Shown: in pieces, positions 1 through 64,000 of the stretch | How positions within the stretch are numbered: the first letter of the stretch is position 1 | Layout of the letters: the number at the start of each line of letters is the position of its first letter | From: a virus | Taxonomy: Duplodnaviria; Heunggongvirae; Uroviricota; Caudoviricetes | IMG/VR virus record: IMGVR_UViG_3300021963_000042 | Location: 1-64,000 of that record | Reading direction: 5' to 3' (one strand) | DNA length: 64,000 nt | Notes under the pieces: model-generated | Database searches by the model: none | Told to the model about the DNA's origin: nothing | Seen by the model: the letters and a program-made list of their open reading frames with translations, nothing else | Made by a program: the position numbers and the translations under genes

Positions 1-174
1 CAGAGATAGCATAGAACTGGTTTTCGTTGGGATTTAACAACGCTGTGGCGTTGGCGTACCAATCAATAAGGAATTCCTGTCTGGCTTTCCTCTCGGAGCC
101 ATTCATCATTCCCCACTTCTTTTCATTTGGAGGTGGCTGTTCAGCCAACACTCCATCGATGTCATAGGATACAA

Positions 175-1182
175 TCATAAAATTAAGGGATCAACCTTTC
201 CAGTCTTCTCAACAACAGCCTTCTGAAATTTCCAAATCTTCTCACGCATCTCTACAGGTAAAGAGGCAAACTCATCCAGCTTTTCTTTTGTGTCTGCAGG
301 GAAAGCCCAACCCAAACCATCGTTACCTTTAGGTGCGCATACAGGAATACCAGCATAAAGAGCATGGTAAGCACGACCAGTTCTCCAGCCAGTCTTCTTA
401 TGTTTGTCATCATACACAGCCAGACAACCATGGAACTGCTGGTAGAATTTTCTACGATCTCTTTGTTGTGGATTTTCCAAAATCTCCAAAGCATCATAGT
501 CTGACCACTCAGCTTCTTTACCTGCGATTGCAAGACTTCGTGAAGAAGTAAACTCTTTGAAGTATTTGGTTCTGCCACTTGGACGACCAATGTAGATAAC
601 CTTAGGGATGCTACCAGCGTGAAACTCTGCGAACTCCATACCAGAAGCCATCGGCAAGTCGACTACAGTAACTCCGATAGGGCACTTCAAAACTTTATGA
701 ACCTCGTCACAGTTGGTTGCGTTTGCAGCAACAGTCCAACGTGACCAGTCTTCATCAGGCAGCAACTCCCACAGGAATGGAAGATCTGGATCATCGTTCA
801 AGAAGATGATGCGACCTTTGTGCGCTTTGATCATTTCAATAGTCTTGTCCCAATACTTCTGATAAAACTGTAGGTTAGTTCCACCGAACTCGAGCATAAG
901 CACATCACACTGCTGGTACGTATCAAAGGTTTCAAACCCATCGTCTTTAGTTGGGTCGGTTGCTTCTGATAGCGGAATGATTTGGTAACCAAAGTCAAGC
1001 ATGTTCTTGAACAGAGCAACACGTTTCTCAACCCATGCTCCACGAACACCATTCTCTTTATTGGTCAAACCGATCTTACCAGATACTCTGCGGTAACCAA
1101 CTTTACTTCCAGTGTTGGAAGAGTTCTTGGAATAAAACCACTCCAACATTCTTTCCTCACCTAAAAATTCATGTAAAGACAT
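175..1182 (-). CDS. DNA beta-glucosyltransferase-like glycosyltransferase (GT-B fold)
   Basis: 335 aa. By eye the C-terminal half aligns to T4 beta-gt (KVIYIGRPSGR vs DVIYGGSFRSGQR; ALYAGIPV vs AALIIGD). It sits at the T4 beta-gt/42 slot next to uvsX-41. Confidence 0.5.
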   Translation of the reverse strand: MSLHEFLGEERMLEWFYSKNSSNTGSKVGYRRVSGKIGLTNKENGVRGAWVEKRVALFKNMLDFGYQIIPLSEATDPTKDDGFETFDTYQQCDVLMLEFGGTNLQFYQKYWDKTIEMIKAHKGRIIFLNDDPDLPFLWELLPDEDWSRWTVAANATNCDEVHKVLKCPIGVTVVDLPMASGMEFAEFHAGSIPKVIYIGRPSGRTKYFKEFTSSRSLAIAGKEAEWSDYDALEILENPQQRDRRKFYQQFHGCLAVYDDKHKKTGWRTGRAYHALYAGIPVCAPKGNDGLGWAFPADTKEKLDEFASLPVEMREKIWKFQKAVVEKTGKVDPLIL

Positions 1183-1775
1183 TATAACTCCAAATTAGTC
1201 AACTTATTAACATCGCCAAGCGATCCACGATAAAACGAATTAAACGCCAAAGAAACTCTGGCTTCATTATTCTTATTGGTATTGACTCCGTGCAACATAT
1301 GTGATGGGAACAATACAATCATATTTTGTTTAACATTGATAGGCATGTGGTCAAGATTAAACTTAGTCTGCTTAGTTATCTTGGGTTTGATACCGTAAGA
1401 TTTATCCTTAAAGAAAATTATCTGACTCGGATCTTTACTAATATAAACTACTCCGCTGATGATACTATTGTCATGGCAGTGTGTATGATGTGATGTATTT
1501 TTATCGTTAAAGTTTATCCAAGACTGAGTAACCTCAAGAGTAACACCTTCTGCTCCAATGATATTGATTAGATATTCTTGGAGGTGTTTATTAACCTGCG
1601 CCTTCAAAGATGACAATTCAGGTTTATCCAAAACAAAATTATCATTAGATGTTGCATTACCATACACATTCGGGTAGGTTTCAGTTTTAATGCTCTGTAT
1701 ATAAGCAAGCTCGTGAAACTGAAACTCTACCGTTGATTGGTAAAGTGGCGTTGGAAATAAACCGAAGACGTTCAC
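1182..1775 (-). CDS. 2OG-Fe(II) oxygenase (TIGR02466/PF13759-like)
   Basis: 197 aa. HTHCHD...SGVVYI...HMLHGV...RVSLAFN, i.e. HxD/H/RxS double-stranded beta-helix motifs. Paralogue of 7033-7653, 20188-20859 and 57505-58155. Confidence 0.6.
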   Translation of the reverse strand: MNVFGLFPTPLYQSTVEFQFHELAYIQSIKTETYPNVYGNATSNDNFVLDKPELSSLKAQVNKHLQEYLINIIGAEGVTLEVTQSWINFNDKNTSHHTHCHDNSIISGVVYISKDPSQIIFFKDKSYGIKPKITKQTKFNLDHMPINVKQNMIVLFPSHMLHGVNTNKNNEARVSLAFNSFYRGSLGDVNKLTNLEL

Positions 1776-3070
1776 CCGAAGAAATCCTCAAGTGATGTTG
1801 ATTCTGCCTCAGGATGATATTTCAACAATTCACCACGACCAAGTTTTTGTTCGCAATAGTCATACCACTCTTGAGATTCCCACATTCCCTGAGAAACACC
1901 ATTCCACAGTGGACGTTGCTCTGGGTGTTCTTTATTCAGTCTACGAGACTCAACAAAGTCATAACGACAATCTTCATACTCTTTAGAACCCAACTCAAGC
2001 ATCTTCTCACGGAAGTATACCACCAAAGAAATACGCTCAGAACCTTCTTCGCAAACGATAGGAGTGTTACCGTGCATAACTTCGTGGTTGTTAATCAACA
2101 GCAAGTCACCTGGACGTGGGTTAACAGCAACACGATACTCAGGTGCAATCAAATAACCACCACTGTACTTGCCATCATTAGACAGAGTTAGAAGGTTAGA
2201 CAGACCATCATTCAAATCGCCAACGTCATAGTGAGCAGCAGTGCGGAATGTTTTGTTTACAGTAACCGTAGTGAATGGTGTCCCAGGAACCAAGAATCGT
2301 GCATCGATTTTACCAGCAGCTTCCATCTGAGCAGCATAACGCTTAGGTAAGAACTCTTTAAAACCACCAGCCAAAGATTGCAGGAACGGATATGCCATGG
2401 CAAACTTCTCAGGATACTTCGCAGTATAAGAAGTGGCACGACCATAAGGGATGCGAGGATAACGATCAAACCAACCAGCAATACCTGAATGAACAGAGTT
2501 TGCATATGTGGTCAAGCAGATTAAATCTTCAGCAACGTGAACTGCCTCTTGTTTAGCTTGGTCAGCTGGCAACTTACGTGCACGTTCAACCCACTCATCA
2601 AACTTGAAGTTCTCTTTCTTTACACGATCGATAGACCAAACACGTGCACGATTAGAGATCTCTGGTTTCTTACCAGCATACTTCTTGCGAATCTCATCAA
2701 TAGGATCTTCACCGAAAAGGTTTTCAGTTGGCTTCAAGAAGTAGTCAACGATATCATATTCATACTCGGTAACCCATTCACGATTACCCAGCTTCTCACC
2801 ACGTGGTCCTGCAGCAAGTCCACGATTCTGTGTTTCGGTTGCTGCTTCACGAAGACCTGCGTAGGCTTGTTCTTGTTGCTCTTTGCTAAAGTAGTTCTTA
2901 CGAAACTTCAGAACGATCCTATCTTCGCTGATTGGATCTTCGCCAAACTTCGGTGGCATATAAACATCACAATCTTCTTCAATAAGAAAGTCATAGTGAC
3001 TCTCATCAACGAACTGACCCAACAGATGTTGACAGTCATGTTTTCTATCAGCTACAATTACCTTTACCAT
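1772..3070 (-). CDS. 2OG-Fe(II) dioxygenase-domain protein with clamp-binding-like C-terminal tail
   Basis: 432 aa. C-terminal domain has AAHYDVGD (HxD), HEVMHGN (H) and ERISLVVYF (RxS). The last 7 aa SLEDFFG are identical to the gp43 C-terminus. The N-terminal ~260 aa are unassigned. Confidence 0.5.
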   Translation of the reverse strand: MVKVIVADRKHDCQHLLGQFVDESHYDFLIEEDCDVYMPPKFGEDPISEDRIVLKFRKNYFSKEQQEQAYAGLREAATETQNRGLAAGPRGEKLGNREWVTEYEYDIVDYFLKPTENLFGEDPIDEIRKKYAGKKPEISNRARVWSIDRVKKENFKFDEWVERARKLPADQAKQEAVHVAEDLICLTTYANSVHSGIAGWFDRYPRIPYGRATSYTAKYPEKFAMAYPFLQSLAGGFKEFLPKRYAAQMEAAGKIDARFLVPGTPFTTVTVNKTFRTAAHYDVGDLNDGLSNLLTLSNDGKYSGGYLIAPEYRVAVNPRPGDLLLINNHEVMHGNTPIVCEEGSERISLVVYFREKMLELGSKEYEDCRYDFVESRRLNKEHPEQRPLWNGVSQGMWESQEWYDYCEQKLGRGELLKYHPEAESTSLEDFFG

Positions 3071-3079
3071 ACATTTCTC

Positions 3080-4477
3080 CTAAAATTTGAAACCGCTAAA
3101 ACCTTCATCACTATGTATGCGTTTTCCAAAATCACTTTTATCAAACATCGGTCCTTCGTCTTTACTTCCAGAGTCAGCAAGAGTTTGGGCAGATGCTTCA
3201 ACATCATATAGTTTCATTTTAGCTCTGTCAACACCAATAACAAATCGCTTATAATAATTGGGATCATTATAACGATTCTTCAACTGCTTCACGATAATCT
3301 GATTCAGCTGTTCAAGTTCTTCGTTACTCACCAACGCAAACATAAAGTCTGCAGTCGCTGGTAAACCAAAAGATTCAGAAGTATCTTCCAGACCTGGATC
3401 TGAGTTTGTATAACCAGATCGGGTAGTTTGAGTTGCCGACATAATTGGAACATTACACTCAACAGCCAAACCACGAAGTTCTTCAGCGATTGCCTTAATA
3501 TATGTATAAGAGTTTACGCCATGCGTTTGTTTCATTCGAGAAGAAGCACAGATGTTCAGATAGTCAATAAAGATAATATCAGGAACGAACTCTCGCTTCA
3601 TCTTCAACTCTTCCAGCAGGGCACGGAAGTGACCAGCATGAGCAGACGCAGTTGGGTACTCTTTAACAATCAACTTACCTTGTGTCTTCTTAGCAATCTT
3701 TTCAAGACGAGAATCAAAGATGTCACGATCGACAACTTTCAATTCATCCATAGTCAAGTTAAGAAGGTTGGCGTCAATACGTTCAGCGATACGTTCTTCA
3801 GCCATCTCCATGGTGATGTAAAGAACATTCTTACCTTGCATCAGAACAGAAGCACCAACGTGACACATAAACAAAGACTTACCAACACCAGTACCAGCCA
3901 AAGCGATGTTCAAAGTTTTCTTTGATAGTCCACCTTTGGTAATTTTGTTGAACATATCAAGGTCGAAGCTGATCTTTTCTTCGACTCGATGATAAAATTC
4001 ATAACGAGACTCAGCATCCTCGAGATAATCATGGCCAACATGATTATCGAAAGAGACGGCAAGAGCGTCACTAAGGATGCTAGGAATTGCATCTTGCGTT
4101 CTGACTTTATCTCTACCGTCAATGATTTGGATCGAATGTAGAATCGCATTATAAACTGCCTTGTCTTTACAAAACTTTTCAGTGTTCTGAACTAACCACT
4201 CTTCATTACTTTCCTGATTAGTGAGTTGCTTAGCAAACTCTTGCATCTCGGGAACTTCTTTATCGGTAAACCCTTTTAGGTTTCCAATTTCAATCTGAAC
4301 AATCTCAGGACTAGCTGGTTTGTTGTATTGCTCGAAGAACTTAATTAACAAAGAGGCAATTGCTGCCTCTTTGCGATCTGTGAAGTATTCAGTCTTAAGG
4401 TGTGGTACAACCTTGCGACAATATTCTTCATTGTGGATCAGGTTCGATAGGATCGCCTGTTCTATTCTCATCAACAC
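3080..4477 (-). CDS. 41: replicative DNA helicase gp41 (DnaB-like)
   Basis: 465 aa. Walker A motif ALAGTGVGKS and a RecA-like core (IIFIDYL). Synteny uvsX-40-41. Confidence 0.85.
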   Translation of the reverse strand: MLMRIEQAILSNLIHNEEYCRKVVPHLKTEYFTDRKEAAIASLLIKFFEQYNKPASPEIVQIEIGNLKGFTDKEVPEMQEFAKQLTNQESNEEWLVQNTEKFCKDKAVYNAILHSIQIIDGRDKVRTQDAIPSILSDALAVSFDNHVGHDYLEDAESRYEFYHRVEEKISFDLDMFNKITKGGLSKKTLNIALAGTGVGKSLFMCHVGASVLMQGKNVLYITMEMAEERIAERIDANLLNLTMDELKVVDRDIFDSRLEKIAKKTQGKLIVKEYPTASAHAGHFRALLEELKMKREFVPDIIFIDYLNICASSRMKQTHGVNSYTYIKAIAEELRGLAVECNVPIMSATQTTRSGYTNSDPGLEDTSESFGLPATADFMFALVSNEELEQLNQIIVKQLKNRYNDPNYYKRFVIGVDRAKMKLYDVEASAQTLADSGSKDEGPMFDKSDFGKRIHSDEGFSGFKF

Positions 4478-4754
4478 CGCCTGTATATGTTAAACTATTT
4501 TTCTCAATACCTTCATGGATCAATTCAGTAAGAATGTCACCAATATAATTTTCAAAGGGTTTAACATCAGTTAAAACCTTATCGTTGTAGTCAAGGATTT
4601 CATACTCGAAGTGAATACCCAATTTATCATTGGCTTCATCTTCACTGAAAGAAACCTTTCCGTACACATAAATTATACCCGCAAATGGTTCTTCTGTCAA
4701 CTTTATCGCATCGAAGAAACCATTGCGGTGTTCAACAACTACGTAGGGTTTCAT
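4428..4754 (-). CDS. hypothetical protein (gene-40 position)
   Basis: 108-aa ORF between uvsX and 41. No recognisable motifs. Confidence 0.3.
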   Translation of the reverse strand: MKPYVVVEHRNGFFDAIKLTEEPFAGIIYVYGKVSFSEDEANDKLGIHFEYEILDYNDKVLTDVKPFENYIGDILTELIHEGIEKNSLTYTGGVDENRTGDPIEPDPQ

Positions 4755-5818
4755 TCGTAGTCAACTTCTGCAAGTTCTGCACTGATATCTTCATCACTCA
4801 AGATAGAATCAGTAGAAACCATATACTTGTTCTTGATGAAATCGTAGAAAGACTTTTGCGTCAACAAAGGCATCCAGAAATCTTTGCTATCTGTATCTTT
4901 GATACGCCACTTCTTTTCTTCCACAACACCAGTCTCAAGATCTACTTTCGAATACCAACCATTGCTAGGCTTGATAACATGTCCTGATTCGAGTGCAATA
5001 TCAAGTAGACCGCTCCACTTGCTGATACCACCATTAAAAGAAACAGCGACAGGGATTTTAGATTTTTCTTTAACATATCTTGATTTTTCTACGTTGATAA
5101 TGAAGTTATAACCGACTACTTCAGTACCTTCTTTTTCTTGTTGACGACCCAAGATAAAAATATTGTCAGCTGAGTAATAAGAGCCAGTACCACCACCAAC
5201 GATGTCTTTAGGATACAAACCAATTTCTTTGTAGGTGTGGTTAACAACTACCATTGGGATATCCTTCAGAGTCAGGTGAGGTGTGACCATACGGAATAGG
5301 GATTTCATCTGTTTAGCACGAGACATATCGGCAACAGATTTACCATCAAGTGCATCCTCAACTTCTTTCTTAGAAGCAAGGTTACCGATGGAGTCAATAA
5401 CAATCATCACTCGCTCGCCACGTTCAATGTTCTGCAGCTGTTGCATAATATCAAACTTGAGTTGTTCAACGTCTGTGATTGGAGTGTGAAGAACACGATC
5501 CGTATCAATACCGAAGCTATCGAAGTAACTCTGTGGCGTACCAAACTCAGAGTCATAAAATAGCAGAGCAGCATCTGGATACTTGTCCAGATAAGACTTT
5601 GCCATCAGCAAACTGAAAGCAGTCTTAAAGTGCTTTGATGGACCAGCCCACATTGTGAGTCCAGGAACCAAACCACCATCCAAGCGACCACTCAATGCTA
5701 CGTTGATGATAGGGATGCTAGTTGGAATCATATCCTTCTTAGCGAAGAACTTTGACTGCGCAAGAATAGCGGAATCTTTGATCGTGCTATTCTTTTTAAT
5801 TTTATCAAGAATACTCAT
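4751..5818 (-). CDS. uvsX: UvsX RecA-like recombinase
   Basis: 355 aa. GLTMWAGPSKHFKT Walker A motif on a RecA fold. T4-like position. Confidence 0.85.
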   Translation of the reverse strand: MSILDKIKKNSTIKDSAILAQSKFFAKKDMIPTSIPIINVALSGRLDGGLVPGLTMWAGPSKHFKTAFSLLMAKSYLDKYPDAALLFYDSEFGTPQSYFDSFGIDTDRVLHTPITDVEQLKFDIMQQLQNIERGERVMIVIDSIGNLASKKEVEDALDGKSVADMSRAKQMKSLFRMVTPHLTLKDIPMVVVNHTYKEIGLYPKDIVGGGTGSYYSADNIFILGRQQEKEGTEVVGYNFIINVEKSRYVKEKSKIPVAVSFNGGISKWSGLLDIALESGHVIKPSNGWYSKVDLETGVVEEKKWRIKDTDSKDFWMPLLTQKSFYDFIKNKYMVSTDSILSDEDISAELAEVDYE

Positions 5819-5826
5819 AATGTTCC

Positions 5827-6183
5827 TTAAATAGATTTATATAATGCAGATTGTGCAACAAAGTTTTGTTTCCAACCCCACTCGTCAAGAACCAACTGGT
5901 TGAAAATATGTTCTTCGATATCGATGACATCTTCAACAGACAACTCAAGCATACGGATCGCACGATTGTAGTTGTCCTCATATGACTGCGGTGCTTGAGG
6001 CATAGCACGGAACTTAAACAGATTGAGGTCTGCGCTCTTTGCTTTCTTAAGATTCTCTTGTGCGACTTTTAACACAGCACCTTTGTAGTCTTCAACAGAC
6101 TCATTATAATCAATCACATGCTTCTTAGCATTTTCTTTAACAATCTTAAGAAGCTCTTTACGATTCATTTTTACACTGTTCAT
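5827..6183 (-). CDS. hypothetical protein
   Basis: Track ORF 5827-6228 was trimmed to the ATG at 6183, which has an AAGGAA SD and avoids overlap with the thioredoxin gene. Confidence 0.35.
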   Translation of the reverse strand: MNSVKMNRKELLKIVKENAKKHVIDYNESVEDYKGAVLKVAQENLKKAKSADLNLFKFRAMPQAPQSYEDNYNRAIRMLELSVEDVIDIEEHIFNQLVLDEWGWKQNFVAQSALYKSI

Positions 6184-6208
6184 AACATTCCTTTTCAAAT
6201 CAAGCATT

Positions 6209-6460
6209 TCAAACATCCAAAAATTCAAGTAGTTGGGCTTCGTTCATCATACCAACCTTACGATTCTTTTCCGTATTATTTTCGTCAAGAAGAATCATGG
6301 TTGGGACGCCACGAACTCCATATTCCATAGCAACATTGCTATACTGGTCAATATCAATTTCCTCGATAGGAACTGTAATTTTGTCTGATGCGCCTTCAAT
6401 AACTTTAGAAAGCATTTTGCATGGACCACACCAGCTTGCAGAAAACTTTAGAACTTTCAT
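6209..6460 (-). CDS. thioredoxin
   Basis: 83 aa with a WCGPC active site. Confidence 0.75.
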   Translation of the reverse strand: MKVLKFSASWCGPCKMLSKVIEGASDKITVPIEEIDIDQYSNVAMEYGVRGVPTMILLDENNTEKNRKVGMMNEAQLLEFLDV

Positions 6461-6472
6461 TTTATACTCCTA

Positions 6473-7036
6473 TTATACACTATTTTGATTTATCTGTAAA
6501 TTTTTTGTTGGAACATCAAACACAAAAGTAATGCGAACGCAATCACCAATGTTGTCAGTTCCATGTTCAAGTTTATTGTTAAACCAGAGTAACGTCCCTG
6601 GCTCAACATCATAATGTTCATCGCCTACATAATATCTATACCTTCCCTGTATAGACAGATGATAACGATCTCTTGTTTGATAGTAGTCGCCAATATCAAT
6701 GTGTTTGCCAACCTTTCCACCAACAGGAAGTGACAAGAAACCGCAACGAGAAAACTTGCCAAAGTTTCTCTTCATAAACCCAATAACTTCTGTGTGATGT
6801 TTGCAAGCTGGAGTTGGAATGCAAATCTCTGTGTCTCCGACGTATTGATCAAGCGATTCTACGCCACCCATAACAAGTTGTAGAACACCTGCTTCTACTT
6901 CTGGGAAACCACGATCTAACATAGACATCGCACCATCAACCTGTCTCTGTGAACCCCAATCTTCTGGATGTGCTTGTAACTGTTTCAGTATCTTAGAAAC
7001 ATTCAATCCAGTTTTGATGATGCGTATATTCTTCAT
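6473..7036 (-). CDS. cupin / 2OG-Fe(II) oxygenase-like (Asp/Asn beta-hydroxylase-like)
   Basis: 187 aa. GKHIDIGDY (HxD), LEHGTDN (H) and RITFVFDV (R). Confidence 0.45.
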   Translation of the reverse strand: MKNIRIIKTGLNVSKILKQLQAHPEDWGSQRQVDGAMSMLDRGFPEVEAGVLQLVMGGVESLDQYVGDTEICIPTPACKHHTEVIGFMKRNFGKFSRCGFLSLPVGGKVGKHIDIGDYYQTRDRYHLSIQGRYRYYVGDEHYDVEPGTLLWFNNKLEHGTDNIGDCVRITFVFDVPTKNLQINQNSV

Positions 7037-7653
7037 TTAATGTTTACTATTGACATGTCGTTACCAAGTTCACCACGAAGGAACACATTGAAAGACAGCG
7101 AGTATCTGGTTTTATCTGATGTATTCGGTTCGACTTTATGTAGAATATGTGATGGGAAGATCAAAATATCATTATCATATGGGTAGTGTGCCCACGATGG
7201 CGAGTTAAACAAATTTAGGTTTGAATATTCTACACGGATAGCTGGTGGAAAGATATTTGATGGCGAACCAATATCAAACACAATCTCTCCTGTTGTTTCG
7301 TCTGTTTGAATATAAACGACGCCAGACAAAAGAGAATTGTCATGTCTATGTAGTTGAGCAGCATCACCCTTCTCATGTTTCACAACCCAAGAGTTAGTTA
7401 TGTAAAACTCAATGTGAGGTGCTACAGACAACCCATTATAAACATAACGATCGAGGGCAGACTTGATCTTCTGTTTTAAAGAAGCAAAGTCTTCTCTGTC
7501 CAATACAAACTTATCAGCAGAGTACTTCCCATCATATATCAAGGAAGTTACTCTACTCAACTCATCTGATGTGATGGGTTCAATCTTTGATTGATAGATT
7601 GGTGTAGAAAATAATGGGACGATGTTATCCAAAGAAGTCCTCCAGAGATGCAT
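7033..7653 (-). CDS. 2OG-Fe(II) oxygenase (TIGR02466-like paralogue)
   Basis: HRHDNS...SGVVYI...HILHKV...RYSLSFNV. Track ORF extends to 7731. Internal Met start chosen to match the paralogue N-terminus (LFSTPIYQS). Overlaps the 3' end of gene 43. Confidence 0.55.
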   Translation of the reverse strand: MHLWRTSLDNIVPLFSTPIYQSKIEPITSDELSRVTSLIYDGKYSADKFVLDREDFASLKQKIKSALDRYVYNGLSVAPHIEFYITNSWVVKHEKGDAAQLHRHDNSLLSGVVYIQTDETTGEIVFDIGSPSNIFPPAIRVEYSNLNLFNSPSWAHYPYDNDILIFPSHILHKVEPNTSDKTRYSLSFNVFLRGELGNDMSIVNIK

Positions 7654-10111
7654 GTTCTTCCACCTTCCAGCCCAGTGGTTGAATAACAGTTTGAAGCGCA
7701 TCAAGGAAAGTCTTTTCAAACTGCAACTCATAATCTATGTATTCTTCCAAACCAAACTCTTTCGGTAGCACTTGCGGGAATGCAATCACATCTTCATTGA
7801 ATGGGTTTGGCTTCTTCACATACACAAACTTAATCTTCTCACCCTCTTTAATCAGCTGATACTTCTTGTCAAGACCAAGACGTTTAACGTGGTGATTGAA
7901 CAACAAAGAACCACGAACGTGGATAGGTGTACCCTTACCATAGATTGGGGAACCAGCATACTGGCGTAAACCATTTACACCACGAGGGAATGCTATTTCT
8001 TGGACAGGTAACGAGTTGAATTCTGCACGAAACTTTTCAATGAAGGAATGTAGTTTCGCTTGATCTCCCTCGAGAATAACTTCGATCGAACTCTTAAGTT
8101 TGTCACGAATAACAGCAGGTGTACTCGACTTGACCATCTCCAAGCCCATAACTTTGAGTTTAGGTTTCGCATACTGCACTCCCTCAGAATTGTGCACGTT
8201 CAGAATATATCGTTTCTTGGCAGTCCAGATACCCTTGTCAGCCAGAACCTCTCGCTTCATCTGCATCTTCTGAGAATATGCATTCATGTAGTCAGCAAGT
8301 TCTTGATAGCCTTTGTCGATGAAAGGTTGGATAACATCCTCGCAGATTTTATCCATGGTCTTGATCTTCTGTTCAGTAGTCTTACCTTCACAGATCTTCT
8401 CAATCAAAGTTTCAAGAGTCAGATAAATTGAGTCGGTATCGATGGCGATAACGAAGTCTTTACCTTCTGTCTTCAGAGTTTTGTTGAGGAATGCATTCAG
8501 CTTGTTAGCCATCCAACGAATAGACAACTGACCAGAAGTGGTAATACCTTCAGCCATACGGATATCGAAGTAACGGAAGTACTGGTTACCCATCGCACCA
8601 TAAGCAGAGTTTAGCGCAATCTTCATAGCCATCTGCAGGTTGTTCAATCGGCTAATCTCCTTCAGCAAGTGCTTCTGAGACTTGTCGTTCTGATATTCCT
8701 GCTCGACTTTCAACATCTGCTTCTTGAATTTGCTTCGGTCGACATACATCTTTTCCATCAACTCAGGCATAAACCCTTTGATGTCTTTGCGATATGTCCA
8801 ACCATTCGCAGTAACAGTCAAGTCCCTGCGCTTAGCATATGATGTGTCAACTTCTTGGTTCAACAACTTATCGACAGTACAAGAAATCTTTTCGCTGTTC
8901 AAAGTCTCTGGAGAAATGTTATACTGCATAATCAAGTGAGGATACAGACTGTTCAAGTCGAAGGAAGCAACCCACTTGTGTTGACCAATGATCGGGTCTT
9001 TAACAAACGCACCTTCAAATTGTTCGTTCTTGCTGGAGCCACTCTTCATAGGAATAACGATGTTCTTCTTACGCAGGTGGTTATAGATGATAGCATCCCA
9101 CATGCGAACCTGAGAGAACACGTCTTCGTAGTTAATCTTGGCGTTATATGCCATGGTCAGACACAACTCAATCAGTCGCATCTTGTCTTCCAGTTTGTCA
9201 ACCAACTCTACGTCGTGAATGTTATATTCAACGAACTGTTGCCAGTGGTTGGTATAGAAGTCTTTGAAGGTATCTCCAGGATTTTCTTTCTTCGCATCAC
9301 CTAGTTCTTCGCCAGCGATGTAATCGAGACGATATGATTCTTGCTTGGTATAAGTGAACTTCTTATACAAGTCAAGATAGTCTAGTTGTGAGATACCGTG
9401 AATGTCGAAAGAGATTTCTTCATTACCTTGAATGAAGATCTTGCGTTCGTTGATATAACCCCATGGCGAAAGTTTCGTAGCGATGGTTTCACCCAACTCT
9501 CGTTGAATGCGTTTCACCAAATATGGGATATCGAAGAAGCCAATGTTCCAACCTGTGACAACATCTGGATAGTTCTGCGACCACCAGATAATAAACTCTT
9601 TCAGAAGATGTTGTTCGTCTTTACAGTGCATGTAAATGACATCATCACGATTGTGAACAAACGCACGTGAACCGAAAGTGATTACACGTTTAGATTGAAG
9701 ATCTTTAACAGTGATTAGGAGAACCTCTTCGTTCGCCGAACGGATGTCAGGGAAACCAGATTCAGTTGCAGTCTCAATGTCGATGGTGAAGACTTTAATA
9801 TGTTCCATATCCCAGCGAATGTCACTCTCATAAGTGTCGCTAAGATATTGGCAGATATAATTGGTGTTACCGTAGATGTTGAAACCAGACACGTTCTCGT
9901 ATTGCTTAACGAACTCACGTGTCTCTTTAACAGTTCCAGGCTTGACTTCATCAACGCACTGACCATCGAGTGTGCGCCAATTACTTTCCTTCTTAGAGGA
10001 ACAGTAAAGGGTTGGGAAGAAATCTATTTTACGATTGAAGGGTCGTCCATTATCATACCCTCGGACAAACATTTTGTTACCAAAGGGAAAGACGTGGGTG
10101 TAAAATTGCAT
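7625..10111 (-). CDS. 43: DNA polymerase gp43 (family B)
   Basis: 828 aa. Exo motifs, motif A DLNSLYPH and motif C AIDTDS. C-terminus ends SLEDFFG. Confidence 0.9.
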   Translation of the reverse strand: MQFYTHVFPFGNKMFVRGYDNGRPFNRKIDFFPTLYCSSKKESNWRTLDGQCVDEVKPGTVKETREFVKQYENVSGFNIYGNTNYICQYLSDTYESDIRWDMEHIKVFTIDIETATESGFPDIRSANEEVLLITVKDLQSKRVITFGSRAFVHNRDDVIYMHCKDEQHLLKEFIIWWSQNYPDVVTGWNIGFFDIPYLVKRIQRELGETIATKLSPWGYINERKIFIQGNEEISFDIHGISQLDYLDLYKKFTYTKQESYRLDYIAGEELGDAKKENPGDTFKDFYTNHWQQFVEYNIHDVELVDKLEDKMRLIELCLTMAYNAKINYEDVFSQVRMWDAIIYNHLRKKNIVIPMKSGSSKNEQFEGAFVKDPIIGQHKWVASFDLNSLYPHLIMQYNISPETLNSEKISCTVDKLLNQEVDTSYAKRRDLTVTANGWTYRKDIKGFMPELMEKMYVDRSKFKKQMLKVEQEYQNDKSQKHLLKEISRLNNLQMAMKIALNSAYGAMGNQYFRYFDIRMAEGITTSGQLSIRWMANKLNAFLNKTLKTEGKDFVIAIDTDSIYLTLETLIEKICEGKTTEQKIKTMDKICEDVIQPFIDKGYQELADYMNAYSQKMQMKREVLADKGIWTAKKRYILNVHNSEGVQYAKPKLKVMGLEMVKSSTPAVIRDKLKSSIEVILEGDQAKLHSFIEKFRAEFNSLPVQEIAFPRGVNGLRQYAGSPIYGKGTPIHVRGSLLFNHHVKRLGLDKKYQLIKEGEKIKFVYVKKPNPFNEDVIAFPQVLPKEFGLEEYIDYELQFEKTFLDALQTVIQPLGWKVEEHASLEDFFG

Positions 10112-10255
10112 TATTCTTTTCTCTTATAATATACATTGATTCCATCAGAACCAAGACGCTCACAATTATCTATGAGCCACTTAGCCCAAACCCACCAATG
10201 CTCATCATGCCGATATCCATTACAAGCATGCAACGGAACACCATAATCATTAGTC

Positions 10256-10828
10256 TTATTTTCCATACATTAGTTGCATCGCATCCAGCGCACAGTCATG
10301 TACTGGGTGGTGCTTAATAACTTCGTGTCGTTTGAATGTAGGATGCGCAACATCGCAGTATCCATTAGTAGAACCAGTGAAGCAGTCTACTGCTGTTCTC
10401 ACATCCCTCCACATATTATACGTGGTAATTGGATTTTTGCCTACTTTAATACACAGACTGTCTATTGCAACTTGGTCAAGAGAACCACGTGCCCACATAG
10501 TTTGTTTAGCAGGTGTAGGATACTTATTCATATAATCAGTCAGCTGTTCGATAGCATCCTCAGCAAGAAGATCGTTTGGACTCGGATCGAAACTAACCTT
10601 ACGCACATATTCATGTTGCGTTTTCCACCAATCAAGAGTATCTTTGTTGACAGTCCTGCCGAACCTTTCAATCTGATCTTTCGCATTCAGCTTGACGAAG
10701 CAAGCATCGTTCAACAACTTTTGGTAGTCAGGTTGTTCCTCAGGATTGAACCACAACAGTGCTGCTGAAATAACAACAGTTGTAGATTCAATCCCAAGAG
10801 TTTCAATATCAAATACAAACATTACCAA
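10256..10828 (-). CDS. dexA: exonuclease A DexA (DEDDh 3'-5' exonuclease)
   Basis: 190 aa. FVFDIETLG, TLDWWKTQ and HDCALD align to T4 DexA. Confidence 0.75.
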   Translation of the reverse strand: MVMFVFDIETLGIESTTVVISAALLWFNPEEQPDYQKLLNDACFVKLNAKDQIERFGRTVNKDTLDWWKTQHEYVRKVSFDPSPNDLLAEDAIEQLTDYMNKYPTPAKQTMWARGSLDQVAIDSLCIKVGKNPITTYNMWRDVRTAVDCFTGSTNGYCDVAHPTFKRHEVIKHHPVHDCALDAMQLMYGK

Positions 10829-11145
10829 TCCCTTTTATATCCAACTTCAGTCACGAACGCTTTCATCTTTTGTTCATCATCCCAAGATTTGCAATACTCA
10901 TTTTCGGTATCACACATTGGAATAATTTCTTCCTTAGCAATCTCACGGCTGCTAAGAATAGTTTCACCCAACCAGTGTTGAGAAAACTCTTTCATTTCTT
11001 CCAGAGTCACGCTATCTTCTGCCCACTGAATCGCAGTACAACCAAACTGTTCCTCAGTAACATCAGCGTGATTGTCAGGCACTTCAATGATATAACGCAT
11101 ACGATATTGCGAAATAGTATCGACCAAAACATACTTACTCATCAA
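10822..11145 (-). CDS. hypothetical protein
   Basis: 107-aa ORF. Coding-dense minus-strand array. Confidence 0.3.
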   Translation of the reverse strand: MMSKYVLVDTISQYRMRYIIEVPDNHADVTEEQFGCTAIQWAEDSVTLEEMKEFSQHWLGETILSSREIAKEEIIPMCDTENEYCKSWDDEQKMKAFVTEVGYKRDW

Positions 11146-11494
11146 TCATCTCCTTAGTAATAGCAAGTGACTTCTCCAATGCTTTGCCAGCAACACGGAG
11201 ACCATATTCCATTTCACGATTTTTCCACATCAAGATATCTTTTTTCTTTAATGAATCTTGATAGTTATCGTATACTTCAAGCATATCCTTTTCCATTTTA
11301 TTCAGATAGTCCTGACAGTCAATCAGAGTTGCCCAAGATCCGTCCTCGAGTTTCGAGTATCCATTTTTCTCACGCAACTCATCAGTCCAGTTTTTACCAT
11401 GAATATAGGATGGAGCAGGAATAGTGACTACACCAGTCGTCAGCCCACGAATATATTCGATGCGCTCGCTGATTGATTCTCTACCGTAAAACAT
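11135..11494 (-). CDS. hypothetical protein
   Basis: 119-aa ORF. Confidence 0.3.
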   Translation of the reverse strand: MFYGRESISERIEYIRGLTTGVVTIPAPSYIHGKNWTDELREKNGYSKLEDGSWATLIDCQDYLNKMEKDMLEVYDNYQDSLKKKDILMWKNREMEYGLRVAGKALEKSLAITKEMIDE

Positions 11495-12024
11495 TATTCA
11501 TCTCCTTCATCTTCAACTTCTTGTTCACGACCATCCATGTCTGCATGCACTTCGCAAAGCACTTTGTGCCAACCATCAGTATAGCGTTTACCTGGAGCAC
11601 CACACTCTTCACATGTACGATAACTCATACTCTCTGCGAAAGAGATATAGCTGTAGTGTTTATCAGTTGCAGCCTGAACATAGAATCGTAGACCACCAAA
11701 CTTTTCTTTTACCTGAGAAGCAACTGGAACCTTGCTTGCTTCTTCTTCCATGACTTGTTTGCGCAGATCAATTTCGCCCTGTGTGATAACATCACCAGAA
11801 CCACCATACATCTTTTGCCCAACTTTGTCTTTGATAAACTCGTAGCGACTTTTGGCTGAATAGTATTCACTGCACAACTTGCCGCAGAGAACATCGATGA
11901 TGTTATACCAACCATCACCACATTCAAAACCCCAGCACATGGCTGTGTGTTGCATATTCGCATGACGATCTTTAAAGACCAGCGGATACTTTGCACATAG
12001 TGCTTCGTCTAGTTCTTTACGCAT
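11494..12024 (-). CDS. Cys-rich hypothetical protein (putative Zn-binding)
   Basis: CEECGAPGK...CEVHAD plus several CxxC pairs. Start trimmed to the internal Met to remove overlap. Confidence 0.3.
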   Translation of the reverse strand: MRKELDEALCAKYPLVFKDRHANMQHTAMCWGFECGDGWYNIIDVLCGKLCSEYYSAKSRYEFIKDKVGQKMYGGSGDVITQGEIDLRKQVMEEEASKVPVASQVKEKFGGLRFYVQAATDKHYSYISFAESMSYRTCEECGAPGKRYTDGWHKVLCEVHADMDGREQEVEDEGDE

Positions 12025-12026
12025 AA

Positions 12027-12350
12027 TTAACTCCAAGTTCGGTGGGCTTCTGCCACCCATTCAAGACCATCGTACTCTGCGATAGTCCATTCAACATCAT
12101 CAGGAATCTCAACAATCTTGAGTTCAGAAAATCTGTTTGCTGCTTCTCCACCTAACTGCTCAACAACTTGAATCAGAGCAGGATCATCACGAGGGATATC
12201 ATGCACAGACAAATTATCATAAAAGAAATATGACTTGTTGTACTCTCCAAGTTCAATACCCTTTAGTTTTGCGTACAGGTCTTGTGCTTCTTTAGAAAGA
12301 CCAAAACCACCATGACACGCATTAATAACAACTTTCATTTCGAACTCCAA
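12027..12350 (-). CDS. hypothetical protein
   Basis: 107-aa ORF. Confidence 0.3.
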   Translation of the reverse strand: MEFEMKVVINACHGGFGLSKEAQDLYAKLKGIELGEYNKSYFFYDNLSVHDIPRDDPALIQVVEQLGGEAANRFSELKIVEIPDDVEWTIAEYDGLEWVAEAHRTWS

Positions 12351-12562
12351 TGATGACGTCTGTCAAATTTAATATTCAATGCTTTGTGAATCAACTTATC
12401 TTTGATCATATCAGGAATAGTCAGATATGGATACTCAAGGATAAATGGACAACCATCATTACCCCAACTATGTTTCTCAAAAAAATTACGGACAGCCTGA
12501 AGATCTTTCTTCGATGTTTCGTTAAAATAATGTTTCTGACGGATAATAGTTTCAAGAATCAC
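12335..12562 (-). CDS. hypothetical protein
   Basis: 75-aa ORF. Confidence 0.25.
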   Translation of the reverse strand: MILETIIRQKHYFNETSKKDLQAVRNFFEKHSWGNDGCPFILEYPYLTIPDMIKDKLIHKALNIKFDRRHHWSSK

Positions 12563-13140
12563 AGTAATGCCTTTCGCTGTTCTATGTACTTCTGGATCTG
12601 TTCAAGTTGGGCAATGCTTTCAACACGAGCGATAGAATCACACGCACGAATAACTGATGACGCTGGACCACCAGATGCTTCAGCCCAAGCAAACCCTTTA
12701 TCATAACTGTAAGCATGTCGCATAGATGTATGAATCCAATCTTCGATAACATCGAGATTGAGGTCTTCGAAGAACAAGACTCGAATAAAAACATTATCTG
12801 CATCATGCCCCATAAACCTCAAATACCTACCACATTGGTGATGGGTAATCTTCTCGGAGATAGTGCTGGACTTTAGATTATACGCACGATACGGCACATA
12901 ATCACTCTTACCAACATACCCAATATCTTTATCAACAATTCGCTTCGGTTTAGTTAAAGAGACTTGATAGATGCCACGATGGTTATCAACCTGCTTAGGA
13001 GAGAACACATTGTTCCACCAAGTTTTGGTCTTCAACCTTGTGTTATGTTTTTGAGCAGCATTGGGGATTGCAGAAACAGGAATCCAGTCAGTTATATGAC
13101 TAGCCTTGCTTCTGATATCCGCATCAATTTCTTTAATCAC
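12559..13140 (-). CDS. GIY-YIG nuclease-domain protein (Seg-like homing endonuclease candidate)
   Basis: RGIYQVSL...(11 aa)...IGYVGKS matches the GIY-X10-11-YIG motif. Lies next to the ligase gene. Confidence 0.5.
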   Translation of the reverse strand: MIKEIDADIRSKASHITDWIPVSAIPNAAQKHNTRLKTKTWWNNVFSPKQVDNHRGIYQVSLTKPKRIVDKDIGYVGKSDYVPYRAYNLKSSTISEKITHHQCGRYLRFMGHDADNVFIRVLFFEDLNLDVIEDWIHTSMRHAYSYDKGFAWAEASGGPASSVIRACDSIARVESIAQLEQIQKYIEQRKALL

Positions 13141-14495
13141 TTGATGTCCTTACTGTGGTCAGCCACATCTTTATCATCACGAAGTTCAACAAAGATAGGA
13201 AGGAACAAAGATTCCTCACCCAATTTGTTCTTGATACGACTATTATACTTGACTGCGACAATTCTGTCAAGTAATTTTTCAGTGATCAGATTCTTGCGAT
13301 GAGCATCATTGAAACCTGAGCCGACCGAAACCTTTACAACACCATCAGCAGATTCGCAAATAATTGCACCCAGCATACCTTCATACTTGCCAGTACCAGC
13401 CTGTACTCCAACGATACGCAGGTCGCATTCTAGTTCGCCTTTGAATTTGATCTGATGCTTTGCACGTTTATCTTCCCAAACACCACTACCATCTTTAAGG
13501 ATGATACCCTCAAGTCCTTGAGCAAGATATTCTTGGAAGATACCTTGCGCTTCATCTAGCGTTTGAACCATGTCGCTAGAAACGAGCCAAATCTTTTTAC
13601 CACTAGCCTTCTGTTTCTTTACAAGTTGTTGCAGAGAAGAGAATCGTGTTGAGTAGGGGGTTGCGCAACGACCACTAATAAATTGATCATACGGAATCAA
13701 GTCCCACACAGTAGCGTGAACCAACGATGCTTCTTTGGCAGAGATAGTTCCCTTGTTTGCTTTGTTGAGAATACCATTACCAGTCTGACGATCCGCAAAC
13801 TGATGGTCGCCTTCCAGCATTACCAGCAACTCACCATCAAAGACGCAATCAACACCATCAGCAAGAAACAAGAACTCTTGTTCCAAGTTACCGAGCAACT
13901 GAATCTCTTTACCGTTACGGCTACGGAATTCTACCTTACCATTTTTGACGATAGCGTTGAACCGCATCCCATCCATTTTTAGTTGGACGTAGGCTGGATA
14001 CTTTATCTTGTCTACCAGTTTCTGCTCGTACTGGCTGCACAACATTACGGGATATTCGCTCACCAAACCAGTCCACACTGCGTTTGCGGTTGACACTGAT
14101 GCTCCACATTTCAAATCCTTTTCGATAATTCGTTCGATAACCTTAGCGTCGTTAGAGTTAACTGCCTCAAGAATAGCAGTCAGTCGATCAATCGCAGCAT
14201 TACCAGTTACTACACGATTAGATAAGTCTTTGAGTGCAGGTAACATAGAAGCCAGCGAAGCAGCATGATCGCTGGTGTTGGGAGTATACTTTGGAATCTT
14301 GCGTTGATAGAACTGCGTAAAGGGATCGAGAGCCAAGCGGACTACCTCACGCAACACTTCGTTATCGCTGTTCGCATTTAGTTGATCGATTTTGAAGTTG
14401 CGAGAATTGTTTGCCGCAAGGCTCTCGAGAAAACCATTAATGTTCATTGTATCATTTCCTGTATAACAAATTTTGCTTCGGGGACAGAACGGCAC
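13137..14495 (-). CDS. 30: ATP-dependent DNA ligase
   Basis: 452 aa. KMDGMR (KxDG adenylation motif) on a ligase/OB fold. Confidence 0.85.
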   Translation of the reverse strand: MPFCPRSKICYTGNDTMNINGFLESLAANNSRNFKIDQLNANSDNEVLREVVRLALDPFTQFYQRKIPKYTPNTSDHAASLASMLPALKDLSNRVVTGNAAIDRLTAILEAVNSNDAKVIERIIEKDLKCGASVSTANAVWTGLVSEYPVMLCSQYEQKLVDKIKYPAYVQLKMDGMRFNAIVKNGKVEFRSRNGKEIQLLGNLEQEFLFLADGVDCVFDGELLVMLEGDHQFADRQTGNGILNKANKGTISAKEASLVHATVWDLIPYDQFISGRCATPYSTRFSSLQQLVKKQKASGKKIWLVSSDMVQTLDEAQGIFQEYLAQGLEGIILKDGSGVWEDKRAKHQIKFKGELECDLRIVGVQAGTGKYEGMLGAIICESADGVVKVSVGSGFNDAHRKNLITEKLLDRIVAVKYNSRIKNKLGEESLFLPIFVELRDDKDVADHSKDIK

Positions 14496-14671
14496 TTCTC
14501 ACCATTCACAGTTATCATTCGAAAGTGTTTGATGACGACTTTAAAATTTTCAACAGTAAGAGTGACGTCATCAGGGTTTCGTTGCTTCTCAACACGAGAA
14601 CCTGTAGCGAAGAACAAAGTATCCCTAAGTTCGTCAGAAGCAGCCTTACGTTGAAAGTGCACGTTAGCCAT
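14444..14671 (-). CDS. hypothetical protein
   Basis: 75-aa ORF. Confidence 0.25.
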   Translation of the reverse strand: MANVHFQRKAASDELRDTLFFATGSRVEKQRNPDDVTLTVENFKVVIKHFRMITVNGEKCRSVPEAKFVIQEMIQ

Positions 14672-14973
14672 TATGCTGCTTCTTTAAAGATGCTAGACCA
14701 TGTCATCAGTTTATTCATCTTCTCATTCTTAGCAGCCATCACAGTTGCTTCATCGAGCATACCAGAATCAATCAGAAGGTCAATCATACACATCAGGTCA
14801 CCGACTTCTTCTTCAAGATGCTCACGATTTGTTTGCCCTTTGTATGAATCTTCCATACCGAACCGAAATACTTTACTAATAGCCTGAGTAACCTCAGCAC
14901 ATTCTTCTTGAGTGATCAAGAGAATCTCTTTGTGTTTTTCATTAATCTGTTTCATCTTTGCAAATTTATTCAT
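14671..14973 (-). CDS. MazG-like nucleotide pyrophosphohydrolase
   Basis: 100 aa, all-alpha. EECAEV...EEEVGD motifs. Confidence 0.5.
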   Translation of the reverse strand: MNKFAKMKQINEKHKEILLITQEECAEVTQAISKVFRFGMEDSYKGQTNREHLEEEVGDLMCMIDLLIDSGMLDEATVMAAKNEKMNKLMTWSSIFKEAA

Positions 14974-14979
14974 AGTATC

Positions 14980-15195
14980 TCACAGGGAAAAGGTTGTTTT
15001 ACTGGGCATACCTGTAGCGAAGCCAGAGGTGCCAGTTGTAAACCCACGGGAATTCTTACAGGTCATTTTCTGCTTGGGTGCTTTGCGAGACTTCACAATC
15101 TCGATGGAGCCACCAGCCTTCAGAAACTTTTTCAGTTGCTTGTCCATCTCAGCACGGACTTCAGATTTGGTTTGGGTTTTGTAGAGCACGTTCAT
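14980..15195 (-). CDS. hypothetical basic protein
   Basis: 71-aa ORF. Confidence 0.25.
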   Translation of the reverse strand: MNVLYKTQTKSEVRAEMDKQLKKFLKAGGSIEIVKSRKAPKQKMTCKNSRGFTTGTSGFATGMPSKTTFSL

Positions 15196-15212
15196 AATAT
15201 AGATCCTTTCAA

Positions 15213-15455
15213 TTAAGCTACTTCAGACATTTTAGCTTCCATCATTTCAGACAGAATAAACTTTGCGATGTTAATGTTTTTTCGAGCTTGATCGGTTGCT
15301 TGTTCATGACCGAACGACATGAGTTCTTGAGCATCGGAGAGAACACCCATCGCAACCATTTCCAAACCACTCAGGCGAGCAGTCAAGGAATTCATATACT
15401 GGTCACGGATATCTTTAGCGGACATACCGTAGCAGTTCTTTTCAAATTCAGTCAT
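15213..15455 (-). CDS. small early protein
   Basis: 80 aa from the ATG at 15455 with an AAGGAG SD. The track ORF start at 15503 lies inside the promoter. Confidence 0.35.
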   Translation of the reverse strand: MTEFEKNCYGMSAKDIRDQYMNSLTARLSGLEMVAMGVLSDAQELMSFGHEQATDQARKNINIAKFILSEMMEAKMSEVA

Positions 15456-15485
15456 TTCAATCTCCTTTTCGACTAACTTAGAGTT

Positions 15486-15514
15486 ATTATACTCCAAACC
15501 CAATTTATTGTAAA
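15486..15514 (-). promoter_or_regulatory. sigma70-type early promoter (TTTACA-17-TATAAT), copy 1
   Basis: Minus-strand TTTACA (15509-15514) and TATAAT (15486-15491) with a 17-nt spacer. A near-identical unit occurs at 25971 and 28411. Confidence 0.55.
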
Positions 15515-15572
15515 GTATTATTTTAATAACCCTACACCCTGTAGGGGTATCCTAAGTCGTTGATTTTAAAGG

Positions 15573-15598
15573 AAAAAAAAGGCTCCCAGAGGGGAGCC
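15573..15598 (-). terminator. intrinsic terminator
   Basis: mRNA GGCUCCC-CUCU-GGGAGCC followed by U8, downstream of ORF 15621-15926. Confidence 0.6.
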
Positions 15599-15620
15599 AG
15601 AGGAATGTAAACCTTTTGGT

Positions 15621-15926
15621 TTAGTTTTTTAGGCTAGGCATGGCGCCAGCCCCTACGATTTGGATGCCCGAACCGAAGATACGTTTATACTCATTTTCCA
15701 TCTTAACCTCAGGATTTCCTTCGGCTGCGACCGCATGAGCATGAATGTAGATTTTATCAGTAAGGTATGGCATGTAAGGCATCAAGCCCACACCAAGTTG
15801 TCCTTGTTCGTTTTGCTGCATCATCACCACAGCAGGATTTTCAACGAAGTAACCCTTCTCGCTTGTGCTGGTTACCTCAGCAATAATTTCTTCACCACTA
15901 ATCATCTTCATCACTTTTACTGTCAT
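15621..15926 (-). CDS. hypothetical protein
   Basis: 101-aa ORF. Confidence 0.35.
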   Translation of the reverse strand: MTVKVMKMISGEEIIAEVTSTSEKGYFVENPAVVMMQQNEQGQLGVGLMPYMPYLTDKIYIHAHAVAAEGNPEVKMENEYKRIFGSGIQIVGAGAMPSLKN

Positions 15927-16129
15927 ATATCACTCTCCGCTAAGTATTCTATAAATTGGGCAGCTTCTTCATGATCTGTAAAATGTTTTACAATAACATT
16001 CGCATTGTCATAATAATGCTGTGCAACGATTAACACATCTCTGGCTCTAAAGACAGAGATTTTCATAACCCAGTCGCCACGACGGATCGTTTGAAAGGAT
16101 ACGAGGTTGTGTGTTATTTTTGATTTCAT
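15923..16129 (-). CDS. hypothetical protein
   Basis: 68-aa ORF. Confidence 0.3.
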   Translation of the reverse strand: MKSKITHNLVSFQTIRRGDWVMKISVFRARDVLIVAQHYYDNANVIVKHFTDHEEAAQFIEYLAESDI

Positions 16130-16173
16130 ACAAACTATTTAGGGGAACCGAAGTCCCCCTAACGAATGTATGA

Positions 16174-16305
16174 TTAAATAATTTCGTATTCGTCTTTGCC
16201 TACACCACACTCAGGGCATAGAAAGTCAGCTGGAAGTTCTTCCCACTTACCTTCAATTTCCTCATCGTGGATGTGACCACAAACTACACATACATGTTCC
16301 ATCAT
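16174..16305 (-). CDS. rubredoxin
   Basis: 43 aa, MMEHVCVVCGHIHD...CPECGVGKDEYEII, with two CxxCG knuckles. Its start overlaps the rubrerythrin stop as ATGA. Not in the ORF track (<60 aa). Confidence 0.7.
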   Translation of the reverse strand: MMEHVCVVCGHIHDEEIEGKWEELPADFLCPECGVGKDEYEII

Positions 16306-16751
16306 AGACCTCCCAAAACTTGTTTATATGCATTAGCATGGCGCTCTTCAACTTTCTTCAAAGCTGCAAAACGCTTTTCTGCTTTTGCAAGAACTGCTTT
16401 GAATTGTTGAGCATGTTCGTTTGATTCACGTCCTTGCTCATTGAATTCTTTAACAGCTTCAATGTTTTGTTCAATCTTTGCTTGGCGTTCAAACTGAGGA
16501 TACATTGTAGTAAACTCATAGGTCTCACCTTCGATCGCTTTCTCCAAGCATTCCTTAGTGGATGGCTTGCCGATTAGCAATTCTAGATGACCCCATGCGT
16601 GCTTGATTTCTTGGTCAGCTGTATGCTCAAAGTGTTGAGCAACTTCCTCGAAACCTTCTTCACGTGCGATCTTAGCGAAGTAACGATACTTGATATGAGC
16701 CATTGACTCGCCAGCCAATGCACCCTCAAGATTTTCTAATGTTATAGACAT
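16302..16751 (-). CDS. rubrerythrin/ferritin-like diiron protein
   Basis: 149 aa. Four-helix E / ExxH / E / ExxH pattern (ESMAHIKY, EIKHAWGH, EGETYEF, ESNEHAQ). Confidence 0.6.
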   Translation of the reverse strand: MSITLENLEGALAGESMAHIKYRYFAKIAREEGFEEVAQHFEHTADQEIKHAWGHLELLIGKPSTKECLEKAIEGETYEFTTMYPQFERQAKIEQNIEAVKEFNEQGRESNEHAQQFKAVLAKAEKRFAALKKVEERHANAYKQVLGGL

Positions 16752-17053
16752 ATGGTCTCACTTTGTTTTGTTATGTGGATTTGGTGGCACTTTGCCGTTT
16801 ACCCAATCCCAGTCTTCGTCCGTCATTGGAATCCAGTTGTTCATAATGTATAACCCCTTCTTTGAGAATAATTTCTAGACCAGTGTTCTACATCTGCTGC
16901 AGATTGTGGATTCTTAGAAAGTATATACAACTCAAGTTGGGATTTTTGCTCAAATAACTTGGACAGTTTTTTGAGCAAGTTCATCATTTTACTTTACCTA
17001 CCTTGTAGGTTTTGTATTTCTGGATGCCCTCAGAGATGCCAAGAATAATTTCT

Positions 17054-17563
17054 TTACAGGCGTTCAGCAGCTTCATCATAGCCATCCTCCTGTAAAAATT
17101 GCTTGCTTCCCTTAGTCTTCACTGGGACTTTCTTTGCTTTCTTTTCTTCTGGGATTAGACGCTCAAGAACAATCTTAAGCATACCATTGAAAAGTTCAGC
17201 GTCTTTAACTTCGATCTTGTCATCGACAGCGAAAGTACGAGTGAACGCACGAGTAGCGATACCTTTGAACAGGTAGTCGTTATCGTCAGCTGCGTTTTGG
17301 ACATTACCCTTAACGACAAGTTTACCACCATCAATCTCGATGTCGATTTCGTTTTGTGCGAAACCTGCTACAGCGATCTCGATCGTGTAAGTAGTATCAC
17401 CAGTCTTACGGATGTTGAAGGGAGGATAGTTGGGAATGTTCTTTGTCAAATCATCATGCAGTGTTTGCATGCGTTTGAATTGGTCGTCAAAACCAACAAA
17501 GAATTTGTCAAGGTCTTTGAATGCATCTTGTGAAAAGAATGCAGGAATGAATTGTTTATTCAT
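17054..17563 (-). CDS. small heat-shock protein (Hsp20/alpha-crystallin)
   Basis: 169 aa. YPPFNIRKTGDTTYTIEIAVAGF...LVVKG...NGMLKIVLER is IbpA-like. Confidence 0.75.
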   Translation of the reverse strand: MNKQFIPAFFSQDAFKDLDKFFVGFDDQFKRMQTLHDDLTKNIPNYPPFNIRKTGDTTYTIEIAVAGFAQNEIDIEIDGGKLVVKGNVQNAADDNDYLFKGIATRAFTRTFAVDDKIEVKDAELFNGMLKIVLERLIPEEKKAKKVPVKTKGSKQFLQEDGYDEAAERL

Positions 17564-17725
17564 AGTTTTCTCCTATTAAGCGAGTTAGTTAAATTGTAAT
17601 GATACCCCGAAGGCATATCGATCCTGCTTACTGTAGTACAGGGACACCTTATCGTAGTGCCAGCCTTAAGACGCTCCTAAGGTAGTAGAGTCTTTACGTT
17701 CCCATCCCGAGGGATGCAAATTTAT

Positions 17726-17905
17726 TTAGGCAGCAGGTTGTTCTGCTTGAGCAGCCTGCGCAGCTTTCACAAGTTCATCGACTTGTGGATCGCCTTGTTG
17801 TTTAATCTTACTTACCAAAGCAACAACTTCTTCAAAAGGATGCTTACCCAAAGTACGAAGAATCATATTTACTTCATCAATAGTCAATTCAAGTTTAATC
17901 ATTTC
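17726..17905 (-). CDS. small hypothetical protein
   Basis: Internal Met of track ORF 17726-18013 was chosen to avoid the regA overlap. Confidence 0.25.
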   Translation of the reverse strand, partial: EMIKLELTIDEVNMILRTLGKHPFEEVVALVSKIKQQGDPQVDELVKAAQAAQAEQPAA

Positions 17906-18320
17906 GTTTTTTCCCGATATTATATTTAGGTACAAGTTCCCACTGGTCTTTCTCTTTGTAGGAAACCACTTTAATTTGAGATAGCGATGCTTTCTGTTCT
18001 GCTTTTGTTGCAACCAGAATCTTCAAGAGTTCCCAGTCTTGCAACAATGCAGCGATTGCATTGCGTCTCTCAATATCACCAGAAGTGATATTCGATTCTT
18101 TACCGTCCAAAGCAAATAGTTCTTTGAAGTGAACGATAAAGTACCTACCTTGCTTATGTAAAATATGGCAAGATTGGTAAAGTTTCTTTTCTTTTCTGGA
18201 AGCGATTCCGATGCGAGTAAGTGTCTCACGAACCTTCAGAAAGTTATCTGGTTCTGGTAGTGTCACTTCAAGCATGGACTCTGGTGTCCAGTCGTAGTAA
18301 ATCATTTCAACGCTCATCAT
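17895..18320 (-). CDS. regA: translational repressor RegA
   Basis: 141 aa. FLKVRETLTRIGIA...LYQSCHILHKQGRYFIVHFKEL...WELVPKYNIG aligns to T4 RegA. Confidence 0.8.
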   Translation of the reverse strand: MMSVEMIYYDWTPESMLEVTLPEPDNFLKVRETLTRIGIASRKEKKLYQSCHILHKQGRYFIVHFKELFALDGKESNITSGDIERRNAIAALLQDWELLKILVATKAEQKASLSQIKVVSYKEKDQWELVPKYNIGKKRND

Positions 18321-18694
18321 TTTCCACCTTTATATAGTTTTTCTTTTATCAGGTCAAGCTGGACATCAGACAAAACGCCTAGTGCCTGTTTTGCCTTCTC
18401 CATAGAATAACCATAGTATTCCATCACAAAAGATAATGAGTCAGTCTTAGCATCTTTCTTAGCCCATTTACTGAATCTTTTCTTACGTGGTATACTATTT
18501 AGCAAAAAGAAAAATTGCCACTCTTTAGGTATAGAATAATGACGATTCATTTCGTTCGCATACATCACAGTGTCTGGGAACTGAGATAAACCTTTATTCA
18601 CCATCCAAGGCTCGTAGTCTTTGTTAGCCTGTGGATCTTGAAATAGATTCTCCTTGGTATCGTTGATTGCATTAATAAAATCGAATGGGCTCAT
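18317..18694 (-). CDS. 62: clamp-loader subunit gp62 (short form)
   Basis: 125 aa. NKGLSQFPDT and IPRKKRFSKWAKK match T4 gp62 (ALSQFPEC, VPRGKRYGKWAKL). Confidence 0.55.
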   Translation of the reverse strand: MSPFDFINAINDTKENLFQDPQANKDYEPWMVNKGLSQFPDTVMYANEMNRHYSIPKEWQFFFLLNSIPRKKRFSKWAKKDAKTDSLSFVMEYYGYSMEKAKQALGVLSDVQLDLIKEKLYKGGK

Positions 18695-18857
18695 TTTTTA
18701 AGCACCCAATCTTCTGCAGCGTCTTCGGCATGTTCAAGTGTGTCGTAAGATTTTGCAAAATCTTCTTGAGTATTTCCATCCCAGAAAACAACCATGTATC
18801 TACCATTGGCGGTTTTATATACTCTGGCGTTTAACATACCTTCAGTGTAATCACTAA

Positions 18858-19208
18858 TCATACATCAAACCCCACTTCCTTCAAATTTTCTGGTGTAGCT
18901 GCATATCGCTTACCTGGAAATCGTTTCTCTAAATTTGCTTCAAGTTCTTGACGTGTAGTACCTTGTGCAATAAAAGTATTTTCTGGCAGCGAGTAAACGA
19001 AGTAACCATGATCATGCTTTTCAATCTTGATCGGCTGGTACTTCTTTTTCATTTCCTGAAGTTCGTCATCCAAACTTTCTTCTTCAGACAGATACTGTTG
19101 TACTACTCGCTTAGCGTGACGTTCTCTGGCATTCCAACCAGCCACTGCACCCATTAACCAAGCTACTGCTAAGAAGAATATGAAGACAATAAAGTCTAAT
19201 AGTTCCAT
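18858..19208 (-). CDS. membrane protein
   Basis: 116 aa with an N-terminal TM helix (LLDFIVFIFFLAVAWLMGAVAGW). Confidence 0.35.
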   Translation of the reverse strand: MELLDFIVFIFFLAVAWLMGAVAGWNARERHAKRVVQQYLSEEESLDDELQEMKKKYQPIKIEKHDHGYFVYSLPENTFIAQGTTRQELEANLEKRFPGKRYAATPENLKEVGFDV

Positions 19209-19215
19209 ACATCCC

Positions 19216-20169
19216 TCACTTAAATTTGCAGTTTGCCATAATCTCAGTCAAAGCTGCCATGATATTTATCTCTTGGTCAGCCACGAATGCTGCTTTATAT
19301 TGATAGTCTGCAAGAATAAGAACCATCTGAGGGATGCTTGCTGGTTCCATATTTGTAGTTGCATTATCATACAACTCACGGAACAATGGAGCAGTACCCA
19401 ACTCTGAGTTCTTAGCAACCCATGAGCGCACTTCCTTGAAGTTCTTTTCCTTCAAGTCACGTACAAGTTGCTTGTAAGATTCTTGGCTGGTGTTAACCAG
19501 AATGCCAGAATCAATCTTACCCGAGACAGAATAACGCTGCAGTTCGTTCAGAACACGACGATAGTCAGGGAAGTGTTTGATGATGAGTTCTGAAACTACC
19601 TTGGGATCAAACTCAACATTTTCGTTCTTGAGAATTTGCATAGCACGTTTCATAAACGTACCAGCAATTTCCTGCTTGTCTTTAGTATCAATCTTAAACT
19701 CTACAACAGCGCATCGGCTATGCAGAGGCTCAATGATTCGATTCTTGAAGTTACAAGTAAAGATAAAACGACAGTTATTGGAGAACTGCTCAATCATAGA
19801 ACGCAACGCTGGTTGCACAGAATCAGCATTCATATAATCTGCCTCATCAATAATGATGATCTTTGGAGCATCACTTAGAGAAACAGTAGAAGCAAAGTTC
19901 TTTACGGTAGTTCGAAGAGTGTCGATGTGACGACCTTCGTCCGATCCGTTAATCATAATGTAGTCAGCACCAACTTCGTTACATAGTGCTTTAGCAACAG
20001 TAGTCTTACCTACACCAGCTGTTCCGCAAAACAGAAATGTAGGCAACTCACCTTTAGCGATATACTCTTTAAATGTGTTCTTCAAAGACTCAGGCAGAAC
20101 ACATTCATCAATAGTCTGTGGGCGATACTTCTCGACCCACAGAAACTGCTCATCACGAGATTCAATCAT
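19216..20169 (-). CDS. 44: clamp-loader ATPase gp44 (AAA+)
   Basis: 317 aa. GTAGVGKTT, IIIIDEAD and an SRC motif. Confidence 0.85.
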   Translation of the reverse strand: MIESRDEQFLWVEKYRPQTIDECVLPESLKNTFKEYIAKGELPTFLFCGTAGVGKTTVAKALCNEVGADYIMINGSDEGRHIDTLRTTVKNFASTVSLSDAPKIIIIDEADYMNADSVQPALRSMIEQFSNNCRFIFTCNFKNRIIEPLHSRCAVVEFKIDTKDKQEIAGTFMKRAMQILKNENVEFDPKVVSELIIKHFPDYRRVLNELQRYSVSGKIDSGILVNTSQESYKQLVRDLKEKNFKEVRSWVAKNSELGTAPLFRELYDNATTNMEPASIPQMVLILADYQYKAAFVADQEINIMAALTEIMANCKFK

Positions 20170-20187
20170 AATATAACTCCGAGTAAT

Positions 20188-20859
20188 TTACGTCTTATTA
20201 AAATTCTTATTATTTGGGAACAATGTGGTAGTGTCTTTAATTGCAAAATTAAAAGTCATACACATTCTATCTTCCTGAGACAGATTCTTTGTGACAAAAT
20301 GCATCAAGCTCCCTGGGAAAATCAACATCAAATTTTCTTTAGCATCAATTTGATGGAATACCTCAGTGAACCTGTTACGATCAACAAAGTATTTTGGGGC
20401 ATAGTTCCAGCATCTTGTATTATCGCCATGCTGGAAAACAATGTTACCAGAATCAGGTGGAACCTTAAAATAATATACAGCTACAATCGTGGTGCCAGGA
20501 TGCACATGTGAGAACACGACATCGTCTGGTCCATTAATGTTATACCAGCAGCCATTCAAAACTAAGCTACAAGATTCTTTAGCTCCAAGTTCTCGAATGC
20601 ATTGGCTGGCATTTTCTGTAGCAAGCGCAACAATCTTTTCTAATGCAGAATTAGATTTAATCTGCGCTTTAGACAGTAAGTAGCTAATCCACTTTAGACC
20701 AGCAGACCTAGCCTCACCAATATAATTGTTTGGGTTTCGGTTTGCTGTGTCAATTTCATACAGGGAGTTTGCATGATCAACCAGTCTGGCAGTATCGACA
20801 TCATCAATATCGAAAGACCAAACTGGTGTGACAAACAAGTCAACCCTGTTCATAATCAA
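20188..20859 (-). CDS. 2OG-Fe(II) oxygenase-like (TIGR02466-like paralogue)
   Basis: 223 aa. LFVTPVWSF N-terminus as in the paralogues. HVHPG...VAVYYF...LMHFV...RMCMTFNF. Confidence 0.5.
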   Translation of the reverse strand: MIMNRVDLFVTPVWSFDIDDVDTARLVDHANSLYEIDTANRNPNNYIGEARSAGLKWISYLLSKAQIKSNSALEKIVALATENASQCIRELGAKESCSLVLNGCWYNINGPDDVVFSHVHPGTTIVAVYYFKVPPDSGNIVFQHGDNTRCWNYAPKYFVDRNRFTEVFHQIDAKENLMLIFPGSLMHFVTKNLSQEDRMCMTFNFAIKDTTTLFPNNKNFNKT

Positions 20860-21515
20860 CCTTCGAAGGTTGAGTCAGCTTCTACTGCGACGTAATAAAC
20901 CAAATCGCCAGTGCCTTTGAAACGAGAGATTTTCTTAGAAGAAATGCTAACGTCATAATCGCCAGGAAGCATCTTCAGGTTTTCAACTTTCAAATTGATC
21001 TTGAAAGTTTTATCGGTAGTACCGACAGCTTCACGGAACACGTTAGCCGTGGTGTTCTTCTTGTCACCAACAACAGCAGTGATAGAAGAACCATCGCCAA
21101 CGATAGACAAGTCTTCAGAACGAAGAACGCCAGCAGTCTTACGGATCATGTCCAACTGATCGCTGGACAGTTTGAATTCAATCTCATGCGCTGGGAATGT
21201 GATTGCTTTTTGCGGTGCGACCAAAACTTCAGGTGCTGCAGCGAAGTATTTGATGCTGCGACCACCACTCTTAATGGTGACGTACTTGTCGTTAAATTCC
21301 AACTCGGGATCGTCAAACAGAGACATCGCACCCAAAAATTCATTCAGGTCATAGATACCAAAGTCTGCAGGGAAAGTTTCCCCAACGACAGTGTCAGCCA
21401 TCACGTTCTTTTGTGAAGAGATGGTTGCGAGTTTGTTACCTTGTTTCAAAAGCAAATTGCTGTTGATGCCAGCAAAGTTCTTAATAACGGTAACTGTTTC
21501 TTTAGATAGTTTCAT
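20856..21515 (-). CDS. 45: sliding clamp gp45
   Basis: 219 aa. MKLSKETVTVIKNFAGINS... aligns along its length to T4 gp45. Confidence 0.9.
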   Translation of the reverse strand: MKLSKETVTVIKNFAGINSNLLLKQGNKLATISSQKNVMADTVVGETFPADFGIYDLNEFLGAMSLFDDPELEFNDKYVTIKSGGRSIKYFAAAPEVLVAPQKAITFPAHEIEFKLSSDQLDMIRKTAGVLRSEDLSIVGDGSSITAVVGDKKNTTANVFREAVGTTDKTFKINLKVENLKMLPGDYDVSISSKKISRFKGTGDLVYYVAVEADSTFEG

Positions 21516-21583
21516 ATGTTCTCCTTCAAAGTATCATAACTATGTATAAATGATTATACGCTTGGTGGGTAAAAATGTAAAAT

Positions 21584-21985
21584 TTATTCAGATGCTTTAG
21601 CAATTTCTTTGTATCCAGCCAATGATGGGTGCACATTATCTGGTTGCATCCTCTCTGTTTTTAAAACAGTATCGTGATATTCATTGGCAATCTTCCAGAC
21701 TGCTGCCTGTGCTTTCGGAAACTTGTTGCTCGGCATTACCCAAAACACTCTCTGAGCATCTGTCAGTTTACGAATGGTGCGAAGTTCTTCTTCGGTGTTC
21801 TTTACGTATGCATCATTTGATCCAAGAGAAATAATAACATGCTTGGCAACCAGTGGTGTGTTTTTGATGTTAGCATCCAACCACTGCTTCGAGTTTATTC
21901 CACCCTTAGCATAAGCGACGCATTCTTTGCGTACGTTAGCTACACCAACTGCTATTGAATCTCCTGCGATCAAACAGTCTATCAT
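21584..21985 (-). CDS. SGNH/GDSL hydrolase
   Basis: 133 aa with GDSIA (block I), GSNDA (block III) and DNVHPS (block V). Confidence 0.5.
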   Translation of the reverse strand: MIDCLIAGDSIAVGVANVRKECVAYAKGGINSKQWLDANIKNTPLVAKHVIISLGSNDAYVKNTEEELRTIRKLTDAQRVFWVMPSNKFPKAQAAVWKIANEYHDTVLKTERMQPDNVHPSLAGYKEIAKASE

Positions 21986-22783
21986 TTATTTTCCAATCAT
22001 CAGACCAGTCATGTTGCTAGGAACAACAATAGTCTGAACCTTGCCATTCTTAATACCCTCAGAGATGTTCAGTGCAGCTTGAGCATTCATAAAGGCGATA
22101 GAACTGGCAGAGTTATTAGCCAATGCAGCCATACGTTCTGCTTCTTTGCGAGCAGTGGCAACCTCAACTTCTTTCTGCTTGTATTCATTCTTAGCACGAA
22201 CGAGAGCATTAGCAGATTCAACAACAGAATCAGCAGGAACAATGTTACGAATTAGAACCTGTCCGATAACTAGACTACCATCAAGTTTCTCATCAGCAAG
22301 ACTCTTTTGAATTTGTTCACGGATAGCCTGTTCCATTTGCTGACGATTGTCTGCCATATCCAGTGCTTCGTACTTACGTGCTTCCTTGTAGATAGCATTA
22401 CGTGCAGCTTGAACAATATAGTTATACATCAGATAGATGTCGCCATTATGTTTAGCGTGAAAGGCTTGGCTCTTTTGGCTATACAATTCAGCGACTTGGG
22501 TTTGATTGATGTTATAAATCACCACAGCATCAAAGTCTTTCATAGTGCTGTTATCCTTGGCGACAGGGGTCATGTCATCCAATTTCACGTTGACATCTTT
22601 CACTGGGAATGTCAGAACGTCACCAATCAACACTTGGTTAAAAGATCCAGGCAGCAACTCTCCAGGTTTGACTTGTTTATCAAAACCAACACGGACACCC
22701 ACTTCACCAGTTTCAATGCGAGTGCAACCAGTAGCCAGTGCCATAGCTGCAACGATAGCAGAAATCTTCAAAACTTTTTTCAT
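21986..22783 (-). CDS. SPFH/band-7 domain lipoprotein
   Basis: Signal peptide plus lipobox (ALATGC). Stomatin/HflC-like core and an Ala/Glu-rich coiled coil. The track start is a TTG; the ATG at 22783 is used here. Confidence 0.6.
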   Translation of the reverse strand: MKKVLKISAIVAAMALATGCTRIETGEVGVRVGFDKQVKPGELLPGSFNQVLIGDVLTFPVKDVNVKLDDMTPVAKDNSTMKDFDAVVIYNINQTQVAELYSQKSQAFHAKHNGDIYLMYNYIVQAARNAIYKEARKYEALDMADNRQQMEQAIREQIQKSLADEKLDGSLVIGQVLIRNIVPADSVVESANALVRAKNEYKQKEVEVATARKEAERMAALANNSASSIAFMNAQAALNISEGIKNGKVQTIVVPSNMTGLMIGK

Positions 22784-22792
22784 AATCAATCC

Positions 22793-22969
22793 TTAAAATA
22801 AAACAACAAACACTGTGAGAAAAACCATAGCCAATGTAGCACACAAGATGCTATACGCAGTAATCTTGACGAAACTCCACTTGTCCTTTAGCGTGAGTTC
22901 TCTGTAACCTTTGATACCAAACCAACAGATGGCAAAGGATACTAAGAATGCTAAAACAATTTTAATCAT
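22793..22969 (-). CDS. small membrane protein
   Basis: 58 aa with two TM segments. ATGA overlap with the upstream ORF. Not in the track. Confidence 0.3.
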   Translation of the reverse strand: MIKIVLAFLVSFAICWFGIKGYRELTLKDKWSFVKITAYSILCATLAMVFLTVFVVLF

Positions 22970-23340
22970 TTCTTCTTTCCTTTGTACTTGTTGAATTCGG
23001 CAACCAACTCCTCATGTTTTTCTGCGGAACAATACAACGACCATTCACGAACAATTTCTTTCTCAGTCACACGCTCGACACCCTCACCAGAAGTAGTTAC
23101 CATTGGTTCTGACAACATATATCCAATGATGGTTTTGGGCAAACCATTTTCCCACATACGTTCAATTGAGAACGCTTTCATTGTATCCCAATCAATAGAG
23201 AATGATGCTTTAGACATTTCTGACTCAAGACGTTTCCTGTATACATCATTTGCATATTTGAGATCTTTATTTTCTCGCTTCAACTCTTCCAGTTCAACTT
23301 TCAAATTTGAAAAGGTAAGTCTATCAATACCAAACATCAT
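22966..23340 (-). CDS. hypothetical coiled-coil protein
   Basis: 124-aa ORF. Confidence 0.3.
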   Translation of the reverse strand: MMFGIDRLTFSNLKVELEELKRENKDLKYANDVYRKRLESEMSKASFSIDWDTMKAFSIERMWENGLPKTIIGYMLSEPMVTTSGEGVERVTEKEIVREWSLYCSAEKHEELVAEFNKYKGKKK

Positions 23341-23342
23341 AA

Positions 23343-23687
23343 TTATTCCTTCGAGTATTTCACATCATGTTCATAAAGAAACATCAGGCAACACATTGCA
23401 TGCGCCAGATGGTGGATACCAGATTCTGGATCCATCTCTTCACCTGCTTTGTATGCCCACAGGTGTCGTTGAAGGGCATCAAAATAACGACGCTTGGAAT
23501 CGGGCACTTGTTTCCAATTGTCTGGTTCGTATTTCTCTGCGCCAAAAGTCAGAACCTTTACGGTCTCTGCCAGTGCCAAGGGTGGAAGTAAACCATACTG
23601 TAGTTTACCACCATCAAATTTTCTACCACCAGTTGTAGCTAGTTGGGATGCTTTTACTTGTTCAGGTGTCACCATACTTATCTCCAA
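23343..23687 (-). CDS. hypothetical protein
   Basis: 114-aa ORF. Confidence 0.3.
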   Translation of the reverse strand: MEISMVTPEQVKASQLATTGGRKFDGGKLQYGLLPPLALAETVKVLTFGAEKYEPDNWKQVPDSKRRYFDALQRHLWAYKAGEEMDPESGIHHLAHAMCCLMFLYEHDVKYSKE

Positions 23688-23739
23688 TGAAAATCACAAA
23701 TGGACACTCCCGAAGAAATGTCCATTTATAAACCACTAA

Positions 23740-24000
23740 TTAAGCACGAGTGAATGCATCAGCACCCAATACAGCATTAGCGACACGAACCATACGTTTG
23801 CTTGGTTTGCCGATACGGTACTTAGTAGTAACAGTACCATCAGACAACTTAGCAGTGTTTGAATAAATGCAATTACCTTGCTCACGCAGTGAGTGGATAG
23901 CACGATGAGGGTTTTTCAAACCAAAAGAACCAGAGATCTGTTTAGCGGTGACTTGAGCACCAGATTCCAGATAGTTAAGCAGCTTTGCTTGACGTGACAT
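23740..24000 (-). CDS. small HTH-like protein
   Basis: 86 aa from the ATG at 24000 with a GGAG SD. The track start at 24165 overlaps the upstream ORF. Confidence 0.3.
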   Translation of the reverse strand: MSRQAKLLNYLESGAQVTAKQISGSFGLKNPHRAIHSLREQGNCIYSNTAKLSDGTVTTKYRIGKPSKRMVRVANAVLGADAFTRA

Positions 24001-24076
24001 ATAATATCTCCATATTGAAAACCATCTATAAAAAAGTGGGAGGGGCGATGGCAAAACCCCTACCCACACAGAAAGG

Positions 24077-24508
24077 TTATACTTGAATACCGTTTTCTGC
24101 GAGAATCTTGTTAAAGTCTTCAACGTCCTGATCGTGGACAGGCGAAGTCTCAACAATTTTCTCAAGGCGAGTTTTAGCAGCAGCTTTAGCAGTTGCAGCC
24201 TTGCTCGCCTTAACTTTCGGTTGCTTCACAGCCTTCGGAGCATTCTTGGTAGCGTTGTACTCAGCCAATTCTTTGGCAGATGGCCAAGGCATTTGGTAAG
24301 TACCACGACCAACGATCTGAGTCTTCTGGAGCCACATCGGGAAACCCAACTTCTCACCAGTAGAATCACGTTGCTCTTTCAGCAGAAAATAACCAGCCAG
24401 CAATTGCTTCCACGTCAGATTTTTCTCAGACGCATACTCAGGGCATACGTCAAGGATACGGACACAGAATGCTTTTTGGGCTTTCGAAAGATCAGCAAAA
24501 GTTTTCAT
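24077..24508 (-). CDS. hypothetical protein
   Basis: 143 aa with a Lys/Ala-rich middle. Confidence 0.3.
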   Translation of the reverse strand: MKTFADLSKAQKAFCVRILDVCPEYASEKNLTWKQLLAGYFLLKEQRDSTGEKLGFPMWLQKTQIVGRGTYQMPWPSAKELAEYNATKNAPKAVKQPKVKASKAATAKAAAKTRLEKIVETSPVHDQDVEDFNKILAENGIQV

Positions 24509-24567
24509 AATAAATTTCCTCTCAAAGTTAAGAACTAATTATACACTTAAACAAGTTAAATGTCAAA

Positions 24568-25728
24568 TCAAAATGGGATTTCTTCAGTTTGTTGCACTGC
24601 AACTTCAGGAGCAGGGGTAACCACTTCTACAGCTGGAGCACAAACTTTCTCGAAGAGATCCAAGAATGCAGTCTTCGTTGCGACATCGAAACGATTGCAG
24701 CAAAGTTCTACTGCTTTCTTTTCGTTCTTGAAGATTGCAAAGGCACGGACAATGTGAGTCATACGACGAGTCGTAATCGTTTCGTCCACACCACCATCCT
24801 CGAAAGTGCGACGAATTGCTTCAGCCCACTTTACAAGGTTCTCTGAAAACTCGATATTGGAGCAACCATACGAGTCCATCAGATTCTGAATAATCTTCAG
24901 TTCTACCTTTGCATTAGGATATTCCTGATCAAAGGTAACAGCGAATCGTTCCAAGAATGCTTCGTTCAGCACGTTGGTACCGATGTAACGACCATCATCA
25001 CTACCCTTACCCTTAGTGTTTGCAGTTGCAATCACGTTGAAACCAGCAGCAGGGGTAATCATCTCATTCTTGAGTTTGAAGTAATAAGGTTTACCCTCAA
25101 GAATCGGCTGCAAGCACAGCAAGGTGTTAGCGCCACCAGCGTCAATTTCGTCAAGCAACAGCGTGGTACCAGCACGCATTGCAATCAGTACTGGACCCTC
25201 AACAATTTGCACGTTACCATCCTCCAAGGTTTTGGAGCCGATAAGTTGTTCTTCGTCAGTCATCAAGTTCAAGTTAACACGAATCAGAGGACGTTTGTGT
25301 TTAGCACAAATCTGTTCAATCATCGTTGACTTACCATTACCAGTTGGACCACTAACATAAGCAGGATAGAAAATCTTTGCTTTGATAATGTTTTCCAAAT
25401 CAGCGTAGTTACCGAATGGAACAAAATTTGGATCCTTAGCTGGAATGAGCGAATCCACATTGCTGAAGTCAATAGTCATACTAACACTTTCTTTTACAAC
25501 AGCAACTGGAGTATCGACTTTCTTAACAGCGTTACCTTCAATCGCATACAAACCACGAGCACGAACATCTTGCATCAACCACAAAGGGTGATAGTCGATA
25601 TTATATTTCTCACGAACCTCAAGCAGTTGCTTGCGACTCACAAGACGATCAGACTGCACGTCAGGAAACATCTCAAAGAGTTTCTCTTCAAAAAATGCCT
25701 TTTGGGCTTCAGTAATTTTAGCCATCAC
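24568..25728 (-). CDS. MoxR-type AAA+ ATPase (CobS-like)
   Basis: 386 aa. SGPTGNGKST (Walker A) and LLLDEID (Walker B), AAA_5 architecture. Paired with the downstream vWA gene. Confidence 0.6.
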   Translation of the reverse strand: MMAKITEAQKAFFEEKLFEMFPDVQSDRLVSRKQLLEVREKYNIDYHPLWLMQDVRARGLYAIEGNAVKKVDTPVAVVKESVSMTIDFSNVDSLIPAKDPNFVPFGNYADLENIIKAKIFYPAYVSGPTGNGKSTMIEQICAKHKRPLIRVNLNLMTDEEQLIGSKTLEDGNVQIVEGPVLIAMRAGTTLLLDEIDAGGANTLLCLQPILEGKPYYFKLKNEMITPAAGFNVIATANTKGKGSDDGRYIGTNVLNEAFLERFAVTFDQEYPNAKVELKIIQNLMDSYGCSNIEFSENLVKWAEAIRRTFEDGGVDETITTRRMTHIVRAFAIFKNEKKAVELCCNRFDVATKTAFLDLFEKVCAPAVEVVTPAPEVAVQQTEEIPF

Positions 25729-25759
25729 AAACTCACTTTCTTCATAACAAAATAAAAAT

Positions 25760-25939
25760 TCAGAACCGATTCACTTTAGTCGAGTTACCTTTACGGAGAC
25801 CACGACCAGGTAGACCAACGTAGTTAAACGTATGCCCCACTTCAGACTTCCAAGTCTTTTCAGACTTTTTAGGTTTTCGGTATTCACAGATAGTGACTTT
25901 CACACCATCAAGAACCAAGGTAACATCAGCGTACTTCAT
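25760..25939 (-). CDS. small basic protein
   Basis: 59 aa, not in the track. Begins at the AAGGAA SD downstream of early-promoter copy 2. Confidence 0.3.
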   Translation of the reverse strand: MKYADVTLVLDGVKVTICEYRKPKKSEKTWKSEVGHTFNYVGLPGRGLRKGNSTKVNRF

Positions 25940-25970
25940 AACAAGTTCCTTTTTCGACTAACTTAGAGTT

Positions 25971-25999
25971 ATTATACTCCAAACCTGAATTATTGTAAA
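25971..25999 (-). promoter_or_regulatory. sigma70-type early promoter, copy 2
   Basis: TTTACA (25994-25999), 17-nt spacer, TATAAT (25971-25976). Sequence nearly identical to copy 1. Confidence 0.5.
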
Positions 26000-26070
26000 C
26001 CCCCTGGAGATCCTCTATTCCAGAGGGTTTGCAAAACCCTACAGCCTGCAGGGTTATTTCAGGGTAGTTT

Positions 26071-28221
26071 TTAGGCTACGTAGTCGATAAATTTGTTCAG
26101 CAAAACACGGCTGGTGCGACGACCACCCATAACCTTACTGAAGTTCCGAGCGATCTGTTTTGCAGATTGATCCTCTTTAACTTTCATCTCATCTTGTTCG
26201 ATAGCAAGTTTATTGATAGGAACAATAAACAGATCATCACGACCACTATTCTTCAGAGAAGCAAAGCCATTATCACGAAACTCTCTGCGCATCTTTTCAA
26301 TCATGTTATACGTGTCACCATTAAATGCTGGCAAGTTCGCAGTGATAGCTTGATGCAACACACGACGACTGTTAGAGCAGATAAAGAAACCCACCGAGTT
26401 GACGCCATAACGATCTTTGATCATACGGAGAATCGCTTCGGTATGAGTGCTACCATTCTGGCTAATCTCATACGTTTTCTTAGTCACAGGATCGCTGATA
26501 AAGTGTTTGTGTTTGATACTTTTATATTCAGAGTCATAGCCAGTACTACGCAAGTTACCTTGACTTGGGTACAGTTGACCACCTTCACCATCAGTAAGGG
26601 TGATGAATGACATTTTCTCAATAGAATTTTTCTTAACAAACTCAGGAATGAATTTCAGCATATAAGACAGAGATTCATTTAGTGGCGTGCCACCAGTACT
26701 GTAAGAACCATTCTTAGATTGTCTGATTGAATTGTACGCTAACACACGACGAACCATAGTGTTAAATTCACTAGTGCTCATTTTGTTATTGAAGAATTCC
26801 AACAACATAAAGTTAGTACCAGCGTTACTCAACTTATCGTTTTCGACTTTGTTCATATACTTTTGACGATAGTTAGCTTGTACTTGTCTTTCTGACAATT
26901 CGTCTCTATCGTACTGAGTAGTAAATGCAAACACATGGTAAGGGATCTGAGCACGTTGGCAGAACATAGCAAGGTTGATAACCTGCTTCAGCGTATCTTC
27001 CAAGTAGTAGTCCATAGAACCAGACCAGTCAAGCAAGAACACCATACCGTGATTCTTACCCTTCGGGAAAGTAGTAACACGTTTGAACAAATCGTCATTC
27101 AGTTTGTAAGCCCAAACCTTACCCATGTCCAAAGAACCACTCTTCGCTTGCTGAGCACGTTTGAACATTGTAGCAGACTTCTTCATCTCAAATTCTTTGA
27201 TGAGGTAATTCACCACACGTGTAGAATCAAGTTTGAATGCATCATACTCTTGACGATTTTTCTCAGTGTGAGTTTCCTCAGATTCTTTAGTTTCTTCTAG
27301 AATCGTTTTGTAACCAACAATCGGGTTGTGGACGAAGTCCTCATCAATGGTGTAGTAGTTGTATTGAGTTTTGTCATCAGCCAACTCTTCTAGTTTCTGG
27401 CTAAAGGCAGCATCAGTCTTAGACTCAAGTTCTTTCTCAACTTGTTCTTCGGTTTTTTCTTCTTTCTTTTCACCACGACCACGCATTTTCTTGGTCTCTT
27501 TTGCTTTGTCGTCTTCCTCAACATCAGCGTCAGAGTCTTCAGTTTCGCTATCGTTGAATACATCAAAGTCTTCATCAATTTCGTCTAGGTCATCAGCGTC
27601 AAAGATATCTTCGTCGTCTTCAACCAAAGAGTCGCCATTCTGAAGTGCCTCACGCATGCGTTCTTCGGCATTAGTTTTAGAGTAGTCATAAATTTCTTTA
27701 GCAAGAGCAACTACTTCTTCGACACGTTCTGTGTTCTCAGCACGAGCCACGAACAACTTTTCTTGAATAGAAAACTTAACACCAGCACTCAGACCAACTT
27801 TGTAATAAAGGTTGATTCGATCAATAAGGTTTAGTGCGTCAACATCAGTTTGTTTGACACCAAAGAAGTCACGATCGTTCAGTTGCTTGTAACCTTCATT
27901 CATCGTTTTACGGATGCCTGGATACCTACGCTTCATCAACTTTTCGACACGAATGTCTTCGAGCACGTTCAGATAACCTTGCAGGTTGCGGTTATCAGCC
28001 AATGGCTCCATATATTCTTCGGTTGTGAAAAGTGCGTGACCAACTTCGTGACCATTGAGCATACCCTCGATCTCGGGTGTCATATCTTTCCACATAGGCA
28101 AAGTCAACACACGGGATTTGATATCAAAGGATGCGGTGCGTGCCCGAGCACGACGCACACTGATATTTTCGTTAGCCAACAACTTGGCTGACAAGTCTGA
28201 AGCATTCAATTTTTGTTGCAT
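26071..28221 (-). CDS. CobT-like vWA-domain protein with N-terminal HEXXH motif
   Basis: 716 aa. HEVGH near the N-terminus, a long poly-acidic tract and a vWA MIDAS motif (LDWSGSM). Confidence 0.55.
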   Translation of the reverse strand: MQQKLNASDLSAKLLANENISVRRARARTASFDIKSRVLTLPMWKDMTPEIEGMLNGHEVGHALFTTEEYMEPLADNRNLQGYLNVLEDIRVEKLMKRRYPGIRKTMNEGYKQLNDRDFFGVKQTDVDALNLIDRINLYYKVGLSAGVKFSIQEKLFVARAENTERVEEVVALAKEIYDYSKTNAEERMREALQNGDSLVEDDEDIFDADDLDEIDEDFDVFNDSETEDSDADVEEDDKAKETKKMRGRGEKKEEKTEEQVEKELESKTDAAFSQKLEELADDKTQYNYYTIDEDFVHNPIVGYKTILEETKESEETHTEKNRQEYDAFKLDSTRVVNYLIKEFEMKKSATMFKRAQQAKSGSLDMGKVWAYKLNDDLFKRVTTFPKGKNHGMVFLLDWSGSMDYYLEDTLKQVINLAMFCQRAQIPYHVFAFTTQYDRDELSERQVQANYRQKYMNKVENDKLSNAGTNFMLLEFFNNKMSTSEFNTMVRRVLAYNSIRQSKNGSYSTGGTPLNESLSYMLKFIPEFVKKNSIEKMSFITLTDGEGGQLYPSQGNLRSTGYDSEYKSIKHKHFISDPVTKKTYEISQNGSTHTEAILRMIKDRYGVNSVGFFICSNSRRVLHQAITANLPAFNGDTYNMIEKMRREFRDNGFASLKNSGRDDLFIVPINKLAIEQDEMKVKEDQSAKQIARNFSKVMGGRRTSRVLLNKFIDYVA

Positions 28222-28223
28222 AA

Positions 28224-28379
28224 TTATTCTCCGTATGCCAAGTTGTGTTCAAACTCAGTCAGATACATTTCAACGTCGGCTCGGTTAATCAAACGTGAGC
28301 CCAACATAACGCATTCGCATTCAATTCCATACTCAAAGCACAGGCTATAGAGTTCGGTGTCAGTGAATTCATCCCACAT
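28224..28379 (-). CDS. small protein
   Basis: 51 aa, MWDEFTDTELYSLCFEYGIECECVMLG.... AAGGA SD downstream of promoter copy 3. Not in the track. Confidence 0.3.
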   Translation of the reverse strand: MWDEFTDTELYSLCFEYGIECECVMLGSRLINRADVEMYLTEFEHNLAYGE

Positions 28380-28410
28380 AATATAATCCTTTTCAACTTT
28401 CCAGGACTAA

Positions 28411-28439
28411 ATTATACACTAAACCTGAATTATTGTAAA
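28411..28439 (-). promoter_or_regulatory. sigma70-type early promoter, copy 3
   Basis: TTTACA (28434-28439), 17-nt spacer, TATAAT (28411-28416). Confidence 0.5.
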
Positions 28440-28466
28440 GGGGTATGCTAAGTCGTTGATTTTAAA

Positions 28467-28497
28467 GGAAAAAATAACCCTACAGAGCGTAGGGTTA
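28467..28497 (-). terminator. intrinsic terminator
   Basis: mRNA AACCCUAC-GCUCU-GUAGGGUU followed by AUUUUUU, after the gene 46 stop. A related ACCCUAC hairpin is present at all three cassettes. Confidence 0.5.
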
Positions 28498-28519
28498 TTC
28501 TGAATGTAAACCTTTCGGT

Positions 28520-30232
28520 TTACACTATGACGGAGAAGTCGTTGCGCTTCTCGAATTTGATGACTGACCTAAACTTATCAAACAGCTGGTCGCCTTTGTG
28601 ACTGATAACAAAAATGTTCGACTTATCTCCAAACTGATTCATCAGGTTTAGGAAGTAGTCTGTTCCTGCAGTGTCAAGTGACGAATCAAAAATTTCATCA
28701 AGCAACAACAGGTTGGTGTTTACTGAGTTCTTCATCTTAGCAATTTGTCGCCAAGTAAACAGGATAGACAAGTCGATACGCATCTTCTCACCTTCAGAGA
28801 AACTTGCGTAAGTGAAGTCATCACGATAACGTGATTTTACAATCTCATTGAAAGACTCATCTAACTCAAAGTGAATGTAAGCATCCATTGCTTGAAGATA
28901 TTTGTTAATCAACTTATTCATAACAGGCAGGTATTCACGAATGATTGCTGTCTTGATACCTGTATCCTTTAACAATAAACTGGCAACTTCTTCTAGCTGG
29001 CGCTGGTTTAATAAAGAGTTCTTAATCTTGATGTTCTCCATTGCTTCTTGAGCAAGTTCTTTCAGTTTAGTCTTCTCTTCATCGATGTTAGTTGTGTCAG
29101 ATTCAACGCTTTGGGTTTCAGCTTCAAGACCTTTCGTCTGTTTGTTGAGTAAGGTGATTGTACTGTTTCTTGTAGATAACTCAATGTTCTTGTCGGTAAT
29201 TTGCTCAACCACTTCGTTAATGCGAGTGAGTTTTTCATTAAGCGATGTGAGTATAGATTCGAGTTCACCAATCTTTGTGTTGTTGTCCAACATTTTCTCA
29301 TTAAGATCTTTGATAATGTTCTCTTTGTATTGCTCAGCGATATCTTGGTTACAGCTTGGACATACATCATGTTCGCTAAAAAACTCTGTGTGGTGTTCAC
29401 AAGTTTCAACTTTCTGGAGTAACTTGGATTTGAGAGACTTGGCTTTCTCGATATCTCCAGTAATAGTGTCTTTATCTTTGATGCTTGTTTTAAGTGCGTT
29501 GATCTCCGAAACGATTTGCTCAATCTCGCTCTCTGTCTGTAAAATCTCAGCATTGTTAGCAGCGATCTTTGCTTGAATGCTTTCGATAGCTGTGGCTTTC
29601 GCTTCAGTAATTGTCTTGATGATGGCTTGCTGAGACTCAACCTTATCTTTTGCGCTCTTGATTTCATTCTCTGTTCTGATAATGGCATCTTTAGTCTCCT
29701 GCGCTTTCTCTTTTAAAATTTGGTTCATCGTAGAGAAAATCTTGATATCAAGAATGTCCTCAATAACTTCTCTACGCTGTCCAGGTGGTAACTGCATAAA
29801 AGGAACGAACGATGCTGAACCAAGAATAACAACTTGCGTGAATGTCTTGTAGTTCAGACGTAGGATTTGTTGCTCAAGAACCTTCTGATAGTCTCTTGAT
29901 GCGGCATCCTGATTCATCAGTTCACCATCGCACCAAATCTCAAAGATGTTTGGTTTGATACCACGGATAATCTTGTAAGACTTTCTTCCAATATCAAACT
30001 CGATGGTGACTAGACATTTCTTTCCATTGATGCTGTTAATCAACTGGTTCTTATTGATGTTACGGAAAGGTTTACCGAACAGCGAAAAGCAGAGTGCATC
30101 AAGGATCGTGGACTTACCCTCACCATTCTTACCGATGATAAGAGTAGTGGGAGACTTGTCTAGTAAAACTTTATTTGCTGAGTTGCCTGTGGACAGAAAG
30201 TTAGCCCACTCTATACTTTTGAAAACAATCAT
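28520..30232 (-). CDS. 46: recombination nuclease subunit gp46 (Rad50/SbcC-like)
   Basis: 570 aa. GKNGEGKSTILDA, long coiled coils, CPSC zinc hook, LLLDEIFD. Confidence 0.8.
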   Translation of the reverse strand: MIVFKSIEWANFLSTGNSANKVLLDKSPTTLIIGKNGEGKSTILDALCFSLFGKPFRNINKNQLINSINGKKCLVTIEFDIGRKSYKIIRGIKPNIFEIWCDGELMNQDAASRDYQKVLEQQILRLNYKTFTQVVILGSASFVPFMQLPPGQRREVIEDILDIKIFSTMNQILKEKAQETKDAIIRTENEIKSAKDKVESQQAIIKTITEAKATAIESIQAKIAANNAEILQTESEIEQIVSEINALKTSIKDKDTITGDIEKAKSLKSKLLQKVETCEHHTEFFSEHDVCPSCNQDIAEQYKENIIKDLNEKMLDNNTKIGELESILTSLNEKLTRINEVVEQITDKNIELSTRNSTITLLNKQTKGLEAETQSVESDTTNIDEEKTKLKELAQEAMENIKIKNSLLNQRQLEEVASLLLKDTGIKTAIIREYLPVMNKLINKYLQAMDAYIHFELDESFNEIVKSRYRDDFTYASFSEGEKMRIDLSILFTWRQIAKMKNSVNTNLLLLDEIFDSSLDTAGTDYFLNLMNQFGDKSNIFVISHKGDQLFDKFRSVIKFEKRNDFSVIV

Positions 30233-30543
30233 TCACTCTTCCATTTCATACCTAATGTTTTGTAGATAAACTTCTTAACAAAATTAGGTTTCTTTTTAGA
30301 CACAATAGTAATTGGGGTTTGGTCAACATTAATAGTAAAAGATGGGTTACCCAAGTTGTTGGAAAGAGTAACTGTTCCACCATTAAATGCCCACAATGCC
30401 TGCCCTGCTGATATAGTGACAGAGTTCTTCATGTATTCTTCTTGTCGCTTCTTAGAATATTCTTCACATGGTGTAAAATCTAAGTCAAGTTGAATCTGTT
30501 CAGTCAGCGGAAAGAAATACTGAATCTCAAGTTGTTGCATCAT
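30229..30543 (-). CDS. hypothetical protein
   Basis: 104-aa ORF between genes 46 and 47. Confidence 0.3.
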   Translation of the reverse strand: MMQQLEIQYFFPLTEQIQLDLDFTPCEEYSKKRQEEYMKNSVTISAGQALWAFNGGTVTLSNNLGNPSFTINVDQTPITIVSKKKPNFVKKFIYKTLGMKWKSE

Positions 30544-31595
30544 ACTACCTCTATATTTACTGCCTCAGTGTAAAGAGACTTCATAAATGTTTTGATGTTA
30601 TCTTTGTTAACATCAGTCTGAACAGAATCAATATAATTGGAAAGAACATTCAAAGTATCTTCGAGGTTGATCTCTTCACCAACTTCACCATCTTCAAATT
30701 CAGACATATCTTCCACGATTTTTATTTCGTGCGAACCTTTATTATACAACTTCTGAATAAATTTGTCAAACTTATAATAATCAGTTTTGTTGACTACTAC
30801 TAACTTGACATATTTGTCTTTGAGGTCTAGAGAGTCGAGTTCGATCGGCTCGGAATCTTTATCGTTATATTCGATTCTCGCAAACATTGTATAAGGATTT
30901 GGTACGAATTGAAGTCGTCTTTCTCCTGTGTCAAACAGATGGAATCCCCTCGTATCGTTGAAATCTTGCCAAGTAAGTTCGTAGGGATTGCCGAGGTAAT
31001 AAATGTGACCATCATCACTGCGGTGGTGATAGTGCCCACTAAAAACGAGATCAAACTTACTAAAAGTGTCTTTGCTGAAACCTTCATGACTTTCCATTCC
31101 TCTATACATTGAGAAGCCAGCGATTTCAAAATGCCCCATACAAATTTCAGCTTTGGTGTCTGTGATAGTATCAAGTGAGTCTTGATAGTTCTCTGGACAA
31201 ATCCAAGGCATCATACAGATGGGAGTGTCATCAACATAGATTGTGGCTGGGTGATCAATCACGTTGATGTTGTTGTACTCACGCAGAAGTAAATCTGGTG
31301 AGTTAACATCGTTGGTGTTCTTGTAGTAAGTATCGTGGTTACCTGCCAACATGTGAACAGTGATACCACGATTAGCTAACTTATCAAAGAACATTTCCTT
31401 AGCACGTTGTAAGGAATAGAAGTTCACATACTTACGCCTATCGAAAGTATCACCGAGAATAAGCACAGTAGTGATGTTGTTTTCATCGAGCGTAGGAAAG
31501 AACGTGTTATCATAGAATTTCTGATAGAAGTCTAAGAATGCCACGCTGTCATTACGTGCGCCAAAATGCTGGTCGGTTATGATTGCTACTTTCAA
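30540..31595 (-). CDS. 47: recombination nuclease subunit gp47 (Mre11/SbcD-like)
   Basis: 351 aa. DQHFG, GDTFD and GNHD phosphoesterase motifs. The track start codon is TTG. Confidence 0.85.
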   Translation of the reverse strand: MKVAIITDQHFGARNDSVAFLDFYQKFYDNTFFPTLDENNITTVLILGDTFDRRKYVNFYSLQRAKEMFFDKLANRGITVHMLAGNHDTYYKNTNDVNSPDLLLREYNNINVIDHPATIYVDDTPICMMPWICPENYQDSLDTITDTKAEICMGHFEIAGFSMYRGMESHEGFSKDTFSKFDLVFSGHYHHRSDDGHIYYLGNPYELTWQDFNDTRGFHLFDTGERRLQFVPNPYTMFARIEYNDKDSEPIELDSLDLKDKYVKLVVVNKTDYYKFDKFIQKLYNKGSHEIKIVEDMSEFEDGEVGEEINLEDTLNVLSNYIDSVQTDVNKDNIKTFMKSLYTEAVNIEVV

Positions 31596-31715
31596 TATCT
31601 ATCTCCAATATTGTAACAGTTTCGTTATGTTCTCTAATAAAGTCTGTAACTTTATCTATGTCTTCAAAGTCTAAGTCAGAAACTTGTCCGTCTAGAAATG
31701 TGACACGAACGGCTA

Positions 31716-32942
31716 TCATACAAAACCCATTTTCCTAGAAGTAGGTTTCGTATTTGTCTGAGTGTTAAAGATTTCAGCGATAGAAAATTCAACAACATTT
31801 CCTGCTTGAACATTTGGCACTTCAGCACCATCAAGTTTATCAGCCAGTTTCTGGGCATCAAACAATGACAGTGGTTTGAATTCAATGATATCAAAACAAC
31901 GACCTGGACGAATCAAAGCAGAGTCGATATCACGAATGCTTGGAAGGTTGGTAGAGAAGATCATCTTCTTACCTTTGGTAGTCACAAGACCATCACCTAC
32001 GTTTAGGAATCGGTGCATCATTGTGTTACCATCACTGCGAGACTTCAAGAAAGCATCGCTATCTTCCAGAACCATCACGCTGGCATCATCTTCAATAAAG
32101 CGAGCGAAGAAGCCATCTTTATCAAGAATGTTTGCATCGTATGAAACGATTGCGGATGAATTGGTGTGTGCAAGCAGACCACGAATGAAAGTGGTCTTAC
32201 CAGTTCCAGGAGGTCCAATCAACAACAGAATGTTTGCTGAAGATTCCATGTATCGTTCGTAGTAAGACTCAAGAGTCTCGCCTTTGAGAAACGGATACAT
32301 CTCTGCGATAGGTAGACGATCACGATTCAAAGGTACGTTGACAGAACCACCATCGCTGGAATAAACCCACTCGATGTAAGAGGTTACGATTGAAAACTTC
32401 TCTTCAACTTTGTTGATGATGGATTCAGTGAATTGAATATCTCCGAATGCACGAACTGTGGTGGAGTTGCTGTTTACATCATATTTGATGTAGTTGTTGG
32501 TTTCTTTTTGGATCATGAAACCATTTGACGAGTTACCTTGCGTGAACAGGTATTCATCATTATTGAATGATTCTTCAGCCCATGCTGCCCAGCGTTCTCT
32601 GTTGCAGAGAACAGTGGTCTCACGATGAACAGTAGTTAGTCCAGCCTCAACACGTTTCTGTAAAATTGCTGAGATGATCAAATCATCAAAGTCTGAAACG
32701 CCAAGGAAAATATTGTTGTCAGTTTGTTCGTTCATAATCTTGTTCAATTGAAATTTATTATCTGTTGCATCCCACGCAAACTTTTTAATGGTTCTGTTGG
32801 ATCTACGTCTTGCTCGAATTGCTCTAGAGGATCTTACTACTCTCGATGCTCTTACTGGGCGATAAGTTCCATTAGCTAAACTAGTCAGAAGACTGTGGAT
32901 CGATTGGTGGTTGCTCATGTATATCGCTTTCAATAAAATCAT
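31716..32942 (-). CDS. AAA+ ATPase (classical AAA family)
   Basis: LLIGPPGTGKTT, MVLEDSD and RPGRCFD. The start is uncertain because the Arg-rich N-terminus overlaps gene 55. Confidence 0.5.
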   Translation of the reverse strand: MILLKAIYMSNHQSIHSLLTSLANGTYRPVRASRVVRSSRAIRARRRSNRTIKKFAWDATDNKFQLNKIMNEQTDNNIFLGVSDFDDLIISAILQKRVEAGLTTVHRETTVLCNRERWAAWAEESFNNDEYLFTQGNSSNGFMIQKETNNYIKYDVNSNSTTVRAFGDIQFTESIINKVEEKFSIVTSYIEWVYSSDGGSVNVPLNRDRLPIAEMYPFLKGETLESYYERYMESSANILLLIGPPGTGKTTFIRGLLAHTNSSAIVSYDANILDKDGFFARFIEDDASVMVLEDSDAFLKSRSDGNTMMHRFLNVGDGLVTTKGKKMIFSTNLPSIRDIDSALIRPGRCFDIIEFKPLSLFDAQKLADKLDGAEVPNVQAGNVVEFSIAEIFNTQTNTKPTSRKMGFV

Positions 32943-33453
32943 CTAGAGTTTGTTGCTCTTTCTTTTTCTTCTTTTCTTTTTTCTTATCAATGAAAGAAGT
33001 ATCGAAAGTGCTATTCGCTTGCATGAAGTCCATGTAGGCATTTTTAAAATGACCATCGTCATCTTGATCCTGCAAGTCAAACATATCAAAGGGCATATCT
33101 TGAATTAGCTTGTTCTTGATATACGAGTGTTTCTTTTCTTTGCCAATTCTTCGAAGGAATGCGAAGTAAATAATTTGTGTGAAATATGCAAAGGGATTCT
33201 TGGATTTGTCTGGATCGAAATTGTCAAAGTAATTAATGCAATTTTCAATACCGTCGAGAATCATATCATCACGATATGAGTAGTTGATGAAGTTAGGTTT
33301 GTAAGAAAGGTGTGTTGCAATTTTAAGAATGCACTCGCCAAGGTATCTGGGGATAACAGGTTTTTCTCGACCCTCCTCCGCAGCCTTCTTACAGTCAGCT
33401 TTATATTCAATAATAGCTGCTAAAAAATCTTTGTTGTTTACGTACTCTGCCAC
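32881..33453 (-). CDS. 55: late sigma factor gp55
   Basis: 190 aa. YVNNKDFLAAIIEYK and NPFAYFTQIIYFAFLRRI align to T4 gp55. Confidence 0.8.
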   Translation of the reverse strand: MAEYVNNKDFLAAIIEYKADCKKAAEEGREKPVIPRYLGECILKIATHLSYKPNFINYSYRDDMILDGIENCINYFDNFDPDKSKNPFAYFTQIIYFAFLRRIGKEKKHSYIKNKLIQDMPFDMFDLQDQDDDGHFKNAYMDFMQANSTFDTSFIDKKKEKKKKKEQQTLDDFIESDIHEQPPIDPQSSD

Positions 33454-33490
33454 ATTTGAACCCTTTATAGTTGTTTTTCACACTGTAATA

Positions 33491-33519
33491 ATTCTACCGC
33501 AAACAGGGTTAATAGTAAA
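33491..33519 (-). promoter_or_regulatory. candidate sigma70-like promoter upstream of gene 55
   Basis: TTTACT, 17-nt spacer, TAGAAT on the minus strand. Confidence 0.3.
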
Positions 33520-33602
33520 GTTTATTTGTGCAATAAAAATATATTTGAAATTTATTTTGAAAACAGGTATACTAACAGTGTTAGGGTTGATCGAAAAAGA
33601 GT

Positions 33603-34118
33603 TTAATGACTTGTATCGTTTCCTTGGATAAAGTAACGGTAGTTTGCTTCTTCCTCTTCCTTCTCTTCCTTGGTCTTTAGACCTGCAATTGCTTCCAACA
33701 TGGCGATACGTTTCTTTATCTCATCGTCGGAGAGTTGCTCAATTTCTTCTAACGTCTCATCATCCCAATTCAGTTCCTCTGTACGAGAGACATTTCCCTC
33801 GGAGTCTTTACGCACCAAAACTTGGTTCTCGGCTTCATTGACCAAATGCATATAATGTGGGATTAGTATGTGGTGCAACTTCTTAATGAAAATAATGTTC
33901 TGTTTGAAGATTGTTAGACTGGAGTCTGCTGCAAATTTGCAGTATGGTGTTGCAGTTACATGCTCATGACTAGATTGTTCATTTATGATTGGGAACAGTC
34001 TCAACAACATTGGATAGTTGATGATAACGCTATCTTGCGTTTCGTGCTCTAATACAGCCATAACTTGTTCACCAGTAATAAGTTTCACAATAACATAATG
34101 TTCGTTGCCTGTTAGCAC
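33603..34118 (-). CDS. hypothetical protein with acidic C-terminus
   Basis: 171-aa ORF. Confidence 0.3.
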   Translation of the reverse strand: MLTGNEHYVIVKLITGEQVMAVLEHETQDSVIINYPMLLRLFPIINEQSSHEHVTATPYCKFAADSSLTIFKQNIIFIKKLHHILIPHYMHLVNEAENQVLVRKDSEGNVSRTEELNWDDETLEEIEQLSDDEIKKRIAMLEAIAGLKTKEEKEEEEANYRYFIQGNDTSH

Positions 34119-35581
34119 AGTTCTACCTCTACAAGTTTAATATCAAATTGCTCTTCTGCGTAAGTCTTATATCTTTCTGCAGCATGATTTAGTGTATGAT
34201 TCTTCCAAGACTTCCAATGTAAGTCATCAGCAAGATCATAAAGATTGCACTCACTCTTACCGTTCTTCAAACGAAGACCTCTACCTATGCTTTGTAGATT
34301 ACGGATTTTACTTTTCGATGGCGACGCAAAAATAACATTCTCAATCGAAGGTATATTAATACCAGTGGAAAAAGTCCCATACGATGCAATAATGATAGCA
34401 TCCGACTCTCCCTCTGTGATATGCCTAATTGCCTCACGATCGCTGGTCTCAGTTCCCCCATAGACGAAAAATACTTTTCTCGTGTCGTGCGCTTTTTGTT
34501 GAATAAGGTCATACAACACCTTTCCATGTTTTTCAACATATTGGAAAAGAACAAGGGTATTACCAGTAGACTTGATTGCTAAGTTGCGGATAAACTTGTT
34601 TCTCTCTGGGCAACTGACGATCCAATCCATTTCTTCCTGATAAGTGTTGTTCTTTCTTGTTTTACGAGTTTCTTCTTTATACTTTAGAACCACACACGTG
34701 ATATTTAGTTTAGCCAGCTTCTGATTATCCATCAACGCTTTAGTCGTGGTAACTCTATGAACTGGACCGAACATACCCTCAAGAACTAACTTATGAACTT
34801 TCTTATTATCAAGAGTTCCTGTAGTTCCGATGCGATAACGGATGTTATCCATTCTTTCCATAACAGTGGTCAAAGACTTCGCTTTAAATTGGTGAGCCTC
34901 GTCACCGAAGATAACATTGAATTGTTTAAACCAAGCCTTAGGTTGTAAGTAAACAGATTGCCATGTTGTAATCAAAACATTTTTAGTGAAGTCTTTGGTG
35001 AAACCACTATACAGTTTCTGGCAATTATCTTTTACGCTCCAACCATTTACGCTTGAGTAGTCTTCGAAGTCAGAGTATAATTGCTCAACGAGAGAAGTAG
35101 TAGGTACGATGATAATACACTTGCGCTGAGCCATAACATGCCAGCGAAGGACAGAATAGATGATGAACGATTTACCAGATGCGGTAGGTGAAAGAAGCAG
35201 AGTTCTTTCTTTGTCGAGAGCAGTTGTTATTGCTTCTATTTGATAATCACGAATCTCGATCTTCTCTGGAAGATCTAACGCTTTAACGTAAGTCTCTACG
35301 GACTCAGCGCCTATTTGTGTTTTTCTTATTGGGATGTTATTAGTGACTGGATAATTATTTCGTTGACAGAATTCTTCAACGTAACCAGCTAACCCAAGAT
35401 ATAATGTCTTTCTTACTTGATCATACAGGCGAACCTTACCATCCCACAATCTCGCTCTATACTGTGGTGTAAACCTAGCGCCTGGATATTCATATGTGAA
35501 GAAGTCAGATAGTTCTTGTTCGATACTTGGATCGGAGAAAACTCTAACATATACTTCATCAAGTTTTTCAATAGTTACCAT
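34112..35581 (-). CDS. uvsW: UvsW SF2 DNA helicase
   Basis: N-terminus aligns to T4 UvsW (VRVFSD...ELSDFFTYEYPGARF...WDGKVRLYD). SPTASGKS and GDEAH motifs. Start set at the Met overlapping the uvsY stop. Confidence 0.8.
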   Translation of the reverse strand: MVTIEKLDEVYVRVFSDPSIEQELSDFFTYEYPGARFTPQYRARLWDGKVRLYDQVRKTLYLGLAGYVEEFCQRNNYPVTNNIPIRKTQIGAESVETYVKALDLPEKIEIRDYQIEAITTALDKERTLLLSPTASGKSFIIYSVLRWHVMAQRKCIIIVPTTSLVEQLYSDFEDYSSVNGWSVKDNCQKLYSGFTKDFTKNVLITTWQSVYLQPKAWFKQFNVIFGDEAHQFKAKSLTTVMERMDNIRYRIGTTGTLDNKKVHKLVLEGMFGPVHRVTTTKALMDNQKLAKLNITCVVLKYKEETRKTRKNNTYQEEMDWIVSCPERNKFIRNLAIKSTGNTLVLFQYVEKHGKVLYDLIQQKAHDTRKVFFVYGGTETSDREAIRHITEGESDAIIIASYGTFSTGINIPSIENVIFASPSKSKIRNLQSIGRGLRLKNGKSECNLYDLADDLHWKSWKNHTLNHAAERYKTYAEEQFDIKLVEVELC

Positions 35582-36030
35582 TACATTCCTGCTAAAAACC
35601 TCTTCCATTCTACAGCAGTCTTGATTTGCCAATCACGTGCTTTGATCTGTTGTAGTACAGACTCGAGAAAATAAATCATGGTTTCAAGATATTCAATCTT
35701 CACCTTCATTGTATTTAGATCGTTGTCGCCAGTGAGAAATTCATCCATCTCATTCTTCAATGGCTTTACGCCTTGCCACTGTGGCCATCCAAGATCAGTC
35801 AACTCATCACGTGATAGTTCTCCACGATAGTAGCGAAATTTATTCTTACGTAGGATGTTATAATCTGAACTCAACTTAGTGTGTTTGAGTTTCACGTTGA
35901 CCAGATGTCTAACGTATTTGGCGTGGAGTTTGGGGGTTGCTGTAGAATTCTCACCAAGATAGTTATCGTCTATCTCGCAATCGGTGTCCCACAGAGTTTG
36001 TAGTTCTTCAAGTGTCATAATATACCTCAA
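35581..36030 (-). CDS. uvsY: UvsY recombination mediator
   Basis: 149 aa. LEELQ N-terminus and ARDWQIKTAVEWKRFLAG C-terminus match T4 UvsY. Confidence 0.65.
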   Translation of the reverse strand: MRYIMTLEELQTLWDTDCEIDDNYLGENSTATPKLHAKYVRHLVNVKLKHTKLSSDYNILRKNKFRYYRGELSRDELTDLGWPQWQGVKPLKNEMDEFLTGDNDLNTMKVKIEYLETMIYFLESVLQQIKARDWQIKTAVEWKRFLAGM

Positions 36031-36073
36031 GTTATCGTAGCTACATTATACTACGATTTTACAATATTGTCAA

Positions 36074-36631
36074 TTAAGATTGTGCGAACGTATAATAACC
36101 GTAACGGAATGTTGCATTGCCAACGAGATACTGCACGTCTTGATTAGTTGACATGAATGACAAAGAGTCAATACTTACAGGAAATAAATCGTGGAATGTG
36201 ATTGTTTGCACTTGCAAATTATTTGCGCCTAAGATAACCAAACTTGCGTCAGAGTAGTTCTTTGCAAGTTCTCCAAGATTAGCATATTGATTGCTGTCAA
36301 TAAAATTGACATACTGCTGATAACCCTCAGGGAATCCTAATGCAATAAGCCAGTTGTAGATGGCTTTATAGTTGGTCATATTTTCGTCAACCAAGAATTG
36401 CACTTGCAGAGTATCATACGTCAACGTATCGCCAGGAAGTGGCGCTACGTTAAATGGGTTTCCAAATTCTGGAGCACCCAAAGTGATTCCTGGAAGATTA
36501 ACTGTTTGACAGAAGAATTCTATCTCAGGAAGTTTATATACGCTGAACATGAACCCATTAGGCGACAGTGGGCTAATGTTACTTGGGATTGGGCAGGAAA
36601 TAGTATTGTTCATATTAGTATTTATAAACAA
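36074..36631 (-). CDS. hypothetical (possible structural) protein
   Basis: 185 aa downstream of gp23. The start is ambiguous because a late promoter lies at its 5' end. Confidence 0.3.
   Translation of the reverse strand: MFINTNMNNTISCPIPSNISPLSPNGFMFSVYKLPEIEFFCQTVNLPGITLGAPEFGNPFNVAPLPGDTLTYDTLQVQFLVDENMTNYKAIYNWLIALGFPEGYQQYVNFIDSNQYANLGELAKNYSDASLVILGANNLQVQTITFHDLFPVSIDSLSFMSTNQDVQYLVGNATFRYGYYTFAQS
36619..36626 (-). promoter_or_regulatory. T4-type late promoter TATAAATA
   Basis: Exact TATAAATA on the minus strand immediately after the gp23 terminator. Confidence 0.4.
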
Positions 36632-36657
36632 AAAAAGGGAGCCGAAGCTCCCTTTTT
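36630..36657 (-). terminator. intrinsic terminator after gene 23 (bidirectional hairpin)
   Basis: AAAAAAA-GGGAGC-CGAA-GCTCCC-TTTTT, giving U-tracts on both strands. Confidence 0.6.
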
Positions 36658-36694
36658 AAACACCTATCTTGTTGTAGGTTTGATACCTGATGGA

Positions 36695-37969
36695 TTACAT
36701 CAAGTTCTGAACTTTAACTTTACGGTAGTAAATGTTAGTGCCAGAAGTCAAGCTAGTGAATGGGTTTGCAACCATACCGTAGCGAGTCTTGAAACCAATC
36801 TTTGGTTGGAAAGTGTTTGGATCAATTGCTTGAACCTTTTGTAGTGGAACGTATGGGCAGTAGAACAAGCCAGCATCGAACGCAGAAGTACCCTTGTAAC
36901 CAACAACGAAGAACTGGTCAGCAGATTGGTTAGCAGAATATGGATCGATATAAACTTTGTACTTGCCGTTCAATACACCAGCGAAAGTAGTAGATGCTTC
37001 ATCGATGTTCAATGCGCTGTTGCCTTGGATTGCTGGAGCGTAGTCAAGTACGCCAGCCATTGCCAATGCAGAAGCAACGTCAGAAGAACAGATGATGAAG
37101 TTACCACGACCACGACGTGTAGTCTGGGCGATAGCGTTTGCTTCACGTTCGATTTGGAACATCAAGCCTTTGAATTTCTCAACAGACCAACGACCATTAG
37201 AGTCAACGTCCAAGTCGAAAGCACCAGCAGTAGCAGTACCAACTTCGGCACCAACCTTAGCAGAAGTGTATACAGTACGTACAACTTCACGGTTAATTTC
37301 AGCAGTGATTTCCATAGAAAGGATGTTGCTCAATTCGCCTTCAGCAGACAAGCCATGAACAGCTTGCAAGTCTTGAGCCAATTCAACAGTGTATTCTGCT
37401 TTCAAAGCACGAGTTTGTGCAGTAACAGAAGTCTTCTCGATAGAGAAAGCCATTTGACCGAAAGCATTAGCGCCACCTAGATCTTCAGCGTTAGCTGTAG
37501 TGATGCCACCACCAGTAGTATAAGTACCAGTTACTGGGTTAGAACCAGCGTGAGTGCCAGAACCAGAGAAGTCAGTATCTGCTTCGTTGAACAACGCTTC
37601 AGCGCCATTCTGAGTAGCGTAGCGAGACTTCATTGCGAAGATCAAGCCAGTTGGTTGAGTCATTGGCTGAACACCAGCGATATCATAAGCGATAAGCTGA
37701 GGAGCTGCACGACGAACCAAAGCGATAAGAACTGGATCGTAGCCAGCCATTTGGGCGTTAGTACCAGCACCACCCATAGAAACGCCAGTGCCACCGAAGT
37801 TAGCTGGTACAGTTTCGAATAGAGCTTGTTGCTGTTTAGCCATCTCACGTTCTTGGTTTTCCAAAAGAACAGCAGTAACTTCTTTACGATACTGGTCTTT
37901 GATTGGAGCAGCAGATTCAGCGTTTAGAACTGGTGCCCATTTTTCGATAAGTTGTTGACGTGTAGTCAT
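36695..37969 (-). CDS. 23: major capsid protein gp23
   Basis: 424 aa. ELAQDLQAVHGL, FAGVLNGKYKVYIDPY, FVVGYKG and FQPKIGFKTRYG align to T4 gp23. Confidence 0.9.
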   Translation of the reverse strand: MTTRQQLIEKWAPVLNAESAAPIKDQYRKEVTAVLLENQEREMAKQQQALFETVPANFGGTGVSMGGAGTNAQMAGYDPVLIALVRRAAPQLIAYDIAGVQPMTQPTGLIFAMKSRYATQNGAEALFNEADTDFSGSGTHAGSNPVTGTYTTGGGITTANAEDLGGANAFGQMAFSIEKTSVTAQTRALKAEYTVELAQDLQAVHGLSAEGELSNILSMEITAEINREVVRTVYTSAKVGAEVGTATAGAFDLDVDSNGRWSVEKFKGLMFQIEREANAIAQTTRRGRGNFIICSSDVASALAMAGVLDYAPAIQGNSALNIDEASTTFAGVLNGKYKVYIDPYSANQSADQFFVVGYKGTSAFDAGLFYCPYVPLQKVQAIDPNTFQPKIGFKTRYGMVANPFTSLTSGTNIYYRKVKVQNLM

Positions 37970-37987
37970 TTTATTTCCTTTGTTAGA

Positions 37988-38956
37988 TTACTTGTTAAAG
38001 TTAAGTGCGGATAGGTACTTTGCCATTGTAGGATCAATTTTCTTGTCCTCAGTCAAAGTCTCTACTGGTGCATCAGTAACTACAGATTTAACATCTGCTT
38101 GTGCCTTAGTAGTGAAGTAGTTTTCACGAATAGTTTGTACTTTAGATTTGAAAGTATCAACATCTTCGTAAGAAAGTTCTTCGGCTAGACCCTTTAGTTT
38201 TTCAACTTCAGTGTCGCTCAAACCTTCACATGCTTCATCGATTACTTGACCACGCTTCATTTCGTTGATGGATTTCGCCATTTCAACATTAGAAGCAAGT
38301 TGTTCATCTAGTTTAGCTTGAAGTTCAGCAACTTGGTTTTCCATAGACTCAACTACATCGAATTTTTCTTCTGGAATATCGATATAGTGTTCTTCGAAAA
38401 GACCTTTAAGTCCGTTAACGAAACCTTCAACGATTTCAGACTTCATACCATGCTCAAGGGCAATTTCATTTTGTGCAATCCACTGCTCGACAACGTAGTC
38501 GAGATATCCATCAACTTTTTCAACAAGACCCTCTTGATTCTTCGCTACAGCTTCTTCTAGCTTAGCATTGAATTCTTCTTCGATACGTGCAACTTCTTCG
38601 TTAACACGTGTCATGACAGCAGCTTCAAAAATAGTGGTAGCTTTAGTACGGAACTCTTCAGAGAGTTCTTCACCATTCATAAGTGCGTCGATATCTTCTT
38701 TAATTTTACCAGCGATGTGAGATGCTTCTGGAGCTTCTTCATCTTGGTTTACTTTGTTCTTTGTCTTAGATGTACCACCTTCAGCAGCTTTGGAAGTAAC
38801 AGCATTGTTACGATCAGAGTCTGGATTCATTGGTGCATTTGTTGGCTTAACTGCTTCTTCAGCAATTTCGTCCTCAACGATTTCTTCTACTTGCTCAGAT
38901 AATTGAGCAGCTTTAGATTCGGCGAGAAGTTCTGCGATTTTTTGTTCGATTGACAT
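37988..38956 (-). CDS. 22: prohead core scaffold protein gp22
   Basis: 322 aa, Glu/Ala/Lys-rich coiled coil. Synteny 21-22-23. Confidence 0.65.
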   Translation of the reverse strand: MSIEQKIAELLAESKAAQLSEQVEEIVEDEIAEEAVKPTNAPMNPDSDRNNAVTSKAAEGGTSKTKNKVNQDEEAPEASHIAGKIKEDIDALMNGEELSEEFRTKATTIFEAAVMTRVNEEVARIEEEFNAKLEEAVAKNQEGLVEKVDGYLDYVVEQWIAQNEIALEHGMKSEIVEGFVNGLKGLFEEHYIDIPEEKFDVVESMENQVAELQAKLDEQLASNVEMAKSINEMKRGQVIDEACEGLSDTEVEKLKGLAEELSYEDVDTFKSKVQTIRENYFTTKAQADVKSVVTDAPVETLTEDKKIDPTMAKYLSALNFNK

Positions 38957-38999
38957 CGGGTTCTCCTAACTGGAATAGTTCTATGTAATTATTTATTAT

Positions 39000-39656
39000 T
39001 TATCTGATTTTACTCAGGAAATTTTGGAAAGCGACTAATTTCGCTTCTTGTAAATGCTTTGAAGGAGCTTTTCTAATAATAGCTTTAGCTTCTTCAATAT
39101 GTTTTTCCACAAACTTTCCATCGACAAATACCCATTCTTTATTCTCCATAATCCCACGAACGTAGGCATCTGGAGCAGAAGGGTCGGCAACGATGTCAGC
39201 TGCAGTAGACAGCATAAAATCGTCTTGAACAATTTGGACGCCTTCTTTATTCATCTGAAGAGATCCAAGTGCTCGACTAGAAACACCAAGGTTTGCGCCA
39301 CCGTCTAATAGACCACGTGCAATATTACCCATTGGAGTTTCAAGAATTTTTGCCTTACCAATATAATTTGTACCTTCTTTGCGAAGGTCAACGATAAGAT
39401 GAGAAACACGATCTAAGTTAATAGAAGGTGTATCTGGATGACCAAGTTCACCGTAAGCACGATTCTGCTTAACGTATGATTCCATGTAACGACCGACTTC
39501 CTTGTCCATGATACTTTCTTTGTACATGCGGTTGTTGCGGTTTGTAATTTCTGATTGAAGGAAGATACCTTCAATAAAATATTGTTTACCCTTACCTAGT
39601 TTATCTTCAACGATGAACTTGGTTTCGTGGGTTAAGTCTTCTCTAATGAGTTTCAT
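39000..39656 (-). CDS. 21: prohead core protease gp21
   Basis: 218 aa with GELGHPDTP and Ser motifs. Located between 20 and 22. Confidence 0.7.
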   Translation of the reverse strand: MKLIREDLTHETKFIVEDKLGKGKQYFIEGIFLQSEITNRNNRMYKESIMDKEVGRYMESYVKQNRAYGELGHPDTPSINLDRVSHLIVDLRKEGTNYIGKAKILETPMGNIARGLLDGGANLGVSSRALGSLQMNKEGVQIVQDDFMLSTAADIVADPSAPDAYVRGIMENKEWVFVDGKFVEKHIEEAKAIIRKAPSKHLQEAKLVAFQNFLSKIR

Positions 39657-39659
39657 TGA

Positions 39660-40085
39660 TTAGCTCCCTACTGCAGATGTATTATCATAAGAACCAAACT
39701 GAGCACTCTCAACTTTAGTTGCATAACCAGAAACTTTACGAAGAATTAAAATGATATGACCTTCAGCGCCAGCAATACCTACAACAATGTCTTTATCATT
39801 TTGAGTGCTATCTCTAAATCCTTGACCTTCAAAATCGAAGATCGCACTGTTTTCACCAGCAAAAGCCCATACTGGAACAGAGTTGCGAACAACAGTGATT
39901 GCAGAAGTTAATAGACCAGAAGTCACACAGCAAGTAATGTCAACCTTCTGAGTAGCGCCATCCAATGCTTGAGTAGCAGCTAAACAATCAGTTGCTAGAG
40001 AAATTGTAGCAGTGCCAGCAGTACCAGAAACCTTAACGATAGTTTCTTGGTTGGTGTTCTTTAAAATAGTTTTAGTAACAGCCAT
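39660..40085 (-). CDS. hypothetical head-module protein
   Basis: 141 aa between the gp68-like ORF and gp21. Confidence 0.3.
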   Translation of the reverse strand: MAVTKTILKNTNQETIVKVSGTAGTATISLATDCLAATQALDGATQKVDITCCVTSGLLTSAITVVRNSVPVWAFAGENSAIFDFEGQGFRDSTQNDKDIVVGIAGAEGHIILILRKVSGYATKVESAQFGSYDNTSAVGS

Positions 40086-40087
40086 CT

Positions 40088-40519
40088 TTATTCCTTAATT
40101 TTATTAAGCACATGAAAGAAATTGCTCTTGCTTTCTCTCATATACTCAACTATTTCTTTTTGGTTTGCCAATAAATTATTTAGTTGCTGCTGGGTTGCCT
40201 CATTAATCGCAACAATAGTATCATCGTTAAGACGATAGTGTATTTTGTTCTCGACGATCGAATCTAGTTTGTTTAGTTTTCTGATTTCTTGTGCAACTGG
40301 ATCTATATTGAAAATATTAGATGACGCTAACTCTTTATATGACTCGATTAATGTATTAGTAACTTTGATGTCTTCGTGGTATTCTTTAATGATACTTGCG
40401 ATTCGACCGTCTTCTATTGCATTATACGTATCTTTAATAATTTCTTCAAGTGTATTACTCTCAGCTAGATTGGTGCTAGCTGGAAAGTTAATAGTCTTGA
40501 CGAACTCTTTATACTTCAT
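40088..40519 (-). CDS. prohead core protein (gp68-like)
   Basis: 143 aa. Position only. Confidence 0.35.
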   Translation of the reverse strand: MKYKEFVKTINFPASTNLAESNTLEEIIKDTYNAIEDGRIASIIKEYHEDIKVTNTLIESYKELASSNIFNIDPVAQEIRKLNKLDSIVENKIHYRLNDDTIVAINEATQQQLNNLLANQKEIVEYMRESKSNFFHVLNKIKE

Positions 40520-40700
40520 CTGTAGCAGCTTCTTGTGTTTCTACTTGTGGCGTTTTAAACATATTCTGCGCAACGTCTTGACGCATTGCTTCAAGTCTAG
40601 CAGAAACCTTCTCTGCCATCGCAGCGTTAAAAGAACTATCAATCTCTACGGCATCACCCTTTACGATTGACCCAACTAATGCTTGTACTGTTTCACTCAT
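40509..40700 (-). CDS. small prohead core protein (gp67-like)
   Basis: 63 aa immediately after the portal gene. Position only. Confidence 0.35.
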   Translation of the reverse strand: MSETVQALVGSIVKGDAVEIDSSFNAAMAEKVSARLEAMRQDVAQNMFKTPQVETQEAATDEV

Positions 40701-40709
40701 AATATCTCC

Positions 40710-42281
40710 TTATTTTTCCTGATTTGGTGATTCTTCATCACCGCCAAAACCATTATCTGATAGGTGCTGTTGCTGAGCAACTTGTGTAACACCTGCTAAG
40801 TAACCTTGATTAGCAGCAAGTTCAGCTGCTTTATCTTTATCTGATTCCATCTGTTCATCCATCGTCTCAATGTCTTCATCAGTTTGACGAAGGATGTTTC
40901 TGCGAACCCAATTGCTAGAGTAATACTTACCAACGAACGGATCAACCTGCTGTAATGCTGCCAATCTCTGCAACATTAATTCGTTTTCTTTTAACTCAGC
41001 AAAGTTATTGTCTTGCTGGAAGTCATAATCGATGTATTGTTCAAGTAAGTCCCACTCTTCTGGTTTAATAATATTCTTGGCAATAAGTTGAATGCGAAGA
41101 GCACCATTAAACAGACTACAGAATTTATTGCGTAGACGCTGAATAAATTTGTTAAACTTAATTTCATCACGAGAAATTTCAGTAGAACGTCCAAGGGCAA
41201 ACCCTGTAGATGCCTCTAAGCGAGACATTGGAACATTCAATGACTGATATAACTTACGTTGGAAATATTGAATATCAGCAATATCTCCCAAATTCTGACC
41301 ACCTGGAAGTGTAGTAATTTCAGTACCCTTACCACCTTCACGACGAGGCATCCAAAAATCTTCCATCATTGAAAGATGTTTGCGATCGTCACGAGTCTCG
41401 CCAGTAGTTGCATCATAAACAATCTTATTACGGAACTTGTTCATGATATCATTGACGTACTGCTCAGCCTTCAACTTAGGAAGGTTACCAACGTCAACGT
41501 AGAACACTCTACGTTCTGGAGCACGTGAAATGCGGTAGATAACTACCGCATCTTCGATCATCTTTAACTGGTTAGTTGGCTTAATTGCTTTGTGCAAATA
41601 AGACATCATCATGCCAGTATTATGATCAACTAAACCAGAAGGAACATAAACTACAGAGTCAAGTGAAAGTTTAACACCTTGAGTCTGTGCTTCAGTAATA
41701 CCTTTGTCGTTGTAGAGATAATATTCTTCTTGATTTACAACAACATCAATACCAGCTGGCGATCTCTTCTTTTCAACATTCTTAATCTTGCGAATCTTTC
41801 TTGGATCGATATAACGCAATTCTTGAATACCCGACTTCATGTTCGCTGGGTCAATAAGAATATTGTAATAACAACGACCATCGATATACCACTGACGGAA
41901 GATATCATGACCCTTGCTATTGAAATTCAATAAACGAACTATTTCGTCAAACTCAGCACTAATTTTTTTCTTGATTGGATCAGAAAGTTTCAACTTATCT
42001 AAATCAATCTTAACTACTGGGTCATCGCTCTCAGCAATAATAGCTTCGTTTACAATGTCTTCAATTGCAGCATCGCAATCCGCATATAATGCAGTCTCAC
42101 GATAGCGACGAATTAAGTCGTTTTCATTTTTAACAATCGTGTCCAAATCCATAACCATTCCATAATAGGAAGTGGCATTCGTGGATACGACTGTAGAACC
42201 ATCGTCGGAGATCGGGGATACAACAGCCCCGATCTCTTTCTGTGGCTCTTTACGTTTAATTTCAAAACCAAACAAATTCAT
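40710..42281 (-). CDS. 20: portal vertex protein gp20
   Basis: 523 aa. Synteny 19-20-21. Confidence 0.85.
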   Translation of the reverse strand: MNLFGFEIKRKEPQKEIGAVVSPISDDGSTVVSTNATSYYGMVMDLDTIVKNENDLIRRYRETALYADCDAAIEDIVNEAIIAESDDPVVKIDLDKLKLSDPIKKKISAEFDEIVRLLNFNSKGHDIFRQWYIDGRCYYNILIDPANMKSGIQELRYIDPRKIRKIKNVEKKRSPAGIDVVVNQEEYYLYNDKGITEAQTQGVKLSLDSVVYVPSGLVDHNTGMMMSYLHKAIKPTNQLKMIEDAVVIYRISRAPERRVFYVDVGNLPKLKAEQYVNDIMNKFRNKIVYDATTGETRDDRKHLSMMEDFWMPRREGGKGTEITTLPGGQNLGDIADIQYFQRKLYQSLNVPMSRLEASTGFALGRSTEISRDEIKFNKFIQRLRNKFCSLFNGALRIQLIAKNIIKPEEWDLLEQYIDYDFQQDNNFAELKENELMLQRLAALQQVDPFVGKYYSSNWVRRNILRQTDEDIETMDEQMESDKDKAAELAANQGYLAGVTQVAQQQHLSDNGFGGDEESPNQEK

Positions 42282-42301
42282 AATAAGATTTTAACCTAAG
42301 T

Positions 42302-42898
42302 TTAAACTGCGATTGGGAATGAACCTAATCCTGGAACCGATACGCCAACATTAACTGTAGGACCAGTAGCATTAATAACATCAGATGTGAAGAAGTTGTA
42401 TTGGAACTCTACATCAAACTGTTCAATAGCGTTCTGTTGGTCATAGTCAAGAGCGATTGGACCGATTGTAGTTGGGAATGCATCAATGAATTTATAAGAC
42501 TTGATAACAGCGCCAGAACGATCTAGCTGATGTACGGACATATCGATTTGATAGTCACGTGGGTTAACTTTACCATCAGTAGTGTTATAGCTCTGGATAC
42601 CTGCTTGCCATTGTTCAAAGGCATTGCGGATACCGAAAGTAGTATCGTTATAGATGGAAATTGTCCAAGGTTGGAAAGTGCGCTCACCAGCAAAGTTTAC
42701 TGGACGACCCTTGTAAAGAACTTGAATGTTCTCGATGCTAGAGCCTGGAAGTTGAGCAGACTTACACAAAAATTGAGCACGTTGACCAGCTACGATACCA
42801 AGAGTAACGTATGATGGGAATGATAGTTCGACACGGAATTGATTAGGACGTGCACCGCCCCCAATCATTTGTGCTTTGAAGTCAGCAATATTTGCCAT
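42302..42898 (-). CDS. 19: tail tube protein gp19
   Basis: 198 aa. ARPNQFRVE and RTFQPWT match T4 gp19. Confidence 0.85.
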   Translation of the reverse strand: MANIADFKAQMIGGGARPNQFRVELSFPSYVTLGIVAGQRAQFLCKSAQLPGSSIENIQVLYKGRPVNFAGERTFQPWTISIYNDTTFGIRNAFEQWQAGIQSYNTTDGKVNPRDYQIDMSVHQLDRSGAVIKSYKFIDAFPTTIGPIALDYDQQNAIEQFDVEFQYNFFTSDVINATGPTVNVGVSVPGLGSFPIAV

Positions 42899-42931
42899 TT
42901 AAATCTCCTTATGTTCTTCTTTATTTAGCTA

Positions 42932-45109
42932 TTACGCACCGATTTCGCTGAAGTTAATACCAGAGCGAGCAGCAACGAAGTTAAGGCTAATAAAGTTAAT
43001 AGAACGTGCTGGTTTAACATAGATGTCTGCAACAAACTCGTTACGATCAATTACTTCGCCAGTGTTGTTAGAAGTATCGCACTTAACAACGAACTCAGTA
43101 ATACCACGACGACCCTGAACATCACGTAGGAATGGCTCAACTAGGTTCTTGAACTGAGCACGAGTAAAGCTGTCGTTGAATTCGAACAACTGATATTTAG
43201 CAGCAGTAGCGATAGCTTTCTCAAGAACGATGAACAGACGACGCACGTTGATGCGATCAAATGCGCTTGGCTTGCTCAATAGAGTCTTGTCACCGTAAAG
43301 AACAGTGCCTTCACCTGGGAATGTAACAACTGGGTTAACACCAGCTTTGTAGATTGTGTCACGTTCAGATCTGTCAAGAGAAACAGCAAGTTTAACTACG
43401 TTCTTGATTTGACCACGATTCAAACCACCTGGAGACCACCATGGATCGTTAGTGTTGTCAGTACGAGCGCATAGACCAGCTACGTCGCCGTTCAATGGAA
43501 CCCAACGATACTTGTCGTTGTAGCGGTCGTATTGATATTTGTAACCAGAGTCAAGAACAGCGTAAGAAGTGCTAGACAATGCATTACGGTAAGCAACGAT
43601 TTTATCGATCGCAGTAGTTTCGTTATTGTTGTTGCTAATCATGTCGCCAGTAGTTACGTCTTGTGGAGAGATGAATACAACGCAATCTTTGCGAGTTTCT
43701 GCCAATGCGATAACAGAAAGAGCAGTAGCAGCAGATGCTTTACCTAGTGGTAATAGAGAGATGTCATACAAAGACTCATCAGAGTAGATAGCCCATGCAG
43801 TTTGCAACTGACCATCAGTTACAGCGTAGTCATCAACACCACCAGTTAGGCTGTAAGTTTGGAAACCTGCAGTAGTGAATGTCTTACCAGAAGCAGTAGT
43901 ACCCCAGTTAGTGCCAGCATCTGGATGGTCAGCCCACCAGATATACTGTGAACGAGAGTTAATTACATCTTTGTAATAGTTGTTAGTTCCGTCTGGTTTC
44001 TTAGCATCAGATGCTTTAGAAACGAAAGCGAAAGTTTCTAGAGTAGAACCTGGAACACCAGTCCAAGTACCGTCTCTGTCGATAACTACAATGTGCATTT
44101 CATCGTTAGAGCCAGAAACACCAGCAGCGTAAGTAGAAGTGCTTGGAGCAGCATCAAACAAACCTTTGTAGTCCCAAGTTGCGAAGTTTAAAGAGTCGCA
44201 ATAAGAAACAGTTAGGGCATTACCCATAGATCCTGGGAACTTAGCGATCCATTCGCCAGCAACACCTTGACCATTAGCCCAGTTTAGAGTATAGTCAGAA
44301 GGGTTGTTAACGATAACACCACCGATAGTAATCGCAGCAGTTGCAGTAGCAGTAGTACCGCCAGAACCAGTTGGGTTAGCGATAGTTAGAGCTGGAGCAG
44401 AAGTGTAACCAGAACCAGCGTTAACGATAGTTAATGCAGCGATTGTAGAAGCAGTAATTGTAACAGTACCAGCAGTCGCACCAGAACCAGTTGTAGAACC
44501 GATGGTCATAGTTGGAGCAGTAGTATAGCCAGAACCAGCATTAACGATAGTTACGCCAGTAACAACGCCACCAACAATATTTGCTGTACCAGTAGCAGTA
44601 ACGCCACCTGGACGCTGAGGAGCAGAGAATGTTACAGTAGCTGCAACATAACCAGTACCGCCAGAGTTAATAGTAGCAGCAGAAACGCTACCACCAGAAA
44701 GAACTGCAGCAACTACTGCCTGAACACCACCAGCGACTTGAGGTGCGCCAACTGTAATTGTAGGAGTAGTAAGATAACCAGTACCTGCGTTAGTGATAGA
44801 AACGCCAGTAATAGAACCAGAAGTTCTAGAAACAGCATTACGTTGAGCAGATGTTGCAGCACGAGTGACCAATAGATTATTGGTATAAGATAGGAAGTTT
44901 GCTGCAGTGAAGAAAGATTGAGCAGTAGCGTCATTTGGTTTTCCGAAACGCTTAACCAATTCATTTTCAGAACTAATAGCTACTGGGGACAAAACTGGAC
45001 CCCACTGGAAAACACCAGCAAAAGCACCTGCTGTGCTAGATACTGCTGGAACGATGGAAGTTAAATCTTTTTCTGTGACTGCAACGCCAGGGCTAAGTTG
45101 GAAAGGCAT
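42932..45109 (-). CDS. 18: tail sheath protein gp18
   Basis: 725 aa. The C-terminal 300 aa align to T4 gp18 (QYDKYNDKYRWVPL...GLCARTDN, RINVRRLF, IDRNEFVADIYVKPARSINFISLNFVA). An internal domain carries four NAGSGYT..APT.TI repeats. Confidence 0.9.
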   Translation of the reverse strand: MPFQLSPGVAVTEKDLTSIVPAVSSTAGAFAGVFQWGPVLSPVAISSENELVKRFGKPNDATAQSFFTAANFLSYTNNLLVTRAATSAQRNAVSRTSGSITGVSITNAGTGYLTTPTITVGAPQVAGGVQAVVAAVLSGGSVSAATINSGGTGYVAATVTFSAPQRPGGVTATGTANIVGGVVTGVTIVNAGSGYTTAPTMTIGSTTGSGATAGTVTITASTIAALTIVNAGSGYTSAPALTIANPTGSGGTTATATAAITIGGVIVNNPSDYTLNWANGQGVAGEWIAKFPGSMGNALTVSYCDSLNFATWDYKGLFDAAPSTSTYAAGVSGSNDEMHIVVIDRDGTWTGVPGSTLETFAFVSKASDAKKPDGTNNYYKDVINSRSQYIWWADHPDAGTNWGTTASGKTFTTAGFQTYSLTGGVDDYAVTDGQLQTAWAIYSDESLYDISLLPLGKASAATALSVIALAETRKDCVVFISPQDVTTGDMISNNNNETTAIDKIVAYRNALSSTSYAVLDSGYKYQYDRYNDKYRWVPLNGDVAGLCARTDNTNDPWWSPGGLNRGQIKNVVKLAVSLDRSERDTIYKAGVNPVVTFPGEGTVLYGDKTLLSKPSAFDRINVRRLFIVLEKAIATAAKYQLFEFNDSFTRAQFKNLVEPFLRDVQGRRGITEFVVKCDTSNNTGEVIDRNEFVADIYVKPARSINFISLNFVAARSGINFSEIGA

Positions 45110-45194
45110 TGTTATTCTCCTTAATTACATGTTATTCTGTGTTTTGCTTCGAGGAGCAATTGAAAGCACTAAATTATTTATTGAAAACACGATT

Positions 45195-46775
45195 TCAAAA
45201 ATTCAAAAGTGGTTTCTCTCTTGTATCTCCATTATCAAAAAAGCCAAATGGAGTCAATTCTTCCTCCATAGCCTGTATCTTTTTCTCATACATAATCTGT
45301 CTTAGGTTCACATTATTTAGGTCTTTAAAATAGCTGGTACTTGTCATCCAACTAAACAGAACCAAAGACATGACTAAGTCATCATGATACCCTTCATCAG
45401 CCTGATAAGAAGTTCTCTTTTCAATAAAGGTAGAGATCTCGGAGATTATATCGGCATCTTGAATAATATATTTGTTCTCTTCTACGAGAGATTTAAAATT
45501 GTGACATCCAGTACGCTTGACTTTCTTATCAGTATTAACCCCAAGTTGGGTTTGTCCTCCACCAAAGCCACCTGTAATAGTTTGCATACCAGTACTTCTA
45601 TTTACAAAAACCAAGTTTTCATACTCTAGTTCATGGTGTAAAATGTATGGTACTTGTTCGCTGGAATTTATCTCAACTAGAACAAATGCCTCATTAAATT
45701 TCATTGCAACCTGATGAATTACGTTCGGGTATAGAAGTGGGCTAATATCATTCTTGCGATACTTACCGACCAATTTATATGGAATCTCAGTGATATCTGT
45801 AATGGTAAACGCTGAGTAGTCGCCACCAACACCCTTTGCAGTATCCGCAACAAGAACATAAGTATGTCCCTTAATTGGATGCTCATAAATGTCCAAGCCA
45901 TCTTTGCTAAACACTGGAACTGCAACGGACATCTTGGCAATAACATCAGCGTTAATCAGAGTCAAGCTGGAGCCAAGGAATTTACATAGAACCTCTTGGT
46001 TATACTTCAGTTCGCCGAGCATCGCTTTCTGTTCAGCAGCCCATTTCTCATCACGACCAGGAATTTCCCAGTAAGGGATAAAGCAGTTTACGAAACCATT
46101 ACGTCCATTCTCAGCATCATTCCAGAATTTCCAGAAGTGGTTATAGCCTAGCGGAGTTGAACTTAACAGAATCTTGGTTGTTTCACCAGCAGAAATAGTT
46201 GGGTAGACAGAAGTGAAGAATTCTTCGGCTACGTTGTTTGGAATAATCGCAGCTTCGTCAACATACAATAAGTTAACAGACTTACCACGAATACCAGACT
46301 TACCAGTCGCAGCAGTAAAAACTTTAGAGCCGTTCTCTAATTCGATGTCACCCTTGTTCCAAGTAGTAACACCTTGCTGCATCCACTGAGGAAGCATTTC
46401 ATACATGGTTTGGTAACGATCCAAAACTTCACGAGCAGCTGTCGCTTTGTTAGCTAGAATGGCTACGGTTTTATTAGATTGGAATAAGGTATACCAAAGA
46501 ATATAAGCTGCGGAAGTGGTCGTCTTACCCTGCTGACGACCTTCCATCAAAATAACCCTGCGGTTCTCGTGGATGATTTTTAGCTTTTTCTTCTGGCAAT
46601 CATACAGTTTAAATAACTGAAGACCATTATCTAGCGTAACGATTTGGCAATAATTCTCAACAAAGTAAATATAGTCTTCAGAACATCTAACATATTCTTG
46701 AATTTGCTCTGGAGTGAACTGGACGCTAACTCCAGCTGCCTTTAAATTCGCATTAGCATTATATACTTGTGCCAT
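45195..46775 (-). CDS. 17: terminase large subunit gp17
   Basis: 526 aa with Walker A GRQQGKT and nuclease-domain Asp residues. Confidence 0.9.
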   Translation of the reverse strand: MAQVYNANANLKAAGVSVQFTPEQIQEYVRCSEDYIYFVENYCQIVTLDNGLQLFKLYDCQKKKLKIIHENRRVILMEGRQQGKTTTSAAYILWYTLFQSNKTVAILANKATAAREVLDRYQTMYEMLPQWMQQGVTTWNKGDIELENGSKVFTAATGKSGIRGKSVNLLYVDEAAIIPNNVAEEFFTSVYPTISAGETTKILLSSTPLGYNHFWKFWNDAENGRNGFVNCFIPYWEIPGRDEKWAAEQKAMLGELKYNQEVLCKFLGSSLTLINADVIAKMSVAVPVFSKDGLDIYEHPIKGHTYVLVADTAKGVGGDYSAFTITDITEIPYKLVGKYRKNDISPLLYPNVIHQVAMKFNEAFVLVEINSSEQVPYILHHELEYENLVFVNRSTGMQTITGGFGGGQTQLGVNTDKKVKRTGCHNFKSLVEENKYIIQDADIISEISTFIEKRTSYQADEGYHDDLVMSLVLFSWMTSTSYFKDLNNVNLRQIMYEKKIQAMEEELTPFGFFDNGDTREKPLLNF

Positions 46776-46777
46776 AA

Positions 46778-47524
46778 TTAGAAATCAAATTCCCAGTTTT
46801 CTGAGTTTACTGTTGATGTAGTTACATCGCCCTCAGCTGTATAAATTCTATTCGGGTTGCTGAAGTCTTCATTCTGACCAACATTAACACCAACTTGTTT
46901 AATAATATTCTGACCACTAACTGGTCCAAACAACTGAGTCTTTAGGGTGAAGTTTAATGTGTGAGTAACAAATCTTCTTGTTTGAAAATCACCATCATAA
47001 TCATCTTGAACAGAGACGCTATTCAAAATTACTGGAACATCTACGACGATATTCATATCGTCTACAACTTTAAGTTGTATAGTATATTCAGGTGTAAATG
47101 TTGGCAGAATTTGTTCTAAGATTTGTAGTCCGTCTTCTTGAGTCTTAGATAGAATATACAGAGATATGTCTACGTTGTATGGAACTGGAGTATAAACAAA
47201 TGACATACTGTCAGAGCCTGAACCACAAGTCAACTTCTGCATTCTATTTACTTTTCTTGCAGGATCATAAGAATAGCTTGTAATCTCAAATGACATTCTT
47301 GGAAGAGAAACGTATGTGTGTCCTTCCAATGTTGGGTCAGAGTCAATTCTAACTAACCACTTTTCTTTTGGTGCGTATGCAAGAGGAACTTGCAATCTTT
47401 GTATGGTTTCCCCATTAACAGAATCGCCTTGCTTACGGTCAATATAAATGCTGCTGAACAGACGACCGAAACCTACAATCGTTTTTCTGATTATACCATG
47501 ATAATAAACATTACTGTCAAGCAT
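46778..47524 (-). CDS. 15: tail sheath stabiliser/completion protein gp15
   Basis: 248 aa. YVSLPRMSFEITSYSYDPARK and ILEQILPTFTPEY match T4 gp15. Confidence 0.7.
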   Translation of the reverse strand: MLDSNVYYHGIIRKTIVGFGRLFSSIYIDRKQGDSVNGETIQRLQVPLAYAPKEKWLVRIDSDPTLEGHTYVSLPRMSFEITSYSYDPARKVNRMQKLTCGSGSDSMSFVYTPVPYNVDISLYILSKTQEDGLQILEQILPTFTPEYTIQLKVVDDMNIVVDVPVILNSVSVQDDYDGDFQTRRFVTHTLNFTLKTQLFGPVSGQNIIKQVGVNVGQNEDFSNPNRIYTAEGDVTTSTVNSENWEFDF

Positions 47525-48423
47525 TATTTGACCTCACCGAATGGGTTGTTGTCATTAAAGAAAAAGTCTTGGCTCTCTTCTTTAAATTTATTGTTATCGC
47601 CGAATGAATCTGGTTTATCAATATTAGGTTGAACAACTGCAACTGCTTGTGCACCAGTTCCACCGCCACCACTAATAGTGACTGTTGGAGCGATTTGATA
47701 TCCTTGACCACTCTCAGTAACATCGATAGAAACGACTTGTCCGTTGGAAACTACTGCAGTAGCAGAAGCACCGAAACCTTGCGACGCTAAGAATGTTACA
47801 TCAGGTACGCTGGTATAACCAGAACCACGATGAGTTACTTCAATAGAAACAACACTTCCTGGATTGCGAGTAGTATTTGTATTGAATGTTTTAAGTGTTT
47901 CGAACGCATCTATTTCAGCGTGTCCAGTATCAATTGCTTCAGAAGCATACTGGAACAATTCAACTTGTAGTTTGTAAACATACAGTTTACCCAGCTGATA
48001 GAATGGGTCTTGGTGTTGAACGAATTTAATCTCGAACAACCCTTTAGATAGTGGGAAGTAGATTAAGTCGCCTTCGTTTGGTCTTGTAGGAATTGTTGTA
48101 ACCCCAAAGCGACCAACGAACTGTTCCCAACGTCTGCGAGCAACTACTAGAGTTGCAGACTGCTCCATCATCAAACCAAACTTCTGAATGAACGCACCCT
48201 GTCCAGCAAAGTTATCTACGTTCTCGAAGTACATCTCGATAGGGAAGGCAGACTTAAATTGTGATAGACGATCCTCACCAAGAATCTCGTCTTTGGAAAC
48301 TAATGTTCTTGGGATATACATAACCTCTTGTCCATACATACGTAGAGACTCGATGATTAGGTCTTCAATTAGGTACTGTTCATTTCGTGTACCATTAGAA
48401 AAATATACATTAGTTGTTGTCAT
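47524..48423 (-). CDS. 14: neck protein gp14-like with C-terminal repeat domain
   Basis: Position between 13 and 15. The C-terminus has two GSGYTSVPDVTF / GQGYQIAPTVTI repeats like those in gp18. Confidence 0.5.
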   Translation of the reverse strand: MTTTNVYFSNGTRNEQYLIEDLIIESLRMYGQEVMYIPRTLVSKDEILGEDRLSQFKSAFPIEMYFENVDNFAGQGAFIQKFGLMMEQSATLVVARRRWEQFVGRFGVTTIPTRPNEGDLIYFPLSKGLFEIKFVQHQDPFYQLGKLYVYKLQVELFQYASEAIDTGHAEIDAFETLKTFNTNTTRNPGSVVSIEVTHRGSGYTSVPDVTFLASQGFGASATAVVSNGQVVSIDVTESGQGYQIAPTVTISGGGGTGAQAVAVVQPNIDKPDSFGDNNKFKEESQDFFFNDNNPFGEVK

Positions 48424-48425
48424 GC

Positions 48426-49163
48426 TTATCCTAGGAAGAATTCAAGTGGAGCAGATTTAGTCATTAACTCATCTTCCAACTCTTTGATTTCTCCTGTAGC
48501 TTCGTCATACAATTTATCACCATCCAAAGTGACACCACCTGGAAGTTGAATGCCTGAAAACTTTTTAATGTTTGTTGCCCATTGACGTTTAAATAGCGCA
48601 GTTACATAGTGTTTTAACCATGCTTCGTTATACACTTTAGTGAACTCTTGTGGATCGAGAACACGATAAGCCTCAACAACAACTAAACTTCCCAATGGAA
48701 GATCTTGAGACCAGTTACAGTCGATATACAAACGATCTTGCATTCTGTTGAATCTGAACAGCTGTGGACCATTCAATTCAAAATCGAGCAAAGAGATATG
48801 GTTCATAACCATCTGATAGTAGATGATTGATGTAGAAGTTAAGTCATACAGATCGTGCAGACGCAATTGATATTGCATGTCAAACAAATTCTTTGTAGAA
48901 GATGCTTGAGTTACTGGGATAACTCTTGTGATGCCGTAAACCAGAGAGTTGATTGGGATATACTTGTTGTCAATATCAGTTTGAGTGATAGCGTGTTTTA
49001 AGTAAACACGCTCGACACCTTCATAGTGATACTGTCTCCAATATTCAAGAGCTTCGTCTATACGATCTTCTAATTGATCCTCATCTACGTTGATCTCAAC
49101 TACAGGTGCGCCCAGCGATCTAAGCGCATACTGTTTTAATCCTTCTCTTGAGCTGACTGCCAT
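48426..49163 (-). CDS. 13: neck protein gp13-like
   Basis: 245 aa. Position upstream of 14. Confidence 0.5.
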   Translation of the reverse strand: MAVSSREGLKQYALRSLGAPVVEINVDEDQLEDRIDEALEYWRQYHYEGVERVYLKHAITQTDIDNKYIPINSLVYGITRVIPVTQASSTKNLFDMQYQLRLHDLYDLTSTSIIYYQMVMNHISLLDFELNGPQLFRFNRMQDRLYIDCNWSQDLPLGSLVVVEAYRVLDPQEFTKVYNEAWLKHYVTALFKRQWATNIKKFSGIQLPGGVTLDGDKLYDEATGEIKELEDELMTKSAPLEFFLG

Positions 49164-49166
49164 TTA

Positions 49167-52100
49167 TTATTCTCCAAGTTTTGCTTTAAGAGCATTAACT
49201 TCAGCGCTAAGTTCTTGAACTGCCTTAATTAGAACAGAAACCATCTGAGCATAGTTAACTGACTTAGTACCTTCTTCATCTGGGCTAGTATGAACGAACT
49301 CAGGAATAATCTTCTCAACTTCTTGAGCAATCAAACCAATTTCGTGTTTGCCGTTATTCTTCATATCATACTCTACAGAGCGTAACTGAAGAACTGTATC
49401 TAAACCATATTTAGAGTCAACAATGTTGTCTTTTAAGCGAACGTCAGATACTTGTTGGAAGTTATTTGCTAGGATACCAGCAGAGTTATAAGTTTGAACC
49501 CAACCTGATTGAGTAGCGTAAATACCGACAGCGTATGTTGCGCTATACCAACCAGCATTACCGTTAGAACGGAACCAACCATCAGTGCCGTTAGTGTAAG
49601 CATCAGCACCTTGCAGGTACTTAGAGTAGTAAGTAGATGGTGTATAACCAAGAGCAGTAGTAACGTCACCAGAAGTCAACGTAACAGCGTTGGCACGTCC
49701 GTTGAACGTAGTAACCATTGCGTTACCAAGATATGACCACTGAACGTCAGTACCATTGGTTGTAAGAACATAACCAGATTGTCCCGCAGATTGAGAAGGT
49801 AAAAGATTAGTTCTTGCACCCTGTGCAGTAGTAGCACCAGTACCACCATTACCGATAGCAAGAGTGCCAGTAACACCTGGAGAAATATCGGCAGATCCGT
49901 TGAACGAAGCAGCGGAATTGCTTCCAAGGTTAGTAGTAATATTACGTGCAGTCTGTAGAGTAGTAGCAGTAGAAGCATTACCACTCAATGCTGCAGTAAC
50001 AGTACCTGCAGAGAAGTTACCAGAAGCATCACGGAATACAATAGTAGAACCAGTGTTAGCGCTAGTTGCGTTGCTAGTTACTGTGAAGGTTGCTGCACCA
50101 GATCCGTTGTAAGTAGTAGAACCACTTAAACCATTACCAGATGTATTTGTAGTAAATGTAGCAAGAGTACTACCAAGAGCAACACCAGAAATTGTGTTGT
50201 TTGACAATGCGCTGTTTGGGATATTGGTGAATGTATTGCTCGCACCAGACATTGTCTTGTTAGTCAATGTATCTGTTGTAGCACGACCAACCAACTGGTC
50301 AGTTGCAGCTGGTAGAGTTAAAGTACCAGAAGCTGCAGCTGTAGAAACGATTGTTGTAGCACCACTTGTAGAACCATTCAAAATCAAGTTCGTACCGAAT
50401 GTCGCTGCGCCAGTAACACCCAAAGTGCTAGAAAGAGTAGTCGCTCCAGTAACACCTAGAGTACCACCAACAGTAGTGTTTCCAGTGATAGCGCCAGTAC
50501 CAGCAACATATAGAGGCTTGTTTAGTTCCCAACGATCGCCACTAGAAGCATAAATGATAGTAGCGTTAGCGCCTGCAACAGTTAAACCAGCACCATTGGC
50601 TGCTGCAGCAGTTGCAGCGTTCTTAGCAACAGTAATGTTCAAGTCAGCAACATCAAGAGTTGTAGCGTTAACTGTAAAGGTTGTGCCAGATACTGTCAGG
50701 TTACCAGAAATAGCTAGGTTGTTATTAACAGTTGTAGTGCCAGTAGAAGCACCAAGACTCAGAGTAGTGGCAGCTCCACCGATGTTTAGAGTAGTCGCAG
50801 TAGCGTTAACCAAGTTAAATGTAGTTTGAGTAGTAGTCAAGCTACCACCATTAACTGCTACGTTGCCACCAACTGTAGTCGCTCCAGTAACACCCAGAGT
50901 GCTAGAAAGAGTCGTTGCACCAGTAACACCTAGAGTACCACCAACAGTAGCATTGTTTGTGATAGAAGCAGAAGCTGATGTTAAACCACCATTGTGAGTT
51001 GTGGCACCTGTGAAAGTAGAAGTGCCAGTTACTGCAAGGGTAGAGCTTAGTGTAGTCGCTCCAGTAACACCTAATGTTCCTGCGATAGCAGTATTACCAG
51101 AAGCAGCAGTTACGTTGAATTTGTTAGTGTTAACAGCTAGATCGCCAGTAACACCTAGAGTGCTGGAAAGAGTAGTCGCTCCAGTAACACCCACTGTTCC
51201 AGAGAATGTAGCGTTACCTGTGTGGCTAGAAGTGCCAGTCACAGATAGGTTGTTATTAACAGTTGTAGTGCCAGTAGAAGCACCAAGACTTAGAGTAGTA
51301 GCTGCGCCAGCAAAGTTAACTGTAGTGGCAACAGTGTTAAACAAGTTCTGTGTGGTATTAGAACCGACAACAGTTCCTGGACGTAGCGTCAGAGTAGCTG
51401 CAGTAGCATTACCCAGAGTAAGAGTAGTTGCTGCGCCGAATGCGTTAACAGTAGTAGCAACTGTATCGAAAACAGACTGTGTAGTATTAACACCGACAAC
51501 AGTTCCTGGACGAACAGTAACTGTAGCTGCAGTAGCATTACCCAAGTTAATAGCAGTAGCAGCGCCACCAATGTTTAACGTAGTAGCAACTGTGTTGTAT
51601 AAGTTCTGAGTTGTCTGAGTACCGACAACAGTTGGGTTACCGATAGTAAGAATACCAGAGTTAGCGCCCAAGTTAATTGTTGACGCTGCACCTAACAAGT
51701 TGGCAGTAGTAGCAGTAGTATTGAATACTGTTACGTTAGTCTGGTTGGTTAGAATATCACCACCATTAACGGAGATGTCACCAAAGATAGAGAATGTTCC
51801 GTCACAGACAATATTCTTAACAACGCTGATACCACCAGCAAAACGAACGGATCCGTTAGCAGAAGTAGTTGCGTCTGTGGTATTGGTATACGTTACGATA
51901 CCGTTATCGAATGTTACGTTAGGGTTGCTAATGGTTAACAATCCACCAGCAGTAGAGCCAATGTTTACGTTAGTTGTAGAACCTGTTAGACCACCAGTAC
52001 CTAAGTTTAACGTCTTAGTTGTTGCAGTGGCAGTAGCGCCAGTTGCAATATTTGTAGTTTGAGCTGCAGTAACACCAGTACCAATATTCAGAGTAGTCGC

Positions 52101-53414
52101 AGCACCGAATGCATTGACAGTAGATGCTACAGTATTAAATAGAGCTTGTGTGGTATTAGCGCCAACGATAGTTGGGTTGTTGACTGTTAGAGTACCAGTG
52201 CTTGCGCCTAAAGAGATAGCAGTGGCAGATCCACCAACTGTAATAGATGTTTGGGATGCGTCGTTCAGAACAGCAGTAGAAGTTAATACTGGTACGTTAT
52301 TGATCTTGAATGTTTTACCAGTAGCTAAGTTCCAGTTTTCTGAAGAAGTCCAGTTAGTATTAGTTTGATCCCAGATGATTGTTTTATCCGTAGCACCCTT
52401 AAGAGTGATACCACCACCATCGGCTGTAGCGTTAGTTGGAGTTGCTACAGAACCCAACTCAATATTTTTATCATCAACAGAAACAGTTACTGCATTAATC
52501 GTTTCAGTAGTTCCGTTTACAGTGAATGTTCCAGTAACAACCAAGTCGTTACGTACTGTAGTAGTGCCAGTAAGAGCACCGATAGAAACTGAAGTAGCAG
52601 CGTTACCAATGTTTAGCGTAGTGGCGTTAGTGTTGAATAGAGTAGCAGTCGTTGCTGTAGTAGTAACGTCACCACCATTAACTGCGATATCGGTAGCTAG
52701 GGTTGCATTGTTTGCTGAGAAGTCACCGTTGGCATCACGTGCCATAATAGCGCTGGCAGTATTGTTTGGTGTAGAGTTAACAGAAACTAATGGATTGCCA
52801 GAAACGCCATCTCCGTTGGAGACGGAAATACCTTGACCAGAAACAGTAACAGCACGACCAGTGTAAGTACCTTTAGCAGTACGAGTCACCAAACCAGAAA
52901 CTGTATTTTGTGCAACACCACGACTCTCAACACCAAGCCATTTTTCAAATGTAATAGCGTGGAGGTCTATAGTAGTAGGTTGTGAAGTTAGTTTCCAAAC
53001 AGTTTCGTTGTGAGTAGAACCCTCAGCAACGTATATAAACATACCAAGTTTAATATTTAATATTTTATCGAAGTCGAATGCACGAGTCCAAACAGCTGGA
53101 AGATCTTGAACAACGTAAATACCATTCTTGGAAGAGTCACTTTGCCCCGCAACCAGAATGCGATCACCAGCTACAACAGAAACTCCATCAATAGTTTGAG
53201 TTCCAGATAAAGTTATATTTGATGTAGTAACAACTCTAACAGGATTAGATTTATATTGTGTACTGCCAGTAACTTGTTCTAAACCACCAGGAGTCGCACC
53301 ATCATGGATGCGCATTACTTTATTAGTGGTATCAAAGGTTGGTTCTGCATTAGCACCAGTAAACGTCTGGTGCTGAGTGTAAGTACCTCTTCTTAATTGT
53401 ATTTGTGTTGGCAT
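49167..53414 (-). CDS. large fibre protein with C-terminal intramolecular chaperone (peptidase S74-type)
   Basis: 1415 aa. Fibre-type N-terminus (IQLRRGT...GEP...RIHDG). Extensive Thr/Gly/Ala/Val/Asn repeats. C-terminus DVRLKDNI...IGLIAQEVEKIIPEFV... Confidence 0.6.
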   Translation of the reverse strand: MPTQIQLRRGTYTQHQTFTGANAEPTFDTTNKVMRIHDGATPGGLEQVTGSTQYKSNPVRVVTTSNITLSGTQTIDGVSVVAGDRILVAGQSDSSKNGIYVVQDLPAVWTRAFDFDKILNIKLGMFIYVAEGSTHNETVWKLTSQPTTIDLHAITFEKWLGVESRGVAQNTVSGLVTRTAKGTYTGRAVTVSGQGISVSNGDGVSGNPLVSVNSTPNNTASAIMARDANGDFSANNATLATDIAVNGGDVTTTATTATLFNTNATTLNIGNAATSVSIGALTGTTTVRNDLVVTGTFTVNGTTETINAVTVSVDDKNIELGSVATPTNATADGGGITLKGATDKTIIWDQTNTNWTSSENWNLATGKTFKINNVPVLTSTAVLNDASQTSITVGGSATAISLGASTGTLTVNNPTIVGANTTQALFNTVASTVNAFGAATTLNIGTGVTAAQTTNIATGATATATTKTLNLGTGGLTGSTTNVNIGSTAGGLLTISNPNVTFDNGIVTYTNTTDATTSANGSVRFAGGISVVKNIVCDGTFSIFGDISVNGGDILTNQTNVTVFNTTATTANLLGAASTINLGANSGILTIGNPTVVGTQTTQNLYNTVATTLNIGGAATAINLGNATAATVTVRPGTVVGVNTTQSVFDTVATTVNAFGAATTLTLGNATAATLTLRPGTVVGSNTTQNLFNTVATTVNFAGAATTLSLGASTGTTTVNNNLSVTGTSSHTGNATFSGTVGVTGATTLSSTLGVTGDLAVNTNKFNVTAASGNTAIAGTLGVTGATTLSSTLAVTGTSTFTGATTHNGGLTSASASITNNATVGGTLGVTGATTLSSTLGVTGATTVGGNVAVNGGSLTTTQTTFNLVNATATTLNIGGAATTLSLGASTGTTTVNNNLAISGNLTVSGTTFTVNATTLDVADLNITVAKNAATAAAANGAGLTVAGANATIIYASSGDRWELNKPLYVAGTGAITGNTTVGGTLGVTGATTLSSTLGVTGAATFGTNLILNGSTSGATTIVSTAAASGTLTLPAATDQLVGRATTDTLTNKTMSGASNTFTNIPNSALSNNTISGVALGSTLATFTTNTSGNGLSGSTTYNGSGAATFTVTSNATSANTGSTIVFRDASGNFSAGTVTAALSGNASTATTLQTARNITTNLGSNSAASFNGSADISPGVTGTLAIGNGGTGATTAQGARTNLLPSQSAGQSGYVLTTNGTDVQWSYLGNAMVTTFNGRANAVTLTSGDVTTALGYTPSTYYSKYLQGADAYTNGTDGWFRSNGNAGWYSATYAVGIYATQSGWVQTYNSAGILANNFQQVSDVRLKDNIVDSKYGLDTVLQLRSVEYDMKNNGKHEIGLIAQEVEKIIPEFVHTSPDEEGTKSVNYAQMVSVLIKAVQELSAEVNALKAKLGE

Positions 53415-53424
53415 CTTTTATTCC

Positions 53425-53955
53425 TTAAGCAAGTGCTCCAAAATCTACAGTATTGAATACTCCATCTGGACCCATGTTATCGTATGTAATAATTGCAATA
53501 ATTGGGACACCGAAAGCATCATATGCAGCTGCTGAAACGATGTCGCCATAATCGCCTTTAGGATAACCAGAAGCTGATGCAGTACCGTCTGCATATGCTT
53601 TGTTTGCAGCATCTGTATTTCCAATTGGGGCTGATAATCCAGTAATAACATTGCCGTTCATTGACAGAGGAACATCGAATGTTACCTGTCCGCCACCGAA
53701 CCTAGCGATTGTTAATCCACCGACCTGGATGTTTAGAATAGAGTTGTTAGATGCGTCTTTTGTAAAAGTTACCGCACTATTTGTCGATGGCTGAGTGAAA
53801 CCACGTGAAGCAAATGCTTCGATCTCATTATTTGAATTTTTAAAGTAGAGATATCCATCCGCATAGTTTAGCGCAACCTCACCAAATTCGAGGTCGGTTA
53901 ATTGCGGAACTTTCGTCGTTACTGACGATTTTTTAAGAATAATCTTATTCGACAT
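53425..53955 (-). CDS. fibre-associated protein with conserved fibre N-terminal motif
   Basis: 176 aa. KKSSVTTKVPQLTDLEFGEVALNYADGYLYFK. Confidence 0.4.
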   Translation of the reverse strand: MSNKIILKKSSVTTKVPQLTDLEFGEVALNYADGYLYFKNSNNEIEAFASRGFTQPSTNSAVTFTKDASNNSILNIQVGGLTIARFGGGQVTFDVPLSMNGNVITGLSAPIGNTDAANKAYADGTASASGYPKGDYGDIVSAAAYDAFGVPIIAIITYDNMGPDGVFNTVDFGALA

Positions 53956-54040
53956 TATATCTCTATTCTAAAAAGAATGACGGAAGCAGTAAAAACTGCT
54001 GGGTGGAGTTTCAACCACCCTTGTTATTTAGTTGTCAATT

Positions 54041-56812
54041 TTAATATGTTCCACCATCGATGTTGAAACCATCAATAGTAGAAGTTGCAGCACCAGCACC
54101 AGTAATATTAGTACCAACATACATTGCTTTAGCAACGGATAGACCACCTGAAAGAACAACACCAGCAGTACCAAGCGCAGTGGCGTCAGTAGTACCAGTG
54201 AAAGTAACTGCACCAGAAGCAGACAGAGTTGTAGCAGCTACAGAACCTGCGAAGCTAGAAGCAGTAATTGTCTTATTACTTAACGATTCAGCGCCAGCCA
54301 GAGTAGCCAAAGTACCAGTAGTTGGTAGTGTGACGTTAGTTGCAGCAGTAGAAGTAAGAGTAGTACTGAACGCACCAGCAGTTGCAAGAGTACCGCCAGA
54401 AACAATAGTCAACGTACCAGTTGTACTAGTGATTGTTAATCCGTTAACAGTCTTGTTAGTTAATGCTTCAGTTCCAGCTAAAGTAGCAAGAGTACCAGTA
54501 ACAGGTAGTGTTAATGTAGTATTAGCAGTAGCAGTTAAAGTTGTAGAGAACGCACCTGAAGTAGTAAGGTTACCACCAAGAGTGATAGTCTTACCGCTGT
54601 TGTTAACGCCAGTACCACCATATTGACCAGCAACAATAGTGCCTTGCCAAGTACCACTAGAAATAGTACCAAGAGTGGTGATAGAAGTTTGACCAACATA
54701 AGTGGCAGCAATATCAATTGCATCTGCAGAGATAGAAATGCGGTTTGCGGTACCAACTGCGTTTAGCGTATTACCAGTCTTAGTTAAACCATCGCCAGCG
54801 ATAATCTGACCAGCACCAGAGAACTGAACCCAGTTGATGTTGCTAGTACCAATAGTGATAGTACCAGTTGAAGTACAAACAAATCCGTTATTAGCGTTTT
54901 GTGTACCTTCTTCAACGAAAGTGAAAGCACCTGGAGTAACTTCAGGTTGTTGGTCAGCGTCAACAGAGCGAGTCAATACCCAGTTTGTAGAGGCAGTACC
55001 AACTGTAGTAACAGTATAGATACCGTTCTGAAGAGCGGATGCTTGGTCTTTAACAAGAACACGATCGCCAAGGACAGCAACAATAGAGTCAACTGTAAAG
55101 GCAGCTTGAGTACCAGCGTTAGTAAGAGTAGCACCAACACCAGAAGATCCGTTAGCATAAGTTGCAGTTAATGCAGTAGTTGTTGCGATGCGAACTGAAT
55201 CTTTAGGGTCTAGACCAGTCTTAACAGCATCAACGTAGTTCTTAGTAGCAGCATCAGTTGCTTGAGTAGGTTCAGCAACAGAAGTGATACGCTTGTTAGC
55301 GACGTCAACAGTACCAGTACCAGTTGGCACCAAGTTAACGCTGTTGTTGCCAGCAGCGCCTGCAAGAGTCAAGCTACCAGAAGTAGCAGTGATACTAGTT
55401 GCAAGAGCAGCGCCAAGAGTTGGTGTTACCAATGTTGGGCTAGTTGCAAACACTAGAGAACCAGTGCCAGTCTCATCAGAGATAACCCCTGCCAATTCAG
55501 CAGAAGTAGTTGAAGCGAATACGTTTAGTTTGTTTGCTACATAAGCAACAGTACCGCCACCACCAAACGCTACAGTAGAAGTATCAGTACCAGTAAATGT
55601 TAATGTATTGCTTGCAGTAAGAGTTTTACCGTCAGCGATAGTTAATGTAGAACCAGTCGCAGGAGCAGTAATCGCTACTTTGTTAATAGATGTAGCAGAA
55701 GCAACACCCAATGTAGGTGTCACTAAAGTTGGGCTAGTATTGAATACTAATAGACCAGAACCTGTCTCATCTGTCATTGAAGCCAGAAGTTGAGCAGAAG
55801 TAGCAACTAATGTGTTATTTGCTAAGTTGATGGTCTTGTTTGTAAGAGTATCAGTTGTAGCACGACCAACCAACTGGTCAGTTGCAGCTGGTAGAGTTAA
55901 AGTATTTGAACCCGCAACTGCTGCAGCAGCAACAGTAATTGTACCAGAAGTAGAACCATTAAATGTAGCGCCAGCAGATCCAATAGTTGGAGTGTTTAAT
56001 AGTGCGCTAGTTAATGTCTTGTTGGTAAGGGTTTGTGTGCCAGTTAATGTAACAACAGTAGAATCAATATTAAATGTTACATTATTCAGTGCTGAGTTGA
56101 TTACAGAATCAATACCAGTACCACCAACGAATGTCAGAGTATCTGTCGCAAGAGCGATAGTATCTGCTCCAGTATCAGCAGCAATACTTAAAGATGTTGT
56201 AATACCAACAGTACCAGCAGCAGTTAATTGACCTTGCGCATTAACAGTGAATGTTGGGATCGCTGTTGCAGAACCATATGTTCCAGCAGTAACACCAGTG
56301 TTAGTGATAGACAGAGTAGTTGTATTACCAGCATCGCTTACCGTAGAAGTGATACCTGTACCATTAACAATAGTACCGCCAACTAAGTCATAGATGTACT
56401 CAGCTAGTGTATCTGTTGTACCATTGATGTATGGGTTATTAAGGACTAACTTGCCAGTGCCGTTTGGAGTGATGTTAATATCACCATTGGCATTGGTAGA
56501 AGATAGTGTGCTTGATGTTAACTGTAAGTTACCAACTAGCCACTTGTCAATACTTCCTGTTGCGGAAAGAACTGGGATTGAAGATGCGCTCGTTGTTAAA
56601 GTTCCTGCAACGGATGCATCAATTAAGCCAGTATAGTAAGTACCACCAATAACCAAGTGGTTAGCAGCGTTACCCGAAGTTTCTACGCCCATACCAATGT
56701 ATAAGCGATTGCCCCCAGCGCCATTTAAGGCTGAGTATGCTAATTCGCCTGCAGCTAGGGTAGTTGGATTACCAGCTGTAGACGAGCGTTTAATTCTAAT
56801 AATAGAAGCCAT
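54041..56812 (-). CDS. tail fibre protein
   Basis: 923 aa. IRIKRSSTAGNPTTLAAGELAY N-terminal motif. Thr/Gly/Ala/Ser-rich beta-repeats with recurring TLTNKT. Confidence 0.55.
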   Translation of the reverse strand: MASIIRIKRSSTAGNPTTLAAGELAYSALNGAGGNRLYIGMGVETSGNAANHLVIGGTYYTGLIDASVAGTLTTSASSIPVLSATGSIDKWLVGNLQLTSSTLSSTNANGDINITPNGTGKLVLNNPYINGTTDTLAEYIYDLVGGTIVNGTGITSTVSDAGNTTTLSITNTGVTAGTYGSATAIPTFTVNAQGQLTAAGTVGITTSLSIAADTGADTIALATDTLTFVGGTGIDSVINSALNNVTFNIDSTVVTLTGTQTLTNKTLTSALLNTPTIGSAGATFNGSTSGTITVAAAAVAGSNTLTLPAATDQLVGRATTDTLTNKTINLANNTLVATSAQLLASMTDETGSGLLVFNTSPTLVTPTLGVASATSINKVAITAPATGSTLTIADGKTLTASNTLTFTGTDTSTVAFGGGGTVAYVANKLNVFASTTSAELAGVISDETGTGSLVFATSPTLVTPTLGAALATSITATSGSLTLAGAAGNNSVNLVPTGTGTVDVANKRITSVAEPTQATDAATKNYVDAVKTGLDPKDSVRIATTTALTATYANGSSGVGATLTNAGTQAAFTVDSIVAVLGDRVLVKDQASALQNGIYTVTTVGTASTNWVLTRSVDADQQPEVTPGAFTFVEEGTQNANNGFVCTSTGTITIGTSNINWVQFSGAGQIIAGDGLTKTGNTLNAVGTANRISISADAIDIAATYVGQTSITTLGTISSGTWQGTIVAGQYGGTGVNNSGKTITLGGNLTTSGAFSTTLTATANTTLTLPVTGTLATLAGTEALTNKTVNGLTITSTTGTLTIVSGGTLATAGAFSTTLTSTAATNVTLPTTGTLATLAGAESLSNKTITASSFAGSVAATTLSASGAVTFTGTTDATALGTAGVVLSGGLSVAKAMYVGTNITGAGAATSTIDGFNIDGGTY

Positions 56813-56824
56813 CTATGTTCTCCG

Positions 56825-57070
56825 TTAAAATTCGCCACCTTCCATGTCCTGTGCATCTAGCACAGTGGAAGCTGTCCATCTATTTGTTGTTGTTTTGTAA
56901 ATTAAAATTGACCCATCGATTTTATTAGTTGTATCAACATCAGCAATTGCTGACATAGATTCTACTACTGCTGGGTTGGACACGTTTGATGAAGAAAGTG
57001 TAAGAACACCTTCAGAGACTGCCACCTGAAGAGCTTCATCTGCTTGTACAATAGCGATTGTATCTGCCAT
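56825..57070 (-). CDS. hypothetical fibre-module protein
   Basis: 81-aa ORF. Confidence 0.3.
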   Translation of the reverse strand: MADTIAIVQADEALQVAVSEGVLTLSSSNVSNPAVVESMSAIADVDTTNKIDGSILIYKTTTNRWTASTVLDAQDMEGGEF

Positions 57071-57072
57071 AG

Positions 57073-57408
57073 TTATGATTGCGTTATTTGAGGTATTACT
57101 GTAACCACACCTTCTACAACTCGAGTTTTGGATCCAGATGGGGATGTAATTTCCACATCATACAACCATCTTCCTGCTGGAATTGCTTCGGACTGTTGTG
57201 GGGATAACTGTAAACGAATTTTGCCTGTATCTGCATTAAATACACTGGCAGTAAAATTATATGCTGTGCTTGAACTGTACGATTTTCTCATTTGAGACGC
57301 AACCGTATACCCAGTCAAATTTAATGGTTGGCCATTAGCTGCACTGACTGTAATTATATTGCTATAATTTGCACCAGCGTCAACAAAAAGGTTACTGATA
57401 GTCGCCAT
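57073..57408 (-). CDS. hypothetical (possible Ig-like) protein
   Basis: 111-aa ORF. Confidence 0.3.
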   Translation of the reverse strand: MATISNLFVDAGANYSNIITVSAANGQPLNLTGYTVASQMRKSYSSSTAYNFTASVFNADTGKIRLQLSPQQSEAIPAGRWLYDVEITSPSGSKTRVVEGVVTVIPQITQS

Positions 57409-57504
57409 GAATTCCCCAAAATTGTATTTCTCAACAGTTATTTATGTTATTTCAGATCGCTAAATATAACAGCTGCGAAGCGAATTTAACCTTATGGAGA
57501 TAAT

Positions 57505-58155
57505 ATGGAAGATCAAAATCAAACCAACTTACCTTCGCCATTAGTCGGCGATGCACCAACAGAAGACTATAACTTCGAATATTCACCAGTCGAAGAAACT
57601 TTTCAAAGACGTCTTTTCCCAACAATTTTCGCAAGCTATAAATTTGCAGATTGGGAAAAAATTGCCCAACCTCTGATCAATCTATCGAATGGATGGAATG
57701 TTCCAGATGAAGATCATGGCAAAGATATTATGGAATTAGATCATCCTGCAGTCAATAGACTGAAAGAAATCGTCTATGAGATCTGCGAAGGTCTTGAGTT
57801 ATCAAAAGACGACAATGGTAGAACACCAGTTATTGTAGGTTCAAATACATTGTTCCAACAAAAGGGCGAACACATTCCACCACATAACTACGAGTTCTCT
57901 ACTTTAGTATTCTCGTTCGTGGCGAATGTTGGGGAAAATGGTCCAATGACATACTTCCCAGATCCACGTGGTGGCGTACAAGCCTTGCGTAAAATTGTTT
58001 CTCAAAATCTAGTTAGCACAAGTTTCGGCATTAAGAGTCGCATTGGAGAAATCTATGTAACTCCAGGTTATGCTCAGCGTTACATCGAAACTAACTTAGA
58101 ATCAGAAACCCACGTAATCGTAAACGTCCGTGTTAACTTTGTTATGATTAGTTAA
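57505..58155 (+). CDS. divergent 2OG-Fe(II) oxygenase-like protein (TIGR02466-like)
   Basis: The only plus-strand gene, with a GGAG SD. RLFPTIFAS resembles the paralogue N-terminus. HIPPHNYEFSTLVFSFV and VNVRVNF fall at equivalent motif positions. Confidence 0.4.
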   Translation: MEDQNQTNLPSPLVGDAPTEDYNFEYSPVEETFQRRLFPTIFASYKFADWEKIAQPLINLSNGWNVPDEDHGKDIMELDHPAVNRLKEIVYEICEGLELSKDDNGRTPVIVGSNTLFQQKGEHIPPHNYEFSTLVFSFVANVGENGPMTYFPDPRGGVQALRKIVSQNLVSTSFGIKSRIGEIYVTPGYAQRYIETNLESETHVIVNVRVNFVMIS

Positions 58156-59205
58156 TATTTTCTTATTAACATAGAAGACTGAATAGTCTTCCAACAAAAA
58201 CAGCCAAGGTGCAATGGGATTTCCTAACGAGGAAATCCCTTTTGGCTTGTTCCACGCATAATAGCTATCCCCACTATATTCCTCAATTAGTTCTCGCATA
58301 ACCCATCTGTGGGTTAGTGGTTTACCCACATCTTTAGTGAATGGCTCTTTAGTCGTTAAAACATATTTCTGAAAGTCGTCAGTATTAAAGAAATGGTACT
58401 GATTGTTTTGTTGTTTGGTTGCAATTCTGGTAGAATACTCAGCTGTATACCAATCGAAATTAAAGATTAACCACCAACGCAAATCCCTAAGTGTCTCGAT
58501 TTTCTTTGGGCTGGCTTTAATAGAAGGCAGCAGGAATTCGTGCAACTCATCGTTTATGCATTTGGTGTAATCAATTAATGGGTCGTCATTATTAAATTGG
58601 TGATGGAAAAACGAAACCTCAGTTTTAACCTTTCCAGTAGTAAAATCGTCTACTGGACCAAATAACTGGTTTCCAAAAAACCCTGTTACAAAAATACTAT
58701 TAGAGTCACCATCATCAAAATCTCTAGTAGAAGAAACTTTAAATTTATACTTCACGCCTGAGTTTTTAATGCAATTATCAAATAGAGAACCCGATTCTAA
58801 AATAGAACTATATGTTCCATAAACTGTAATTTGACTGGGGTCGTCTACTTGTTGCATTAGAGAGAATAACGCCAGAGTGCTGTCAATACCACCACTCCAC
58901 ACTACAGTTATGGGTTTATCTAATTCTACCAATTCTTTCGTTCTTTCCTCAACACACTGTCTGAACGACTTATTAAAAGTAGAATCTATCAGTGGTATTT
59001 GCAAAAGACCAGGCTTAATATTCAAATAGTGTGGAGTCTGTCCAGTTCTATCGTAAACTGAATTCAAATTGAGTTTATGCTTATCGAAGAATGCATAAAG
59101 TTCTTTATGATTTGGAGCAAGATATTCATCTATATTTTCTTGCCTTTTGTTGATCAAGTCCAATGATTTAATCAAATTGATATTGTAGTATAATAACTGT
59201 TTCAT
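58102..59205 (-). CDS. PP-loop ATP pyrophosphatase (AsnB/ExsB-like)
   Basis: 367 aa. VVWSGGIDSTLALFSL (SGGxDS) at about residue 100. The 3' end overlaps the convergent plus-strand gene. Confidence 0.55.
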   Translation of the reverse strand: MKQLLYYNINLIKSLDLINKRQENIDEYLAPNHKELYAFFDKHKLNLNSVYDRTGQTPHYLNIKPGLLQIPLIDSTFNKSFRQCVEERTKELVELDKPITVVWSGGIDSTLALFSLMQQVDDPSQITVYGTYSSILESGSLFDNCIKNSGVKYKFKVSSTRDFDDGDSNSIFVTGFFGNQLFGPVDDFTTGKVKTEVSFFHHQFNNDDPLIDYTKCINDELHEFLLPSIKASPKKIETLRDLRWWLIFNFDWYTAEYSTRIATKQQNNQYHFFNTDDFQKYVLTTKEPFTKDVGKPLTHRWVMRELIEEYSGDSYYAWNKPKGISSLGNPIAPWLFLLEDYSVFYVNKKILTNHNKVNTDVYDYVGF

Positions 59206-59213
59206 AATTTCCT

Positions 59214-59242
59214 CAAAAACAAAAAAGGGAGCCTGAGCTCCC
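59214..59242 (-). terminator. intrinsic terminator (bidirectional hairpin)
   Basis: AAAAAA-GGGAGC-CTGA-GCTCCC-TTTTATTT. Near-copy of the gp23 terminator hairpin. Confidence 0.5.
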
Positions 59243-59266
59243 TTTTATTTAGACACTAAAATTTAA

Positions 59267-60214
59267 TTAGTGTAACTGAATCTTCTGAACCAAACCTGGA
59301 GTGAAGTAGTCAGCAAACTTCTCATATACTTTAGAAGTAACAGCTTTGAACTTGCTTTCTTCTTCAGCAGACATCTTAACAACTTCAACACCCTTTGCTT
59401 CACACTCAGCCAAAATCTCTGGAATGTTAGCAACAGATTCACGACGCTCTTTGCGAGCAGCGTTGAAAGCAGCAGTAGCCATGATCTCTTGAGTTTCAGC
59501 GTCAAACTGTTTCATGAAGTCTTGGTTAACGATGATAGAAGTCAAGAACAAGCTATGAGCAGTGTCGTTAACAACTTTGAAAGATTCGTTCTGGTTTAGT
59601 GGGAAAATACGTACGTATGTAGATTCACCAGCAGAGATAACACCAGCGTCAGCTGCTTCGTTCATTTCTTCAAGAGCGATGTCCTTGTTTGGAACTGCGC
59701 CAAGAAGTTTGAAAGTCTCAACAGCAACTGGGCTGCGAGAAGTGCGAACAGATTGACCTTCCCAAGCTGCAACAGTGTCAGCACGGAAGTTTGCTGGAAC
59801 TACACGGTAGCCACCAGAGTAAGTGAAAGACATAGCCTTGATATTGCTATTCTTAGAAACGCCAGCTAGCAACTCAGTACCAATCTCGCCTTCTAGAACA
59901 CGATCAGCATGGGCGTGATCTTGGAACAAGAAAGGAAGGTCTAGAGCGTGTAGGTCTTGATTATAGTCAGCCAACCAAGTAGTATAGATGTGGCTCATTT
60001 CGATAGCACCAGAATCAACCAACTGCATTAGTTCATTCTTAGTGATTTTCTTACCATCATTATACTTTGCAGAGTAGTCAGACAAAGAAAGAACTTCGAT
60101 GTCGAACATACCACCAGTTTGCTCATTTACTTCTTTAGAGAAGGACTCGGCTACTTTCAAAAATAGACCGATAGGCTCGTGGGCAATAACCCATTTAACA
60201 TGCTTCTTTTGCAT
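59267..60214 (-). CDS. DctP-type (TRAP) solute-binding protein homologue, no signal peptide
   Basis: 315 aa. KWVIAHEP, LDLPFLFQDHAHADRVLEGEIGTELL, YSGGYRV (conserved Arg) and GQSVRTSRSPVAVETFKLLGAVP align to DctP/SiaP. Confidence 0.7.
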   Translation of the reverse strand: MQKKHVKWVIAHEPIGLFLKVAESFSKEVNEQTGGMFDIEVLSLSDYSAKYNDGKKITKNELMQLVDSGAIEMSHIYTTWLADYNQDLHALDLPFLFQDHAHADRVLEGEIGTELLAGVSKNSNIKAMSFTYSGGYRVVPANFRADTVAAWEGQSVRTSRSPVAVETFKLLGAVPNKDIALEEMNEAADAGVISAGESTYVRIFPLNQNESFKVVNDTAHSLFLTSIIVNQDFMKQFDAETQEIMATAAFNAARKERRESVANIPEILAECEAKGVEVVKMSAEEESKFKAVTSKVYEKFADYFTPGLVQKIQLH

Positions 60215-60227
60215 TTATATCTCCTTG

Positions 60228-60554
60228 TTATTTTCTTAAATACTTAAGATGTTCAGCGCATCTAAGATCTAGTTTCCATTTTTCACCTTCAGCCGTAACC
60301 TCTAATACAATAATTGGTAGGTTCAGTCTGATGATTCTTTCCTTATATTTATAAACGAATTCTTTCTCTTCTTGCGATGCCTCGATTATAAAGTCGGGAA
60401 TCTGTATACTGAAGTTGTTATTCTGGAATTTGTTTTCTAAAGAATTGTGATAGAAAATATCAGCTAGTGTTCTTCGATTATAATTTGATACTGCAGTTCC
60501 ATATCTTGGATACCTATTGATATTCCATATGTTGCAGTCTAAAAATCCACTCAT
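60228..60554 (-). CDS. hypothetical protein
   Basis: 108-aa ORF within the cassette. Confidence 0.3.
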   Translation of the reverse strand: MSGFLDCNIWNINRYPRYGTAVSNYNRRTLADIFYHNSLENKFQNNNFSIQIPDFIIEASQEEKEFVYKYKERIIRLNLPIIVLEVTAEGEKWKLDLRCAEHLKYLRK

Positions 60555-60555
60555 T

Positions 60556-62019
60556 TTATTTAGGTTCTACTGGAACTTGGACTACTGGAATATTCAAAGG
60601 TTTGCGGACTTTCCAACTCTTTTTTCCAGTCTTCATATATTCGTTGTCGATTACCTGAATGCTAGTAACACCATCGAAACGAATTCGATCACCTTTAATC
60701 TCTGTCAAAACCAGACCATCAGTCATCTTGAATAGAGCAGCGCTCAACATCGCTAGGTTATACCAGAATAGGTTTTCGCAAGCCTGCTCCCAGTATTGAT
60801 CTTCTAAGAACAAACAAGCACCCTGACATAACTGTACAACTGGACAAGAAGGGCATTCTTTACGAGTAGACCAATGATAAGAGTTCGTTAGACGAATGTT
60901 ATCAAAATCTTCGATGTTTCCAATATTATGCTTGGTTAAGGAAGAAGTATTCTGACACGTAGTAACATTACCCTTCATATCGATGGCAATATTGTCTTCC
61001 TTATCCATACCACACTTTTGACCAACAGCTTCAGCTGGACGACCATAGACGATAGACTCAAAGAATGACTTGACCTTCTGATAGATAGTCCAACTAAATT
61101 GGTTCTTATTATCGATGGTTTCTTCAAATAAAGTATGAAGGATTTCTTTCTTCTCGTCTGTGGTTTGGAGAGAGTGAGTCATACCAGAGTCATCATATGG
61201 CAACATTAATTCTTCTGTAGTAACTTGAATTTCACGCTGGTCGACTCCAGGATTTTCAAATCCGACGTGTTTCTTATTGAGTTTATCCATAATAAAATTA
61301 CGGACAGAAGGAATAGAAACATTCTCACGTGTAAGAACACAGTTGAAAGTGAAACGTGTCAACCCCATAGTTTTCATAGCATAAACAACAGCGTCTTTTG
61401 CTACAGGTTCATCTAATGGATCTGGTCCACGATTCTGCGCATGCAGTGGTCCATCATGAGACATACCGATAGAAAACCCCATACGATTAAACCAATCAAC
61501 TTTTTCTCTAGTTAAAAGAGAACCATTGGTAACCATCATGAAACTAGCATTAGGGTAAACCTTCTTGATCTTTTCAGCAAGAGGTTTCAGTGTTTTCCAG
61601 TAAACCATCGGCTCACCACCCCAAAACTCAAGACGGAATTTATCATATGTTCCAAAGTTGAAATTCTCTTTCATCTTTTGGATCAATTCTTCCGCATCTT
61701 CTGGACCACCTACTGGGTCGTGTGGTTGGTGCGCTTGGTTACAGTAAGAGCATGCGTAGTTACACTTAAGACCCATCGTGATCTTAAGCGTAGTTGGCTT
61801 ACGGGATTTCTTACCGTGGAGTGCAGGATCGTGTGGGTTTGTAATATTTGCAGGTTCCCACACCTTTGCATTCATTTGATATTGAAGACCCTTACTCACA
61901 TGCTCGAGCGAGGGTCTTTCGTGCGTTTCTTCCCAATACATTTCAGATGTCATTGGGTCGTAAACCATATTAACTTTCACATCATTAGCCCCTTGTAGGA
62001 CTAGCGTAAATTTGCTCAT
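60556..62019 (-). CDS. radical SAM enzyme with C-terminal SPASM domain
   Basis: 487 aa. CNYACSYC (CX3CX2C) and C-terminal CPSCPVVQLCQGAC (CX2CX5CX3C). Confidence 0.7.
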   Translation of the reverse strand: MSKFTLVLQGANDVKVNMVYDPMTSEMYWEETHERPSLEHVSKGLQYQMNAKVWEPANITNPHDPALHGKKSRKPTTLKITMGLKCNYACSYCNQAHQPHDPVGGPEDAEELIQKMKENFNFGTYDKFRLEFWGGEPMVYWKTLKPLAEKIKKVYPNASFMMVTNGSLLTREKVDWFNRMGFSIGMSHDGPLHAQNRGPDPLDEPVAKDAVVYAMKTMGLTRFTFNCVLTRENVSIPSVRNFIMDKLNKKHVGFENPGVDQREIQVTTEELMLPYDDSGMTHSLQTTDEKKEILHTLFEETIDNKNQFSWTIYQKVKSFFESIVYGRPAEAVGQKCGMDKEDNIAIDMKGNVTTCQNTSSLTKHNIGNIEDFDNIRLTNSYHWSTRKECPSCPVVQLCQGACLFLEDQYWEQACENLFWYNLAMLSAALFKMTDGLVLTEIKGDRIRFDGVTSIQVIDNEYMKTGKKSWKVRKPLNIPVVQVPVEPK

Positions 62020-62057
62020 TAAAAATCCTTATAATATAGAACGGATAATATATTTAG

Positions 62058-63212
62058 TTACGCAATTTCAACCCAAAGTTCTGCCCAAGAAACGAATTTA
62101 CCAATGTTTAACTTAACCTTAAAGTAATCGCCAGTAGTTAAGCCGACAGTAGAAATTAATAGATTCTCACAGCCAGAATGTAATGTTGTCAATCTGTCTG
62201 TAGGATAGTTATGTGTATCTAGAAATTCTTGGGTAGCAGCATTAGGAGCTTCTGGATCGTATATATTAGAAACACGTGTCTTATTTGAAATACAGTTGAT
62301 GCATTCTACATCAAAGGTAGCAGCTGCTCTGGAACCAAGTATTGTATGCAATCTACTTCCGAAAATAACCTTAACATTATATGTATCAGAAGCTGGCAAT
62401 GTTACTTTAAATCTATTGCCAGAAGTAGGAGCAGCAGTTGCAGGTAAACCAAGTGAAGTGTCAATACCTTCAACAACTATTTCTTTTTGCTGTTGTAGTT
62501 CGACATATCCTGTAGATTTTGAAGTAGGTTTTACAAACTGCGTTAGAGCAGAAGTTAAGACTTTACCTTCAGAATCTAAAACTTCAAACGTCGCCAAAGT
62601 TTTCACATAAAAATTACACCAAATTTCATACTCTCTTTGAGTAACTTCAGTAACTTCAGCTGGAGTATTTTCAATAATACTGTCTAATACATTCACTTGC
62701 AAATCTTCAATGAAGAACATCAAAGTAGAACCAGTGAAACCAGAAAGTTCTTTATAGAAAGAATCTAAAACGAACAATGGTGTTTTCGTTGAATTAGACT
62801 GATAGCGATATTTGTTTAGATTGTAAAATAATTTTACATGAGAATCACTACCATTGATGTATTCTGTAGCAATATCATAAACATCGATTGGGTCGCTAAT
62901 AGTTCCTGTCTCTGAGTCGAACTCAACGATCCACTTGTAGTTATCCGTTTTCATTCTGAAGTCATCAGCAGTGAACGCACGTTCAGCTACAATACGAAAA
63001 TCAGCTGTTTCATGAACATCACGTTTTTCGTCAGGTGTATCTTCAGGTTTTGCTTCGTCTAGATCTGGATTTGCAGGAACAACTTCTTCCATTTTAACAT
63101 GGATAGTTTGTGTAGCAGCATCAAAGCGCATTGTGGCTCTGTGTTTGCTATCTCTTTCATAGACTTCTGTACCTTCGTTTGGTCTAATTACAGTTTTGAA
63201 AATTTTTAACAT
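62058..63212 (-). CDS. hypothetical protein
   Basis: 384-aa ORF between the Cys-repeat gene and the rSAM gene. Confidence 0.3.
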   Translation of the reverse strand: MLKIFKTVIRPNEGTEVYERDSKHRATMRFDAATQTIHVKMEEVVPANPDLDEAKPEDTPDEKRDVHETADFRIVAERAFTADDFRMKTDNYKWIVEFDSETGTISDPIDVYDIATEYINGSDSHVKLFYNLNKYRYQSNSTKTPLFVLDSFYKELSGFTGSTLMFFIEDLQVNVLDSIIENTPAEVTEVTQREYEIWCNFYVKTLATFEVLDSEGKVLTSALTQFVKPTSKSTGYVELQQQKEIVVEGIDTSLGLPATAAPTSGNRFKVTLPASDTYNVKVIFGSRLHTILGSRAAATFDVECINCISNKTRVSNIYDPEAPNAATQEFLDTHNYPTDRLTTLHSGCENLLISTVGLTTGDYFKVKLNIGKFVSWAELWVEIA

Positions 63213-63225
63213 TATGGTTCCTCAA

Positions 63226-63600
63226 TTAGCAGTTGCAAGCGCAGTTACAGTTACAGTTGCAAGCACAGTTACAGTTGCAATTAGATCTGTACCACTGGAA
63301 ACCGCCCATCGTATTATCTTGGTTGTCGTGACGGATACCATCAGTAGAAGCGTTAATAGCTCCACCAACAGAAGTGTTACGGAAAATATTGATACGTCTG
63401 TCAGTAGTAACACCGAAACCTAAGTCACCAGCATCACAGTTACCGCAGTTACAGTTAGCTCCGTTACATGCGCAGTTCCATGCGCAGTTAGCGTTTGGCT
63501 CTGTATAGGTTCTGTTGCCTGCGTCATAATAATTCCAAAATAAGTCTACAACGTCTGTGCCATCAGCACGTCTGTGTCCTGTTGCTCCGTGATAAGCCAT
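63226..63600 (-). CDS. Cys/Asn-repeat protein (RiPP-precursor-like or metal-binding fibre accessory)
   Basis: 124 aa, 15 Cys. NANCAWNCACNGANCNCGNCD internally and the C-terminal tail NCNCNCACNCNCNCACNC-stop. Lies 3 nt downstream of a fibre gene. Confidence 0.5.
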   Translation of the reverse strand: MAYHGATGHRRADGTDVVDLFWNYYDAGNRTYTEPNANCAWNCACNGANCNCGNCDAGDLGFGVTTDRRINIFRNTSVGGAINASTDGIRHDNQDNTMGGFQWYRSNCNCNCACNCNCNCACNC

Positions 63601-63602
63601 GT

Positions 63603-64000
63603 TTATTTCTCCAATTTCTCTAAACGAGTAGTTAATTCTTTAATAGTTTGTTGCTGTTCTTTAACTGCTTCGATAAGTAAACCGACAAGGTTTCCGTAAG
63701 CAACAGACTTAAACCCGTCTTGGTTCGTTTCAACAACTTGTGGAACAAAATCTTCGACTTCCTGGGCGATAACACCGATTCTAGGTTTTCCGTCTTGAGT
63801 ATAAGATACACCACGTAAATTACAAACTGTATTGACTGGACTATTTAGTGTTTGAATGTTCTGTTTCAAGCGCATATCAGACGCTTGAGTGAATGTTGTT
63901 GCAACGATAGCGTTAAAAGTATTTGTAGTTCCAGCCCAAGTGTTATTCGCTGCTAAAGAAGGTACGTCTGTACCGCAATCTAAAGTTGGGTTTCCGTCCT
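63603..64000 (-). CDS. tail fibre protein, C-terminal part (continues beyond the window)
   Basis: The frame stays open to the window edge. C-terminal S74-type chaperone LKQNIQTL...IGVIAQEVEDFVPQVV resembles the end of 49167-53414. Confidence 0.6.
   Translation of the reverse strand, partial: DGNPTLDCGTDVPSLAANNTWAGTTNTFNAIVATTFTQASDMRLKQNIQTLNSPVNTVCNLRGVSYTQDGKPRIGVIAQEVEDFVPQVVETNQDGFKSVAYGNLVGLLIEAVKEQQQTIKELTTRLEKLEK

What the first reader, a model, noticed from the sequence alone, without database searches (positions are those of the whole stretch)
43230..48423. Shared ~25-aa Gly-Tyr repeat domain decorating both sheath and neck proteins
gp18 carries four tandem units: ITNAGTGYLTTPTITVGAP, INSGGTGYVAATVTFSAPQ, IVNAGSGYTTAPTMTIGST and IVNAGSGYTSAPALTIANP. 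These lie inside an insertion absent from T4 gp18. The gp14-like neck protein ends with two similar units (THRGSGYTSVPDVTF, TESGQGYQIAPTVTISGG). The same surface-exposed repeat on two different tail components suggests a shared decoration or glycan-binding module that has moved between genes.
Basis: seen in the sequence. Interest (0 to 1): 0.55.

Follow-up and report, generated by a model that had tools for sequence, protein, structure and literature searches.

The report
Shared accessory domain on sheath and neck
The tail sheath and neck proteins of this uncultured T4-like phage both carry the same small, probably surface-exposed add-on domain, which belongs to a very large family that Pfam and NCBIfam do not list; this is a familiar kind of phage decoration, not a new mechanism.

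Summary
The repeat is real. The sheath (gp18, 725 aa) has four units at aa 99-266. The neck protein (gp14, 299 aa) has two units at aa 190-272. A profile built from the sheath units alone finds the neck units (E 8e-8; 32 bits against at most 7.7 for 1000 shuffles).

Three details need correcting:
- The period is about 40 aa, not 25.
- The neck units are followed by a conserved 27-aa acidic tail.
- T4 gp18 is not empty at this site: it holds its outward-facing domain I there.

Close relatives have four or two sheath units; cultured relatives (HTVC008M, DLP_6, Melnitz) have none. The module evolves faster than its host proteins. No DNA similarity links the two genes, so there was no recent transfer.

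Function (adhesion, or fibre docking as in T4 domain I) is inferred, not shown.

The parts
42932..45109 (-). Tail sheath gene (gp18-like, 725 aa), the host of four repeat units
   Evidence: ORF. Pfam Phage_sheath_1, Phage_sheath_1C and Gp18_domIII_N. phmmer to T4 gp18 structures gives E 8e-99.
44312..44815 (-). Sheath module, aa 99-266: four units of about 40 aa, enough for two two-unit domains, at the site where T4 gp18 has domain I
   Evidence: The T4 alignment runs into unit 1. The site is empty in HTVC008M, DLP_6 and Melnitz.
44681..44815 (-). Sheath unit 1 (aa 99-143), 'first-unit' type
44558..44674 (-). Sheath unit 2 (aa 146-184), 'first-unit' type
44432..44551 (-). Sheath unit 3 (aa 187-226), 'second-unit' type
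   Evidence: It is 80% identical at the DNA level to unit 4 over 90 nt, at 120-nt spacing (family D3).
44312..44431 (-). Sheath unit 4 (aa 227-266), mixed type
47524..48423 (-). Neck gene (gp14-like, 299 aa), the host of two repeat units
   Evidence: ORF. Pfam T4_neck-protein on aa 7-185. T4 gp14 structures align only to aa 10-167.
47608..47856 (-). Neck module, aa 190-272: two units forming one predicted six-stranded all-beta domain
   Evidence: AlphaFold2 gives pLDDT 90.5 and pTM 0.74 with six strands.
47728..47856 (-). Neck unit 1 (aa 190-232)
47608..47721 (-). Neck unit 2 (aa 235-272)
47527..47607 (-). Conserved acidic C-terminal tail of the neck protein (aa 273-299, ...DFFFNDNNPFGEVK). 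It makes the module an internal insertion, not the protein's end.
   Evidence: Alignment with P-SSM7 and ACG-2014d gp14. In T4 the gp14 C-terminal region embraces the gp15 ring (PMC12929629).

Best explanation
What it is. The feature is an accessory all-beta domain of about 80 aa, made of two repeats of about 40 aa. Each repeat reads: strand, G-x-G-Y loop, strand beginning with Pro, Gly-rich loop, strand. It belongs to a very large domain family that Pfam and NCBIfam do not model.

Where it sits. In the sheath, four units (two domains' worth) occupy the insertion point where T4 gp18 carries its outward-protruding domain I. In the neck protein, one two-unit domain lies between the gp14 core and the acidic C-terminal tail. 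The equivalent C-terminal region in T4 wraps around the outside of the gp15 ring.

How it probably works. The domain would be displayed on the outer surface along the whole tail and at the neck-tail junction. It is not part of the contractile or genome-gating machinery. It behaves like the Ig-like accessory domains of other phages: gained, lost and duplicated as a cassette, and evolving faster than its host proteins. The most likely role is weak, multivalent adhesion to surface polymers of the host or of particles.

Shown: homology between the two genes, the two-unit fold prediction, promiscuity, copy-number variation, and faster evolution.
Inferred: surface exposure and the adhesion function.
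Probable but not proven: distant kinship with T4 gp18 domain I.
For: Homology between the two genes:
- Cross-protein HMM and shuffle test, and BLASTP.

Two units make one domain:
- Units come mostly in twos and fours among 240 proteins.
- A close relative's sheath has 2 units instead of 4.
- The AlphaFold2 model of the two-unit neck segment has pLDDT 90.5 and six strands.

Promiscuity:
- Pfam on the host proteins shows Phage_TTP_11 split by the module, SU10_adaptor, Phage_gp53, Laminin_G_3 and T4_neck-protein.
- PHROGs for tail fibre, baseplate wedge and giant virion proteins match the repeat region.
- A profile census finds 26,605 representative clusters at E<=1e-3 and 2,331 at E<=1e-30, with proteins holding up to 44 matched stretches.
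- One such protein lies in a T4-like baseplate gene block.

A solved member:
- Dpo31 tailspike residues 432-505 match the profile at E 2e-4.
- This is its protruding Ig-like insertion domain D3*, residues 434-536 (PMC13317679).

Accessory nature:
- Absent from the sheath and neck of HTVC008M and DLP_6, and from the sheath of Melnitz, whose neck gene was not examined.
- The neck module is 48-58% identical among relatives, against 84-90% for the core. The sheath module is 45-58%, against 70-75%.

Position and exposure:
- T4 domain I sits at the same site.
- It protrudes outward and makes no inter-subunit contacts (PMC3004832).
- The T4 gp14 C-terminal region lies outside the gp15 ring.

Kinship with T4 domain I:
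- The profile's only hit in T4 gp18 is aa 101-145.
- 2 of 58 members weakly hit Pfam Gp18_dom_I.
Against: - Foldseek against the PDB found nothing (best E 0.74), neither T4 gp18 nor Dpo31.
- Profile-profile comparison with eleven T4-type domain I sequences is weak (P 0.0085, 21 columns, probability 4.7%).
- The window proteins do not reach the Pfam Gp18_dom_I threshold.
- The four-unit sheath model is of low confidence (pLDDT 68), so how the four units pair is unknown.
- In T4, domain I has specific protein-binding roles (baseplate, retracted fibres) rather than a known glycan-binding role.
Confidence: 0.55

Rival explanations
1. Fibre-docking surface. The module is the counterpart of T4 gp18 domain I. 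Like it, it binds the phage's own long fibres (or neck fibres) when they are folded back along the tail. Having the same module on the sheath and at the neck would give a continuous docking track that controls fibre deployment.
For: - It sits at the same insertion site as T4 domain I and has fold-level similarity to T4 gp18.
- T4 domain I binds retracted long tail fibres. Mutations G106S, S175F and A178V in two of its loops inhibit retraction (PMC3004832).
- T4 G106 (G107 when Met1 is counted) is the Gly that aligns with the first Gly of the G-x-G-Y motif.
- S175 and A178 lie in 'SSSSSGLAAV'. By eye this corresponds to the Gly-rich loop and last strand of unit 2; this correspondence is my inference and is not statistically supported.
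- A 1415-aa fibre gene lies at the position of T4 wac, next to gp13.
Against: - The same module occurs in siphovirus tail tubes, a podovirus tailspike, adaptors, and giant proteins with dozens of copies. Stowing of long fibres cannot be the common function in those settings.
- Homology to T4 domain I is weak.
- Close relatives tolerate two instead of four units.
Confidence: 0.2
2. Structural cement. The extra domains contact neighbouring sheath subunits, or the top sheath ring and the neck, and so stabilise the extended tail and the neck-tail joint. They would not bind anything external.
For: - Stabilisation by additional sheath domains has been proposed for other myophages (PMC9230969).
- The neck module lies just before the tail segment that in T4 clamps gp15.
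Against: - T4 domain I makes no inter-subunit contacts.
- The module is missing altogether in the cultured relatives examined, which have otherwise similar tails.
- It evolves much faster than the cores, which is unexpected for an interface.
Confidence: 0.15
3. Compositional artefact. Gly/Thr/Ala/Ser/Val-rich low-complexity stretches look alike without being homologous.
For: BLAST's low-complexity filter removed the whole sheath repeat region: tblastn against phages returned nothing.
Against: - Shuffles of the same composition score at most 7.7 bits, against 32 bits for the real sequence.
- Positions are conserved in register: G18, G57, Y60 and P64 are invariant and four more columns are at least 90% conserved in 58 diverse members.
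- The structure prediction is confident.
- The profile finds thousands of full-length matches at E<=1e-30.
Confidence: 0.02

Closest known systems
T4 gp18 tail sheath domain I (Pfam PF22639 Gp18_dom_I; residues 98-188 of PDB 3FO8/3FOA)
   Same: - It has the same insertion point in the sheath polypeptide, and its N-terminal motif aligns (T4 YTISTPGSNY...ITV).
- Both have six beta strands (PMC3004832).
- 2 of 58 members weakly hit the Pfam model.
- In T4 it is outward-facing and not needed for subunit contacts.
   Different: - The match is below every sequence threshold.
- The predicted domain has no alpha-helix.
- It is clearly built from two similar 40-aa repeats.
- It is present in two domains' worth in this sheath, and also in a neck protein and many non-sheath proteins.
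- Foldseek does not link them.
D3* insertion domain of tailspike depolymerase Dpo31 of Cobetia marina podovirus Carin-1 (PDB 28lx, 28mg, 8ck1; PMC13317679)
   Same: - It is the only solved structure that the module profile finds by sequence (E 2e-4), with two G-x-G-Y units at residues 432-505.
- It is an inserted domain that protrudes from the host fold, described as Ig-like.
   Different: - The host is a beta-helix tailspike of a podovirus.
- The authors did not recognise it as part of a family.
- Its function is unknown; a role near the catalytic site or in sugar binding is only speculated.
Promiscuous Ig-like accessory domains on phage virion proteins (Big_2, I-set and FN3 on tail tube, Hoc, sheath and others; as reviewed in PMC9230969, which cites the original Ig-like domain survey)
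   Same: - It has the same lifestyle: a small all-beta module appended to or inserted in many kinds of virion proteins, exchanged horizontally, dispensable, and proposed to bind surface carbohydrates weakly.
- The module here sits in a lambda-like tail tube protein. From my own knowledge, lambda gpV carries a Big_2 domain at its C-terminus.
   Different: - It does not match any Pfam Ig-like family.
- It has six strands arising from an internal duplication, not a seven- to nine-strand Ig sandwich.

Membership tests
Pfam PF22639 Gp18_dom_I (T4 sheath domain I) | Sequence match to the family model at or above its gathering score (27 bits) | tested here: not met
   There was no hit for the window sheath at E<=0.01 or for the repeat regions at E<=10. 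Only 2 of 58 family members reach E 0.005-0.1. T4 itself scores 133 bits.
Pfam PF22639 Gp18_dom_I (T4 sheath domain I) | Inserted into the sheath polypeptide right after the domain III N-terminal segment and the short domain II strand (T4 residue ~98) | tested here: met
   The phmmer alignment of T4 gp18 residues 4-119 to query residues 5-121 runs into unit 1. The flanks align with HTVC008M, DLP_6 and Melnitz, where the site is empty.
Pfam PF22639 Gp18_dom_I (T4 sheath domain I) | Six-stranded beta-barrel plus one alpha-helix (PMC3004832) | tested here: inconclusive
Ig-like accessory domains of phage virion proteins (Big_2 / I-set / FN3) | Match to one of the Ig-like Pfam families | tested here: not met
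   No such family was hit by the window proteins or by any of the 58 aligned members.
Ig-like accessory domains of phage virion proteins (Big_2 / I-set / FN3) | Occurs as an appended or inserted cassette on several unrelated classes of virion structural proteins | tested here: met
   It occurs on sheath, neck, tail tube, adaptor, gp53, tailspike and giant baseplate-block proteins.
Ig-like accessory domains of phage virion proteins (Big_2 / I-set / FN3) | Weak binding to cell-surface carbohydrates | not testable with these tools
   This needs a purified domain and binding assays.
Dpo31 D3*-type insertion domain | Sequence-profile similarity covering the G-x-G-Y units | tested here: met
   hmmsearch of profile A2 against PDB sequences gives E 2.1e-4 with two stretches, at residues 432-460 and 447-505.
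Dpo31 D3*-type insertion domain | Superposable three-dimensional fold | tested here: inconclusive
T4-type neck protein gp14 (Pfam PF11649) and T4-type sheath gp18 (PF04984, PF17482, PF22671): the host proteins | Match above the gathering score, and conserved gene order gp13-gp14-gp15-...-gp18-gp19-gp20 | tested here: met
   Pfam scores are 119 bits (neck) and 61, 67 and 36 bits (sheath). Gene order is shown.

The most novel reading that the evidence does not exclude
The two-repeat beta domain and T4 gp18 domain I are one ancient, so far unnamed superfamily. Its conserved G-x-G-Y loop and Gly-rich loop form a specific binding surface, at the same loops where T4 mutations G106S, S175F and A178V block fibre retraction. 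Sheath and neck would then together present a continuous docking track that stows and releases the phage's fibres. Elsewhere, the same surface has been re-used as a general ligand-binding cassette on tail tubes, tailspikes and giant baseplate proteins.
Probability: 0.15. Interest if true: 0.6.

Novelty: new member of a known kind. Interest (0 to 1): 0.38.

Why it matters
The module marks a domain family that matches 26,605 representative clusters (clustered at 50% identity). Some proteins hold dozens of copies. No Pfam or NCBIfam model covers it, so a large share of 'hypothetical' sequence in environmental T4-like phages, including giant baseplate and fibre proteins, could be annotated with one profile. 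If the link to T4 gp18 domain I holds, it would connect a well-studied T4 surface (fibre retraction, baseplate contact) to this family and give testable loop residues. As it stands, the finding fits the established picture of exchangeable accessory domains on phage virions and does not change it.

Tried and rejected
Searches that led nowhere:
1. tblastn of the sheath repeat region against cultured phages returned nothing. The low-complexity filter masks the query, so this says nothing about distribution.
3. Foldseek of the good model against the PDB found no match (best E 0.74).
4. The search for homologous proteins with T4 domain I gave a single hit. That tool seems to return only proteins of a length similar to the query, which also means the 684 hits undercount long proteins.
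5. hhalign of the module profile against eleven T4-type domain I sequences fetched one by one gave only P 0.0085 over 21 columns.
6. A literature search for the motif strings found nothing relevant.

Ideas rejected:
- Compositional artefact.
- Recent transfer between the two genes. Protein identity is only 35-38% and no DNA repeat links them.
- A simple tandem A-B-A-B duplication in the sheath. Units 1 and 2 are both 'first-unit' type, unit 3 is 'second-unit' type, and units 3 and 4 share 80% DNA identity. This fits either a nested copy (A[A'B']B) or two single-unit duplications, and I could not decide between them.
- Membership of any Pfam Ig-like family.
Full report
CONTEXT
The region lies in the structural block of an uncultured T4-like myovirus, all on the minus strand. 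The genes in order are:
- portal, 40710-42281
- tail tube, 42302-42898
- sheath, 42932-45109 (725 aa)
- large terminase, 45195-46775
- gp15, 46778-47524
- gp14 neck protein, 47524-48423 (299 aa)
- gp13, 48426-49163
- a 1415-aa fibre, 49167-53414

No cultured phage is close at the DNA level. By sheath protein, the nearest isolates are Stenotrophomonas phage DLP_6, Pelagibacter phages Mosig and HTVC008M, and Methylophilales phage Melnitz, at 54-58% identity over the core only. The exact neck protein occurs on metagenomic contigs with the same gene order.

OBSERVATION
All six quoted strings are present. The true repeat is longer than reported. G.GY motifs are spaced 39-42 residues apart. Each unit has a strand before the G-x-G-Y loop, a strand beginning with Pro after it, a Gly-rich loop, and a third strand (A-x-A-x-A-x-h).

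The similarity between the two genes is statistically sound and not circular:
- A profile made from the sheath units alone picks out the neck ORF as the only other hit among all six-frame ORFs of the window (E 7.9e-8).
- It scores 32 bits on the real neck region, against at most 7.7 bits for 1000 shuffles.
- The reverse test gives E 2.4e-5.
- BLASTP gives E 4e-11 at 35-38% identity.
- No other ORF of the 64-kb window carries the unit.

Two further corrections apply. First, the neck units are followed by a conserved acidic tail of 27 residues, which cyanophage gp14 proteins share. Second, T4 gp18 is not empty at this site. Its domain I (Pfam Gp18_dom_I, aa 96-188) sits exactly there, and its first strand and loop (YTISTPGSNYAVGDKITV) align with unit 1.

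THE STRUCTURAL UNIT IS A PAIR
- Among 240 related proteins, the units come mostly in twos and fours.
- All but one of the 120 best neck homologues have exactly two units; the remaining one has one.
- Four close relatives have sheaths with four, four, four and two units.
- The two-unit neck segment, with a 58-sequence alignment, folds with high confidence into six strands (pLDDT 90.5, pTM 0.74).
- The four-unit sheath segment folds poorly as a whole (pLDDT 68).

Within four-unit sheaths, units 1 and 2 both resemble the first unit of a pair. Unit 3 resembles the second unit, and unit 4 is mixed. Units 3 and 4 share 80% DNA identity over 90 nt. This excludes a simple A-B-A-B tandem duplication. 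It fits either a copy nested inside a copy or two single-unit duplications, and I could not tell which.

WHAT THE DOMAIN IS RELATED TO

- the shared insertion site;
- the local sequence match at T4 aa 101-145;
- the six-strand count, since T4 domain I is a six-stranded barrel plus a helix (PMC3004832);
- two weak member hits to Gp18_dom_I.

DISTRIBUTION
- Short proteins carrying the module include lambda-like tail tube proteins with the module inserted mid-chain, SU10-type adaptors, gp53 baseplate wedge proteins, a Laminin_G_3 protein, and sheath fragments.
- PHROG families for tail fibres, baseplate wedges and giant virion proteins match the repeat region.
- A full scan of 1.84 billion representative proteins gives 26,605 matches at E<=1e-3, 13,353 at E<=1e-10 and 2,331 at E<=1e-30. 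It is headed by proteins of 1000-7000 aa with up to 44 matched stretches.
- Eight of these proteins have no significant Pfam domain. One lies among gp25, gp6 and baseplate-wedge genes. One has a pilin-like N-terminus.
- Among cultured phages, Synechococcus phage ACG-2014d has the pair in gp14, nested inside another module. P-SSM7 gp14 has only that other module. HTVC008M and DLP_6 have no units in sheath or neck, and Melnitz has none in its sheath; its neck gene was not examined.

EVOLUTIONARY BEHAVIOUR
Among relatives, the neck module is 48-58% identical while the rest of the protein is 84-90%. The sheath module is 45-58% identical against 70-75% for the rest. No DNA similarity links the sheath and neck modules. 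The two genes therefore acquired or retained the module long ago. 'Moved between genes' is true of the family but is not a recent event here.

MECHANISM
Shown: one homologous, dispensable, fast-evolving cassette in two tail-associated proteins.

Inferred from T4: the cassette is displayed on the outside. Domain I protrudes from the sheath and makes no subunit contacts (PMC3004832). The gp14 C-terminal region wraps the outside of the gp15 ring (PMC12929629). If the tail were T4-like, with 138 sheath subunits (PMC3004832), there would be roughly 280 copies of the domain along the tail, plus six at the neck. This count is my extrapolation.

The best-supported role is that of an accessory adhesion or decoration domain, as proposed for the Ig-like domains of other phages (PMC9230969). 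A more specific alternative is fibre docking. T4 domain I binds retracted long fibres. The retraction-defective mutation G106S hits the Gly that aligns with the first Gly of G-x-G-Y. The module's presence in tail tubes, tailspikes and giant multi-copy proteins argues for a more general function.

VERDICT
It is a new member (an unmodelled family) of a known kind of phage accessory domain. The interest is moderate: chiefly the size of the unannotated family and the possible tie to T4 gp18 domain I.

Noticed in passing
L016:6040-6999, L017:5998-6999, L018:6034-6999 (gp13 of relatives); L001:5953-6879 (P-SSM7 gp14); L002:9028-10095 and L002:17504-18672 (ACG-2014d gp14 and sheath): A second, unrelated exchangeable module of about 75-85 aa (pattern G-E-x-V-x-G-x-x-S-G-A-x-A-x-V ... 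L-x-V ... G-x-F-x-x-G-E) is inserted in gp13 of three close relatives. It is absent from the window's gp13 (245 aa). By eye, the same pattern is in cyanophage gp14 and in the ACG-2014d sheath.
   Followed up: partly
L002:9028-10095 (Synechococcus phage ACG-2014d gp14): The G-x-G-Y pair is nested inside the other module, that is, a domain inserted within an inserted domain. This shows how freely these cassettes enter loops.
   Followed up: partly
window 44312-44815: The order of unit types in four-unit sheaths is first, first, second, mixed, and units 3 and 4 are 80% identical in DNA. This suggests either a nested self-insertion or two single-unit duplications. The pairing of the four units is unresolved.
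   Followed up: partly
window 49167-53414 (-): A 1415-aa fibre protein lies at the position of T4 wac. It has an Mtd_N N-terminus, long Thr/Gly/Ala/Asn-rich internal repeats (for example TLGVTGATTLSSTLGVTG) and a C-terminal Peptidase_S74 intramolecular chaperone. It does not contain the G-x-G-Y unit.
   Followed up: partly
window 46775-46778 (junction of gp15 and the large terminase); the same in L014 and L016-L019: There is no small-terminase gene between gp15 and the large terminase. T4, P-SSM7, ACG-2014d, HTVC008M and DLP_6 all have gp16 there. TerS must be encoded elsewhere.
   Followed up: no
L021:6501-8486, L022:6501-8516, L023:6501-8492 (HTVC008M, DLP_6 and Melnitz sheaths): These sheaths have nothing at the domain I site. 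They carry a different insertion further downstream, in the domain II region (for example HTVC008M ITIDDAGGDKIQAGDIIEFGD...YYKVTSVDGAVLTIARF).
   Followed up: no
P0373 (834 aa) and P0316 (1131 aa): The module is not strictly viral in its annotation. One multi-copy protein has a PilX_N pilin-like N-terminus, and another is deposited as a Dehalococcoidia MAG protein on a 7.5-kb contig. Whether these are cellular or prophage genes was not checked.
   Followed up: partly

Follow-up and report, generated by a model that had tools for sequence, protein, structure and literature searches.

Results

Gene organization of the locus

The window (the whole stretch of viral DNA analysed, 64,000 nucleotides, of a marine T4-like phage) carries near its end six co-directional ORFs on the minus strand, at 58102-63600, and its translation returned them exactly as a first-pass annotation had described them (Table 1). 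The chaperone-bearing fibre gene announced upstream of them was likewise recovered, with a Peptidase_S74 domain found by Pfam; in the relative L003 this gene is complete (7204-8400, 398 aa, S74 7.3e-13). Around the locus lie T4-type genes for fibre, neck, sheath and portal proteins. The intergenic gaps among the six ORFs are of 1-38 nt, but of 61 nt ahead of the PP-loop gene; the short gaps indicate a single operon running from the fibre gene through DctP.

Table 1. Features identified at the end of the window.
Feature	Coordinates	Strand	Evidence or remark
Upstream short-fibre gene, 3' end	63603..64000	-	Peptidase_S74 at C-terminus; Pfam PF13884 4.5e-11; continues past window
NC-tail protein, 124 aa, predicted substrate	63226..63600	-	translation
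Protein X, 384 aa, all-beta multi-Ig-like/beta-sandwich	62058..63212	-	
Radical SAM enzyme with full SPASM domain, 487 aa, predicted maturase	60556..62019	-	Pfam, NCBIfam, PHROG
p108, 108 aa, no recognised fold	60228..60554	-	PP-loop partner in accessory sub-module
DctP-family (TRAP-type) solute-binding protein, 315 aa	59267..60214	-	PF03480, NF037995
Intrinsic-terminator-like hairpin and T-run	59213..59246	-	between DctP and PP-loop genes
PP-loop ATP-pyrophosphatase, 367 aa	58102..59205	-	invariant motif, AF2 model and Foldseek
Putative 2OG-Fe(II) oxygenase, 216 aa, convergent	57505..58155	+	phrog_81; local profile

The hairpin (AAAAGGGAGC-TCAG-GCTCCCTTTT and a T-run; minus strand 59246-59223 before the T-run) had been thought to close the cassette, but it follows the DctP stop (59267) and precedes the PP-loop start (59205). 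It is preceded by a CTAAATA late-promoter-like motif, and its position is kept, with compensatory changes in the stem, in L003-L016, L041, L048, L091 and L118.

To call the cassette inserted was misleading: synteny with 15 related viral contigs, in which ORFs were called with a simple script, extends over the entire block and its flanks, and the block is not a lineage-specific insertion. Moreover, since the genes occur together in related T4-like genomes, where a search for them had been suggested, they cannot be dismissed as unconserved as a unit. The six-gene unit stands only in part, however: the conserved core consists of three genes (NC-tail protein, X and rSAM) and the 2OG-oxygenase family recurs with the rSAM elsewhere, so that the functional unit does not correspond to these six genes. 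The content is indeed unlike the gp38/gp57A set, as no homology to gp38 or gp57A was found for any of the six proteins in PHROG, Pfam or NCBIfam.

A Cys/Asn-repeat tail with invariant Cys

The 124-aa protein has no Pfam, NCBIfam or PHROG match. Its C-terminal end (NCNCNCACNCNCNCACNC) and an internal Cys/Asn patch (NANCAWNCACNGANCNCGNCD, at about 63430-63492) bear out its first description as a Cys/Asn-repeat protein. The tail is an (xC)9 run of 18 residues (63229-63282). In an alignment of 13 distinct clade members all Cys are invariant and every tail has 9 units; variation is confined to three x positions, which hold N, A or D. Among 113 phage tails Cys is again invariant, and the x positions are occupied by N (73%), A (12.6%), D (8.7%) and Q (1.2%), these four residues together accounting for 95%. 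The repeat number ranges from 3 to 10 units, and thus Cys, per tail, on proteins of 67-616 aa; in most other phages the carriers are of fibre size (200-616 aa). Where a Hint domain is fused, the (xC)n run stops exactly at Hint Cys1, so that the same C-terminus would become exposed or activated.

The 487-aa protein is a radical SAM/SPASM enzyme

The assignment of the 487-aa protein to the rSAM/SPASM enzymes was confirmed by Pfam Radical_SAM (PF04055, 9.6e-11, 42.6 bits for a cut-off of 29.5), by TIGR04085 SPASM (2.5e-9, 37.4 bits for a cut-off of 27) and by phrog_1802 (3e-63). The CX3CX2C cluster motif (C86/C90/C93) is invariant in 23 diverse homologues, as are the seven Cys of the SPASM motif (..C..C..CX2CX5CX3C..C; C336, C355, C389, C392, C398, C402 and C414). 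At the superfamily level, the enzyme combines the rSAM motif, the SPASM motif and a coupled Cys-containing candidate substrate; no RRE domain could be recognised. The closest PDB sequences are 8vpo, CteB (5wgg) and anSME (4k37), CteB being the closest solved structure apart from 8vpo. The SPASM-subfamily comparison that had been proposed gave PapB, DynA, CcpM, anSME and QhpD as the best NCBIfam models, and the QueE/MoaA type, the alternative set against a peptide-modifying enzyme in the first-pass annotation, was rejected accordingly.

The scores lie far below every equivalog cut-off: 76.6 bits against 340 for PapB, 72.1 against 450 for DynA, 62.7 against 500 for CcpM, 62.4 against 349 for anSME, 61.5 against 453 for QhpD and 44.5 against 425 for CteB/SCIFF. 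Thus, the chemistry of these families is not transferable by homology. No NxxcB model was among the best 25 of 56 NCBIfam hits.

With such scores, anSME-type Cys oxidation or C-C/C-N crosslinking by the rSAM is possible, and the tail might undergo a radical reaction other than thioether formation: conversion of Cys to formylglycine, Cys-aromatic or C-C/C-N crosslinks as with DynA and streptide, or epimerisation, with Asn serving as a structural ladder. Indeed, anSME, DynA and cyclophane maturases score nearly as high as thioether maturases, the gene of phage JWF is annotated as an anaerobic sulfatase-maturating enzyme, and the run is usually preceded, a few residues before it, by an aromatic residue (WYRSNC, RYNC, QYNC, YYNC). 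We nevertheless judge a reaction of this kind unlikely. The C-x-[PA]-x-R sulfatase motif is absent, the 3-10 Cys of each tail are its sole invariant residue, as would be expected of a repeated donor, and CteB, a thioether synthase, is among the nearest solved relatives.

The enzyme and the tail are coupled across phage lineages

Among 148 phage, prophage and metagenome loci, the rSAM gene almost always adjoins fibre proteins that end in an Asn-Cys repeat. Counting from the rSAM outward, among the 80 phage or prophage loci that extend at least 4 kb upstream, 75 carry a same-strand (xC)n tail or (xC)n-Hint fusion; two of the five misses are regex artefacts (the '..NTNCQCGN' of RSP15 and the Hint form in L187). 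Counting in the other direction, from the CNCNCNC DNA motif, an rSAM gene lies downstream of 19/19 real C-terminal tails with at least 5 kb of downstream sequence, versus 0/21 chance matches (Fisher p = 7.6e-12, a value that overstates the significance because the loci are not phylogenetically independent). In both search directions the coupling spans T4-like, P2-like, Ackermann-like and siphovirus/prophage backgrounds. The module is present in Ralstonia phage RSP15 (classified in Ackermannviridae), in the Achromobacter siphophages JWF and 2-1, in P2-like Bradyrhizobium and GpJ-type Ralstonia prophages, and on at least 182 bacterial genome contigs, and it always sits in the fibre or baseplate region.

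This near-exceptionless co-occurrence strongly supports, through comparative genomics, the earlier proposal of a fibre-maturation step in which the Cys/Asn-repeat protein is acted on by an rSAM/SPASM enzyme. The (Asn-Cys)n-tail protein, X and the rSAM/SPASM enzyme form the core of a widespread and apparently undescribed phage module; we found no published description of an rSAM/Asn-Cys-tail module.

The tails could also be metal-binding elements, in which alternating Cys face the axis of a trimer and coordinate a column of metal ions with no thioethers being formed, while the rSAM acts elsewhere or just helps to load or protect the thiols. With Cys in every second position, all thiols of a beta-strand come to lie on the same side, and the tails are C-terminal on fibre proteins and of fixed length within a clade. 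The HxH repeats of T4 gp37, T4 gp12 and P2 gpV, which bind iron, offer a precedent. Metal binding would need no SPASM rSAM, however, yet the coupling is near-obligate, and the x positions so strongly favour Asn, Ala, Asp and Gln that a role as carbon acceptor fits them. SPASM auxiliary clusters, moreover, ligate substrate Cys for crosslinking (PMC9389541), which also counts against a metal site; on balance this alternative appears improbable.

Protein X and the putative 2OG-Fe(II) oxygenase

X is a single family, present in 59 loci, and most loci with the NC tail and the rSAM also have it. It is a beta-sandwich protein with hypervariable loops, and no diagnostic fold was found past the Ig-like sandwiches; it could be a chaperone or adaptor instead of a part of the fibre.

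The putative oxygenase gene, which was not part of the cassette as first delimited, overlaps the convergent PP-loop gene by 54 nt. Its product matches phrog_81 ('2OG-Fe(II) oxygenase', 1e-11), has no Pfam match at E<=0.05, and was recovered at E 1e-46 by a local profile seeded from the Pfam-positive 2OG-FeII_Oxy_5 genes of L023. The gene is syntenic in L003-L017, and in 94 instances a family member lies no farther than 3 kb from the rSAM, 65 being upstream on the same strand. On this gene-neighbourhood evidence, the 2OG-Fe(II) oxygenase family appears to be a frequent fourth member of the module, and it is probably a further tail-modifying enzyme.

An accessory sub-module in T4-like lineages

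p108, the signal-less DctP and the PP-loop enzyme make up an optional sub-module confined to T4-like lineages and missing from most loci, the T4-like relative L062 included. Its link to the NC tail is one of adjacency only. p108 has no Pfam, NCBIfam, PHROG family or PDB match; its 22 members, in 22 loci, always have the PP-loop gene alongside.

DctP passes PF03480 (1.2e-42, 146.7 bits) and NF037995 (104.8 bits for a cut-off of 50). The Arg of the aligned 'xRT' motif is retained, since 'VRT' in its 'SVRTSRSPV' aligns to 'MRT' in the 'KMRTMENPV' of PDB 4p9k. Because the mature domain begins at about residue 8, a signal peptide cannot be accommodated, and this, together with the PF03480 match, upholds the description of a signal-less DctP-like protein; lacking that peptide, it would not be a periplasmic transporter subunit. 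All phage homologues in the gene-order table are of 314-316 aa. There are no membrane-protein genes within the cassette that could be DctQ/DctM partners, and no close homologue was found in any INPHARED phage isolate.

The PP-loop enzyme has an invariant W103-S-G-G-x-D-S109 motif (W-SGG-x-DS) and 135 homologues, all unannotated. Searched with its AF2 model (pLDDT 89.8), Foldseek gave as best matches carbapenam synthetase 1q19 (E 4.5e-5), human ASNS, beta-lactam synthetase and E. coli AsnB (prob 1.0, E 4.5e-5 to 1.6e-3, with a TM-score of just 0.35-0.40), in agreement with the AsnB-like PP-loop ATPase named at first pass. In the 50 hits listed, AsnB-type enzymes come first, followed by NAD synthetase, LarE and GMP synthetase, and QueC and TilS are absent; these two candidates were rejected, the only QueC-like match being one of 38 residues in the PP-loop to phrog_1550. 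Only about 95 residues precede the PP-loop and there is no N-terminal Ntn glutaminase domain; TIGR01536 gave 15.7 bits and its equivalog cut-off of 267 is not reached. The protein thus models as an AsnB/beta-lactam-synthetase-like synthetase fold without a glutaminase domain.

The first-pass annotation had left open whether a fibre component is modified or a small Cys-rich product is made; of the two, the latter is less likely than modification of a virion protein. The small NC proteins might still, without being part of the virion, give rise to a free RiPP that acts as a toxin or signal once lysis releases it, with DctP, 2OG oxygenase and PP-loop enzyme as unrelated auxiliary metabolic genes that came by chance to occupy a variable region. 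Some NC proteins have the size of RiPP precursors (59-130 aa), but the proteins that bear most of the tails have 200-616 aa and fibre-like N-termini or Shufflon_N/Hint architectures, at least four distinct phage backgrounds have the module within their tail genes, and among the conserved neighbours, in which they were not specifically sought, neither a leader protease nor an exporter was recognised. As for the auxiliary genes, marine T4-like phages carry many 2OG oxygenases, with three further paralogues in the window, the terminator sets the PP-loop gene apart, and DctP is conserved across clades far above its neighbours (75-96% vs about 45% for the rSAM). Against this, a DctP without signal peptide cannot be a periplasmic transporter subunit, and p108, DctP and the PP-loop gene keep a single fixed order beside the rSAM in two clades. 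We consider a free product with unrelated neighbours very unlikely.

Discussion

Taken with the lineages in which it recurs, the coupling of the rSAM to the tail in 148 loci suggests an undescribed chemical stapling of the phage fibre tip. For the region studied here, we find it most likely, with moderate confidence, that it is a tail-fibre maturation module whose rSAM introduces Cys-to-Asn thioether staples into an element of the fibre tip. The late-infection transcript of the operon would deliver the S74 fibre, the NC protein, X, rSAM, p108 and DctP in this order. The rSAM would hold the Cys-rich tail through its auxiliary Fe-S clusters and abstract a hydrogen from the alpha or beta carbon of an adjacent Asn (or Ala, Asp or Gln), so that several bridges from Cys sulfur to carbon result. 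The product would be a compact staple or ladder, redox-insensitive, protease-resistant and able to be made in the reducing cytoplasm; the stapled tail, with X, would form the distal part of the fibre and be carried in the virion. The 2OG-Fe(II) oxygenase would probably add another modification, such as hydroxylation. In the T4-like lineage p108, the cytoplasmic DctP-like carboxylate binder and the PP-loop enzyme may add ATP-dependent carboxylate activation to the maturation of the tail, which could correspond to amidation or ligation, possibly at the C-terminal Cys.

The proposed chemistry has a close parallel in the streptococcal RaS-RiPP system NxxcB/NxxcA, in which an rSAM/SPASM-type enzyme lies beside an N-x-x-C substrate and forms a Cys-to-Asn beta-thioether. 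NxxcB is strict for Cys and tolerates Asn, Ala, Gln and Asp as acceptor (PMC9389541). The phage tails display NCNC repeats, the same acceptor set and invariant Cys, and NCNC may be read as overlapping N-x-x-C motifs, that is, the NxxcB substrate motif. The Rgg/SHP context of NxxcB is absent from the phage module; moreover, NxxcA is a short quorum-regulated peptide, whereas the phage substrate would be a C-terminal repeat of 3-10 units on proteins of up to 616 aa. QhpD and the ranthipeptide/SCIFF maturases PapB and CteB, which are among the best-scoring models, are SPASM rSAMs that install several Cys-to-Asp/Glu/Thr thioethers, and QhpC, the gamma-subunit of quinohemoprotein amine dehydrogenase, resembles the candidate phage substrate in being a protein subunit and not a secreted peptide. 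In contrast to these systems, the phage enzyme falls outside the family cut-offs, its putative substrate is (NC)n and not CX3D or similar, and its setting is viral and structural, with X and the 2OG oxygenase as partners.

On the structural side, the HxH iron-binding tips of T4 gp37, gp12 and P2 gpV and the Peptidase_S74 intramolecular chaperones give trimeric fibres stability, or a point of nucleation, at their distal C-terminal end. Like the NC tail, the HxH tips have a motif of alternating residues whose side chains share one face, and an S74 fibre lies directly upstream of the phage module. The HxH tips have His and not Cys and no obligate radical enzyme, and their link is coordinative whereas a covalent one is proposed here for a module known from its genes.

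The accessory proteins also have relatives. The PP-loop enzyme shares the SGGxDS PP-loop and, in its model, the synthetase-domain fold of AsnB, beta-lactam synthetase and carbapenam synthetase, but has no N-terminal glutaminase domain. Its place in a putative peptide-maturation context with a small partner protein recalls the lasso-peptide cyclases, although the phage locus has neither a lasso B protease nor a recognisable RRE. The DctP-like protein scores above the TRAP_S1 thresholds of Pfam and NCBIfam and keeps the Arg of the 'xRT' motif, but unlike TRAP DctP it has no signal peptide and no DctQ/M, and it lies within a fibre operon, between p108 and the PP-loop gene.

To conclude, we tentatively propose a broader view, in which a dedicated rSAM/SPASM enzyme turns a C-terminal (Asn-Cys)n fibre tip into a thioether ladder in many tailed phages of Proteobacteria, often with the help of 2OG oxygenases and, in some lineages, of an AsnB-like ligase and a cytoplasmic DctP-like binder. 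If true, a virion structural protein would for the first time be the target of a radical-SAM, RiPP-type post-translational modification, and phages would have a new covalent means of securing fibre stability or receptor binding.

Results

A six-gene block among the fibre genes

As the first-pass annotation had described, six close-set minus-strand ORFs are found in the ORF listing (Table), separated in order by 13, 38, 1, 13 and 61 nt. They encode the NC protein, named for its C-terminal (Asn-Cys)n, or (xC)n, tail, an all-beta protein called X, a radical SAM enzyme (rSAM), a small protein (p108), a DctP-like protein and a PP-loop enzyme. The neighbouring genes bear out their placement in the tail-fibre region: the upstream ORF, which extends past the window edge, ends in a Peptidase_S74 intramolecular-chaperone domain, and two small fibre-assembly-like genes and two fibres of 923 and 1415 aa lie downstream, followed by T4-type neck, sheath-stabiliser, terminase, sheath, portal and scaffold genes. 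Among cultured phages, portal identity is highest with Pelagibacter phage Mosig (57%), Methylophilales phage Melnitz (55%) and cyanomyoviruses (about 55%). Taken together, the T4-type neighbours and portal relatives indicate an uncultured aquatic T4-like myovirus as the source of the window. No match was obtained when the 6-kb region was compared by Megablast with 50,697 phage records, and no close cultured relative exists. In L003 (703-6966), a closely related locus, a 2087-aa DUF4815 protein is encoded two genes upstream of the NC gene, before a 398-aa S74 fibre; the window counterpart of this region falls past the window end.

Table. Position of the six genes (ORF listing) and of the intergenic hairpin, with protein identity to the window protein in 15 close relatives
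Feature	Coordinates	Strand	Identity
NC protein gene, 124 aa	63600-63226	minus	43-90%
X gene, 384 aa	63212-62058	minus	25-53%
rSAM gene, 487 aa	62019-60556	minus	78-93%
p108 gene, 108 aa	60554-60228	minus	34-73%
DctP gene, 315 aa	60214-59267	minus	77-96%
PP-loop gene, 367 aa	59205-58102	minus	56-84%
Terminator-like hairpin (T-run additional), between DctP and PP-loop genes	59246-59223	minus	

A scan of viral contigs with the rSAM gave 25 loci, and in 15 of them (rSAM identity as in the Table) the six genes are syntenic together with a convergent 2OG-Fe(II) oxygenase gene and the flanking fibre genes. This synteny speaks against the earlier description of the cassette as inserted, and a recent lineage-specific insertion was rejected on the same ground; the block is an inherited portion of the window lineage. 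Conservation of the whole cassette in related genomes held in part: it is intact in these 15 loci, and in ten distant viral loci, where rSAM identity is only 33-39%, the other cassette genes are mostly absent and a same-strand ORF with an (NC)n tail is still present upstream of the rSAM.

The hairpin had been thought to close the cassette, and it actually lies between the DctP and PP-loop genes. Its position is kept in L003-L016, L041, L048, L091 and L118, with compensatory stem changes, and a late-promoter-like [A/C]TAAATA motif stands ahead of it. Since the hairpin follows the DctP gene, the first five genes seem to share a transcript with the upstream fibre gene, and expression of the PP-loop gene would depend on read-through or on a late promoter of its own. 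Coding-strand ATAAATA motifs elsewhere in the window stand ahead of late genes, a placement that fits T4-type late promoters. The WTAAATA heptamer is depleted window-wide (15 found, 28.9 expected); there are seven minus-strand ATAAATA copies, several just upstream of the scaffold gene, the sheath gene and a 111-aa fibre-assembly-like gene (for example 38990-39003, 45175-45181 and 57439-57445). The DctP/PP-loop intergenic region (59213-59262, minus) carries [A/C]TAAATA, the conserved GC-rich hairpin, the T-run and a GAGGA Shine-Dalgarno sequence, and it may combine a fibre-operon terminator with a 5' element of the PP-loop mRNA. At its 3' end, the PP-loop gene shares 54 nt (58102-58155) with the convergent 2OG gene (57505-58155); a plus-strand terminator-like hairpin that would serve the latter (58216-58239) lies inside the PP-loop coding sequence.

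The rSAM enzyme

The rSAM/SPASM call proved correct: the SPASM domain of this 487-aa radical SAM enzyme is complete, and the protein falls in phrog_1802 (3e-63), a family annotated as radical SAM domain-containing protein and nothing more. Genes of the system are labelled in databases as "hypothetical", "radical SAM domain-containing" or, by homology only, "anaerobic sulfatase-maturating enzyme". Among NCBIfam models, the highest scores came from maturases that crosslink peptides or proteins (PapB, DynA, geopeptide, CcpM, anSME and QhpD), all far under cut-off, and the closest solved sequences are 8vpo, CteB and anSME. A QueE/MoaA-type identity was rejected from the NCBIfam comparison. Because all family scores are sub-threshold, some other radical chemistry on the tail, such as formylglycine formation or C-C links, has to be considered, although we regard it as unlikely.

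A second, shorter rSAM (327-362 aa) adjoins the main one in L027, L029, L030, L040, L088, L092, L093, L156, L157, L160 and L170. In L047 and L146, three or four rSAM genes follow in series a small protein ending "...DDYST[AN]CNCNCNCNC[TS]RGIL", which looks like a more distant, multi-enzyme form of the system.

Coupling of the rSAM to Cys-repeat tails

When the rSAM was used as query, a same-strand (xC)n C-terminal tail or (xC)n-Hint fusion was present in 75 of the 80 loci that extended 4 kb or more upstream, and two of the five loci scored tail-negative were pattern artefacts. In the reverse query, viral contigs were scanned for DNA encoding CNCNCNC, and matches forming a C-terminal tail with at least 5 kb downstream were counted. 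All 19 genuine tails had an rSAM downstream, at a distance of 22-2580 nt, against none of the 21 other matches (Fisher p = 7.6e-12, an upper bound on significance since the loci are not independent). Both search directions agree on the association. The commonest gene order is NC-tail, X, rSAM. A Cys-based metal column, analogous to the T4 HxH sites, leaves the obligate rSAM unexplained and seems improbable to us.

Tail and rSAM also occur together in Ralstonia phage RSP15, in Achromobacter phages JWF and 2-1, in a P2-like Bradyrhizobium prophage and in a GpJ-type Ralstonia pickettii prophage. A genome-collection scan added at least 182 further contigs, mainly from Alpha- and Betaproteobacteria, among them Limnohabitans, Polynucleobacter, Ferrovibrio, Rhodospirillales and Burkholderia. 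PHROG 1802 and its neighbour families occur in well over 100 loci from phages, prophages and metagenomes, representing freshwater, marine, soil and clinical Proteobacteria.

The NC protein ends in NCNCNCACNCNCNCACNC and has a second Cys/Asn patch; among 13 distinct aligned clade members, all its Cys residues and the 9-unit tail length are invariant. The tail-coding DNA contains an imperfect 24-nt tandem duplication (63230-63276, 2 copies, 95% match) and mixes AAC/AAT and TGC/TGT codons, and the clade-wide length is still fixed at 9 units. Across 113 distinct tails of 3-10 units, Cys is invariant, the alternate positions being N (73%), A (12.6%), D (8.7%) or Q (1.2%). The RSP15 side tail fibre protein ends in ..NTNCQCGN, and in the JWF and 2-1 fibre ..NCNCDCNCS runs straight into a Hint domain (Pfam 5e-12), here an intein or Hedgehog-type domain. 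In these fused forms the (xC)n run stops exactly at the Hint catalytic Cys. Autoprocessing would therefore expose or activate an (xC)n C-terminus here too, and the C-terminus of the tail might be cleaved or ligated through Hint thioester chemistry. Fusion fibres of this kind ("...NCNCDCNCS|CFPAGT...") were seen in L002 (2-1, 4853-6295), L026 (JWF) and prophages L180, L182, L184, L187, L192, L195, L198, L200 and L211, and an X-family gene is missing from most Hint-fusion loci. Two or three tandem paralogous small NC-tail proteins precede a single X and rSAM in L124/L126 and L040/L088/L135; the three of L124 have 92-109 aa.

That some NC proteins are small, and that a terminator precedes the PP-loop gene, would also suit a free RiPP encoded beside unrelated AMGs. 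The many fibre-sized tail carriers, the constant tail-module location and a DctP protein without signal argue against it, making this quite doubtful.

X, the 2OG oxygenase and the accessory genes

The NC protein, X and p108 had no match in Pfam, NCBIfam or PHROGs. X is modelled as a string of beta-sandwich, Ig-like domains, with indel-rich loops in the alignment of relatives; such variability is as expected of a surface or host-contact protein. An iterated profile from the window X did not reach distant X proteins. X is one single family: a profile seeded with RSP15 ORF047 converged on 62 ORFs in 59 loci and recovered the window X at E 9e-45. Against 1.84 billion representatives, the close-X profile found only 23 clusters, so the window-type subfamily is small and fast-evolving. 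The best match in a viral structure library was a 271-aa protein, equal in length to RSP15 ORF047. X might be a fibre part, adaptor or chaperone.

Members of the 2OG-Fe(II) oxygenase family, to which the window protein belongs (E 1e-46), were counted 94 times within 3 kb of the rSAM, 65 times upstream on the same strand. The profile used is fairly general, and the window itself has three other paralogues. These lie at 1182-1775, 7033-7731 and 20188-20859 (all minus; E 3e-29 to 3e-34, local profile). Scattered paralogues are typical of marine T4-like phages and caution against over-reading the adjacency; the oxygenase might act by hydroxylation.

The PP-loop enzyme keeps an invariant SGGxDS motif and is missing a glutaminase domain. 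Its AF2 model (pLDDT 89.8) matches carbapenam synthetase, human asparagine synthetase, beta-lactam synthetase and E. coli AsnB, which favours the AsnB-like option among those first proposed. PDB sequence searches gave no useful match for p108 or the PP-loop profile, and p108 had no detected relative of known function in any of the four resources. The protein first called signal-less and DctP-like is a bona fide DctP family member without signal peptide; it keeps the Arg of the "xRT" motif aligned to solved DctP proteins, and membrane partners are absent. A working periplasmic AMG was rejected because of the absent signal peptide.

Only two clades have p108, DctP and the PP-loop gene after the rSAM: that of the window and another T4-like one (L041, L048, L091, L118 and L120). 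In the latter, DctP is 67-90% identical to that of the window, against only about 45% for rSAM and PP-loop enzyme. In L056, p108 and the PP-loop gene are present and DctP is absent; L025 has the PP-loop gene alone; and the T4-like relative L062 and the prophage loci have none of the three. Given this patchy distribution, the three genes are optional; p108 and the PP-loop enzyme behave as a pair. Their tie to the tail consists of fixed adjacency only. Presence of the PP-loop gene did not correlate with tails ending exactly on Cys: several loci without it end ..NC, and L025, which has it, ends ..CNCGG. Binding of a carboxylate or of the tail is conceivable for p108 and DctP.

Discussion

The best-supported reading of these sequences is that the SPASM rSAM takes the (xC)n tail as its substrate. 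The tail grammar fits a thioether synthase, given that Cys is invariant, that N, A, D and Q alternate and that NCNC amounts to overlapping N-x-x-C. NxxcB forms a Cys-to-Asn beta-thioether, with strict Cys and Asn, Ala, Gln or Asp as acceptor (PMC9389541), and the phage repeats resemble its substrate both as an overlapping N-x-x-C series and in the acceptor set N, A, D, Q. A thioether ladder would covalently stabilise a fibre element, and could be installed in the reducing cytoplasm, independently of the external redox state. The window lineage has, in place of Hint, an AsnB-like and putatively carboxylate-adenylating enzyme; the parallel suggests, speculatively, that the C-terminal carboxylate itself is processed.

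The enzyme class and a Cys-rich substrate beside a SPASM rSAM are already known. The novelty lies in the predicted use of such an enzyme on virion fibre proteins, in the repeat that would serve as substrate, in partner X and in the AsnB-like and DctP accessory genes. Searches of the full-text literature found no account of the (NC)n tail, of what phrog_1802 does, or of phage fibres being modified by an rSAM, and hits of apparent relevance proved unrelated on checking. RSP15, JWF and 2-1 are culturable, which makes the idea directly testable in three phages. It could also matter for fibre and tailocin engineering, since a receptor-binding module moved to another particle may depend on its maturase.

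If correct, this reading would give a function to PHROG 1802 and its unannotated neighbour families, and (NC)n would be a natural substrate, simple and repetitive, on which to study thioether formation at multiple sites. Covalent modification of this kind would join HK97 isopeptide chainmail, S74 chaperones and HxH iron sites among the tools of virion assembly. RiPP-style radical chemistry would then, beyond making secreted peptides, finish the receptor-binding organelles of phages.

Follow-up and report, generated by a model that had tools for sequence, protein, structure and literature searches.

A leaderless DctP-fold protein of aquatic T4-like phages as a possible intracellular carboxylate-binding partner of an AsnB-like PP-loop protein

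Examining a 64-kb stretch of phage DNA (hereafter the window, meaning the whole stretch at its full length), we found a gene for a DctP-like protein within the host-recognition cluster, between VrlC and gp13/gp14 and among fibre genes (Table 1). The gene encodes 315 residues beginning MQKKHVKWVIAHEP, and its neighbours include the two enzyme genes that an earlier note on this DNA had placed beside it and that we likewise recovered, one for a radical SAM/SPASM enzyme (rSAM) and one for a PP-loop protein with the motif SGGIDS (f1). Neither the 108-aa protein f3 nor f15 matched a Pfam or PDB profile, such that a PqqD/RRE-like domain for f3 and a known enzyme for f15 were rejected as candidate identities lacking that support. 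Searches with PADLOC returned no meaningful matches for the DctP-like protein, f1 or f3, and a defence or anti-defence identity was rejected for all three on this result; the rSAM protein drew generic viperin-like radical-SAM matches only. No tRNA genes were found in the 64-kb window.

Table 1. Genes and sequence signals at the DctP-like locus (positions within the window).
Feature	Positions	Strand	Remarks
2OG-Fe(II) oxygenase-like protein, 216 aa, phrog_81	57505..58155	plus	convergent with f1
f1, PP-loop (SGGIDS) protein, 367 aa	58102..59205	minus	resembles AsnB-type synthetase domain, without glutaminase domain
Terminator-like hairpin, AAAAGGGAGC-TCAG-GCTCCCTTTT followed by T-run	59223..59246	minus	between DctP-like gene and f1
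Leaderless DctP-fold protein gene, 315 aa	59267..60214	minus	assigned by Pfam, NCBIfam and AF2/Foldseek
Shine-Dalgarno AAGGAG	60221..60226	minus	6 nt before DctP-like ATG
f3, 108-aa protein	60228..60554	minus	before DctP-like gene in fibre-region cassette, 49/91 loci
Late-promoter-like motif TATAAATA, T4-type	60346..60353	minus	132-139 nt upstream of DctP-like start, inside f3 CDS
Radical SAM/SPASM enzyme, 487 aa, phrog_1802	60556..62019	minus	fibre-region cassette only

Evaluating family membership, we found that the clear DctP/SiaP-family similarity claimed by the earlier note was borne out by profiles and by a structure model. Pfam DctP (PF03480) matched at E=1.2e-42 and 146.7 bits (cut-off 23.4), aligning protein residues 20-301 to profile positions 13-284 of 286, and NCBIfam NF037995 (TRAP_S1) scored 104.8 bits against a cut-off of 50; the stricter subfamily model TIGR00787 (dctP) gave 115 bits, below its cut-off of 175.05. 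The AF2 model (pLDDT 79.8) superposed over its full length on the TRAP binding proteins (SBPs) 4ovs, 4n8y, 4pak and 9dsy (Foldseek E~1e-18, TM 0.72-0.79, about 0.75), and a Foldseek search of the PDB gave 259 matches at E<=1e-3, the top ones listed all being TRAP SBPs (TM 0.66-0.79). As modelled, the protein has the two-domain type II SBP fold of TRAP SBPs. Within the family it belongs to a distinct DctP subfamily with the signature WV[IL]AHEP...TYSGG, here K-W-V-I-A-H-E-P (residues 7-14) and T-Y-S-G-G-Y-R (residues 131-137).

Searching for relatives, we found no close homologue by tblastn among 50,697 GenBank phage records (7 weak matches, at most 25.5% identity), and megablast of the region against GenBank phage records gave no match; the 7 weak matches were mostly to unannotated or bacterial records. 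In IMG/VR, at least 456 stretches encode a relative. Clusters at >=82% identity number over 120, and their length is nearly constant. The gene is under purifying selection (median dN/dS 0.11, 40 pairs) and is the slowest-evolving of its cassette and region, such that comparisons of the same loci gave 82-90% identity for the DctP-like protein, 36-39% for rSAM and 43-45% for f1. Its distribution extends beyond the fibre region: other phages carry it among metabolic or transporter genes, and it is found in Bdellovibrionota genomes.

We assessed the binding residues by alignment to SiaP, in which Arg147 of beta-strand 6 clamps the ligand carboxylate and is conserved in 96.8% of sequences (PMC5812351). 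A clamp was present, as the earlier note had claimed, but the residue that it had picked, the Arg of YSGGYR, is R137 and aligns with SiaP R127, the equivalent of the family-wide clamp SiaP R147 being R157 (in GQSVRTS). Neither arginine varies within the close phage clade, and among 68 distinct viral copies R157 is kept in 65 and position 137 is R in 63 and K in 5, with H12, R202, H220, T225, E256 and R257 invariant. H220 corresponds to SiaP H209, SiaP N187 is replaced by Ser or Thr, and H12 falls opposite SiaP A11 in the binding site, for which a crystallised mutant exists (A11N, PDB 2xa5). In the wider subfamily the clamp Arg is kept by only about half of the members (49/107 leader-bearing, 45/72 leaderless), so carboxylate binding is not assured family-wide.

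Turning to localization, the absence of a signal peptide asserted in the earlier note held at every point assessed. The ATG is directly preceded by an in-frame TAA stop, and therefore no upstream extension is possible, which rules out an upstream start or hidden leader; just 7 residues, mostly charged or polar, stand ahead of the first beta-strand motif (W8), and all 91 viral copies examined are leaderless. By comparison, in Bdellovibrionota and Elusimicrobia homologues this motif follows a classical hydrophobic leader, and 29 cellular relatives have a classical leader preceding it. Leaderless homologues also occur in cellular genomes. Equally sound was the earlier statement that no DctQ/M genes are nearby, as the 64-kb window holds no DctQ or DctM and no real gene with >=2 predicted TM segments; its sole hydrophobic ORFs are short antisense shadows within fibre genes. 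Subfamily members from Bdellovibrionota, Elusimicrobia and myxobacteria have no TRAP membrane partner beside them, and DctQM was not found within +-4 genes of 51 cellular members. The locus thus encodes a DctP-fold protein that has no export signal and, in the window, no transporter partner.

Signals around the gene suggest that it is expressed separately from its neighbours. The late-promoter-like motif TATAAATA, which probably serves as its promoter, occurs in the 160 nt before 62% of the 91 viral DctP-like copies versus 6% of other genes, and recurs at f4 and f5, the genes starting the fibre operons. Of the DctP-like gene and f1, only the former has the motif, the two being separated by the terminator-like hairpin, which is kept after the DctP-like gene in 31/34 distinct spacers with compensatory stem changes. 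Possession of its own late-type promoter and terminator suggests that the DctP-like protein may be made in larger amounts than the f1 enzyme, which would suit a binder better than a catalyst.

Among the neighbouring genes, f1 is the one that recurs. It adjoins the DctP-like gene in about 60 of the 91 viral loci and lies within 3 genes in 74/91, and the pairing spans at least 4 otherwise different neighbourhoods plus three cellular loci, with contexts that include the fibre-region cassette, an AMP-binding/SDR/BKACE cluster, transporter clusters and Bdellovibrionota contigs (242-504 kb). Twelve loci are without f1, of which 6 are cut by a contig end and six have ample flanking sequence and no f1 nearby (L100, L103, L104, L117, L124, L143); among cellular subfamily members, 47/51 are without it. 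In L154 and L155, f1 paralogues stand beside TRAP cassettes and the leaderless protein is absent. Taken together, the recurrence supports f1 as a steady genomic companion of the DctP-like gene that is functionally tied to it, an association that, read from gene neighbourhoods, is guilt by association. The difference between 82-90% and 43-45% identity in the same loci indicates that the two genes do not co-evolve tightly.

We examined f1 for an AsnB-like synthetase-domain fold and found one: its structure model (pLDDT 90) is similar to those of enzymes that adenylate carboxylates (glutaminase-less AsnB, beta-lactam synthetase, TsnB9), and its S-G-G-x-D-S motif is invariant in alignments of 32 and of 62 sequences. 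Both f1 and the DctP-like protein are small and look soluble. The protein aligns only to the C-terminal synthetase domain (211-249 residues) of targets of about 500 aa, and the N-terminal Ntn glutaminase (or homologous) domain is absent from its 367 residues. At the gathering score, Pfam Asn_synthase (PF00733) did not match the window f1, and 11/32 members of the f1 family match this profile weakly (best E=6.6e-4).

Other neighbours are more restricted. The rSAM gene is linked to the DctP-like gene in 49/91 loci, all of them the fibre-region cassette, and is strongly divergent where the DctP-like gene is not, so that we rejected it as an obligate partner; the functional tie that the earlier note had suggested with both enzymes is therefore retained for the PP-loop protein (adjacent in 59-60/91) and weaker for rSAM. 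A (CN)n protein was rejected as obligatory rSAM substrate, since type A' loci have rSAM without it. A 2OG-Fe(II)-class oxygenase occurs within 3 genes of the DctP-like gene in 29/91 loci.

Taking the fold, the leaderless state, the purifying selection, the retention of R137 and R157 and the persistent pairing with f1 as established, we tentatively interpret the DctP-like protein as an intracellular carboxylate-binding partner of f1, a reading to which we give a probability of roughly 0.4. Under this reading, a stand-alone DctP-fold ligand-binding protein would be produced in the infected cell and stay in its cytoplasm, would bind an organic acid and would work together with f1 as a glutaminase-less AsnB-type PP-loop synthetase. 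Synthetases of that class turn a substrate carboxylate, via acyl-AMP, into an amide, lactam or hydroxamate, and the binding protein may capture and present the acid to f1, or hold the acid or product stoichiometrically. In related phages that import carboxylates as well, this is done by separate TRAP/TTT systems with their own exported SBPs, and the leaderless protein would act downstream of import. Late transcription with a terminator of its own, within a region of fibre genes, would also fit a structural protein, which counts against this reading.

We weighed four other explanations, each of which draws on part of the same evidence. An abundant late cytoplasmic binder might instead act as a metabolite or signal sponge that sequesters a host carboxylate, altering host regulation or protecting a pool; its ligand could be 2-oxoglutarate, succinate or a carboxylate-bearing signal molecule, with f1 a frequent neighbour only. 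Phage small-molecule sponges are an established concept (Tad1, Tad2, Acb2), and the high conservation of the leaderless protein while all its neighbours diverge, the late-type promoter and terminator that suggest high single-gene expression, the nearby 2OG-dependent oxygenases and the six amply flanked loci without f1 all agree with such a role. We nevertheless consider it unlikely, as adjacency to f1 across unrelated contexts far exceeds any other association, leaderless homologues in Bdellovibrionota operons sit behind an MFS importer and suggest ordinary metabolism, PADLOC gave no defence or anti-defence-like matches, and late timing is ill-suited to countering early host defences. Less probable than the sponge is a virion lectin, the fibre-associated receptor-binding role floated in the earlier note, in which a late-made protein would be assembled onto the tail or fibre in the cytoplasm and freed at lysis, hence needing no signal peptide, and would attach outside the cell to an acidic host-surface sugar (uronic, sialic-like or Kdo). 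Its placement among fibre genes in a host-recognition cluster speaks for this (PMC7029224), as do the promoter motif shared with f4 and f5 and a leaderless state compatible with a virion role. Its sequence and structural neighbours include sialic acid SBPs. We also count in favour of the lectin 4n8y and 4xfe, which we take to be SBPs for uronic acids. The proposal nonetheless fared poorly: the 315 aa amount to the SBP fold and nothing more, lacking any domain or extension that could serve for attachment, the slowest-evolving gene of the region shows no receptor-type diversification, other phages keep the gene away from fibres, cellular genomes (Bdellovibrionota among them) hold leaderless homologues, and its strongest partner is an enzyme.

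Catalysis by the SBP-fold protein itself, with H12, H100, H102, R202, H220, E256 and R257 as a putative active site for a carboxylate substrate in the pathway of f1, strikes us as a shade less probable again. Evolution from SBP to enzyme has a precedent in cyclohexadienyl dehydratase (PMC7683729). The subfamily has its own invariant His/Glu/Arg set, can dispense with the clamp Arg in about half of its wider membership, places H12 at the SiaP A11 binding-site position and has no adjacent TRAP membrane partner in 51/51 cellular members. Weighing against this, leader-bearing and presumably periplasmic members share the same invariant set, and we know of no DctP-family enzyme. By far the least probable, in our assessment, is a conventional auxiliary transporter gene whose product reaches the periplasm, feeds host DctQM and boosts dicarboxylate uptake during infection. 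That reading draws on the DctP family assignment and the JGI automatic name, on TRAP/TTT genes in related phages and on the exported phage SBP known from cyanophages (PstS). However, 0/91 viral copies have a signal peptide and there is no alternative start, clear leaders are found on TctC-like and other DctP proteins of these very phage lineages, and no DctQM stands beside any cellular subfamily member. The earlier note had named an upstream start supplying a signal peptide, together with TRAP membrane genes encoded elsewhere, as what would point to such a transporter gene; the start fails at the TAA, and TRAP/TTT genes do occur in some related phages but with their own leader-bearing SBP. DctQM is adjacent to the leaderless gene only in L125/L146, which run f1, f1-like, f1, DctQ, DctM, leader-bearing DctP, leaderless DctP-like, and L133 and L128 have a parallel arrangement with TctA, TctB and a leader-bearing TctC-like protein. 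As these phages supply their own exported SBP, the leaderless protein is an extra, and the transporter reading therefore does not rescue it.

Returning to the carboxylate-binding partner of f1, a more specific form is a hitherto undescribed two-component system, in which a former periplasmic binding protein, now intracellular, would capture the substrate as a subunit of a carboxylate-adenylating amidotransferase or act as the sink for its product. That the phages encode this, or alternatively a binding protein that alone acts as a late sponge for a central carboxylate (2-oxoglutarate, for example), seems to us unlikely. If either were true, hundreds of aquatic T4-like phages would turn a transporter component into an intracellular metabolite handler, and a DctP subfamily would have left transport altogether. 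As partner of a new AsnB-like enzyme, the protein would represent a new use of the SBP fold and an unrecognised phage pathway acting on an organic acid. For viral ecology surveys, the label given by automatic pipelines would count the gene as a nutrient-uptake AMG, and on the evidence that label misleads for a gene family found in no fewer than several hundred contigs of uncultured aquatic myoviruses.

To place the protein among known systems, we compared it with the TRAP SBPs (SiaP, DctP, 4ovs, 4n8y, 4pak, 9dsy), which as a group are extracytoplasmic proteins. It shares with them the Pfam family, the full-length two-domain fold, R157, R137 and H220, and differs in having neither signal peptide nor DctQ/DctM, in its identity of only ~16-25% to any solved SBP and in a signature of its own (W8, H12, P14, TYSGG, R202, T225, E256, R257). 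Orphan TTT/TRAP SBPs such as the Bordetella Bug proteins and AdpC are likewise encoded without adjacent membrane subunits (PMC5812351), but these are exported and periplasmic, whereas neither the phage protein nor its nearest cellular relatives have a leader. The SBP-family proteins borne by phages of the same lineages (TctC-like and DctP, in L001, L125 and L133) also carry classical signal peptides, beside DctQM or TctAB in L125, L128 and L133, in contrast to the DctP-like protein. In pelagimyophages, host-recognition clusters have been described with "substrate transport" and "radical SAM cassettes" (PMC7029224), and our literature search on leaderless or cytoplasmic TRAP SBPs and on phage DctP/TctA yielded, besides these, no more than a brief reference to a viral tctA domain (PMC4164917). 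For f1, the closest known relatives are the glutaminase-less members of the AsnB family (beta-lactam synthetase, carbapenam synthetase CarA, TsnB9), from which it differs in lacking the whole N-terminal Ntn-type domain and in falling below every Pfam/NCBIfam cut-off. To our knowledge, no glutaminase-less AsnB-family member is paired with an SBP-fold protein. A literature search for non-transport reuse of the SBP fold found no case from the DctP family (PF03480). Reuse of periplasmic-binding-protein folds is known from cyclohexadienyl dehydratase, MqnA, THI5 and the effector domains of LysR, and these proteins resemble the phage protein in their reuse away from transport while belonging to other SBP classes.

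The window derives from a T4-like myovirus and carries genes for a portal, a sheath, a large terminase, a gp23-type head protein, a gp43-type polymerase and long fibre proteins, with the portal being 57% identical to that of Pelagibacter phage Mosig, 55% to that of Methylophilales phage Melnitz and 49–55% to those of cyanomyoviruses. Evaluating its 315-aa DctP-like protein, we found that the family similarity claimed in the earlier note held, both in a Pfam match (PF03480, E=1.2e-42, residues 20–301) and in an AlphaFold2 model (pLDDT 79.8) that aligns end to end with TRAP binding proteins of solved structure (TM 0.66–0.79, E~1e-18), sequence identity to any solved solute-binding protein (SBP) being only ~16–25%. 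The protein also exceeds the cut-off of NCBIfam NF037995, matches TIGR00787 below cut-off only, and is placed by PHROGs in a family of unknown function.

Features of the DctP-like gene region; identities are medians against the window copy, taken over window-type loci
Feature	Position	Strand	Description	Median identity
2OG oxygenase	57505-58155	+		47%
Terminator-like hairpin	58216-58239	+	GGGATTTCC-TAAC-GAGGAAATCCC then T's
f1	58102-59205	-	367 aa; invariant SGGxDS PP-loop	46%
Terminator-like GC-rich hairpin + T-run	59223-59246	-	3' of DctP-like stop codon
DctP-like ORF	59267-60214	-	315 aa; Pfam PF03480 match	82%
f3	60228-60554	-	108 aa	47%
T4-type late-promoter consensus	60346-60353	-	TATAAATA, perfect; 132-139 nt upstream of DctP-like start, inside f3
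Radical SAM/SPASM	60556-62019	-	487 aa	39%
(CN)n protein (f13)	63226-63600	-	124 aa; two Cys/Asn blocks, NCAWNCACNGANCNCGNC + C-terminal SNCNCNCACNCNCNCACNC	56%
f5				80%
f6				75%
Fibre f8				73%
f12				31%

An in-frame TAA lies directly 5' of the DctP-like ATG (AAGGAG 6 nt upstream), so the protein cannot be longer and no upstream start could supply a signal peptide; 7 residues, mostly charged or polar, precede the first beta-strand. Searching 1.84 billion representative proteins, we recovered a distinct DctP subfamily (motifs [KR]-W-[VL]-[IL]-A-H-E-P and T-Y-S-G-G-[YF]-[RK]) with two forms, one of ~310–320 aa that starts a few residues ahead of the W-[VL]-[IL]-A-H-E-P motif and one of ~330–360 aa in which that same motif follows a classical hydrophobic signal peptide. 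All 91 viral copies examined are leaderless, as had been proposed for the window protein, with at most 10 residues ahead of the Trp in 83; the other 8 are ORFs called too long, which contain an internal Met and lack a hydrophobic core. Members with a leader were found in Bdellovibrionota, Elusimicrobia and myxobacterial MAGs. Both functional and widespread, the gene has 2020 relatives in a large protein database (E<=1e-5; the best 120 clusters at least 82% identical, nearly all 315 aa, on contigs up to 207 kb), at least 456 IMG/VR stretches encoding a relative, and a median Nei-Gojobori dN/dS of 0.11 against the window copy (40 pairs); none of the GenBank phage isolates carries it. Across 185,579 species genomes, the subfamily, traced by the pattern AFTYSGG[YF][RK], was nearly confined to Bdellovibrionota, Elusimicrobia and a few myxobacterial MAGs, and in none of these loci (L008–L065) does a DctQ or DctM gene adjoin the subfamily member. 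Leaderless copies of phage type also occur on a few small contigs assigned to Polynucleobacter and other MAGs, which may be phage DNA binned in error.

The Arg of YSGGYR, earlier taken for the carboxylate clamp, is present (R137) but aligns with SiaP R127, whereas SiaP R147 corresponds to R157 in GQSVRTS, N187 to S198 and H209 to H220; the SiaP sequence used was checked for its length and for the residue types at 10, 127, 147, 187 and 209. SiaP Arg147, on beta-strand 6, is the family-wide clamp, kept in 96.8% of sequences (PMC5812351). R137 and R157 are both invariant within the close phage clade, and of 68 distinct viral copies 65 retain R157, while position 137 is Arg in 63 and Lys in the other 5. 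Across the wider subfamily the clamp Arg occurs in only about half of members and W8, H12, P14, H220, T225, E256 and R257 exceed 90% in every group, which gives the subfamily a signature of its own and makes it atypical for PF03480; R202 is kept in 87/107 leader-bearing and 68/72 leaderless members.

To describe the neighbourhood, ORFs were called and clustered in 91 viral instances and 58 cellular loci. The window-type order runs from VrlC to an S74-chaperone fibre gene, the (CN)n protein, f12, radical SAM/SPASM, f3 and the DctP-like gene, then f1, the convergent 2OG oxygenase, f5, f6 and a fibre gene through to gp13 and gp14; this region is the pelagimyophage “host recognition cluster,” in which radical SAM cassettes are reported (PMC7029224). 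A different cluster holds a DctP-like gene at 84% identity, preceded by an AMP-binding enzyme, SDR, BKACE, f15, f1 and leader-bearing TctC-like protein(s) and followed by an Asp/Arg hydroxylase, and further arrangements exist. The sole constant neighbour is f1, found by HMM search adjacent in 60/91 and within three genes in 74/91 viral instances, with 12 loci lacking it (6 of these cut by a contig end). Thus, of the proposed link to a radical SAM and a PP-loop enzyme, the PP-loop half stands, while radical SAM (with f3) occurs in only 49/91; 2OG-type oxygenases occur in 29/91 and f15 in 13/91. On 242-kb and 504-kb contigs binned as Pseudobdellovibrio and an unclassified bacterium, f15-f1-DctP-like lies with SDR, BKACE and AMP-binding genes and adjoins a Dlt-like set (carrier protein, AMP-binding enzyme, MBOAT); other leaderless Bdellovibrio-type copies lie downstream of an MFS transporter and an uncharacterised protein of 204 aa. 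The cluster of AMP-binding, SDR, BKACE (DUF849), f15 (~260 aa, product unknown), f1 and DctP-like genes is common to phages (L001/L003/L076) and Bdellovibrionota-binned contigs (L010/L008), followed in L010 by a Dlt-like surface-acylation set that comprises a carrier-like protein of 78 aa, an AMP-binding enzyme, a 367-aa protein with one TM segment and an MBOAT.

Separately, the gene for the 124-aa (CN)n protein directly follows that for the S74-chaperone fibre, two genes ahead of radical SAM/SPASM, and the protein's Cys/Asn blocks are kept in 21 related loci while the remainder diverges. It may be a radical-SAM substrate, although type A' loci have the radical SAM gene without it, which counts against an obligate role. 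The radical SAM protein weakly matches thioether/ranthipeptide maturases; its best PADLOC matches are prokaryotic viperins (E=1.6e-15, generic radical-SAM core only, residues 84–235), and by NCBIfam it is nearer SPASM peptide maturases, all far under cut-offs.

Sequence matches of f1 were marginal only (LarE, nitrile synthetase, GMP synthase, AsnB, TilS) and its database relatives are all labelled “hypothetical.” Its AlphaFold2 model is confident (pLDDT 90, pTM 0.89), with Foldseek ranking carbapenam synthetase, human ASNS, beta-lactam synthetase and AsnB on top, of which only the synthetase domain aligns, f1 being without their glutaminase domain. All four activate a substrate carboxylate as an acyl-adenylate. 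DctP-type SBPs are described as carboxylate binders via an arginine filter (PMC4646407, PMC5812351). Taken together, both partners would point toward carboxylate chemistry.

The DctP-like gene is the slowest-evolving of the cassette and has putative expression signals of its own. Its downstream hairpin recurs in 31/34 distinct DctP-like/f1 spacers, where changes in the stem are compensatory. The late-promoter-like motif TATAAATA occurs in the 160 nt ahead of 62% of viral copies versus 6% of all other genes (ATAAATA, 86% versus 16%); the one upstream of the DctP-like gene is situated within f3 coding sequence, at a conserved distance. The only other motif-marked families are f4 and f5 (first genes of fibre operons) and oxygenase f11. 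In the window the motif NATAAATA also precedes the sheath gene, and such motifs are consistent with T4-type late promoters; sites lie at 60346-60353, in the 57409-57446 and 45110-45190 regions, and in related loci. With a motif upstream and a hairpin downstream, the DctP-like gene looks like a separately promoted and terminated late gene, unlike f1, f2 and f3. The second strong hairpin (58216-58239) lies directly 3' of the 2OG oxygenase gene, within the 3' end of convergent f1.

Could the protein instead serve uptake? The 64-kb window has no real gene with two or more predicted TM segments, confirming that DctQ/M are not nearby, and DctQ/DctM lie within four genes of 0/51 cellular members, whose multi-TM neighbours include MFS, ABC permease, MBOAT, TctA, Kup, MgtE and others. 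Transporters do occur on some related phage contigs: L125/L146 reads f1, an f1-like 372-aa protein, f1, DctQ, DctM, a 362-aa DctP with signal peptide and the leaderless protein, and L133 and L128 are built on the same plan, with TctB, TctA and a TctC-like protein that bears a leader. Because these come with a separate leader-bearing SBP, such phages can export SBPs and the leaderless protein is an addition. A conventional exported SBP, that is, a transporter AMG, is thus very improbable, failing on the missing leader and the missing membrane partner. Complete secondary-transporter cassettes in related T4-like contigs (L125/L146–L160; L133, L135, L128) comprise either DctQ, DctM and a leader-bearing DctP of ~360 aa, or a leader-bearing TctC-like protein, TctB and TctA, often adjoined by one to four f1 paralogues.

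A lectin in the virion or fibre, as the earlier note had suggested, would fit the location and the late signals; it was not borne out, being quite unlikely given the bare fold, extreme conservation, non-fibre contexts and leaderless cellular homologues. We regard a stand-alone late metabolite sponge as unlikely, and an SBP-fold enzyme as a long shot. The best-supported reading, at a probability of roughly 0.4, is that the protein would bind a carboxylate inside the infected cell, would work with the AsnB-like enzyme f1 and would be produced in excess over it, our confidence being no higher because the two do not co-evolve tightly. In the searchable literature we came across no account of phages with a DctP-family protein that lacks a leader, or of an SBP paired with an AsnB-like enzyme; the parts are of known kinds, and their combination and location appear to be new.
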